Origin: Candidatus Saccharimonadota bacterium
GTDB lineage: Bacteria > Patescibacteriota > Gracilibacteria > UBA4473
Assembly (NCBI GenBank): GCA_963677105.1
Contig: OY781871.1
Span: 120,001-152,000, forward strand
DNA length: 32,000 bases
Direction: 5' to 3'
In this document: positions 1 to 32,000 of the stretch, in pieces
How positions within the stretch are numbered: the stretch's first letter is position 1
Layout: each line of letters opens with the position of its first letter
Made by a program: the position numbers and the translations under genes
Notes under the pieces: model-generated
Told to the model about the DNA's origin: nothing
The model's database searches: none
The model's input: only the letters and a program-made list of their open reading frames with translations

Positions 1-1
1 T

Positions 2-565
2 TCTGAATTTTCTGCTGGAAAATTTGTACTTGTATTAGATGAACATCGAGAAAAGGAAGGTGATTTCTTTTGTTTGGCAGAAACAGTAACAAAGGAGCAA
101 GTAAATTTTTTATTTCAATTTGGACACGGACAAATCTGTGTCGCTTGCTCTCCAGAAATTTTGGAACGACTTCAAATTCCGCCAATGGTTGATTCTCCAA
201 CTGATGTATATGGAACTAATTTCACAGTAAGCGTTGATGCTGCTGAAGGAATCACTACAGGAGTTTCTGCGGGAGATCGCGTTAGTACGATGAAAATATT
301 GGCAGACAAACATTCTAAACCCTCTGATTTATTAAAACCAGGACACACATTTCCTCTACGAGCAAAAAATCCAAATGAACGCTGGGGACACACTGAAGCT
401 TCAGTAGAATTAGCAAAAGTTTCCGAGAAAACTCCTGCTGTTGTTATTTGTGAAATTTTGAATGAGGAAGGTGAAAAATCTTCTTTCGAAGAATTATCTT
501 CTCTCTCAAAAAAATTTAAAATCCCGATGACAACGCTTGAAAATTTACGAGAAATCCTGAAATAG
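2..565 (+). CDS. ribB: 3,4-dihydroxy-2-butanone-4-phosphate synthase (RibB), 5' end outside the window
   Basis: The frame is open from the window edge (..SEFSAGKFVLVLDEHREKEGDFFCLAETVTKEQ..). It carries the acidic REKEGD loop and the GHTEASVELAK motif typical of DHBP synthase. The M at 74 in the ORF track is an internal TTG. Stop is TAG at 563-565. Confidence 0.85.
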   Translation, partial: SEFSAGKFVLVLDEHREKEGDFFCLAETVTKEQVNFLFQFGHGQICVACSPEILERLQIPPMVDSPTDVYGTNFTVSVDAAEGITTGVSAGDRVSTMKILADKHSKPSDLLKPGHTFPLRAKNPNERWGHTEASVELAKVSEKTPAVVICEILNEEGEKSSFEELSSLSKKFKIPMTTLENLREILK

Positions 566-670
566 AAATTACATCAAAAGTCAACAAAAAATAAACAAAA
601 AAACGATTGACTTTCATTAAAAATATACTCGACATATTTCACCGGGAAATCAACATCTTTTCTCTTGACC

Positions 671-718
671 ACACTAAATATTGTAGGCAAAATTTAAATC
701 CAACACAATATATTGTGC
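671..718. promoter_or_regulatory. Tandem NrdR boxes upstream of nrdD
   Basis: ACACTAAATATTGTAG (671-686) and ACACAATATATTGTGC (703-718) fit the 16-bp NrdR palindrome acaCwAtATaTwGtgt. The second contains the perfect palindrome CACAATATATTGTG. Box centres are 32 bp apart. A weak TTGACC(665-670)-N17-CAAAAT promoter overlaps box 1. Confidence 0.75.
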
Positions 719-783
719 TTGGATGATTTGGGAAAAAACAACAATATTCCCATTAAAAACACTTTCATTCCATATATTCTCAG

Positions 784-2958
784 ATGATTTTCAAAGTTCA
801 AAAACGCACCGGTGAGATTGTAGATTTCAATCCAGAAAAAATTCAAAAAGCTCTCTGGGCTGCCGCGCAAGCAATTGGTGGAACAAATGAGAAAATGTCG
901 AAGGAAATTACGGAACGAATTATAAAATACATTGATAAAAAACATAAAGATCGAGTTCCAAGCGTTGAACAAGTACAAGATGCAGTTGAAAAAGTATTAA
1001 TTGAAGAAGGACATGCACAAACAGCAAAATCTTATATTTTGTATCGAGAACGACGAAGTCAGGTTCGTGAAGATAAAAGTGTTGTGGTAAATGTTCAAAA
1101 TACTATTGGTGAATATTTGAATAAATTAGATTGGCGAGTAAATGCGAATTCAAATCAGGGATACAGTCTTGGTGGAATGATTTTGAATACGTCAGGAAAA
1201 GTAACAGCAAACTATTGGTTGTCACATATTTATTCACGAGAATGTGGAGACGCTCATCGAAATGGAGATTTTCATATTCACGATTTGGATATGTTTTCTG
1301 GATATTGTGCCGGATGGTCGCTCCGAGCATTATTAGAAGAAGGATTTAATGGAGTTCCAGACAAAACAGAATCAAATCCACCAAAACATCTTACAACTGC
1401 AGTAAGTCAAATGGTGAACTTTTTGGGAACATTGCAAAATGAATGGGCTGGAGCGCAAGCGTTTTCAAGTTTTGATACATACATGGCTCCGTTTGTGAAA
1501 AAATTTAAAATAAATCTAGAAAAAGAAATCGATGAATCTGGTCATTTTTGTTTCAAATCTGACAAAGAAAAAGAAAAATATATTTACGACAAAACCTACA
1601 AACACGTATTGCAAAACATGCAATCGTTTGTGTTTAACTTAAACGTTCCCTCTCGTTGGGGAACACAAACTCCGTTTACAAATGTAACACTTGATTGGGA
1701 ATGTCCTGCAGACTTAAAAAAGAAACGATTGAAACTTGGTGGAAAAGCATACGAATACACGTTTGAAGAATGTCAACCAGAAATGGATATTGTGAATAAA
1801 GCATTTATCGAAGTGATGACTGCGGGAGATGCAAAAGGACGAGTTTTCACTTTCCCAATTCCGACATACAACATTACAAAAGATTTTCGATGGAACGATC
1901 CCAAAACAGAACCATTGTTTGAAATGACAGCAAAATATGGAATGCCGTATTTCCAAAACTTCATTAATTCCGAATTAAATCCTGGAGACGTACGATCTAT
2001 GTGTTGTCGATTGCAACTCGACATGAAAGAATTGCTCGCTCGAGGAGGAGGACTTTTTGGGTCAGGAGAAATGACCGGATCAATTGGAGTTGTAACAATT
2101 TCATTACCTCGAATCGGATATGAACACAAAGGAGATAAAGAAGCGTTCTTGAAGCGAATCGAACATCTTATGTTTTTAGCTCGTACAACACTTGAGCTAA
2201 AACGAGTAGAGGTTCAAAAATGGATTGATCGAGGATTATTCCCTTACACAAAACGATATTTGGGAAAACTTGATAGTCACTTCTCAACTATTGGATTAAA
2301 TGGAATGAACGAGGCAATTCGAAACTTCACCAATGACGAACATAATATTGCAGATGAATGGGGACAAGAATTTGCTGAAGAAGTTCTTGATTTCATGCGA
2401 GAAAAACTGGTAGCATTTCAAGAAGAAACAGGAAATCTCTACAACCTTGAAGCCACTCCAGCTGAAGGAACTACATATCGATTTGCTCGTGAAGATAAGA
2501 AACGATTTCCCGATATTATTCAAGCTGGAACTCCAGATGCACCATATTATTCAAACTCTTCACAGCTTCCAGTTGAACACACCGCTGACGCATTTGAAGC
2601 ATTAAAATTACAAGACAAACTGCAGAAAAAATATACCGGAGGAACAGTTCTTCATCTCTACATGGGAGAACGAATTTCAAATTCTGATGCATGTAAAGAA
2701 CTAGTGAAAAAAGTTTTCACACAATTCAAATTGCCATACATCACGGTCACTCCAACTTTTTCAATTTGTCCAAAACACGGATATCTCGCCGGAGAACATG
2801 ATTATTGTCCGAAATGTGATGCTGAACTTGGTATTGATGTATCAAAACACGGAGGAAAATCTGATCACGATACACGAAAAAAATACGACTCACGTCGTCA
2901 AGAAACAATTCAAAAATCTTCATCTTCATGTGGAAACGAATGTTCTCATGTTTCGTAG
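784..2958 (+). CDS. nrdD: Anaerobic (class III) ribonucleoside-triphosphate reductase large chain, ending before the glycyl-radical motif
   Basis: N-terminal ATP-cone (MIFKVQKRTGEIVDFNPEKIQKAL..), class III RNR core, finger-loop RSMCCRLQL, and C-terminal Zn ribbon ICPKHGYLAGEHDYCPKC. The ORF ends at TAG 2956-2958 after a low-complexity tail, with no RVxGY motif. Confidence 0.9.
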   Translation: MIFKVQKRTGEIVDFNPEKIQKALWAAAQAIGGTNEKMSKEITERIIKYIDKKHKDRVPSVEQVQDAVEKVLIEEGHAQTAKSYILYRERRSQVREDKSVVVNVQNTIGEYLNKLDWRVNANSNQGYSLGGMILNTSGKVTANYWLSHIYSRECGDAHRNGDFHIHDLDMFSGYCAGWSLRALLEEGFNGVPDKTESNPPKHLTTAVSQMVNFLGTLQNEWAGAQAFSSFDTYMAPFVKKFKINLEKEIDESGHFCFKSDKEKEKYIYDKTYKHVLQNMQSFVFNLNVPSRWGTQTPFTNVTLDWECPADLKKKRLKLGGKAYEYTFEECQPEMDIVNKAFIEVMTAGDAKGRVFTFPIPTYNITKDFRWNDPKTEPLFEMTAKYGMPYFQNFINSELNPGDVRSMCCRLQLDMKELLARGGGLFGSGEMTGSIGVVTISLPRIGYEHKGDKEAFLKRIEHLMFLARTTLELKRVEVQKWIDRGLFPYTKRYLGKLDSHFSTIGLNGMNEAIRNFTNDEHNIADEWGQEFAEEVLDFMREKLVAFQEETGNLYNLEATPAEGTTYRFAREDKKRFPDIIQAGTPDAPYYSNSSQLPVEHTADAFEALKLQDKLQKKYTGGTVLHLYMGERISNSDACKELVKKVFTQFKLPYITVTPTFSICPKHGYLAGEHDYCPKCDAELGIDVSKHGGKSDHDTRKKYDSRRQETIQKSSSSCGNECSHVS

Positions 2959-2967
2959 ACAAAAAAT

Positions 2968-2996
2968 TTGCCTCTTTCTTTTAAAAATTTTATAAT
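2968..2996 (+). promoter_or_regulatory. Sigma70-like promoter candidate immediately after the nrdD stop
   Basis: TTGCCT (2968-2973), 17-nt spacer, TATAAT (2991-2996). The ATG of the glycyl-radical mini-ORF lies at 3022. AT-rich context, so a chance match is possible. Confidence 0.4.
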
Positions 2997-3021
2997 TTAT
3001 TTCCTAACCTTTTCACCACTT

Positions 3022-3207
3022 ATGAGTGACTCCAACTCGGCTTCAGACCACAACTCTAATCGCACAAAATGCGAAATCTGGACACGTGTGATGGGATATC
3101 ACCGACCAGTTTCTCACTTTAATATTGGGAAAAAAGCAGAACATTATTCACGGGAACACTTTCAAGAATGTGCTTGTGCAAACTCAGCTTTTTGTGAAAA
3201 GTTTTAG
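3022..3207 (+). CDS. NrdD C-terminal glycyl-radical segment encoded as a separate 61-aa ORF (same frame as nrdD)
   Basis: The translation contains KCEIWTRVMGYHRPVSHFNIGKKAEHYSREHF, the canonical class III RNR C-terminal glycyl-radical motif (RVxGY..P....N.GK..E). The ORF track extends it to a TTG at 2968. The first ATG is at 3022. Confidence 0.65.
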   Translation: MSDSNSASDHNSNRTKCEIWTRVMGYHRPVSHFNIGKKAEHYSREHFQECACANSAFCEKF

Positions 3208-3267
3208 GAAAAATTTTGAACTCGAATTTTAAAACCTCAAGTTCTTTTTTGAACCTTTTTAAAAAAC

Positions 3268-3507
3268 ATGAATGGAATTCTTATTACGACTACGACATGT
3301 CCGAAGTGTCCTGCGATGAAAACATGGGTTGCAGACAATGTGAAATTCGATGTATTAATCATCGATGAAACACATCCTGAGTTCGCAGATTTGTTACAAA
3401 CATATAACGTAACTACGGCTCCAACATTTATTATTGAGGAAAACGGAGAAGAAGTTTTTCGTGGAAATGATGATTACGAAATAGAAGATTTTTTGAAAAA
3501 TCTCTAA
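3268..3507 (+). CDS. Small glutaredoxin/thioredoxin-fold redoxin (NrdH-like)
   Basis: 79 aa with an N-terminal beta-strand followed by a CPKC dithiol motif (ILITTTTCPKCPAMK) and the later TAPTF..G pattern of the thioredoxin fold. It sits between nrdD and nrdG. Confidence 0.65.
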   Translation: MNGILITTTTCPKCPAMKTWVADNVKFDVLIIDETHPEFADLLQTYNVTTAPTFIIEENGEEVFRGNDDYEIEDFLKNL

Positions 3508-4212
3508 ATGAAAATCGGTGGAATCAACACGCTTACTCTTTTAGACTTTCCTGGAAAAGTTTCTGCTATTGTGTTTACTGCTGGCTGTAATTTTCGTTGT
3601 GGATATTGTCATAATGTACAATTCGTCCTGCCTGATCAAATTGAAAAATTGAAAGGAAGTTTTATTCCTGAAGAGAAATTTTTTAATTTTTTGGATCAAA
3701 GAAAAGGTCTTCTGGATGGAGTTGTTGTCTCTGGAGGAGAACCAACAATTCATCCTGACTTACCTGATTTCTTGAAGAAAATAAAAGAAAAAGGCTTTCT
3801 TACCAAGCTGGATACAAACGGAACAAATCCGAAAATGTTGCAAAAGTTATTGGAGGAAAAATTACTGGATTACATTGCCATGGATATCAAAATGCCACTC
3901 GATGAATATGAATCTTTGACTGGTTTAAAAATTCACACGGATTCTTTACGAGAATGTGTAGAACTGATTAAAAATTCTGATATTGATTATGAATTCCGTA
4001 CAACCATTATCAATGAATTTCATGACACTGAAACGTTGGAACGAATTTTTAAAGACATTGGTCATGTGAAAAATTTCACACTTCAAAATTTTCGACCAGA
4101 AAAAACGCTTGATCCAAAATTTGGAGAATTTCATGCTTGTACTTCTGAAAAATTAGAAACACTCAAAACAATTGCTGAAAAATATGTGGACAATTTAGAA
4201 TGTCATGTGTAA
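3508..4212 (+). CDS. nrdG: Anaerobic RNR activating enzyme (radical SAM)
   Basis: CNFRCGYCHN CxxxCxxC radical-SAM cluster motif, GGEPT SAM-binding motif, and an ATG directly abutting the upstream stop codon. Confidence 0.9.
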   Translation: MKIGGINTLTLLDFPGKVSAIVFTAGCNFRCGYCHNVQFVLPDQIEKLKGSFIPEEKFFNFLDQRKGLLDGVVVSGGEPTIHPDLPDFLKKIKEKGFLTKLDTNGTNPKMLQKLLEEKLLDYIAMDIKMPLDEYESLTGLKIHTDSLRECVELIKNSDIDYEFRTTIINEFHDTETLERIFKDIGHVKNFTLQNFRPEKTLDPKFGEFHACTSEKLETLKTIAEKYVDNLECHV

Positions 4213-4222
4213 TTTACTCGCG

Positions 4223-4537
4223 ATGAAAAAATTATTATTCCTTGCCGTTTTCGTACTCTGTCTCACTGGATGTAGCACTATTCCAAAAACTCCTGCAGAA
4301 GAAGCAAAAAACATTGCAGAAAATGTTCATGTTTCTGCTGAGATCAATAAACTTCAAGTCCAACTTGAACGAGGAGAAGTAACTCAAAAATATGCTTCTG
4401 AACGATTAAAACAAATCTTAAAAGAACGACAACGACTCAATTCTGGAGACACTGAAGTGATTTTGGAAAAAATAAAAGAACAAGATCCTATGCTTGAAAA
4501 AGGACTTGCTGAAATGATTCAACGACGAGAAAAATAA
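4223..4537 (+). CDS. Small lipoprotein, function unknown
   Basis: MKKLLFLAVFVLCLTGCS signal peptide with an LTGC lipobox, followed by a charged helical remainder. Confidence 0.6.
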   Translation: MKKLLFLAVFVLCLTGCSTIPKTPAEEAKNIAENVHVSAEINKLQVQLERGEVTQKYASERLKQILKERQRLNSGDTEVILEKIKEQDPMLEKGLAEMIQRREK

Positions 4538-4539
4538 AA

Positions 4540-4567
4540 TCTCAAATAACAAAGTGCAAAGTACAAA
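4540..4567 (-). repeat. Phased heptad array TTTGTAC TTTGCAC TTTGTTA TTTGAGA (read on minus strand)
   Basis: Four contiguous 7-nt units of the form TTTGNAN, located between the convergent lipoprotein gene and ldh. Confidence 0.6.
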
Positions 4568-4577
4568 TGAGTTAATT

Positions 4578-5498
4578 TTATTTCTCCTGAAGGTTTTTCA
4601 AAACCGTTTTTAATTTTTCCGCTGACGCTTGCAACTGAACAAGTTCTTCTTTGGATAATGGTTTTTCAACAATTTCCTCAATTCCCTGTGCACCAATTTT
4701 TACTGGAACCCCAAGAGCAATTCCATCAATTCCATATTCTCCATTGAGCGATGCTGACACTGGAAAAACTCTTCGTGAATTCAATATAATGGACGATAAA
4801 ATTTCAACCGTTGCCGCTCCAATTCCAAAATAAGTCGCACCTTTCCCTTCTATTATTTCATACGCAGCATTTCGTACTTGTTCTTGTAAATTTTCTTGTT
4901 CTTCAGGAGAAATATTTTCGACTTGATCAACCGTTGACCACGCCACAAATTCTGAATCTCCATGTTCTCCCAACACATATCCATGGACATTGGCAATATT
5001 TTGATCAAATCTTTTTGCTAATCTCCATCGCAAACGCGACGTATCAAGTAACGTTCCTGTTCCCAAAACTTTCCCCTTGGGAAGTTCAAAAATATCTTCT
5101 GCCATTTTCGTAAGAATATCGACTGGATTTGTAACGATTATTACAATCGCCTCATTTCGCAATTTCCCGAGTTTTGTTTTAATTGATCTGAGAATCTCAA
5201 CATTCCGTTCTAATAAATCAATTCTTGTTTCACCTGGTTTTTGCGAAACTCCGGCAGTAATGACAAAAATATCTGCATTTCTTGTTTTTTCATCCGTCAA
5301 ATCTCCGTTAAACACACGTGCATTGGGGGAAAAAAGCAAACTATCGCATAAATCTAAAACTTGACCTGTTTCAAATTCCTGATTTCGATCTATCAATAAA
5401 ATTTCTGCAGGAAGATTTTTATTTACCGCCACGCTTGCTACATGTGCTCCTACATTTCCGGCACCAATAATAGCAATTGTTTTCATTTTATTGTCCAC
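4578..5498 (-). CDS. ldh: L-lactate dehydrogenase
   Basis: Rossmann motif [12 protein letters not shown]. Substrate loop [15 protein letters not shown] has Gln at the LDH/MDH discriminating position. Catalytic-His motif GEHGDSE is present. Confidence 0.85.
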
Positions 5499-5817
5499 TT
5501 AATAATGCTTCTATTACATCTGAATTTCCTAAAATTGCGTCCAAATTAAATCCTCCTCCGATAGAATTGTTTATTTCTGGCATCATTTCACCCATCATTA
5601 AGCTCATTATTTTCGGTAAGAAGAAGAGTGGTACGATAATAATAATTGCGACCAAAATTGTTTTTACAATTCCCCAAATACGACGATTTCGCTCTGCTTT
5701 TAATAAAATAGTTTGGTTATTTATTATCTGTTGTTGATTAGTCAAAATTTTTGCAAATATTTGTGGTTCCGAAATAGTTGATTCTTGTTCTGTGACCATT
5801 GGGTTTTCATTCATCAA
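5488..5817 (-). CDS. Small single-TM membrane protein, unknown function
   Basis: 109 aa with one hydrophobic helix (IWGIVKTILVAIIIIVPLFFLP). Its 3' end overlaps the ldh start by 11 nt, suggesting coupled translation. Confidence 0.45.
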   Translation of the reverse strand: MMNENPMVTEQESTISEPQIFAKILTNQQQIINNQTILLKAERNRRIWGIVKTILVAIIIIVPLFFLPKIMSLMMGEMMPEINNSIGGGFNLDAILGNSDVIEALLSGQ

Positions 5818-5877
5818 GAAAATTTTGGCAGATTCGAGAAAAAAAGTACACTTCGTTCGAATTTATTTTTAAAAAAT

Positions 5878-6180
5878 ATGGCACAAATCACAATCAAATC
5901 CGCAAATGGTTCTGAACTCGGAACATTCGAAGTTGACTCAAGTCAATCTATTTCATCTTTAGGTGCTGCTGCTGGAGTTATGATTCCTGTTGCTTGTGGA
6001 ATTGGCGCATGCGGAATATGTGTAGCAAATATTGAATCCGGAGAAGAATATATCGATCAAAATATGTTTGGCACTGGCGGATTCCCTATTATGGAAGGAC
6101 AAATTCTTACATGTGTATCAGGCGTAAAAACAGATGCACCAAAAGATGCTCAAATTATTCTCACTTGTCCAAATACGTAA
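5878..6180 (+). CDS. Plant-type [2Fe-2S] ferredoxin-like protein
   Basis: C-x4-C-x2-C (CGIGACGIC) followed about 30 residues later by LTC. Size is about 100 aa. The ATG at 5878 was chosen over the longer track ORF, which overlaps the divergent gene. Confidence 0.65.
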   Translation: MAQITIKSANGSELGTFEVDSSQSISSLGAAAGVMIPVACGIGACGICVANIESGEEYIDQNMFGTGGFPIMEGQILTCVSGVKTDAPKDAQIILTCPNT

Positions 6181-6270
6181 ATTTGACAAAGCGAATCTTC
6201 CCACTAAACTGCATCCGAATTGAGATAAAGAAAATTTATTTCATCTCCCCACTCTTCAATTGATTATAAA

Positions 6271-6480
6271 ATGGCACGAGCAACTAAAAAACGAGCATTC
6301 TTCTCTCTCTGGTGTACTGAATGTAAAGAACGTGACGACAAACGTCGTGAAAACTACAAGATTTTGATTAATACTCAGAATCAAAATGCAAAAGAATTAA
6401 CTTTTAATAAGTTTTGTTCTACGTGCCGAAAACACACACCGCACAAAACAAAACAAATTTCTCGTGCACAAAACAAGTAA
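6271..6480 (+). CDS. rpmG: 50S ribosomal protein L33 (Cys-containing form)
   Basis: CTEC...NY......N...L.FNKFCSTCRKHTPHK pattern typical of L33. Confidence 0.8.
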   Translation: MARATKKRAFFSLWCTECKERDDKRRENYKILINTQNQNAKELTFNKFCSTCRKHTPHKTKQISRAQNK

Positions 6481-6515
6481 ACAAATTTCTTGTTTATATT
6501 TCGTAAAAAAATTTG

Positions 6516-6547
6516 CTCTCCCATCACTTGTATGGGAGAATTTTTTT
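6516..6547 (+). terminator. Rho-independent terminator after rpmG
   Basis: Stem CTCCCAT (6518-6524) pairs with ATGGGAG (6532-6538), followed by AATTTTTTT. Confidence 0.75.
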
Positions 6548-6548
6548 G

Positions 6549-7754
6549 ATGAAAAAAGGTATAACTTGGTTTCAGAAACTGTCTTCTCGCGTGGAAGAAC
6601 GTCGTCGTGAATTTGAAGAAGAACAAAAACGACAGAAAGAAAACCTAAAGATTCCTCATAAAATTGTTCCAAAACATCAAAATAAAATCGAGAAATTAGA
6701 AGTTGAAATTTCAATAAAAACGATCATTAAAATATTACTCATTCTAGCACTTTTTCTTGTGGCAAAAGAAATGGTCGTAGAACTCAAAAGCATTCTCATT
6801 ATGACGTTTGTTTCTGCAATTCTCGTATTGGGAATTTCTCCAATGCTAGACAAATTGGAAACATATCGAATCCCTCGCCCATTAGCGATTATCATTTTAT
6901 ATCTTATTTTTTTAGGGGTTCTTACGGTCCTCTTTATTCAACTCGTACCAATTATTATTCGACAATTAATAGGTATTGCGTATGACTTACGTGACTTTTT
7001 TTCAAAACCTATTGATATTCCTGTTTGGGCTCAATCTATAGGAATCGATATGAAATCTATTTCTTCTCTTCTAGAGAATAATATTTCAACAATTGCAAAA
7101 AATCTTCAATCTGTTGCTGGTTCCACATTTAATATTGTAGGATCAATTTTCTCAAGCGTAGCACACTTAATAATGACGCTCACACTTTTATTTTTCATGT
7201 TTTTAGAACGAGAAAGACTTGGAATATCAATTCTAAGACTTTTCCCTTCTTCCAAACAACACGAATTTCAAAAACGAACTCTTGAGGTTCAATCGAAAAT
7301 GGCTGAATGGTTCCGCGGACAATTCATTCTCATGATCGTAGTTGGATTATTTGTTTATATTTGGATGTCAGTCCTTCATTTCGCAATGGGATTTGAATAT
7401 GCTATCACCATTGCTCTTGTAGCTGCTTTTGCTGAATTACTACCATACGTCGGTCCATTTCTCACATATTTACTTGTAGGATTAATTGGGATTGAAATTT
7501 CATGGAGCGCTTTCTTCGTTGGAATTGCTTGTGTGACCCTAACTCAATTCTTAGAAGGAAATTTCCTTGTTCCTATCATCATGAAAAGAGCGGTCGGAAT
7601 TTCTGCCGTCGTAACTATTTTAGCATTGCTTATTGGAGGTTCTCTTGGATATGCACTTGGTGGAATAGGAACATCCATCATATCAATGGTTTTCTCTATA
7701 CCAATCGCAGCAACTATTGCGATGTTTCTTGATTCAAATCATACCGCTGAATAA
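6549..7754 (+). CDS. AI-2E family (PerM/UPF0118) membrane transporter
   Basis: Polytopic membrane protein of about 400 aa with the family-typical C-terminal half (EWFRGQ.., LPYVGPF.., FLVPIIMKRAVGISAVVTILALLIGGSLGYALGG). The start is set at ATG 6549, after the rpmG terminator. Confidence 0.7.
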   Translation: MKKGITWFQKLSSRVEERRREFEEEQKRQKENLKIPHKIVPKHQNKIEKLEVEISIKTIIKILLILALFLVAKEMVVELKSILIMTFVSAILVLGISPMLDKLETYRIPRPLAIIILYLIFLGVLTVLFIQLVPIIIRQLIGIAYDLRDFFSKPIDIPVWAQSIGIDMKSISSLLENNISTIAKNLQSVAGSTFNIVGSIFSSVAHLIMTLTLLFFMFLERERLGISILRLFPSSKQHEFQKRTLEVQSKMAEWFRGQFILMIVVGLFVYIWMSVLHFAMGFEYAITIALVAAFAELLPYVGPFLTYLLVGLIGIEISWSAFFVGIACVTLTQFLEGNFLVPIIMKRAVGISAVVTILALLIGGSLGYALGGIGTSIISMVFSIPIAATIAMFLDSNHTAE

Positions 7755-8537
7755 TTATCGAGGAGTAATCTTTGCAAAATAGATATCTCCATTTAAATCT
7801 TGAACGGGAATAACTCGCCACATGTTAAAGATGTTTTTAATTTCGTCCCATTGCTGGGGTAAAAACTCTAACCACAAAACACCAAACTGTATTTTCTTTT
7901 GTTCTAATTCTTTGGCTAAACGTCTTAATAAATCAAGACCATCTTCACCGGAAAAAATGGCTTCTATCGGCTCTTTTTGAACAGATTGTGTCACGACATG
8001 AGAAACGGGAACATATGGCAAATTTGCCACAATTATATCCCACTCAGAATCCTTTGGAATAGTTGATAATAAATCTGAATACTGTAAGTTAATTGTTACA
8101 TCATGATTTCGAAAATTCTTTTTTGCAACACTAAGTGCTGCTCGAGAATTATCAAGCGCTGTTATCTTTGATTTTATATATTTTTTTGCAAGAGCTAGAG
8201 AAATACAACCACTTCCTGTACCAATGTCTAATATTGTTTGTGGATTATTGTCTTCTTGAAAAATTTTTTGTAATAAAATCTCTGTTTCATCACGCGGAAT
8301 TAATACTGACGGAGTAACTTCTATTGACATTCCACACCATTTTTTCTGGCCCATAATATAATGAACAGGAATGTTTTGTGAGCGCTTAGAAATACAATAA
8401 AAATATCTCCACTGATTTAATCGTGAGAGCTTTTCCTCTTCATGTGTTCGTAAATACGATCGATTTACTTTTAAAATTACGGACAATAAAACTTCTGCAT
8501 CCAATCGAGCATTTTCTACATTCGAAAGTTTTTTCAT
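7755..8537 (-). CDS. prmC: Release-factor glutamine N5-methyltransferase (PrmC/HemK)
   Basis: SAM motif ILDIGTGSGCISLALA, catalytic NLPYV (an NPPY variant), and the HemK N-terminal pattern ARLDAEVLL. The track ORF starts at a TTG (8606). ATG 8537 is the more plausible start. Confidence 0.8.
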   Translation of the reverse strand: MKKLSNVENARLDAEVLLSVILKVNRSYLRTHEEEKLSRLNQWRYFYCISKRSQNIPVHYIMGQKKWCGMSIEVTPSVLIPRDETEILLQKIFQEDNNPQTILDIGTGSGCISLALAKKYIKSKITALDNSRAALSVAKKNFRNHDVTINLQYSDLLSTIPKDSEWDIIVANLPYVPVSHVVTQSVQKEPIEAIFSGEDGLDLLRRLAKELEQKKIQFGVLWLEFLPQQWDEIKNIFNMWRVIPVQDLNGDIYFAKITPR

Positions 8538-8602
8538 GGCAAAAAAAAGCACGTCAGACACAGTCCGACGTGAAAATAGTGAATGTATGAGAGAAAAATA
8601 AT

Positions 8603-8809
8603 TCAACTCAAGAACTGACGTTTCTTAGCGGCCGCACGATATGATTCGCGTTTCACTGCAGATTCACGAACTTTACGCTGAGTCGGTTTTTGCGCGAAGT
8701 AACGACCGTTACGAAACGCTTTCAATAGTCCACGTGATTTCACATGTCCACCAAATCGTTTCAACATACGATCAAATGACTCTCCGGATCTAACTGTTAC
8801 TTTAATCAT
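8603..8809 (-). CDS. rpsU: 30S ribosomal protein S21
   Basis: MIKVTVRSGESFDRMLKRFGGHVKSRGLLKAFRNGRYFAQKPTQRK... matches the S21 family pattern. ATG is at 8809-8807. Confidence 0.85.
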   Translation of the reverse strand: MIKVTVRSGESFDRMLKRFGGHVKSRGLLKAFRNGRYFAQKPTQRKVRESAVKRESYRAAAKKRQFLS

Positions 8810-8870
8810 CGGGCGGATTTTAACTCTGAGACGCTCCTTGTCAAATTTTTTAACATTTGAAATTTCAAAT

Positions 8871-10073
8871 CTACGGCTGAAAAACAATCTCTGTAAACTG
8901 TCGTTTCACAAATTCAACTGGAGTCGTTCGTAAAATTGTTCTTCCGGCCTCTTCCCCTGTGGTCTGTGTACTCTGAGTAGAACCTAACACTGTTTCAATT
9001 GAAACCACGCCTGTTCCAGATTTTGAATAGAAATATTTTGTAGTATCTGGTTTAAGTTTCACGTGCAAAACAAGTGTATCTTCTGCTGGAATTATTTCAT
9101 TTAATCCCCCAAACAGTGCTGATCCTGTACGATCAAGTGCATTTTCCATATCAATTCCTGGACCAACTATACGGAGTACGAAATTTCGATTCGGCCCAAC
9201 ACTTGTTGATTCAAAACGTAATTTAAATTCTAACGAAGACAAATCTACTACATTTGATAATGCATTTGTCAGTCGCAACTGTCCGACCGATTCCCATTCT
9301 GAATCTCTCGTAATCAATAAAGGATTTGTATCCGCATTTGTCTCAACACGCAACACAGAACGCTCTATATCATATCCTTGTTTATTTGGATTAAAATCAC
9401 TCCCTCGCGGTAATGCTGTACGACGAGAATCACGTTGTAATCCATTAAAATCATTTTCTCCTGAGGTTCCTAATAATCGAGGCATTCTTAATATCATTGC
9501 ACTTGTCCATGCTGCACTTGCACGAGTTAATCCATCTTCTGGGTGAAAATATTTGGCTCGTTCTGTACGAATCAATCCATTTGCATACATTGAAGAAACT
9601 GCATCACCAAACCATACACGCGATGGAACATCTGAAAAACTTGGTATATTTTCAGTATCTACCTCTAAATTAAATGCTCTCTGTAAAAGAGTCGCCCATT
9701 CGGCATTATTAATTGGATTTTCTGGACGAAATGTTCCATCTTCATATCCATTTATCCATCCTTCAGAAACAGCCGTATTTACCGAGTCAGCAAACCACTC
9801 TCCTCTTGGAACATCTGAAAAATTTCGAACATATTCTATATCGCCAACATCCATTCCCTTTAAACGAAATAAAATTGTTAATGCTTCCGCACGATTTATA
9901 ACGCTATCTGGACGAAATGTTCCATCCGAATACCCTGTCATGATCCCTTCATCCTTCACTGCCTCAATAGGAACTTCCCCCCACGCAGGAAAATCTGCAA
10001 AGTCAATAAATCGAGCTCCAACAAGCGTCGGAGTAACTAATAATGCTACAAATAATATATATTTTTTCATCAT
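8871..10073 (-). CDS. Secreted SLH-domain cell-envelope protein
   Basis: Signal peptide MMKKYILFVALLVTPTLVGA, then three SLH repeats (F.D.P...W....V......G...GY.DGTFRP...I.R.E). The roughly 220-aa C-terminal region is beta-rich and uncharacterised. Confidence 0.8.
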   Translation of the reverse strand: MMKKYILFVALLVTPTLVGARFIDFADFPAWGEVPIEAVKDEGIMTGYSDGTFRPDSVINRAEALTILFRLKGMDVGDIEYVRNFSDVPRGEWFADSVNTAVSEGWINGYEDGTFRPENPINNAEWATLLQRAFNLEVDTENIPSFSDVPSRVWFGDAVSSMYANGLIRTERAKYFHPEDGLTRASAAWTSAMILRMPRLLGTSGENDFNGLQRDSRRTALPRGSDFNPNKQGYDIERSVLRVETNADTNPLLITRDSEWESVGQLRLTNALSNVVDLSSLEFKLRFESTSVGPNRNFVLRIVGPGIDMENALDRTGSALFGGLNEIIPAEDTLVLHVKLKPDTTKYFYSKSGTGVVSIETVLGSTQSTQTTGEEAGRTILRTTPVEFVKRQFTEIVFQP

Positions 10074-10118
10074 ATTCAGAATACTAGATTTGATTTTGAT
10101 AGCAAATTTTGGTACAAA

Positions 10119-11243
10119 GTGTGCGTGAAAAAACAAAATATTGTTCTCGTTGGATTTCGTGGCGCCGGAAAAGCTCGATTTGGTCGTGCCATAGCAAAAG
10201 TACTCGGACTACCTTTTGCTGATCTTGATTCTGAAGTTGAATTTGTTCTTGGTGAAACAATCGATGAATTCGTAGGAAAATTTGGATGGCAAGAATTTCG
10301 TGCTGTAGAACAACGCGTTGTACATGACTTTTCTAGAAATTTTTCAGGAGTTATTGCTACTGGAGGTGGAACTATTGAAAATTCAAAAAATCTTCAAAAT
10401 CTCAAAAAAAATGGTTTTTTTATCTTCTTGAATCCAAGTTTTATGAAAGTAAGAAAATTTCTTATGTCTGATGAAGTACAAAAAAATTATCAACGAGTAA
10501 ATCCTGAATTGTCACTTATTCAAGAACTTGATCAACTTTGGAGCCAACGAAAAGATATTTATTTTGCAACGGCAGATGTTGAAGTAATTCCTGATTTTGA
10601 CGGAGATGAAATTTCAGAAGCAAAAAAAATGGTAGAACAACTTCCCGTAAATATTTTACCAATAGCTCCTCCGATGAAAAAAGTGGCTATTTTTGCTAGT
10701 CGAAACGGAACAACGATGCAAGGACTTTTTGAAGCACAAAAGAAGGGACGTATTCCAAATGTAGAATTTACATTATTTGTAACTGATAAACCTGATTCTG
10801 AGGCACTGAAGAAGGCAAGAAAATTTGGGATTAAACAATGTGAAGCTTTAACTGCTGATTCTGAATCTCGAGAAGAATATGACCGAATGTTAATCAATCT
10901 TCTTCGTGGACAACAACCAGACGTAATTTTACTCGCTGGTTGGATGAGAATTCTTTCTCCTATTTTCTGTGAGCAATTTGGACAAACAACATGGAATGTT
11001 CATCCATCATTATTGCCAGATCATGCTGGACTGATGGGAGACGAAGTTCATCGTGCAGTATTGAATAATGAAGATCGATACACTGGCTGTTCTATTCACC
11101 GAGTTTCTGCCGAAGTTGACGCAGGAGAAATGGTTTTACAACGAAAAATTCCTGTTGCTGAAACTGACAGCATTGAATCACTAAGACAAAAAGTACAACG
11201 TCAAGAAATTCTTGGATTCTGTGAAGGATTAGAACGACGATAA
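10119..11243 (+). CDS. purN: Fusion protein: N-terminal shikimate-kinase-like P-loop domain plus C-terminal phosphoribosylglycinamide formyltransferase (PurN)
   Basis: N-terminal half: IVLVGFRGAGKARFGRAIAKVLGLPFADLDSEVE...VIATGGGT (AroK pattern). C-terminal half: KVAIFASRNGTTMQ..., LLAGWMRILS, NVHPSLLP, EVDAGEMV (PurN catalytic Asn/His/Asp context). GTG start at 10119 or 10125. Confidence 0.8.
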   Translation: MCVKKQNIVLVGFRGAGKARFGRAIAKVLGLPFADLDSEVEFVLGETIDEFVGKFGWQEFRAVEQRVVHDFSRNFSGVIATGGGTIENSKNLQNLKKNGFFIFLNPSFMKVRKFLMSDEVQKNYQRVNPELSLIQELDQLWSQRKDIYFATADVEVIPDFDGDEISEAKKMVEQLPVNILPIAPPMKKVAIFASRNGTTMQGLFEAQKKGRIPNVEFTLFVTDKPDSEALKKARKFGIKQCEALTADSESREEYDRMLINLLRGQQPDVILLAGWMRILSPIFCEQFGQTTWNVHPSLLPDHAGLMGDEVHRAVLNNEDRYTGCSIHRVSAEVDAGEMVLQRKIPVAETDSIESLRQKVQRQEILGFCEGLERR

Positions 11244-11261
11244 ACAAATAATAAGAGTTCA

Positions 11262-11295
11262 AAAAAAAGACAGAAATGATTTCTGTCTTTTTTTA
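11262..11295. terminator. Bidirectional rho-independent terminator
   Basis: An A-run, then stem GACAGAAA (11270-11277) pairing with TTTCTGTC (11281-11288), then a T-run. It lies between convergent genes. Confidence 0.8.
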
Positions 11296-11337
11296 TATAA
11301 TTTACACTTTTTTCTTTGCAATTTGAAAATGTGTCTC

Positions 11338-13068
11338 TTAATTCTCGAACCTTTTCACAACGGCAGTATTACTTGGAAGTCCAGAAACTAAATATCCAGA
11401 AAACCAATCATTCGTTGCAATTGAATGACCTCTCGCAGAACGATCAGACCAAATGAAGTTCGCTCCTGACGCTTTTAATCCGGATAATGTACCATGCTGA
11501 TAACTAGAATCCGACGAGATACGAACTGCAACTGAGTCTGATATATCATTACCCGTAATATTATCTAATGCCATTTTTAGACCAAATTCTACAATTTCAT
11601 CTTTTGATTTAGAAAACGGAGAAGAAAAATCGAGTGTTATATTATTTCCAGAAGCGTTTACGATAACTGATTGATCATGTTCCTGATTTCCCATGATTCG
11701 AACTAGTTCTATATCATTATTTGATAAACTCCCATCCATAAACTCTAGTCCGCTCGGATAAGCATCAAATGATATTCTTCCTATTTTAGAATCACCTCCT
11801 CCAATCGTAAACCTAAAAACTGTTTCTGGACGACTTGTTCCTACTGCGAAAGAATGTTGTTGATGAGAAGGTGCAACAACCATTCGTCCTTGAGCAATTG
11901 TGAATTCTTCACTATTTATAGCAAAATGCTTAGCACCAGTTTCTAAATCCCTTCCTGTGGTAACACTTTGTACGACTAAGTCTTCTGGAGCTAATTCCAA
12001 TTTAAATCTTGAATCTAGCGCTGTACGGTTCAATGGATCTGAAATTTTTACATAAAATCCAATTTTTACTTGATCCCCTCTTCCAACAAAAACATCTGGA
12101 TGAAATCTTAAATTTGCTTGTCCTCCTGTAAACATTGCTGTGTCTAAGACAAGTCCTGTATTTAAATTTACTGCTCGAACTTCTTCAATTAAAGCATCCA
12201 CATTACTTCCCGTTAATATATTCCTTACAATTGCTTCTCGTACATATAAATCATCATAGTTAGCAGCAAATCTCCCAACTAAAACTAAAGCTTCTTCTCC
12301 TTCTTCTAAAGCTCTACTATAAATCGTTGCTGATTCTCCAAGCACAATGTCTGAGTTATATCCTGTGTTCACATATGGAATCGGGTCAAATAATAATTTT
12401 TGAGATACTAATGAACCATACTTATAACCTATCATTTTCTTCTTAGAAGTTTCTCCATAAGCCGTAAGTTCTTCCATTCTGAGAAATAATTCTCCTGGAA
12501 CATGTGGAGTTATAGATGGATCTTTTACACGTATTTTAACGTCAAATCCAAAACTCTTTCCTCGTGAAAGTCGAATATTATTCAATGGAACAATAATCGT
12601 TCCATCTTTTTGAAAACTAAATTCTTCTCCGTTTATCGAAAGCGAAAATCCTCGAACATCAGCAGCAATTCCATTATTTTTAAACAATTTAAATTTCGCA
12701 TCTCCTAAAACTACTGGTTCCTGATATTTAGTAGAATTTTTTTCTACATCTAGTTTTACACCCACTTCAAAAATTTTTATAGCCTCCGATGTAATTTTAT
12801 AAATCGCCTGATTTGGACGAATAGCCGATACTTGTACGCGTAACTTTGCTTCTCGAGAAACAGTCAATCCTCGACGATATCGATTAGAATACCCCTGTTT
12901 TAAAGATTTCTGCTTCTCAACTGACTGAATTGTTGCCTCAGAAGATACGACTCTACGAGTCAAAATCCATCGTTTCCACGCTGACATAAAATCTGAATCA
13001 GCATGCACAAAACTTGGTGTAAGAAAATTAGTTATAATGAGACCAACGACGATGTAATATTTTTTCAT
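11338..13068 (-). CDS. Secreted protein of unknown function (576 aa)
   Basis: Signal peptide MKKYYIVVGLIITNFLTPSFVHA, then a long beta-rich sequence with no motif I recognise. Confidence 0.6.
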   Translation of the reverse strand: MKKYYIVVGLIITNFLTPSFVHADSDFMSAWKRWILTRRVVSSEATIQSVEKQKSLKQGYSNRYRRGLTVSREAKLRVQVSAIRPNQAIYKITSEAIKIFEVGVKLDVEKNSTKYQEPVVLGDAKFKLFKNNGIAADVRGFSLSINGEEFSFQKDGTIIVPLNNIRLSRGKSFGFDVKIRVKDPSITPHVPGELFLRMEELTAYGETSKKKMIGYKYGSLVSQKLLFDPIPYVNTGYNSDIVLGESATIYSRALEEGEEALVLVGRFAANYDDLYVREAIVRNILTGSNVDALIEEVRAVNLNTGLVLDTAMFTGGQANLRFHPDVFVGRGDQVKIGFYVKISDPLNRTALDSRFKLELAPEDLVVQSVTTGRDLETGAKHFAINSEEFTIAQGRMVVAPSHQQHSFAVGTSRPETVFRFTIGGGDSKIGRISFDAYPSGLEFMDGSLSNNDIELVRIMGNQEHDQSVIVNASGNNITLDFSSPFSKSKDEIVEFGLKMALDNITGNDISDSVAVRISSDSSYQHGTLSGLKASGANFIWSDRSARGHSIATNDWFSGYLVSGLPSNTAVVKRFEN

Positions 13069-13082
13069 TTCAAAAACATAAT

Positions 13083-13111
13083 ATTATAGTTCCTCTTTTT
13101 TAACGATTCAA
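13083..13111 (-). promoter_or_regulatory. Sigma70-like promoter of the 576-aa gene with a very short leader
   Basis: Read on the minus strand: TTGAAT (13111-13106), 17-nt spacer, TATAAT (13088-13083). The ATG at 13068 is only about 8 nt past the expected transcription start, and there is no SD. Confidence 0.55.
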
Positions 13112-13155
13112 TTTTTATTTTGTGACAAACTTTTTAATTTTATTTTAAATAAAAG

Positions 13156-13184
13156 AAAAAACCTACATACGTGTAGGTTTTTTT
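13156..13184. terminator. Bidirectional rho-independent terminator
   Basis: CCTACA (13162-13167) pairs with TGTAGG (13172-13177), flanked by an A-run and a T-run. Confidence 0.75.
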
Positions 13185-13185
13185 C

Positions 13186-13210
13186 TTGTGTTCCTCCTTT
13201 GTGTTCCTCC
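13186..13210. repeat. Tandem direct repeat TTGTGTTCCTCC x2 (GGAGGAACACAA on the gene strand) between stop codon and terminator
   Basis: Copies lie at 13186-13197 and 13199-13210. The second copy abuts the TAG stop of the 281-aa gene. Confidence 0.8.
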
Positions 13211-14055
13211 TACTTCTCAATCATTCTAAATGAATTGTGTAATCGTTTTGCTACTACTACTGCTTCACTTGCAAACCGACGATCTGTAATCGTATCAATC
13301 AAGAAAACATTTTTCGTTCCTGGTTCTTCAATAAAGTAACGAATAACAAATACATCACGTCCAAATAATCTTCCAATGAAACTTTCCATATGAGTATTGG
13401 TATATTCATTTGTTCCAAGTATTCGATCTGTGTTTTGTGTCAAACGAACCACTTTTCCAAGTGAATTAATTTTTGTTCCAATATTTTCGGTGCGATTTAA
13501 GTTTTTCGATAAATTAATGACACAAGACTCAAAGCTTACATTTTCACAAATATCTTCTATACGACGCACTTCCATAGAAAATGAATCTTCATCTCCAACA
13601 CTAAGTACTCCGTCTTTCACTATTGGATTCCATCCTTTTGGTAATTCCACAGAAAAATCATTTGTAACAATTGTCTGCGTTACAATATGAATTGGATCAA
13701 GATTTTTCACTTTCAATCTTTCTCGTGAAGAACGATTTGTAGCAAATCCTACTGTTTTACTCATAGGACGAACTTTTCTATTTTCAACATTCTGGTCTCC
13801 TCCTCCAAAAAGGTTTCGTTTATTCCGAGGATAACGAAGATTTTGAAGAGATGGTCTTTTTGCTCGTTCCCGTTTTACTTCTTCTGTAATAGTCGTGCGA
13901 ACACGTCTACTTGGTGTAGAACGACGTTCTGAGCGTTTTTTAAGTGCTTGCTGATACAAATATGTGTGATACGCATCACGTGATGCATCAGACAAACTTA
14001 TTATAGTTGTTCCGATAAGCACCAAACCAAGAGCCATTGCGAGAAATTTTTTCAT
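13210..14055 (-). CDS. Secreted protein, paralogue A of a three-member tandem family
   Basis: Signal peptide MKKFLAMALGLVLIGTTIISLSDA, then an Arg/Lys/Asn-rich linker, then a C-terminal domain with FSVELPKGW and the Cys pair ICENVSFESC. Confidence 0.6.
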   Translation of the reverse strand: MKKFLAMALGLVLIGTTIISLSDASRDAYHTYLYQQALKKRSERRSTPSRRVRTTITEEVKRERAKRPSLQNLRYPRNKRNLFGGGDQNVENRKVRPMSKTVGFATNRSSRERLKVKNLDPIHIVTQTIVTNDFSVELPKGWNPIVKDGVLSVGDEDSFSMEVRRIEDICENVSFESCVINLSKNLNRTENIGTKINSLGKVVRLTQNTDRILGTNEYTNTHMESFIGRLFGRDVFVIRYFIEEPGTKNVFLIDTITDRRFASEAVVVAKRLHNSFRMIEK

Positions 14056-14093
14056 TGTACGAAAGATTTTAAAAGTTTAAAAGAGAGTAATTT

Positions 14094-14906
14094 TTATTGA
14101 AAACGAATAGTTCGTGAAGCGGCACTCAACAAGTTCTTCGCTCGCGAAGCATTGTATTGAGAAGACCATCCTTCTACATATACTATTTCATTTGTTACAG
14201 GATTCTGTATCGTATTTATAACGTATGTTCGAACTGTTCCATAATCATTTACCGTAAATACCTCTTGAAAACGTGGAACAAGCATATTTTTGTTTCCAAT
14301 CATTGCTCTTGTCAATGAAAATTCACGAGACACATTCCAAATTGCTTTCAAATCTCTTTGTGCACGAAGATGTTTTGCTCGACTAATCGCACATTGTTGA
14401 AATCCTAAAGAAGTACATTCTTTTGTAAATTTATTAATCTCAAATACAAGATCACTTCGTCTATCTTCATATTGTCCATCTTCATTTCGAATAATGTCTG
14501 ACGAAAGTTGGAATGTAATTCCTTCGATTGGATGTTCCCATTTCCCTTTGTTTTTTTCTAAAACACGAGCTGTTCGTACTTTTAGCGCATCATCATGACG
14601 AACAATGTTTTTTTCTTTTGAATGTAAATTATTATCACGTGGAAATAATGAATCATGCGCTGAACGCCATGCCGCATAATTATTACGATCATACGTTTTT
14701 GTTTTCTGTTGTTGAAAATTGTACCAAAAACGAAATTTTGTCATTTCATTATTTGTACATGGTTGTTTTCGGCGTAAATGATTTCGATAATTGTATGCAA
14801 ACAATCTGTTTGTTGTTGGACGAATGCGAGAAGCAGATCCAAGTGTGATAAATGCACCAGAAGTAAGAGCTACAACGAGTACCGAAATCGAGATGAATTT
14901 TTTCAT
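14094..14906 (-). CDS. Secreted protein, paralogue B
   Basis: Signal peptide MKKFISISVLVVALTSGAFITLGSA, a basic linker, and the Cys pair ECTSLGFQQC at the position equivalent to paralogues A and C. Confidence 0.6.
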   Translation of the reverse strand: MKKFISISVLVVALTSGAFITLGSASRIRPTTNRLFAYNYRNHLRRKQPCTNNEMTKFRFWYNFQQQKTKTYDRNNYAAWRSAHDSLFPRDNNLHSKEKNIVRHDDALKVRTARVLEKNKGKWEHPIEGITFQLSSDIIRNEDGQYEDRRSDLVFEINKFTKECTSLGFQQCAISRAKHLRAQRDLKAIWNVSREFSLTRAMIGNKNMLVPRFQEVFTVNDYGTVRTYVINTIQNPVTNEIVYVEGWSSQYNASRAKNLLSAASRTIRFQ

Positions 14907-15036
14907 AATATAGGATGAAATGAACAAAAAACACGTCCCAATAAGTGGGTTCCGCGCTTTTTATTTTTGTTTCGTTTTGAGTTTTAAACTTTTTTTTAAT
15001 ATTCGTCAAGTTTTTTTATACAAAAATGTCTTACTC

Positions 15037-15915
15037 TTATTTTTTTCGTCCTCGTAATCTTGAACGTAAACGGCTTGCACGTGATTCTTGTGCTCGTTTG
15101 ATAATACGTAAAGAAGGTCCTTCTTTTTTTTCTGGAACGAAAAGTGATTCCTTCATTTTATTAATAAGCTGTGCATTGTTTAAAAATCCTGATGATGTAT
15201 CTAATGATTCAATTTCAATTTGCCACACATATTTCATCTTTGGATCAAAAAAAGTTAATATACCCAGTTTTTTATTTCCAATATCTAAAATAAACCATTT
15301 TCCTGCATTTGCTTGATCAAATCGAAAATCATCCGTTGAACGAAGTTTTGTTACTTCTTTTGTTACTATAACACCTGAAGGCCATTCTTTTTGAAGTGAA
15401 TTAGTACGAATATCCGATTTTTTATTTAAACAATCTTGAACAAACACTGATCCACCCTCACATATATTTCCTAATGCCGTAACTGATATTGTGGAATTTT
15501 CATCCGAAAAAACTATCTTTCCTTCTGTTGTGGTTAACGTATCCACTCCTTTTTTAAAACTTTGTGGCAACTCAATTACAAATGACTCAACATTGTCTGC
15601 AAAAAATGATTGTGTCGCTACTGTTTTTATACTTGAGGAAAAATTCTTTCGAGAAAAACTTTTTCGTAAACCCGTTGTGCTACGAGAAGATCGATTAAAT
15701 ACCAAATCAGAAAAAGTAATTCCTTTATTTTCTGTAGTTTTTTTCAACCGTAAACCTCTATATCCTTTGGATATGTTCCGACTATTGTTTTGCTTAAATT
15801 GGGAAAACTCTATACGTGTTGTTCCACGGTAGACTGCTTCAACAGGAACAAAAAATATTCCTATTACAAAGGAACTTACTAATAAGAAAACGGTATAGAA
15901 GTGTTTATTTTTCAT
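15037..15915 (-). CDS. Secreted protein, paralogue C
   Basis: Signal or anchor sequence MKNKHFYTVFLLVSSFVIGIFFVPVEA, a basic linker, SFVIELPQSF, the Cys pair ICEGGSVFVQDC, and a basic C-terminal tail. Confidence 0.6.
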   Translation of the reverse strand: MKNKHFYTVFLLVSSFVIGIFFVPVEAVYRGTTRIEFSQFKQNNSRNISKGYRGLRLKKTTENKGITFSDLVFNRSSRSTTGLRKSFSRKNFSSSIKTVATQSFFADNVESFVIELPQSFKKGVDTLTTTEGKIVFSDENSTISVTALGNICEGGSVFVQDCLNKKSDIRTNSLQKEWPSGVIVTKEVTKLRSTDDFRFDQANAGKWFILDIGNKKLGILTFFDPKMKYVWQIEIESLDTSSGFLNNAQLINKMKESLFVPEKKEGPSLRIIKRAQESRASRLRSRLRGRKK

Positions 15916-15977
15916 TTTTTTGTGTATATAAAAAATCGCCCTCAAGCTATCATCTCCCTTCACAGCACGCAAACAAT

Positions 15978-16445
15978 TTATCCATTTTTTAGAACGTATC
16001 GACGATACAATTCTGTAATACGTTTTCCAGCTGCTCTCAAAAGTTCATCTAACAACGATTGCAAACGACGAATATTAAGATACGTTTCTTCCAATGCTGC
16101 TGCAGAAAATTTTCGTGAATTCTGCATTTTTTTTGCTTCTTGAATCAAATGTTTTTGCTCATGTTCAAGTGCATGTTGAACTCGCGCTCTTTGACGAGCG
16201 ATAGTGGGTAAAATAATTTTTCTTGCTTTTGATCCCTTAATAACATTTTGAGGATTATTCTCATCATTTTTTGTTATCTGTACCGAAGATGAACCTTCTG
16301 AAAAATTTTCACCAACTGCTTCTCCTACTGCTTCTGAAATCTTTAAATTCTCTAAATCTGCCAACTCTCCTCCCGTTTCAGAACGGAATTGTTGTTCCAA
16401 ATTATTATATTTTTCTGGAGTTGACATCTTTGTGTGTATATTCAT
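15978..16445 (-). CDS. Hypothetical cytoplasmic protein (acidic N-terminal half, helical basic C-terminal half)
   Basis: 155-aa ORF in the same-strand run between ruvB and the paralogue family. No motif recognised. Confidence 0.45.
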   Translation of the reverse strand: MNIHTKMSTPEKYNNLEQQFRSETGGELADLENLKISEAVGEAVGENFSEGSSSVQITKNDENNPQNVIKGSKARKIILPTIARQRARVQHALEHEQKHLIQEAKKMQNSRKFSAAALEETYLNIRRLQSLLDELLRAAGKRITELYRRYVLKNG

Positions 16446-16477
16446 CTTTGTTACTATAACACGTTATTGGTAATTTA

Positions 16478-17518
16478 TCAAGTTTTTGACTCAAGCTTCA
16501 ATCCCAAATGGCTCCACGCCGCATTCGTTGCCGTTCTTCCACGAGCCGTTCGCTGTAATAATCCTTCTCGAATTAAGAATGGTTCTATCATGGCTTCAAT
16601 CGTTCGTTCATCTTCTCCAATAGCTGCCGCTAGAGTACTCAATCCTGTTGGTCCACCAGAGAATTTAGAACATAATGTTTGTAAAAATTCTTGATCTGCA
16701 CGATCTAAACCAATTGCATCGATTGAGAGGCTTTTTAATGACTCCTTCACTACAGACATAGTAATTTTTCCTTGATGAACTATTTCTGCAAAATCTCGAA
16801 CTCTTCGTAATAATCTATTTGCTATTCTCGGTGTTCGTCGTGAACTACGAGACAACAATTTTGCCGCATCCTTTTCAATAGAAATATCTAATATTCTGGC
16901 CGAACGTGTAATAATCTGCTCAATCTCTTCTTTTTCGTAATATCGTAATTTTTCTACATGCCCAAAACGATCACGCAACGGACCAGAAAGTAAACTCGCC
17001 ATTGTGGTTGCTCCCAGAAGAGTGAATTTTGGCAAATCAATCCGCATTGTGCGGGCAGATGGACCTTTTCCTACCACTAAATCGATAGCAAAATCCTCCA
17101 TTGCCGTGTACAAAATTTCTTCAACTGGCTGTCGTAATCGATGAATTTCATCAATGAATAGAAAATCATTTGGCTGTAAATTGGTTAAAATTGCTGCCAA
17201 ATCACCGGGTTTTTCTAATGCTGGTCCAGATGTCATACGCAAATTTGCTCCCATTTCTGCTGCAAGAATTCCTGCAATAGTTGTTTTCCCTAATCCCGGA
17301 GGACCATAAAAAAGAGCATGATCAAGGGGATCTCCTCTTTTTTTCGCGGCAGCAATAAATACTTTCATGTTTTTTTTCACCTCTGTCTGCCCTAAATAAT
17401 TTTTAAAATCTTTTGGACGAAGAGTATTTTCAAACCGATCATCTCCACCTGAATCCGCACTCACTACTGACGTATTGAGTTTTTGAGAATCATTGTTCAA
17501 CATCTCATCTTCTATCAT
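16478..17518 (-). CDS. ruvB: Holliday junction branch-migration helicase RuvB
   Basis: LRPKDFKNYLGQ, Walker A GPPGLGKTT, Walker B FIDEIHRL, and the RuvB C-terminal winged-helix region. The start is taken at MIEDEM (17518). TGA stop. Confidence 0.9.
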   Translation of the reverse strand: MIEDEMLNNDSQKLNTSVVSADSGGDDRFENTLRPKDFKNYLGQTEVKKNMKVFIAAAKKRGDPLDHALFYGPPGLGKTTIAGILAAEMGANLRMTSGPALEKPGDLAAILTNLQPNDFLFIDEIHRLRQPVEEILYTAMEDFAIDLVVGKGPSARTMRIDLPKFTLLGATTMASLLSGPLRDRFGHVEKLRYYEKEEIEQIITRSARILDISIEKDAAKLLSRSSRRTPRIANRLLRRVRDFAEIVHQGKITMSVVKESLKSLSIDAIGLDRADQEFLQTLCSKFSGGPTGLSTLAAAIGEDERTIEAMIEPFLIREGLLQRTARGRTATNAAWSHLGLKLESKT

Positions 17519-17602
17519 TGTGCATAGTGTGGCAGATTTATAAAAGAGATACAAATTTCAAAAAAAAAGATATCAATATTATTTAAAGATTAAAACTCCA
17601 AA

Positions 17603-17637
17603 TCTGTTATTTAAAATTTGTTATTTGTACTTTGACA
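17603..17637 (+). repeat. Phased heptad array (TCTGTTA TTTAAAA) TTTGTTA TTTGTAC TTTGACA
   Basis: Three clean and two degenerate 7-nt TTTGNAN units in the ruvB upstream intergenic region. The last unit contains TTGACA. Confidence 0.5.
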
Positions 17638-17717
17638 AAAGTCCCTTTAAATAGCCCTTCTTTGTATACATTTTTTATACTTTAAAATGTTTTGTTTCTT
17701 GGATCAATATGAGTTTT

Positions 17718-17746
17718 TTGACAAATTTACTCTCCGTGAATATCAT
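17718..17746 (+). promoter_or_regulatory. Near-consensus sigma70 promoter facing the ORF-free structured locus
   Basis: TTGACA (17718-17723), 17-nt spacer, TATCAT (17741-17746). Confidence 0.6.
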
Positions 17747-17752
17747 GTCCTG

Positions 17753-18282
17753 AACATTCGGGTAGCGGGCAATTATTTTTGAAACGTTCCTACCCGGTGT
17801 TCCTCCTTCTCAGATCTTTCACACTTCAAGTTCCGGAGAGAATTAAGTAATTAATTCTCAAGTAACCCTTTTTTGATTCCTTGGTTCTCTCCGCTTTGCG
17901 ATGTCGTCTCCTAAGCCTAACCTCTTAGTTTAGATGCACCGCGAAACCGCGTAGAGGCAGATATTACGATTCGACTATCCTTAGACGACTCCGACCCATC
18001 TCGAAGCCGCCTCTCAATAGCCGGTTCGTGGTATTTTGAAAAATTTCCAAAGACCTCGTCTTTAGAAATTCTTCTTTCTTTTTTTACTATCCGTAGCCTA
18101 TAACTTCTTTGATTTCTTTTCAACGTTATTTCCTACATCATGGATACCGAGTGGAAACGCGGTCTTTAAAAATTTCCTCAGCAAGGCAGAGTTCGGGGGT
18201 GGTTTCCCCTTACTCCGTTCAGTCCTCTCAGTTGCACTTAATACTGCATTCTCGTAGAGATACTCTGGACGGAGTTTTTTTT
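17753..18282 (+). ncRNA. Unclassified structured non-coding RNA candidate of about 530 nt (strand inferred from promoter and terminator; could be two adjacent RNAs)
   Basis: There is no credible ORF. The region is visibly more G+C-rich than its flanks and contains many local helices: GGGTAG 17760-65 with CTACCC 17790-95; a 9-bp stem 17838-46/17851-59 with a GTAA loop; GTCGTCT 17903-09 with AGACGAC 17983-89; CGCG-AAAC-CGCG 17940-51; AATTTC/AAAGAC-CTC-GTCTTT/GAAATT 18042-70; and GGGG-TGGTTT-CCCC 18196-209. It ends with a 10-bp closing helix, CTCCGTTCAG 18213-22 with CTGGACGGAG 18265-74, followed by T8 (18275-82). Confidence 0.55.
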
Positions 18283-18288
18283 ATACAC

Positions 18289-18314
18289 AAAAAAAAGCGA
18301 AGCTTCCGCTTCGC
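18289..18314 (-). terminator. Rho-independent terminator of rpsA
   Basis: GCGAAGC (18297-18303) pairs with GCTTCGC (18308-18314), followed on the minus strand by a run of eight T (18296-18289). Confidence 0.8.
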
Positions 18315-18330
18315 CTTTCCGGTTTTCTAC

Positions 18331-18358
18331 TTTGGTATTTCCAGTTTGTTATTTGGAA
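18331..18358 (+). repeat. Phased heptad array TTTGGTA TTTCCAG TTTGTTA TTTGGAA
   Basis: Four contiguous 7-nt units, one of them with TTTC, between the rpsA stop codon and its terminator. Confidence 0.5.
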
Positions 18359-18383
18359 ACACAAAAATTTATTTTTGGGTCGA

Positions 18384-19439
18384 TTAGACTTTTTTCAAGT
18401 CAATTCGATGTGAATCAAAGTTAATTTCTTCAATTTCTCCAGAAAACTCTTCGCCTTCTTCAATCTTCAATTCTGTATGATCTTCCACTCCAAATTGTTC
18501 AAGACTAATTGCCCCCATAACTTCTTTTTCGATTTCCAAAAATACTCCATTTGCATTCCAACGAACCACTTTCCCAGATACTTTTTGTCCAACAGTATAT
18601 GCTGAAACTTTTTCTTTCCATGGATCTTCTGTTAACCGTTTCACTGAAAGCGATAATTTATCACTCTCGATACCAATTACTAATACTTCCACTTTATCTC
18701 CTAAAACATATTTTTTACCTGGATTTGAAACATGTCCCCAATCAAGCTCTGACAAGTGAACAAGTCCTTCTGCTCCTCCAAAAGTAACAAATATTCCAAA
18801 TTTAACGACTCCAGAAACATGTCCTTCGACAATATCTCCTACACGCAAATTTTTCAGTGTGTCTTTTTTCTGATCATCATATGCCGCACGCTCTGAAACA
18901 ATCAATTTTCCTTTTTCTCGATCTGCGTTTAAAACACGAACTACAAAATCTTTTCCCATATGATCCTGCAATCGACGTAAAATCTCTCCTGCTTCTGCAC
19001 CATCTACTCGTGGGTAATTAAGTGGTGTTAATTGTGATACTGGTAAAAATGCACGAATTCCTTTATATGAAGCCAAAAGTCCTCCTTTATTTGCTTCTGT
19101 AATTCTCACTTTCAACGTACGAGCATCGTCCATAGCTTCGTGAAGTTCTGCCCAAACTGCTTCTTGAGAAGCACGACGTAAAGACATTACCACTAAACCT
19201 AAATCATTTTCCGCATTAATAACAAATGCTTCTAACTGACTTCCAATTTCAACATCTTCAACTGTTACACCAAAACCTGTTGCTTCTTTTTTGGTAATAA
19301 TTCCAGTCATTCCCCCTTCTAAATCAATAAGAATTCGTGAAGAAGTAACATCCACTACTGTTCCTTTTACTGTTTGACCAGCACGATAAAGAACAGGCGT
19401 TGCCTTAGCGAGAAGGTTATCCATTTCTTTTACAACCAT
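18384..19439 (-). CDS. rpsA: 30S ribosomal protein S1 (four S1/OB repeats)
   Basis: Repeated S1-domain pattern (G..V.G.V......G..V.L..G..G..H.SE), for example VGDIVEGHVSGVVKFGIFVTFGGAEGLVHLSEL. Confidence 0.85.
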   Translation of the reverse strand: MVVKEMDNLLAKATPVLYRAGQTVKGTVVDVTSSRILIDLEGGMTGIITKKEATGFGVTVEDVEIGSQLEAFVINAENDLGLVVMSLRRASQEAVWAELHEAMDDARTLKVRITEANKGGLLASYKGIRAFLPVSQLTPLNYPRVDGAEAGEILRRLQDHMGKDFVVRVLNADREKGKLIVSERAAYDDQKKDTLKNLRVGDIVEGHVSGVVKFGIFVTFGGAEGLVHLSELDWGHVSNPGKKYVLGDKVEVLVIGIESDKLSLSVKRLTEDPWKEKVSAYTVGQKVSGKVVRWNANGVFLEIEKEVMGAISLEQFGVEDHTELKIEEGEEFSGEIEEINFDSHRIDLKKV

Positions 19440-19532
19440 CTGAATATATATGACACGAAGTAATAATTTTTACAGCGAGTGGAGAACTTGATCCGTCGTG
19501 TCGTTTCGGACTGCAAGACCACAAGCGCGCGT

Positions 19533-19560
19533 ACTATACAAGTACGTTTTTTTTTGTCAA
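19533..19560 (-). promoter_or_regulatory. Sigma70-like promoter of rpsA
   Basis: Read on the minus strand: TTGACA (19560-19555), 16-nt spacer, TATAGT (19538-19533). The predicted leader of about 87 nt begins with an imperfect long hairpin (19487-19525). Confidence 0.6.
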
Positions 19561-19661
19561 ACCGTCGCTGCTAAATTACAGCAATATTCGTACTTTGATC
19601 TTTTTATTTGATATTTAAAACAGAGCGACTTTACAATACTGTTCTTCGCTCTAAAATAATT

Positions 19662-20336
19662 ATGATGAAAAAATTATTAATTGCTCTTGCTTTGGGAATT
19701 GTTCCAATCTTTACTTCATATGCGACTGAATTAACTGCTCAAAATTGTATTGATTTTGGTACTTATTGGCTTGGAGAAGAAAATAGAACAACAACAAACT
19801 TTGATAAACTTCCCCTTTCTTTACAGGATGTTTTGCTAAAAAATGGACAACTGTATGAATGGGAAGCTTCTGAATTAGAAATTTCAAAAATAGAAGAAGA
19901 AATCGGTTCTGTACTTGTAGCTTGTATAAATGCAAATGAAAACACAGAAAAAAATATTAAAATTCAATATTTGAAACAGGCAACACTTATATTAGAAAAC
20001 ATAATCAATCATATAAAAACTATTGAAACACGTGCTAGAATGCCTTTCGTTCATCATGGAAATATTCTTCCTGGACCGAAAGAAGGAGAAAGTGGCTCTG
20101 ATTATGTGAAAAATAAATTTATTCCAAAATACATAAATGGAATGTTAATTTTTATGATATCAATGAGTATTCTCATGATTATTGTTGGAGGACTCATGTT
20201 TATATTTAGTTCTGGTGATTCAGATATGACTTCTCGAGCAAAAACAACTATCACATGGGCGATTGTTGGAGTTATTCTTACTATTCTTTCTTACTCTATT
20301 GTAAGATTTATTGTAGGAATTAATTTTTCACTGTAA
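19662..20336 (+). CDS. Secreted/membrane protein with a C-terminal two-TM TrbC/VirB2-like (T4SS-pilin-like) domain
   Basis: Signal peptide MMKKLLIALALGIVPIFTSYA. The C-terminus ...LMIIVGGLMFIFSSGDSDMTSRAKTTITWAIVGVILTILSYSIVRFIVG matches the hairpin pattern hydrophobic-GG..(Y/F)..S.GD....AK..I..A..G......SY.I, which I recall from the T4SS-pilin family common in CPR genomes. Confidence 0.6.
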   Translation: MMKKLLIALALGIVPIFTSYATELTAQNCIDFGTYWLGEENRTTTNFDKLPLSLQDVLLKNGQLYEWEASELEISKIEEEIGSVLVACINANENTEKNIKIQYLKQATLILENIINHIKTIETRARMPFVHHGNILPGPKEGESGSDYVKNKFIPKYINGMLIFMISMSILMIIVGGLMFIFSSGDSDMTSRAKTTITWAIVGVILTILSYSIVRFIVGINFSL

Positions 20337-20356
20337 TAATTATTTTCAACTCTTAA

Positions 20357-20384
20357 TTTGAACTTTGTAGTTTGTAATTTCAAG
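20357..20384 (+). repeat. Phased heptad array TTTGAAC TTTGTAG TTTGTAA TTTCAAG
   Basis: Four contiguous 7-nt units upstream of dnaB. Confidence 0.55.
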
Positions 20385-20451
20385 CGTAGCGCATTTGACT
20401 TTTCATTAAATTTCCGCCAAAAACGATGGGTAAATTCCCCCACAAAATTCG

Positions 20452-21825
20452 ATGAGTAAGTTTCCTGAGCTCGAAAAAAAATCAACTCCAAACTCTCCTG
20501 AAGCGGAACGTTCTGTTCTTGGATGTTTACTGTTGGACAAAGATTCTATTTTGCAAATTGTAGATTTACTTACTCCAAATGATTTTTATCACGATCAATA
20601 TCGAATTGTTTATGAAGCAATTATTAATTTATTTGGAAAATCTCAACCAATTGATCTGGTAACCGTTGCAACAAAATTACAATCACTCGGACAACTTGAA
20701 AATATTGGTGGACCTGAAGTCTTAGCCGAGTTACAAAACGAAGTTCCTGTAGCAACACACATATTTCAATACGCACAGATCGTAAAACATCGATCAACAT
20801 TACGAAAACTCATTTCAACTGGACAAGAAATTACTGCGCTCGGATATGATAGTGAAAAAAATGTAGAAGAACTTCTTGAGTCAGCAGAACAACGTGTTTT
20901 TGCAATTTCTCAGCAATTTCTAAAAGATCGATTTGTTCCTGTAAAAGATCTTTTGATGAAACGATATGAAATTATTTGTGAAATAAATGAAAACCCTGAA
21001 CTTGCAACAAAGAATAAGATTTCAACTGGATTTCGGGATCTTGATAATAAATTGAACTCTGGATTTAATCCTTCTGATTTGATTATTGTCGCAGCTCGTC
21101 CATCAATGGGAAAGACTGCTCTTGCTCTCAGAATGGCGCAATATGCTGCAATCAATGAAACAAAACATGTTGGAATTGTTTCATTAGAAATGTCTAAAGA
21201 ACAAGTAGTTGAACGTATGCTTTGTACTGAATTGGAAGTTGATTCATGGAAGCTTCACAAGGGAAAACTCGATGACACAGATTTTGAACGAATGGGAGGT
21301 GTTTTGGATAAATTATCAAATGCTCCAATGTTTATTGATGACAGCATGGGAAGCTCTATTGCTGAATTACGAGCCAAAGCTCGACGTTTACAAATGGAAC
21401 ATGGTCTCGATATGTTAATTGTCGATTATTTACAATTGATGACTTCTGGAGGATCGAGTTCACAAATGGGAAATCGTGTACAAGAAATTTCTGAAATTTC
21501 ACGAAGTTTGAAACAACTTGCTCGAGAACTTCACATTCCAGTTGTTGCACTTTCTCAGCTTTCTCGTAGTGTAGAAAGTCGTCCAGATAAGCGACCAATT
21601 CTCTCTGATCTTCGTGATTCAGGATCTATCGAACAAGATGCAGATATTGTAATGATGCTCTATCGTGATGATTATTATAATCCTGATAGTGAAAACCCAA
21701 ACGAACTCGAAATAAATGTCATTAAACACCGTAACGGTTCTATTGGACGAGTAAGTATTAGTTTTGATCGAAAACGCATGAAATTCTCAGACCTTTCTCC
21801 AGATCAGCGAAACGATTTTCATTAA
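20452..21825 (+). CDS. dnaB: Replicative DNA helicase DnaB
   Basis: N-terminal PNSPEAERSVLGCLL, Walker A ARPSMGKTA, Walker B LIVDYLQLM, and the SQLSR and IEQDAD motifs. Confidence 0.92.
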   Translation: MSKFPELEKKSTPNSPEAERSVLGCLLLDKDSILQIVDLLTPNDFYHDQYRIVYEAIINLFGKSQPIDLVTVATKLQSLGQLENIGGPEVLAELQNEVPVATHIFQYAQIVKHRSTLRKLISTGQEITALGYDSEKNVEELLESAEQRVFAISQQFLKDRFVPVKDLLMKRYEIICEINENPELATKNKISTGFRDLDNKLNSGFNPSDLIIVAARPSMGKTALALRMAQYAAINETKHVGIVSLEMSKEQVVERMLCTELEVDSWKLHKGKLDDTDFERMGGVLDKLSNAPMFIDDSMGSSIAELRAKARRLQMEHGLDMLIVDYLQLMTSGGSSSQMGNRVQEISEISRSLKQLARELHIPVVALSQLSRSVESRPDKRPILSDLRDSGSIEQDADIVMMLYRDDYYNPDSENPNELEINVIKHRNGSIGRVSISFDRKRMKFSDLSPDQRNDFH

Positions 21826-21875
21826 TATTTTTTGTCATTCTGAACTCGATTCAAAATCTAAATCCGAACTACAAG

Positions 21876-21906
21876 AAAAACTCGGTCCTGCATACACAAG
21901 ACCGAG
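21876..21906 (-). terminator. Rho-independent terminator of the T9SS-domain gene
   Basis: CTCGGTC (21881-21887) pairs with GACCGAG (21900-21906), followed on the minus strand by TTTTTC. Confidence 0.65.
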
Positions 21907-21927
21907 GGTTAAATCAGATGATTAATG

Positions 21928-22680
21928 CTACTTCATAAGCAGCATTTTTTTGATATCCAAGAATGAGTCCGTTTTGAGTTTATAAAAATAAACTCCTGAC
22001 GCTATAGGATCTCCATTCCCGTCTTTCCCGTTCCAAGTAACTGAGTGACTTCCTGAAGTAAATTCAGAATAACTCTGTACTTTCTGCCCCTTAAGATTGA
22101 AGATTTCCAGTGTTGCCACTTCATCTTCTTTGACAGAAAAGCGAATCGTTGTTGTCGGGTTAAACGGATTTGGATAATTCTGAGACAACGCTGTCGCCAT
22201 CGGAATTTCCGGGGGATCATCTTCACCACCTCCACCTTGAAGAGTGACAGAAACCGGACCATGGAAGTCCGTAGTTCCGTCCAGCTCAATCGACTCAAGC
22301 CAGTAGAAGTAAGTGTGATCCATTTCTACTTCCTCATCCGTAAATGAATAGGAAGTTGTGATCGATTGGTTCATCGCCGTTATGATCGAAGAATTTACCC
22401 TCAATCCCTCGGAAACATTGCCCGTTTCTTCACGGTAAACATTGTAGCCAAGAAGATCTGTCTCAGATTGGGTTATCCAGTTTATCCGAGCAAAGTTTGA
22501 TGTTTGAACAGCAGTAAATGAAGATAGTTCAACTGGTAATGTTGAATCATCTATCATGTCAAAGACACCCGAAGATGCCATTGCAGATCCATCAAAGCTC
22601 CCTCCTTTCCCCATATCATTTATTGCCAATAAATTGGCGACGACGGCTAGTGTAAATATAATCACCATTATTTTTTTCAT
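21928..22680 (-). CDS. Secreted protein with a C-terminal T9SS type-A sorting domain
   Basis: Signal peptide, then VELSSFTAVQTS...INWITQSETDLLGYNVYR, and a C-terminus LSQNYPNPFNPTTTIRFSV...GVYFYKLK typical of Por/T9SS C-terminal domains. AAGGAGG lies 6 nt upstream of the ATG. Confidence 0.8.
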   Translation of the reverse strand: MKKIMVIIFTLAVVANLLAINDMGKGGSFDGSAMASSGVFDMIDDSTLPVELSSFTAVQTSNFARINWITQSETDLLGYNVYREETGNVSEGLRVNSSIITAMNQSITTSYSFTDEEVEMDHTYFYWLESIELDGTTDFHGPVSVTLQGGGGEDDPPEIPMATALSQNYPNPFNPTTTIRFSVKEDEVATLEIFNLKGQKVQSYSEFTSGSHSVTWNGKDGNGDPIASGVYFYKLKTDSFLDIKKMLLMK

Positions 22681-22691
22681 TTCTCGCCTCC

Positions 22692-24233
22692 TTATTGTGA
22701 TCTTACAAAACGGTAGCCATAGCGACCGTCTCTATTTCCATTTCCAAGAACCGCGTTTGAACGGTCTGATATACTCAGTGCTGACGCACTGTTATACCAA
22801 TTACCGCCCCTCATTCCTATTCCCAGATATCCACGATTTGCAGTTCCATCATATCCCGGCCAATCCGGAACAGAAGCAAATCCATCTGAAGTTAATTCTC
22901 CGGAACCATGTGTTCCTTCGAATAATCTTCCTTCTACACTCCCAAAGGAAACAATTCCTTCAGATAAATTTCCGCTCATATCTTGAACACCGTAAAAGGT
23001 GCATCCTGATATTTCACGATTCGATTGATTCGTAGCAAAAATTCCACTACGAAGTGGACCATGACCGCCATCTCCACCCAAAAATACCGTTTCTGCTGTT
23101 CTTGGGTGTCCATAGTTACACGATTGAAAATTCATTATCGTTTCTGTTCCATCTTCCAGACCAGAAATTGATAATGCAATTGCCCCACCGATTGTTGTAT
23201 TACCCCATGCAAATTGCCCAGGAATCGATATTTGATCTCCACGACAAGCTTTTTCGTATTCAAGCTCTGTCATGGGGCGCAAACCGGCCCATTCTGCATA
23301 GGCCATTGCATCTTGCGGAGATAGAAAACCCATGGCGCGATCCGGTCGGTCTGTCTGGAAATTAGGATAATTCCCAGACAGACTGTTTCTGTCTGTATTG
23401 TTGACGTGCCACAACTGTAAGGCCTGAGATTCTGTAAGAGTATTACAGAAATCTACCCAATCCCCTTCCGTCAATTCATACTTCATGATGTAAAATCCCT
23501 TATATCCGGTTGGATAATTAGGATTTGTTATGGTGGGTGTCTCATCTGAACCTATTCCATCATCTCCATCAATATAGATTCCTCCATATTGCCATAGTTG
23601 ATCGGAAATCCCTACCTGTGGAGGAACTGAACATTCAATCGTAATTGGTTCCGTTCCAATTAAAGCTGGGATTCCATCTCCAAAGAGATTTCCATCCGCT
23701 TCTTTCAAGGTAGAAGAACTATAAGAATCTCCAACATAGAACTGTTCTTCTGCGATATCGACCATTTCCTTAGCAAACATTCGAACTTCCACATCGATTT
23801 CACCGTTGGCGACATCATCAGCTGCGCAATTCCACTTGATTTTACAAGTAGAATAAATAACGTTCCCAGCACCTTGAGCATCTCTACGTATGATGACTCC
23901 TGTTTCAGGATTATCCGAAGTTGTATTCTCAATTATCGCTCCAGGTGGAGCAATATGTCCGTCTAACGATAACGTGCAGTGTCTCCACTCATCGTTATCG
24001 ATTCGAAATTTCGCGAAAATCCATGCAGCGTCCCAATTCGACGCCGAAAACTCGATCCCATCACCATTTTGACGCCATCCATTCTCCCAGACGACATCAG
24101 CGTTAATGAATGCTGTTCCATTTGCAGAATCGAAATCTGTAACAAGTACGTTTTCAATTTGCAGATTATTTGCCATCAACCCAACTGATAGCATGAATAC
24201 AAGCGCTATCGCGCAAAGTCGAAAATTTTTCAT
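22692..24233 (-). CDS. Secreted FGE-sulfatase / SUMF1-family (C-type-lectin-fold) domain protein
   Basis: Signal peptide, then FYIMKYELTEGDW, AMAYAEWAGLRPMTELEYEKACRG, YGVQDMSGNLSE, RGGNWYNSA and GYRFVRS motifs of the family. The start is set at ATG 24233, which has AAGGAGG-N6 upstream. The track start at 24239 is a TTG. Confidence 0.8.
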   Translation of the reverse strand: MKNFRLCAIALVFMLSVGLMANNLQIENVLVTDFDSANGTAFINADVVWENGWRQNGDGIEFSASNWDAAWIFAKFRIDNDEWRHCTLSLDGHIAPPGAIIENTTSDNPETGVIIRRDAQGAGNVIYSTCKIKWNCAADDVANGEIDVEVRMFAKEMVDIAEEQFYVGDSYSSSTLKEADGNLFGDGIPALIGTEPITIECSVPPQVGISDQLWQYGGIYIDGDDGIGSDETPTITNPNYPTGYKGFYIMKYELTEGDWVDFCNTLTESQALQLWHVNNTDRNSLSGNYPNFQTDRPDRAMGFLSPQDAMAYAEWAGLRPMTELEYEKACRGDQISIPGQFAWGNTTIGGAIALSISGLEDGTETIMNFQSCNYGHPRTAETVFLGGDGGHGPLRSGIFATNQSNREISGCTFYGVQDMSGNLSEGIVSFGSVEGRLFEGTHGSGELTSDGFASVPDWPGYDGTANRGYLGIGMRGGNWYNSASALSISDRSNAVLGNGNRDGRYGYRFVRSQ

Positions 24234-24511
24234 TTTCAACCTCCTTTATTGTTTTGTATTGGTTAACATCTCAATCCCTCTTTAAACTGAAGGCTTTCAC
24301 TCATATATGTTTTAATTTAATCATCTGATTTGTAAAATATCTTTGCTTTTTCAGCAGCTGATAAATGTATATTATACATTTCCACACTACCAGTAAAAAG
24401 CCAACTCTACGTTTACATAAATTTAAACAAAAAGTCAAATTCCATAAACGCTAAAATTTCACAAAATTCTGTCTAAAATCCACACTTTAAGTCTGCCTTT
24501 AAGTGTTAATT

Positions 24512-24553
24512 TTTGAACTTTGAAATTTGAACTTTGCACTTTGTAGTTTGGAG
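24512..24553 (+). repeat. Phased heptad array TTTGAAC TTTGAAA TTTGAAC TTTGCAC TTTGTAG TTTGGAG
   Basis: Six contiguous in-phase TTTGNAN units. This is the best example of the family seen in at least six intergenic regions. Confidence 0.7.
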
Positions 24554-24571
24554 TCCTGACTCCGTCAGGAC
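24553..24571. other. Perfect 8-bp hairpin GTCCTGAC-TCC-GTCAGGAC, 2 nt past the stop of the giant gene
   Basis: Seen directly in the sequence. No T-run follows on the gene (minus) strand, so it is not a canonical intrinsic terminator. Confidence 0.6.
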
Positions 24572-24573
24572 GA

Positions 24574-27500
24574 TCATGGTTTTACACAAGAATTATCGGG
24601 CGTATAATTTCCGAGTTTCTGAATCTCTGAAAGACTTAAGGCTCGATTGAAAACTCGAACTTCATCAATCTCTGCGTCTGAGGATGTCATCGCCGGACTA
24701 TCAATTCGTCCACCAATATATAGATCTCGTCCTGGCTCATTATTTAAAGTAGTTGCTCCAATATTATTCGTACCTCTCTCTACTCCATCAATATATAATT
24801 TTATATCTGTTCCATCAAAAACTCCTACTAAATGATACCAGGTATTTATTGATAATGCAGTAATATTATCCGTAACATATTGCTGTGGAACATCTGATTC
24901 AATATAAAATTGAGGAACATCAGAATTATTGTCTCCAATCATGAGAGCCCATTCACTGTCTCCTGAACCTTTCCATTTATTTACTCCTGCCGTATTTGCA
25001 TATCCTATACTACTTACCGTTTTTCTAACCCAAAAAGACACTGTCATGGCTCCAGAAAAATCCAACGAACTGTCGTCTGGTGTAATCGTAATTCCTCCTT
25101 TTAATGCATCACCTCTACTTCCTCCTCCAGTAACCCACGTTCCACCGGATGTAGTAGCATCATTTTCAAACTGAGACCAATCCGCAACAGTTCCTCCACT
25201 TCCCTCTTCAAATGCTAAGTACATTTTTGATCCTTCCAGTTCTGCTTCACAATTTCCCAATCGAGCTGTATTTTTTTGTACTAATTTTCCTCCGGATTTC
25301 ATTCTAATTTTTTGTGTTTCTCCTCCAAATCCAATTTTTGTAGAACCTTCCATTCGCATTGTAATACCATTATTTATGATCCAGTCTCCATACAATTGAT
25401 GTATTTCATCCACAAAAGTACAACTTTGTGTCGGCGTCCAATCCCCTGTTAATGGCGGAATACATGAATCAGGTTTACATTCCCCACGATAACAAGAACT
25501 CGTTCCGGTCCCTCCATCACTACATTGAATATCAAGCGTACAAGTTTCAGCTAAGGCTAAACACATTTTTGTTTTTGCCCATTCTGGGAAACGTCCAACT
25601 CCCTGTGAAACCATTGGCGGAACTCCATCGGCAAATCCAAATATCAATCCATTCGAAGTATCATCTGACTCAACCGTCCAAACTTCATCAGAATCTGTTC
25701 CAACAGTAATTGTGTCCGTATACCAAGCTCCTGCTGGAGTATGTGTCGCAGTTGATCCTTTTGATGTCCCACCAAATTCTTTAAATGTATATCCCGTTGT
25801 TCCCCCTGATAAATAATACATTTTAAAATCAAATGTACTTCCTGCCTGAGAATCTACCCAAAAAGAATAGGGAATCGGTGTTGTGGAATTATATTCTTGA
25901 TCAGCAAGCACTTCTAAATCAGCAGTACAAACATGCGATAAATCTGATATCGAATCTGCACGAACGAAATCTGTATCAAACACAACATAATTTCGAACAT
26001 CTGTTCCGCTGGTCACAATTTTAAATTGCCAAATCCCTAGGTCAGTTGTTGAAGGAATCGTAATTTTTTTCCATCGTAAATCCGAAACGGGATCTGTAGA
26101 TAAAGTTGTTCCATCATCATTAAAACATCCTGTTGATGTATTCGTTGGATCACATGTTCCTGATGTCCACGAAGTAATGGTTGCACTGGATACAGCCGTT
26201 CCATTAGGGCGATATAACATAATCGATGTTGTATCTGTTCCTGCTGTATCATTTCCATCTCTCATTGCTATAGTAATATTTACTTCATTTCCTGCAGATC
26301 GTTCAAACCAAAAGTTTTTATCACCATTTCGTGACGAAGATAATACCTGACACGTTGGTGTTCCGTCGTCATCTTCATCGTAACAAAATTTTGAATCCAC
26401 TATTCCTCCTTCTAAGTAACTTGTCCCATTATTACTACACGGCTCTGTTTCATTTGCGGTACAATCTGATTGACATTCTCCAGCTACACAAAGCGTACTA
26501 TCACAAAAACTTCCATTATCGCAATAGTTTGTAATTTTCGTTGTATCAGTACTTTCAAACGTTGAACTATTTCCTAATGAATCTTTTGAGGTATATCGAA
26601 ATTGATGACACATTTCTACTGATCCAGAAGTAGAATAATTTGTCGCCGCCGCAGTTTCATTTACCCCGGCATCAGTCCATGTTCCAAATGTTCCACACGT
26701 TGATCCAATTAATATTGCTGTTCGAACTTCTAATAAATAATCACTATCTGTCGTAGACATTCCATTGTTATCTGTTCCCGGAGATACTGTTACAGAAATC
26801 GTTGTGGAATTTTGTAATCCATCAAAATGAGAAACACTTCCATTTATTGGTCCTGTTGCATCTACACAATCATTACTATTACAACTAAATCCTACAGGAC
26901 ATTCTGAACCCGTATCACAATCTTTCCATATCCCTCCATCACAAAAATCGTTATCTCCGTCGCCATCTACATCGGATCCAGCAAATCCTGCTGTAGTACA
27001 CGTATTCCCCGCCGCACAATCTGTAGCCGCATTACAACAAGCCGTGTCATCCGTAATTGTACCGTCCATTGTTCCATCACTTGCCGCCGTTGTGCGAGCA
27101 TATTCATCAGTATCATCTCCACAACAAGTAATTGCTGCCACTTCTCCTCCAAGATTCCAATTATTTCCATCGTTCGTACATGTAGTTGAATCAGAATCTT
27201 GCGCATACCACACACCACTTCTACATTGCTCTGTATCTGTTCCATCTCCACCTCCTGTGTCTCGAAACGTATTATTTGTATAACATCCATATTGTTCTGT
27301 TACATTTCCTTGTAAAGAGTCATCCACACAGTCTGTACTATTTGGACAACATCCTGTAGAACTTGCTCCATCTGCTCCAGAACCAGTTTCATCAATCTTA
27401 TATCCAAACATTACTCCTCCAAATCCAGTATCCCATTCTCGAATCTCCATCTGCGCAAAATGCCCTGAAGCATCTGCAAAATCCATTACATTATTATGAC

Positions 27501-30500
27501 TCCATATGTCAGCTGTAGTTCCTGAATGACTAGTTGTCCATGTTGTTGTGTCTCCCTGGTCGTAGGTAACCGTAATAGCATTTACATTGCTTTCGTTTGA
27601 ATCATATACATTTACACGAACACATAAATCTCCTGAAGAATAATCACTTGGTTGATACGCATGATCTCCACAATAGTCACCTACTGAAGAATCTCCATCT
27701 GTAAAATGATTCCCTGCACTATAATTTGTAGTAGTAACCTGCCCCATGGTCAACATCTCAACAGTACGACAAGTATTTGAATATGAACAAGCTCCGGCAT
27801 AAATACCAAGATTATCTCCCACACAAATTTCATCCGATGCACAGTCCGTATCTACTAAACATTCTTCAATAACAACTGTTGTACTACTACTCCACGCTGA
27901 TTCCTGAGATAGACCATCACGTGATCGAACAAACAAGAAGTTATCTCCTACACTTCCTGTAAAACTTGCACTCGCTGTCCCACTCCAACTGCTACTAGTA
28001 CATCCTGTAGTCGTATTGCTTGTGTTATGACAAAATTGATATTCAACAGAACCAGCACAACCCGTATCGGTTACCGTATTAGAAGTAACGGTTATATTCG
28101 TATCTGCCGTCGGCGTTGTTGGTTGATTGATTGTTGGAATCGGCGGGGCAGAATTATCAAATGTTGCAACCGGTGAAACACAATTAACTGTATTTCCATC
28201 TACATCAGAAATTTCTTCCGTACAAGTATTTCCACTTACTGTAACGGTACAAGTTCCTCCTGCGTCAGATATTCCTGATCCTGAATCTGTTGATCCACTC
28301 AATATAAAGTCCTGACTCGAACCAGTAACACATTGATCTGAACTCGGATCCCATGTTCCACAAACTGGATCTATATTATCAATACAATCACTTGATACAC
28401 AATTATATCCTGTTAAACATTGAGCTGCTGTAGAACAATCTTTCCATGTTCCTCCATCACAATAATCAATATCAGTATCGCCATCTACATCTGCTCCAGC
28501 CGATCCCGCAGTTGTACATACATTTGCGGCAGCACAATCTGTGGCTGCATTACAACAAGCTATAGAATCTGTAATCGTTCCATCCATCGATCCATCACTT
28601 GCTGGCGTTGCTCTAGAATATTCATTCGCATCATCTCCACAACAATTGGTTGAAGCTATTTCTCCTCCTAAATTCCACCCCCCTTCATTCCAGTTTTCTG
28701 CTCGAACACAAAGGTTACATCCTGTACTATCTGAATCCAATTGAATCGCATTCTCCGTACAAACTTCTCCACCAGACGTGTATGAAGTAAATGTTCCTCC
28801 TGATCGAATTGTCGGACAACTATCGTCTAATGTTGCCTCCGTTTGACACGTACCATTTGTATCACAGTATTTATCTACACACTGTCCAAATGTCGTAGAA
28901 GTATAAGCTGTATCTGTGTCATCACACCCACTTGCAGCACAACAACACGAATCATTTGAAGTTGATTTTTCTGATTCAATCGTACAATCTTGATCCCATA
29001 CTAAAACACAATCTTTATTACTCGATGCACTCAAAGAAGCAACTACTCCTGTATATCCTCCTCCAGTAGAAGAAAGTATTCCCGTTACATCACAACCCGA
29101 AGTAATTGAAACTTCTGTAACTCCTGTTGCCGCAGTAATTGAAGATGTATATTCTATGTTCGCCCACGCAAGAGCATCTGTTTCTCCTACTTGAATTGTT
29201 TCCGTCCATCGCTCTTTTGGTGAAGTTGTTGGCGCAACACACCAGTCTGATCGTGTGTCGTCAACTGTAGTTGTCTTTGTAACCACTGAGCCTTCTTTCC
29301 ATTTGAAAGTATACGATATCTGTCCACTCGCTGGAACTGTCAATGACTGATTTCCACAATCTATTGCAGTATACGTTCCTCCTGCCCCAGAAACACACGC
29401 ATCATTTAATGTTACATCTGCATCTACATCTGCCGAATTTGAAACGGTTACCGTACATTTTTCAAAATCATCTCCTCCAGCAATACTCGTCGAATCCGTA
29501 TCTTGTTCTACCGTACACGCAGAAACTGAAATTGCATCATCCCAAGTATAACAAAGTGATTGCTGTCCAATAGTGCTATCTGGCGCATGAATATCAAAAT
29601 CAACGGAATTTCCTGCAACACTTGAAAATCCATATTCATGTGTATCAATATCTGGATCATATTCTGGCGCTGCAATCGCATATGAATAATCCGCAGAAGG
29701 ATATAATGAATAAAATCGTTTCACCCAAAATTTATCTAATGTAAATACTCCGCTTCCATTATTCCACGCAATTTCAGCCGTTACGCCCCAATAATTTTCG
29801 TGGGAAATTATTAAATCTTGGTCACCATCATTATCCAAATCGTAATTGGTGATTCCACCATAATCATATGTGTCAAACAACATCGAACCTCTCGAGAAAT
29901 TCTGACTTCCATCATTTGTATAGAGATAATAATCCCCACTTGATCCAGTAGATTTAATATAATCTACATCGCCATCTCCAGTAAAATCAGCGGCTGTAAT
30001 TCCATAAGAAAGCCATGTGTCAGTGTCTTTTTGAACAGGAGCATCAAATGTATCATCTCCATTTCCATAATAAATATATGTCCCCGAACCATACATTTGA
30101 GCAATAACATCCATATTCCCATCGTCATCGAAGTCTGCTGCATCCATCCCTGAAACATAGCTTCCCGCATTTCCTGCTAAAGACAAAGCTGTGTGAGTAA
30201 AACTCCAACTTCCACCATTTTCAAAATAATGTTCTCCCTCATTTTCATCAATTCCAAAAATATCGTAATCTCCATCGTTATCGAAGTCTGCTACCGCTAA
30301 TCCTCGAATCTCATCTCCGGGGAAATAATCACTAGTAGTAACATATTGACTCGTAAATGTTCCAGAAGCTGATCCTGAATAAATTTGAATATCGCTATCT
30401 CCTCCGGATAAAATATCGAAATATCCATCGTTATTAAAATCCGCTACTTTCCCGTCTAAAGAATCATCTGTTCCTTCAAATAAATCTCCTTGATATTCCA

Positions 30501-32000
30501 ACACTCCTAATCCACTATCTCCATATATATTTGAATTCCAAACTTTTCCATCTCTATCAAAAATTGATACAAATATATCTTTCTGTATAAAATCTCCTGA
30601 ACACGTTGATCCATCATATACTGACCAACTATCTACTCCTGATGATAATGTTTCCGTATAATTCTGCGACCAACCAGCTCCTCGAACTGTCCCATCTGGA
30701 TTATTTACTGTTACCGTTTTTTTGTATGTCAAATCTTGTACTGCATCTCCTGCAGAAACTGTAATTGATTCTTGTGTGGCAGTTCCCCATGAAACAGTTG
30801 CTCGTACTGCACTATCACTATATGAGCTCGAATCATAGTTATTCGCCTGATCTCTACATACCACTCTATATGCCCAATCTCCATCTCCAGCAAAATCTGG
30901 ACATCCAGTACTTCCAACTCCAGCTCCCGTAACTGTACAACTACAACTACAACTTGTCCCCGTGCAAGCTTTCCAATCTGTTCCATTTCGTGTAACTCCA
31001 TTTTGAGTTCCCTGAAACTGACATTCTTTCATTCCATCATTTGTCGCATTTGTTGTGTCCATGTCATAACACGTTCCAGAAAGCGTCACTGTTTCCGTAT
31101 CATTAAATATCATAGAAGAAATACTCGCTGGTCCAGATGTTGGTTTATTATCCCATTCCGTCGTAAAATTAAGATTAAATTCACTTGATTCATTGTCTCG
31201 TACATCACGACATTTTATGTAGAAATTGTATGAACTTTCATCAATAATCTGTAATCGATGAAAGTGTGTTGTTTTATAATCATCATCCATTGGAACCATA
31301 TCGCCCCATGTATCTCCCGTCACAGGAGAATATCGACAAAGCGCTAATTCATCAGTATTAATTTTCCATACATACTCATATGTATTTTCTTCGGAAAGAA
31401 CCGGATCTGCTACAGCTGTTCCATTCGATGCTGGCGTATTAAAAGAAATGGTTGGCGCCACTGTATCAATCATGAATTCATAAGAATATTCCAGTGGTGA
31501 TCCATCTGTCGTATGAATGAGTGTTGTCCCATTATCATCTTTCATACGAACACGAACACGATAATCTCCATCCGTTTGTGTTCCTGTATTCCATCCTCCT
31601 GCCGTATCCCAAACCGCAGCAGTATCTAATTCTATCGTGCTCGCAAGTGCTGCAGAAGCATCTGACACAATTGTTGAAACCAGATTCCATGTAGAAGTTA
31701 CATATTTTTCTACGACAATGTCATAGGTGAGATCAAACGAACTTCCTCCAGTATTTTTAATATAGGATTCTGGCATCATATTTTCTGCCTTATCCCAAAT
31801 TATTTTCGGTGCGCCAACTCCATGCGCTTGAGGATCTGGACGTCCAGTAATCAACATTGAGTCTGAGTAATAATACCCCATAGTTGGGCTTCCTGTATAT
31901 GTCGCTTCTGGAACTCCATTAGTAGGACCACTCGTTGATTCATAAAAATCAATTGAATTTGAATTTGGATAAATAACTTCTATAACACCATCATCATCCG
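24574..32000 (-). CDS. Giant secreted/surface protein (more than 2470 aa, N-terminus outside the window) with FG-GAP/VCBS-like repeats, Cys-rich modules and a C-terminal LamG-like domain
   Basis: A single uninterrupted frame. I checked codon by codon that it stays open from the track M at 31881 to the window edge. The composition is Thr/Ser/Gly/Asp/Asn-rich. TGA stop at 24574-24576. Confidence 0.85.
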   Translation of the reverse strand, partial: DDDGVIEVIYPNSNSIDFYESTSGPTNGVPEATYTGSPTMGYYYSDSMLITGRPDPQAHGVGAPKIIWDKAENMMPESYIKNTGGSSFDLTYDIVVEKYVTSTWNLVSTIVSDASAALASTIELDTAAVWDTAGGWNTGTQTDGDYRVRVRMKDDNGTTLIHTTDGSPLEYSYEFMIDTVAPTISFNTPASNGTAVADPVLSEENTYEYVWKINTDELALCRYSPVTGDTWGDMVPMDDDYKTTHFHRLQIIDESSYNFYIKCRDVRDNESSEFNLNFTTEWDNKPTSGPASISSMIFNDTETVTLSGTCYDMDTTNATNDGMKECQFQGTQNGVTRNGTDWKACTGTSCSCSCTVTGAGVGSTGCPDFAGDGDWAYRVVCRDQANNYDSSSYSDSAVRATVSWGTATQESITVSAGDAVQDLTYKKTVTVNNPDGTVRGAGWSQNYTETLSSGVDSWSVYDGSTCSGDFIQKDIFVSIFDRDGKVWNSNIYGDSGLGVLEYQGDLFEGTDDSLDGKVADFNNDGYFDILSGGDSDIQIYSGSASGTFTSQYVTTSDYFPGDEIRGLAVADFDNDGDYDIFGIDENEGEHYFENGGSWSFTHTALSLAGNAGSYVSGMDAADFDDDGNMDVIAQMYGSGTYIYYGNGDDTFDAPVQKDTDTWLSYGITAADFTGDGDVDYIKSTGSSGDYYLYTNDGSQNFSRGSMLFDTYDYGGITNYDLDNDGDQDLIISHENYWGVTAEIAWNNGSGVFTLDKFWVKRFYSLYPSADYSYAIAAPEYDPDIDTHEYGFSSVAGNSVDFDIHAPDSTIGQQSLCYTWDDAISVSACTVEQDTDSTSIAGGDDFEKCTVTVSNSADVDADVTLNDACVSGAGGTYTAIDCGNQSLTVPASGQISYTFKWKEGSVVTKTTTVDDTRSDWCVAPTTSPKERWTETIQVGETDALAWANIEYTSSITAATGVTEVSITSGCDVTGILSSTGGGYTGVVASLSASSNKDCVLVWDQDCTIESEKSTSNDSCCCAASGCDDTDTAYTSTTFGQCVDKYCDTNGTCQTEATLDDSCPTIRSGGTFTSYTSGGEVCTENAIQLDSDSTGCNLCVRAENWNEGGWNLGGEIASTNCCGDDANEYSRATPASDGSMDGTITDSIACCNAATDCAAANVCTTAGSAGADVDGDTDIDYCDGGTWKDCSTAAQCLTGYNCVSSDCIDNIDPVCGTWDPSSDQCVTGSSQDFILSGSTDSGSGISDAGGTCTVTVSGNTCTEEISDVDGNTVNCVSPVATFDNSAPPIPTINQPTTPTADTNITVTSNTVTDTGCAGSVEYQFCHNTSNTTTGCTSSSWSGTASASFTGSVGDNFLFVRSRDGLSQESAWSSSTTVVIEECLVDTDCASDEICVGDNLGIYAGACSYSNTCRTVEMLTMGQVTTTNYSAGNHFTDGDSSVGDYCGDHAYQPSDYSSGDLCVRVNVYDSNESNVNAITVTYDQGDTTTWTTSHSGTTADIWSHNNVMDFADASGHFAQMEIREWDTGFGGVMFGYKIDETGSGADGASSTGCCPNSTDCVDDSLQGNVTEQYGCYTNNTFRDTGGGDGTDTEQCRSGVWYAQDSDSTTCTNDGNNWNLGGEVAAITCCGDDTDEYARTTAASDGTMDGTITDDTACCNAATDCAAGNTCTTAGFAGSDVDGDGDNDFCDGGIWKDCDTGSECPVGFSCNSNDCVDATGPINGSVSHFDGLQNSTTISVTVSPGTDNNGMSTTDSDYLLEVRTAILIGSTCGTFGTWTDAGVNETAAATNYSTSGSVEMCHQFRYTSKDSLGNSSTFESTDTTKITNYCDNGSFCDSTLCVAGECQSDCTANETEPCSNNGTSYLEGGIVDSKFCYDEDDDGTPTCQVLSSSRNGDKNFWFERSAGNEVNITIAMRDGNDTAGTDTTSIMLYRPNGTAVSSATITSWTSGTCDPTNTSTGCFNDDGTTLSTDPVSDLRWKKITIPSTTDLGIWQFKIVTSGTDVRNYVVFDTDFVRADSISDLSHVCTADLEVLADQEYNSTTPIPYSFWVDSQAGSTFDFKMYYLSGGTTGYTFKEFGGTSKGSTATHTPAGAWYTDTITVGTDSDEVWTVESDDTSNGLIFGFADGVPPMVSQGVGRFPEWAKTKMCLALAETCTLDIQCSDGGTGTSSCYRGECKPDSCIPPLTGDWTPTQSCTFVDEIHQLYGDWIINNGITMRMEGSTKIGFGGETQKIRMKSGGKLVQKNTARLGNCEAELEGSKMYLAFEEGSGGTVADWSQFENDATTSGGTWVTGGGSRGDALKGGITITPDDSSLDFSGAMTVSFWVRKTVSSIGYANTAGVNKWKGSGDSEWALMIGDNNSDVPQFYIESDVPQQYVTDNITALSINTWYHLVGVFDGTDIKLYIDGVERGTNNIGATTLNNEPGRDLYIGGRIDSPAMTSSDAEIDEVRVFNRALSLSEIQKLGNYTPDNSCVKP
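24577..25222 (-). other. LamG / concanavalin-A-like lectin domain at the C-terminus of the giant protein
   Basis: LAFEEGSGGTVADWS...MTVSFWVR...WYHLVGVFDGTDIKLYIDGVE...LYIGGR...DEVRVFNRALSLSEI matches the LamG (laminin G-like) jelly-roll pattern. Confidence 0.7.
26860..27165 (-). repeat. Cys-rich module, copy B (about 102 aa)
   Basis: WNLGGEVAAITCCGDDTDEYARTTAASDGTMDGTITDDTACCNAATDCAAGNTCTTAGFAGSDVDGDGDNDFCDGGIWKDCDTGSECPVGFSCNSNDCVD. It aligns with copy A along its whole length. Confidence 0.8.
28378..28680 (-). repeat. Cys-rich module, copy A (about 101 aa)
   Basis: WNLGGEIASTNCCGDDANEYSRATPASDGSMDGTITDSIACCNAATDCAAANVCTTAGSAGADVDGDTDIDYCDGGTWKDCSTAAQCLTGYNCVSSDCID. Confidence 0.8.
29800..30460 (-). 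repeat. FG-GAP/VCBS-like Ca-binding beta-propeller repeats
   Basis: Five D-x-[DN]-x-D-G-x-x-D loops at propeller-like spacing: ADFNNDGYFDI, ADFDNDGDYDI, ADFDDDGNMDV, ADFTGDGDVDY and YDLDNDGDQDL. Confidence 0.75.

Follow-up and report, generated by a model that had tools for sequence, protein, structure and literature searches.

Large structured RNAs in bacteria

The large structured RNA classes of bacteria comprise the rRNAs, RNase P RNA, tmRNA, group I and group II introns, OLE, GOLLD, ROOL, HEARO and raiA, and to our knowledge only a handful of such classes have been recognized. The classes that were characterized have each shown a biochemistry that was not foreseen, examples being catalysis, membrane RNPs and RNA-only cages. 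The RNAs OLE (~600 nt), ROOL (~580 nt), GOLLD and raiA have numerous helices that covary, pairings over long distances and junctions with strongly conserved nucleotides; they lack coding capacity, and their function is unknown or only emerging. Their hosts are Bacillota or Fusobacteria, and GOLLD and ROOL are often associated with phages or tRNAs. Some large ornate non-coding RNAs are components of RNPs or form RNA-only homo-oligomers (PMC12286853, PMC12054373).

The RNA inferred here is comparable in size (0.5–0.65 kb) and in the architectural features just listed, and its function is likewise unknown, but it occurs in CPR bacteria, is single-copy and syntenic, and has its own sigma-70 promoter together with a terminator that is integrated in the fold. 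A new RNA class in these organisms is notable, both because genomes of ~1 Mb leave little room for dispensable sequence and because the RNA biology of the CPR is almost unexplored. We assign a probability of roughly 75% to the reading that positions 17752–18282 (+ strand) of the window, i.e. the whole stretch of 32,000 nucleotides that was analysed, encode a structured non-coding RNA that stands alone, measures ~530 nt and is the founding member of a family absent from Rfam, with a fold that acts in trans, the latter role being inferred. We also consider it quite probable that this is an undescribed class of large folded RNA, vertically inherited in genome-reduced Peribacteria/Gracilibacteria-like CPR bacteria, and that it would take part in an organism-specific process through its three-dimensional shape, whether by ribozyme catalysis, as the core of an RNP or by self-assembly. 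An independently transcribed large non-coding RNA of no known class was what the original prediction, made without database searches, had proposed, and the conserved promoter and terminator, the covarying helices and the negative outcomes with Rfam 15 and ARAGORN uphold this.

Locus and transcription signals

When read with translation table 11, the window is densely occupied by genes. A gap of 829 nt (17555–18383) is flanked by ruvB (16478–17554, − strand), which is divergent from the RNA gene, and by rpsA (18384–19439, − strand; ribosomal protein S1, 351 aa), which is convergent with it. The lack of a credible ORF in this gap, pointed out in the original prediction, was borne out: the only ORFs present are of 31, 68 and 92 aa, and these were rejected as genes, as close relatives show stops or frameshifts in them. 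The use of alternative code 4/25, with TGA as sense, yields no ORF in the gap either, and no ORF is conserved among the relatives under the standard or an alternative code.

The near-consensus promoter TTGACA-N17-TATCAT that had been noticed at the start of the locus is present (17718–17746, + strand). It is of the sigma-70 type, with the −35 element at 17718–17723, a spacer of 17 nt and the −10 element at 17741–17746, matches 11 of the 12 consensus positions and is conserved in the members of the family. At the other end an intrinsic terminator is found, in which U8 comes after the long hairpin ACUCCGUUCAG...CUGGACGGAG (18212–18282, + strand, with the U-run at 18275–18282), and which does stand back-to-back with the rpsA terminator (18320–18291, − strand), as described earlier for a closing helix followed by eight T. 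In the absence of expression data, these sequence signals are the basis on which the transcript and both its ends are inferred, with transcription starting at about 17752–17753. The promoter would drive the RNA, and the terminator, as part of the conserved fold, would end it. The reported enrichment in G+C also holds, with values of 0.39–0.52 in the core against 0.22–0.24 upstream and a dip to 0.33 at 18025–18174. A riboswitch or cis-acting leader would require a downstream target gene on the same strand, and none is present: past the terminator comes rpsA, 3′ end first, on the minus strand, and the next + strand gene begins at 19608.

Homologues and distribution

Homologues of 509–647 nt were found at 16 other loci, which fall in six subgroups and belong to Peribacteria/Gracilibacteria-like CPR bacteria (nhmmer E = 1e-57 to 1e-255). 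The nhmmer and covariance model (CM) matches span the full RNA length in all 16, the core CM scores 74–149 bits in each, and a second copy was not found. Including the window, the family thus consists of 17 loci, but the number of distinct sequences in the six subgroups is only ~14, which limits the covariation that can be detected. The pattern TTGAC[AG]-N16–17-TAnnnT occurs directly 5′ of GUCYUGA (or a close variant) in 14 of 14 members checked and also in L122. The promoter is present in every member with the 5′ end on its contig, a hairpin with a U-run in every member with the 3′ end on its contig, and both signals lie on the strand equivalent to the + strand of the window. There is one RNA per locus, usually between rpsA and ruvB.

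The order rpsA-RNA-ruvB is kept in five of the six subgroups, with the RNA antisense to both genes. Together with the back-to-back terminators, this synteny raises the possibility of a regulatory RNA that is tied to its neighbours, either by acting as a decoy or titrator of S1 or by controlling ruvB or rpsA, as an antisense RNA or through a divergent promoter. Ribosomal protein S1 binds pyrimidine-rich single-stranded RNA, and C+U make up 59% of the RNA in the window. However, the RNA gene overlaps neither ruvB nor rpsA, and in L088 and L108 the RNA is retained beside a tRNA, which adjoins it in place of ruvB, while neither ruvB nor rpsA was detected on the contig portions examined. Furthermore, most of the RNA is engaged in covarying helices instead of being single-stranded, and the invariant junction and a GNRA loop suggest a defined three-dimensional fold, not the repeated sites of an S1 sponge. 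A role tied to the neighbouring genes is thus quite unlikely, and the RNA is inferred to be neither an mRNA-pairing antisense RNA nor a cis-regulator.

The family spans lineages in which RuvB is only ~70% identical, and the RNA is apparently inherited vertically. It was not found in the rpsA-ruvB spacer of L117, L119, L121, L123 and L085, which are relatives with similar RuvB identity, so it is perhaps dispensable or relocated in these organisms. Its absence from the spacer of several related genomes is also what could be expected of non-functional spacer DNA, of a decayed gene or of a mobile or phage-derived element. Yet covariation, an invariant core and transcription signals persist at ~70% RuvB identity, the RNA is single-copy, its synteny is conserved, the ORFs are broken, and there are no repeats and no true viral-contig match; the IMG/VR viral contigs gave two chance matches and zero family members. 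These explanations are barely conceivable for a family with such properties. Among the other metagenome matches to the core 18-mer, 18 of 30 stretches were discarded as chance, since they are unrelated, mostly coding and GC-rich DNA (L087, L089 and L112 included).

Covariation, functional strand and core junction

The comparison with relatives that the original prediction had proposed yielded 14 compensatory pairs, against 4–7 in slid controls, in an alignment where the 33 predicted pairs are formed in 93.8% of cells, against 36–46% in the same controls. The covariation score is 0.35, with values of at most 0.12 in controls, and was matched by 0 of 500 shuffles. A helix in a long arm adds nine further pairs, of which three are compensatory.

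It can be asked whether the minus strand could be the functional one, giving ruvB a long structured 5′ leader or rpsA a 3′ UTR. Both genes are on that strand, and it folds better than shuffled sequences almost as clearly as the + strand does (z = −4.9 and −5.1, respectively). The conserved helices contain 52 G·U against 9 A·C combinations, from which it follows that the + strand is functional; canonical pairs amount to 93.8% on the + and 83.6% on the − strand, and the terminator also has G·U on the + strand where the minus strand would show A·C. Since the + strand also carries the conserved promoter and the terminator with its U-tract, and the rpsA terminator separates rpsA from the element, a minus-strand function is hardly to be expected.

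The core of the + strand RNA is the 18-mer UCUCUCCGCUUUGCGAUG (17886–17903), where three helices meet with zero unpaired bases between them, and which is identical in all members except L122, with C at position 1. A helix of CGGAGAGAA (17834–17842) with UUCUCUCCG (17885–17893), obtained with RNAalifold on group A, encloses a variable apical part; this pairing is also used in the minimum free energy (MFE) fold of the window, and an upstream GGAGAG is shared by groups A, C and D. A 9-bp stem capped by GUAA (17838–17859), which had been drawn by eye in this region, survives only in part: the complementarity exists, but it is restricted to the genome of the window, and the MFE fold prefers a competing, conserved long-range helix. 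The GNRA loop that is conserved in the family is a different one, located at 18154–18157.

The long-range helix is formed by GCUUUGC (17893–17899, + strand) and GCAAGGC (18181–18187, + strand), the latter inside the conserved segment AGCAAGGC. It has seven pairs, which are formed in 98.9% of cells and include one invariant U·G. Because both strands are invariant, its support consists of conserved complementarity and not of covariation. Directly 3′ of the first strand begins the hairpin GAUGUCGUCU...AGAUGCAC (17900–17939, + strand), whose base is invariant and whose outer stem covaries. It has 12 pairs, six of them compensatory and one an invariant G·U, and in several subgroups a conserved UAGAC(A)A loop.

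The long-range helix encloses ~280 nt, including the AU-rich middle, and therefore indicates one RNA and not two. The original prediction had suggested that this middle section might divide the locus into two adjacent smaller RNAs, an idea compatible with the AU-rich dip at 18025–18174 and with the local helices that each half possesses. This proposal could not be maintained. The section is a variable hairpin region inside the conserved helix that spans it, it tolerates an insertion of 130 nt, an internal promoter or terminator was not found in a scan of the RNA locus, and promoter and terminator are conserved at the outer ends only. There is thus only a slight chance of two separate RNAs.

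The terminator stem also covaries across groups, with the forms ACCGGC.../...GUCGGU, ACCACU/AGUGGU and CUCCACUUCC/GGAAGUGGAG. The 5′ and 3′ ends of the RNA form separate hairpins and are not paired to each other.

Comparison with known RNA families

The Infernal scan of Rfam 15 with the window and the homologues, on both strands, gave zero matches, which suggests a large bacterial RNA of a new kind. This search was done at the gathering threshold and was extended to E≤10 for window positions 17450–18450 and the L107 and L100 elements, and to E≤1 for eight homologue loci. The covariance models of OLE, ROOL, GOLLD, HEARO and raiA gave no match. The absence of tmRNA, RNase P and SRP signatures that had been reported from inspection of the letters is in agreement with the negative Rfam and ARAGORN results. 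Motifs that resemble parts of these three RNAs are visible by eye on both strands, which means that such matches arise easily, and family-wide conservation is in fact lacking for the incomplete tmRNA and RNase P motifs that had been put down to chance.

The RNA resembles tmRNA in being structured and independently transcribed from its own promoter to its own terminator, but differs in lacking a tRNA-like domain and a tag ORF. Neither ARAGORN nor Rfam found a tRNA-like domain (acceptor stem, T-arm, CCA), a tag frame is not conserved, with a frame ending in ...LA in only 2 of 13 members, and canonical tmRNA genes (88–90 bits) share contigs with the RNA at a distance of ~8–9 kb in L095 (4077–4495) and L100 (12162–12583). 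On these grounds tmRNA was ruled out. The 6S and SRP RNAs are housekeeping RNAs with strong promoters, but they are much smaller (~100–270 nt). The 6S RNA is a rod of ~180 nt with paired 5′ and 3′ ends and a large central bubble, and SRP RNA needs domain IV (helix 8); the new RNA has neither. There was no Rfam match to 6S RNA, end pairing is lacking and 509–647 nt is too long, while for SRP RNA no Rfam match was obtained at E≤10 (window, L107, L100) and the domain IV motif is absent.

The likeness to RNase P RNA deserves closer attention, since both are stand-alone structured genes of several hundred nt, in which a closing helix surrounds a multi-helix domain with GNRA loops, and size and multi-helix architecture are ribozyme-like. 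The segment AGCAAGGC on the + strand, which is CR-IV-like and conserved, is identical to what we take to be positions 246–253 of E. coli M1 RNA, and GAGUGGAAACGCGGU resembles what is presumably a segment of B. subtilis P RNA. The sequence AAACCGG resembles CR-V. The universal CR-I and CR-V patterns were reportedly described by Chen and Pace in 1997, and the two segments pair as the P4 pseudoknot. It is also relevant that CPR versions of RNase P RNA have diverged, and that for 10 of 35 circular CPR genomes sub-threshold cmsearch and manual refolding were required (PMC8172020). The RNA could thus be the RNase P RNA of this lineage, diverged past recognition by the CM.

Several observations argue against this. 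The RNase P CMs (types A, B and related) gave no match on either strand at the gathering threshold, at E≤10 in searches of 0.5–1 kb of the window, L107 and L100, or at E≤1 for eight homologue loci. A regular-expression search for CR-I GNAANNUCNGNG and CR-V ACNNNANNNNGNNUA on both strands of the 17 members found isolated single-sequence matches only, at non-homologous positions. AAACCGG covaries with the 3′-terminal CCGGUUU, giving ACCACU/AGUGGU in L005 and ACUCCG.../...CGGAGU in group A; it therefore belongs to the terminator stem and is not a strand of the P4 pseudoknot. The CR-IV segment of RNase P RNA has unpaired adenosines at J5/15. For AGCAAGGC the prediction is a helix with the invariant GCUUUGC, although covariation cannot decide this, both strands being invariant. 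The RNA differs from RNase P RNA in lacking CR-I, CR-V and the P4 pseudoknot and in having ends that are not mutually paired. No complete carrier genome was scanned for separate RNase P, SRP and 6S RNAs, but cmsearch still detects RNase P RNA in two Peregrinibacteria genomes of ~1 Mb (Lui et al. 2021; PMC8172020). We consider a diverged RNase P RNA very unlikely. The minus-strand RNase P motifs GUGCAACUGAGAG, GUAAGGGGAAACC and GAAAGAUCUGAG were rejected, as they occur in this genome only and are on the wrong strand.

Predicted fold and possible role

For the stand-alone RNA we infer that function depends on the fold, whereas the biochemical role is only a guess. It is the RNA fold itself that would work in trans, whether by scaffolding bound proteins, by catalysis as a ribozyme or by self-assembly. 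Direct tests are within reach, since the strand, the ends, the promoter, the terminator, the near-invariant junction, the 17 loci and the core CM are sufficient to define the family. From 5′ to 3′ the predicted order is a 5′ hairpin and the almost invariant 18-nt junction joining three helices. One of these, the long-range helix, encloses a domain that comprises the covarying hairpin, the long arm, the AU-rich hairpin of variable sequence, a hairpin and a GNRA-capped hairpin, and one further hairpin and the terminator hairpin come last.

The 5′-terminal hairpin GAACAUUCGGGUAG...CUACCCGGUGUUC (17752–17802, + strand) shows compensatory changes in group A (GGGUAG/CUACCC, GGGUG/CACCC, GGAGAG/CUCUCC), and L111 and L107 have equivalent 5′ hairpins, GAACAGUU.../...GUUC. 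The next segment, GAUCUUUCACA (17813–17823, + strand), is conserved in all subgroups. Its GAUCUUU part (17813–17819) is tentatively paired with AGAGUUC (18188–18194), just 3′ of the long-range helix; there is some compensatory variation, but the duplex energy is at best marginally better than that of shuffles and cannot be distinguished from them.

The long arm (17939–18031, + strand) has an outer helix CCGCGAAACCG/CCGGUUCGUGG and an inner helix AGAGGC (17953–17958)/GCCUCU (18009–18014). The inner helix takes the forms GAGAGG/CCUCUC, AGAGGC/GCCUCU and AGAGAAG/CUUCUCU in different groups; it was described by eye, since MAFFT gave no common register across groups, and one pair was kept in the CM. 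A conserved GACGAC motif and the segment GAAGCCGCC (18003–18011) lie in the interior of the arm. The AU-rich variable hairpin region (18038–18088, + strand) differs in sequence and length between groups and carries an insertion of ~130 nt in L108.

The hairpin AUCCGUAG...CUAC-AUCAU-GGAU (18089–18145, + strand) has four covarying outer base pairs, found as AUCC/GGAU, GCCU/AGGC, GUCC/GGAC, GUUC/GAAC and GUGC/GCAC. It is followed by CCGAGUG-GAAA-CGCGG (18147–18162, + strand), the hairpin with the conserved GNRA tetraloop at 18154–18157, which has five pairs, two of them compensatory, and a loop that is GAAA, GUAA or GUGA in relatives. Between the long-range helix and the terminator, the hairpin GGGGG-UGGUU-UCCCC (18195–18209, + strand) has five pairs, three of which are compensatory, with the forms GGCCC/GGGCU, GGAGG/CCUCC and CAGGG/CCCUG.

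A predicted transcription unit between ruvB and rpsA

The gap between ruvB (16478-17554, minus strand) and rpsA (351 aa; 18384-19439, minus strand) extends from 17555 to 18383 and, as the original prediction held, offers no credible coding sequence: its only ORFs are of 31, 68 and 92 aa, and no gene arises when TGA is read as sense. The remainder of the window is densely coding (translation table 11). The signals that had been read from this gap by eye are all found. A promoter, TTGACA-N17-TATCAT (17718-17746, plus strand), matches the consensus at 11 of 12 positions, and the core has a G+C content of 0.39-0.52, falling to 0.33 at 18025-18174, as compared to 0.22-0.24 directly upstream. At its 3' end the unit has a long hairpin and U8 (18275-18282, plus strand), and the rpsA terminator lies back-to-back with them on the opposite strand.

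Both ends are kept in the relatives described below. All members with the 5' end on the contig carry TTGAC[AG]-N16-17-TAnnnT directly before GUCYUGA or a close variant, and all those with the 3' end present have a long hairpin and then a U-run, in most cases with an A-tract in front. Since the -10 element ends at 17746, transcription is inferred to start near 17752-17753, the first base of the 5' hairpin. The conserved GUCYUGA follows the -10 hexamer directly (17747-17753, with an equivalent position in all members) and probably corresponds to the discriminator and start site, not to a structural part of the RNA. In every member the terminator consists of an A-tract, a stem and a U-tract, and could be bidirectional. 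Three subgroups share a CACUUAAUA-like sequence in the apical loop of this hairpin (18236-18250 in the window; also in loci L109, L107 and L005), so the hairpin may have a role beyond termination.

Family extent and genomic context

Judged by RuvB homologues, the organism falls within the Candidatus Peribacteria/Gracilibacteria-like CPR bacteria. Loci around the RuvB genes of close relatives carry the element (nhmmer, E 1e-99 to 1e-109), and an 18-mer at 17886-17903 is identical even in distant relatives. Scanning of metagenome contigs for this 18-mer gave 30 stretches, 12 of which are true family members; the others are chance matches in unrelated DNA. Further RuvB look-ups added L118, L120 and L122, the last from an NCBI assembly labelled Candidatus Gracilibacteria bacterium (GCA_021734305.1). 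The search for homologues in related genomes, suggested along with the original prediction, has thus yielded a family of the window and 16 further loci, which divides into six subgroups and in which the RNA measures 509-647 nt. All members are recovered at 74-149 bits by a covariance model of the RNA core (143 positions), which found a single copy per locus and no additional copies in 40 sources. Viral contigs gave no match to the RNA.

The order rpsA-RNA-ruvB is retained in five of the six subgroups. In the close relatives L088 and L108, ruvB and rpsA were not detected on the available part of the contigs, and the neighbour at the promoter end is a tRNA (L088 5784-5855, minus strand; L108 11-84, plus strand). 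The RNA is absent from the rpsA-ruvB spacer of several other relatives (L117, L119, L121, L123 and L085); RuvB identity to the window is 65-79% for these relatives, overlapping the 69-73% of the more distant carriers. Since the tRNA neighbours and the RNA-free spacers break the linkage, the RNA is an autonomous gene, and it seems to neighbour rpsA and ruvB by inherited synteny, not as part of a functional operon. On the 1.29-Mb contig L119, ylxR occupies the spacer in place of the RNA. In subgroup B the stretch from the RNA promoter to ruvB contains one or two small hypothetical ORFs (112-151 aa, no Pfam match; L118 1631-2494, L120 2122-2460, L002 ~400-1290), which are absent from the window.

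Secondary structure and strand

RNAalifold, applied to 13 full-length sequences and to groups A and B separately, gave a consistent architecture in the three alignments. The 18-mer (UCUCUCC|GCUUUGC|GAUGNCG) is predicted to be a three-helix junction, in which UCUCUCC(G) pairs with an upstream (C)GGAGAG, GCUUUGC forms a long-range helix with GCAAGGC about 290 nt downstream (17893-17899 with 18181-18187), and GAUGNCG starts a hairpin with a freely covarying outer stem. Five elements are enclosed by the long-range helix: a long arm (outer helix 17939-17949/18021-18031, inner helix 17953-17958/18009-18014) containing the conserved segments GACGAC and GAAGCCGCC; an AU-rich variable hairpin (18038-18088); a hairpin of which the outer four pairs vary (AUCC/GGAU, GCCU/AGGC, GUCC/GGAC, GUUC/GAAC, GUGC/GCAC); a short hairpin capped by a conserved GNRA loop (18154-18157, GAAA in the window); and an extra hairpin in some groups only. 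A hairpin at 18195-18209 and then the terminator hairpin follow 3' of this domain. Locus L108 has an insertion of ~130 nt in the AU-rich hairpin region (~1105-1330).

This architecture does not agree with a division into two RNAs at the AU-rich middle, as had been considered: the section lies within the long-range helix, is only a variable hairpin region and is without conserved internal signals, and the locus is therefore one RNA. The 9-bp GUAA hairpin noted earlier (17838-17859) does occur in the window, but in this genome only; it shares bases with the conserved GGAGAG strand, whose pairing is the one favoured by the MFE fold.

Covariation supports the helices. With a sample of about 14 distinct sequences, 93.8% of the cells are paired, against 36-46% in controls with slid pairing partners, and compensatory changes occur in 14 pairs (4-7 in controls). 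The covariation score of 0.35 (controls ≤0.12) was reached by none of 500 shuffles, and the outer helix of the arm contributes nine more pairs, three of them compensatory. The long-range helix is backed only by conserved complementarity, since both its strands are invariant. For a putative helix of GAUCUUU (17813-17819) with AGAGUUC (18188-18194) the energy is not distinguishable from chance.

Both strands fold better than dinucleotide shuffles (z = -5.1 and -4.9), so that folding energy alone cannot decide the strand. However, the 33 RNAalifold pairs include 52 G·U cells versus 9 A·C cells, with 93.8% canonical pairs on the plus strand versus 83.6% on the minus strand, and the conserved promoter and terminator signals are both on the plus strand. 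On these sequence grounds the RNA is predicted to run antisense to both its neighbours, away from ruvB and towards rpsA. The alternative of a ruvB leader on the minus strand was rejected.

Relation to known RNAs and possible function

Rfam 15 gave no match in the whole window at gathering thresholds, and only weak terminator matches and snoRNA noise at E≤10 in 17450-18450. In the 32 kb, ARAGORN detected neither a tRNA nor a tmRNA. A tmRNA is excluded: the RNA is without a tRNA-like domain or tag frame, and in L095 and L100 its contig also carries, at a distance of 8-9 kb, a canonical tmRNA gene (Rfam RF00023, 88-90 bits; L095 4077-4495, minus strand; L100 12162-12583, plus strand). Also rejected were 6S RNA, SRP RNA, OLE, ROOL, GOLLD, HEARO, raiA, a riboswitch or leader, and a protein-coding gene.

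An RNase P RNA required more care, since those of CPR bacteria are diverged and often score too low for the Rfam thresholds (Lui et al. 2021, PMC8172020), and look-alikes can be picked out by eye (AGCAAGGC, AAACCGG and GAGUGGAAACGCGGU on the plus strand, GUGCAACUGAGAG and GAAAGAUCUGAG on the minus strand). Their presence on both strands points to chance; AGCAAGGC is predicted to be paired, and AAACCGG belongs to the terminator stem, since it covaries with the 3'-terminal strand. Furthermore, the family lacks the universal patterns CR-I and CR-V on both strands, and RNase P models remained without a match when 0.5-1 kb was searched at a cut-off as permissive as E≤10. A further point against this reading is that cmsearch did recover RNase P RNA in two Peregrinibacteria genomes (Lui et al. 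2021, PMC8172020). A slim chance remains, because no complete genome was scanned. The central claim, a large, independently transcribed, structured RNA of no known class, is supported. No Rfam family or published description was found in the literature searched, and the RNA appears to be a new family, with a low probability that it represents an extreme variant of some housekeeping RNA instead.

Some 'ornate' large ncRNAs form RNPs or RNA-only assemblies (PMC12286853, PMC12054373). Like these and ribozymes, the RNA has a strong constitutive-type promoter, a terminator that is part of the fold, a helical junction with almost no variation, and a multi-branched domain with a conserved GNRA loop and other conserved loops. 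Beyond the gene, strand, family and helices, which are established here, a mode of action can only be inferred, with uncertainty: the RNA would act in trans through its 3D fold. Ribosomal protein S1 binds pyrimidine-rich RNA, and since this RNA is pyrimidine-rich, an S1-related role cannot be excluded.

Elsewhere in the window, a second ORF-free gap of ~550 nt (2959-3507) has no Rfam match, and a giant ORF of >2474 aa (24574-31998, minus strand) continues past the window end.
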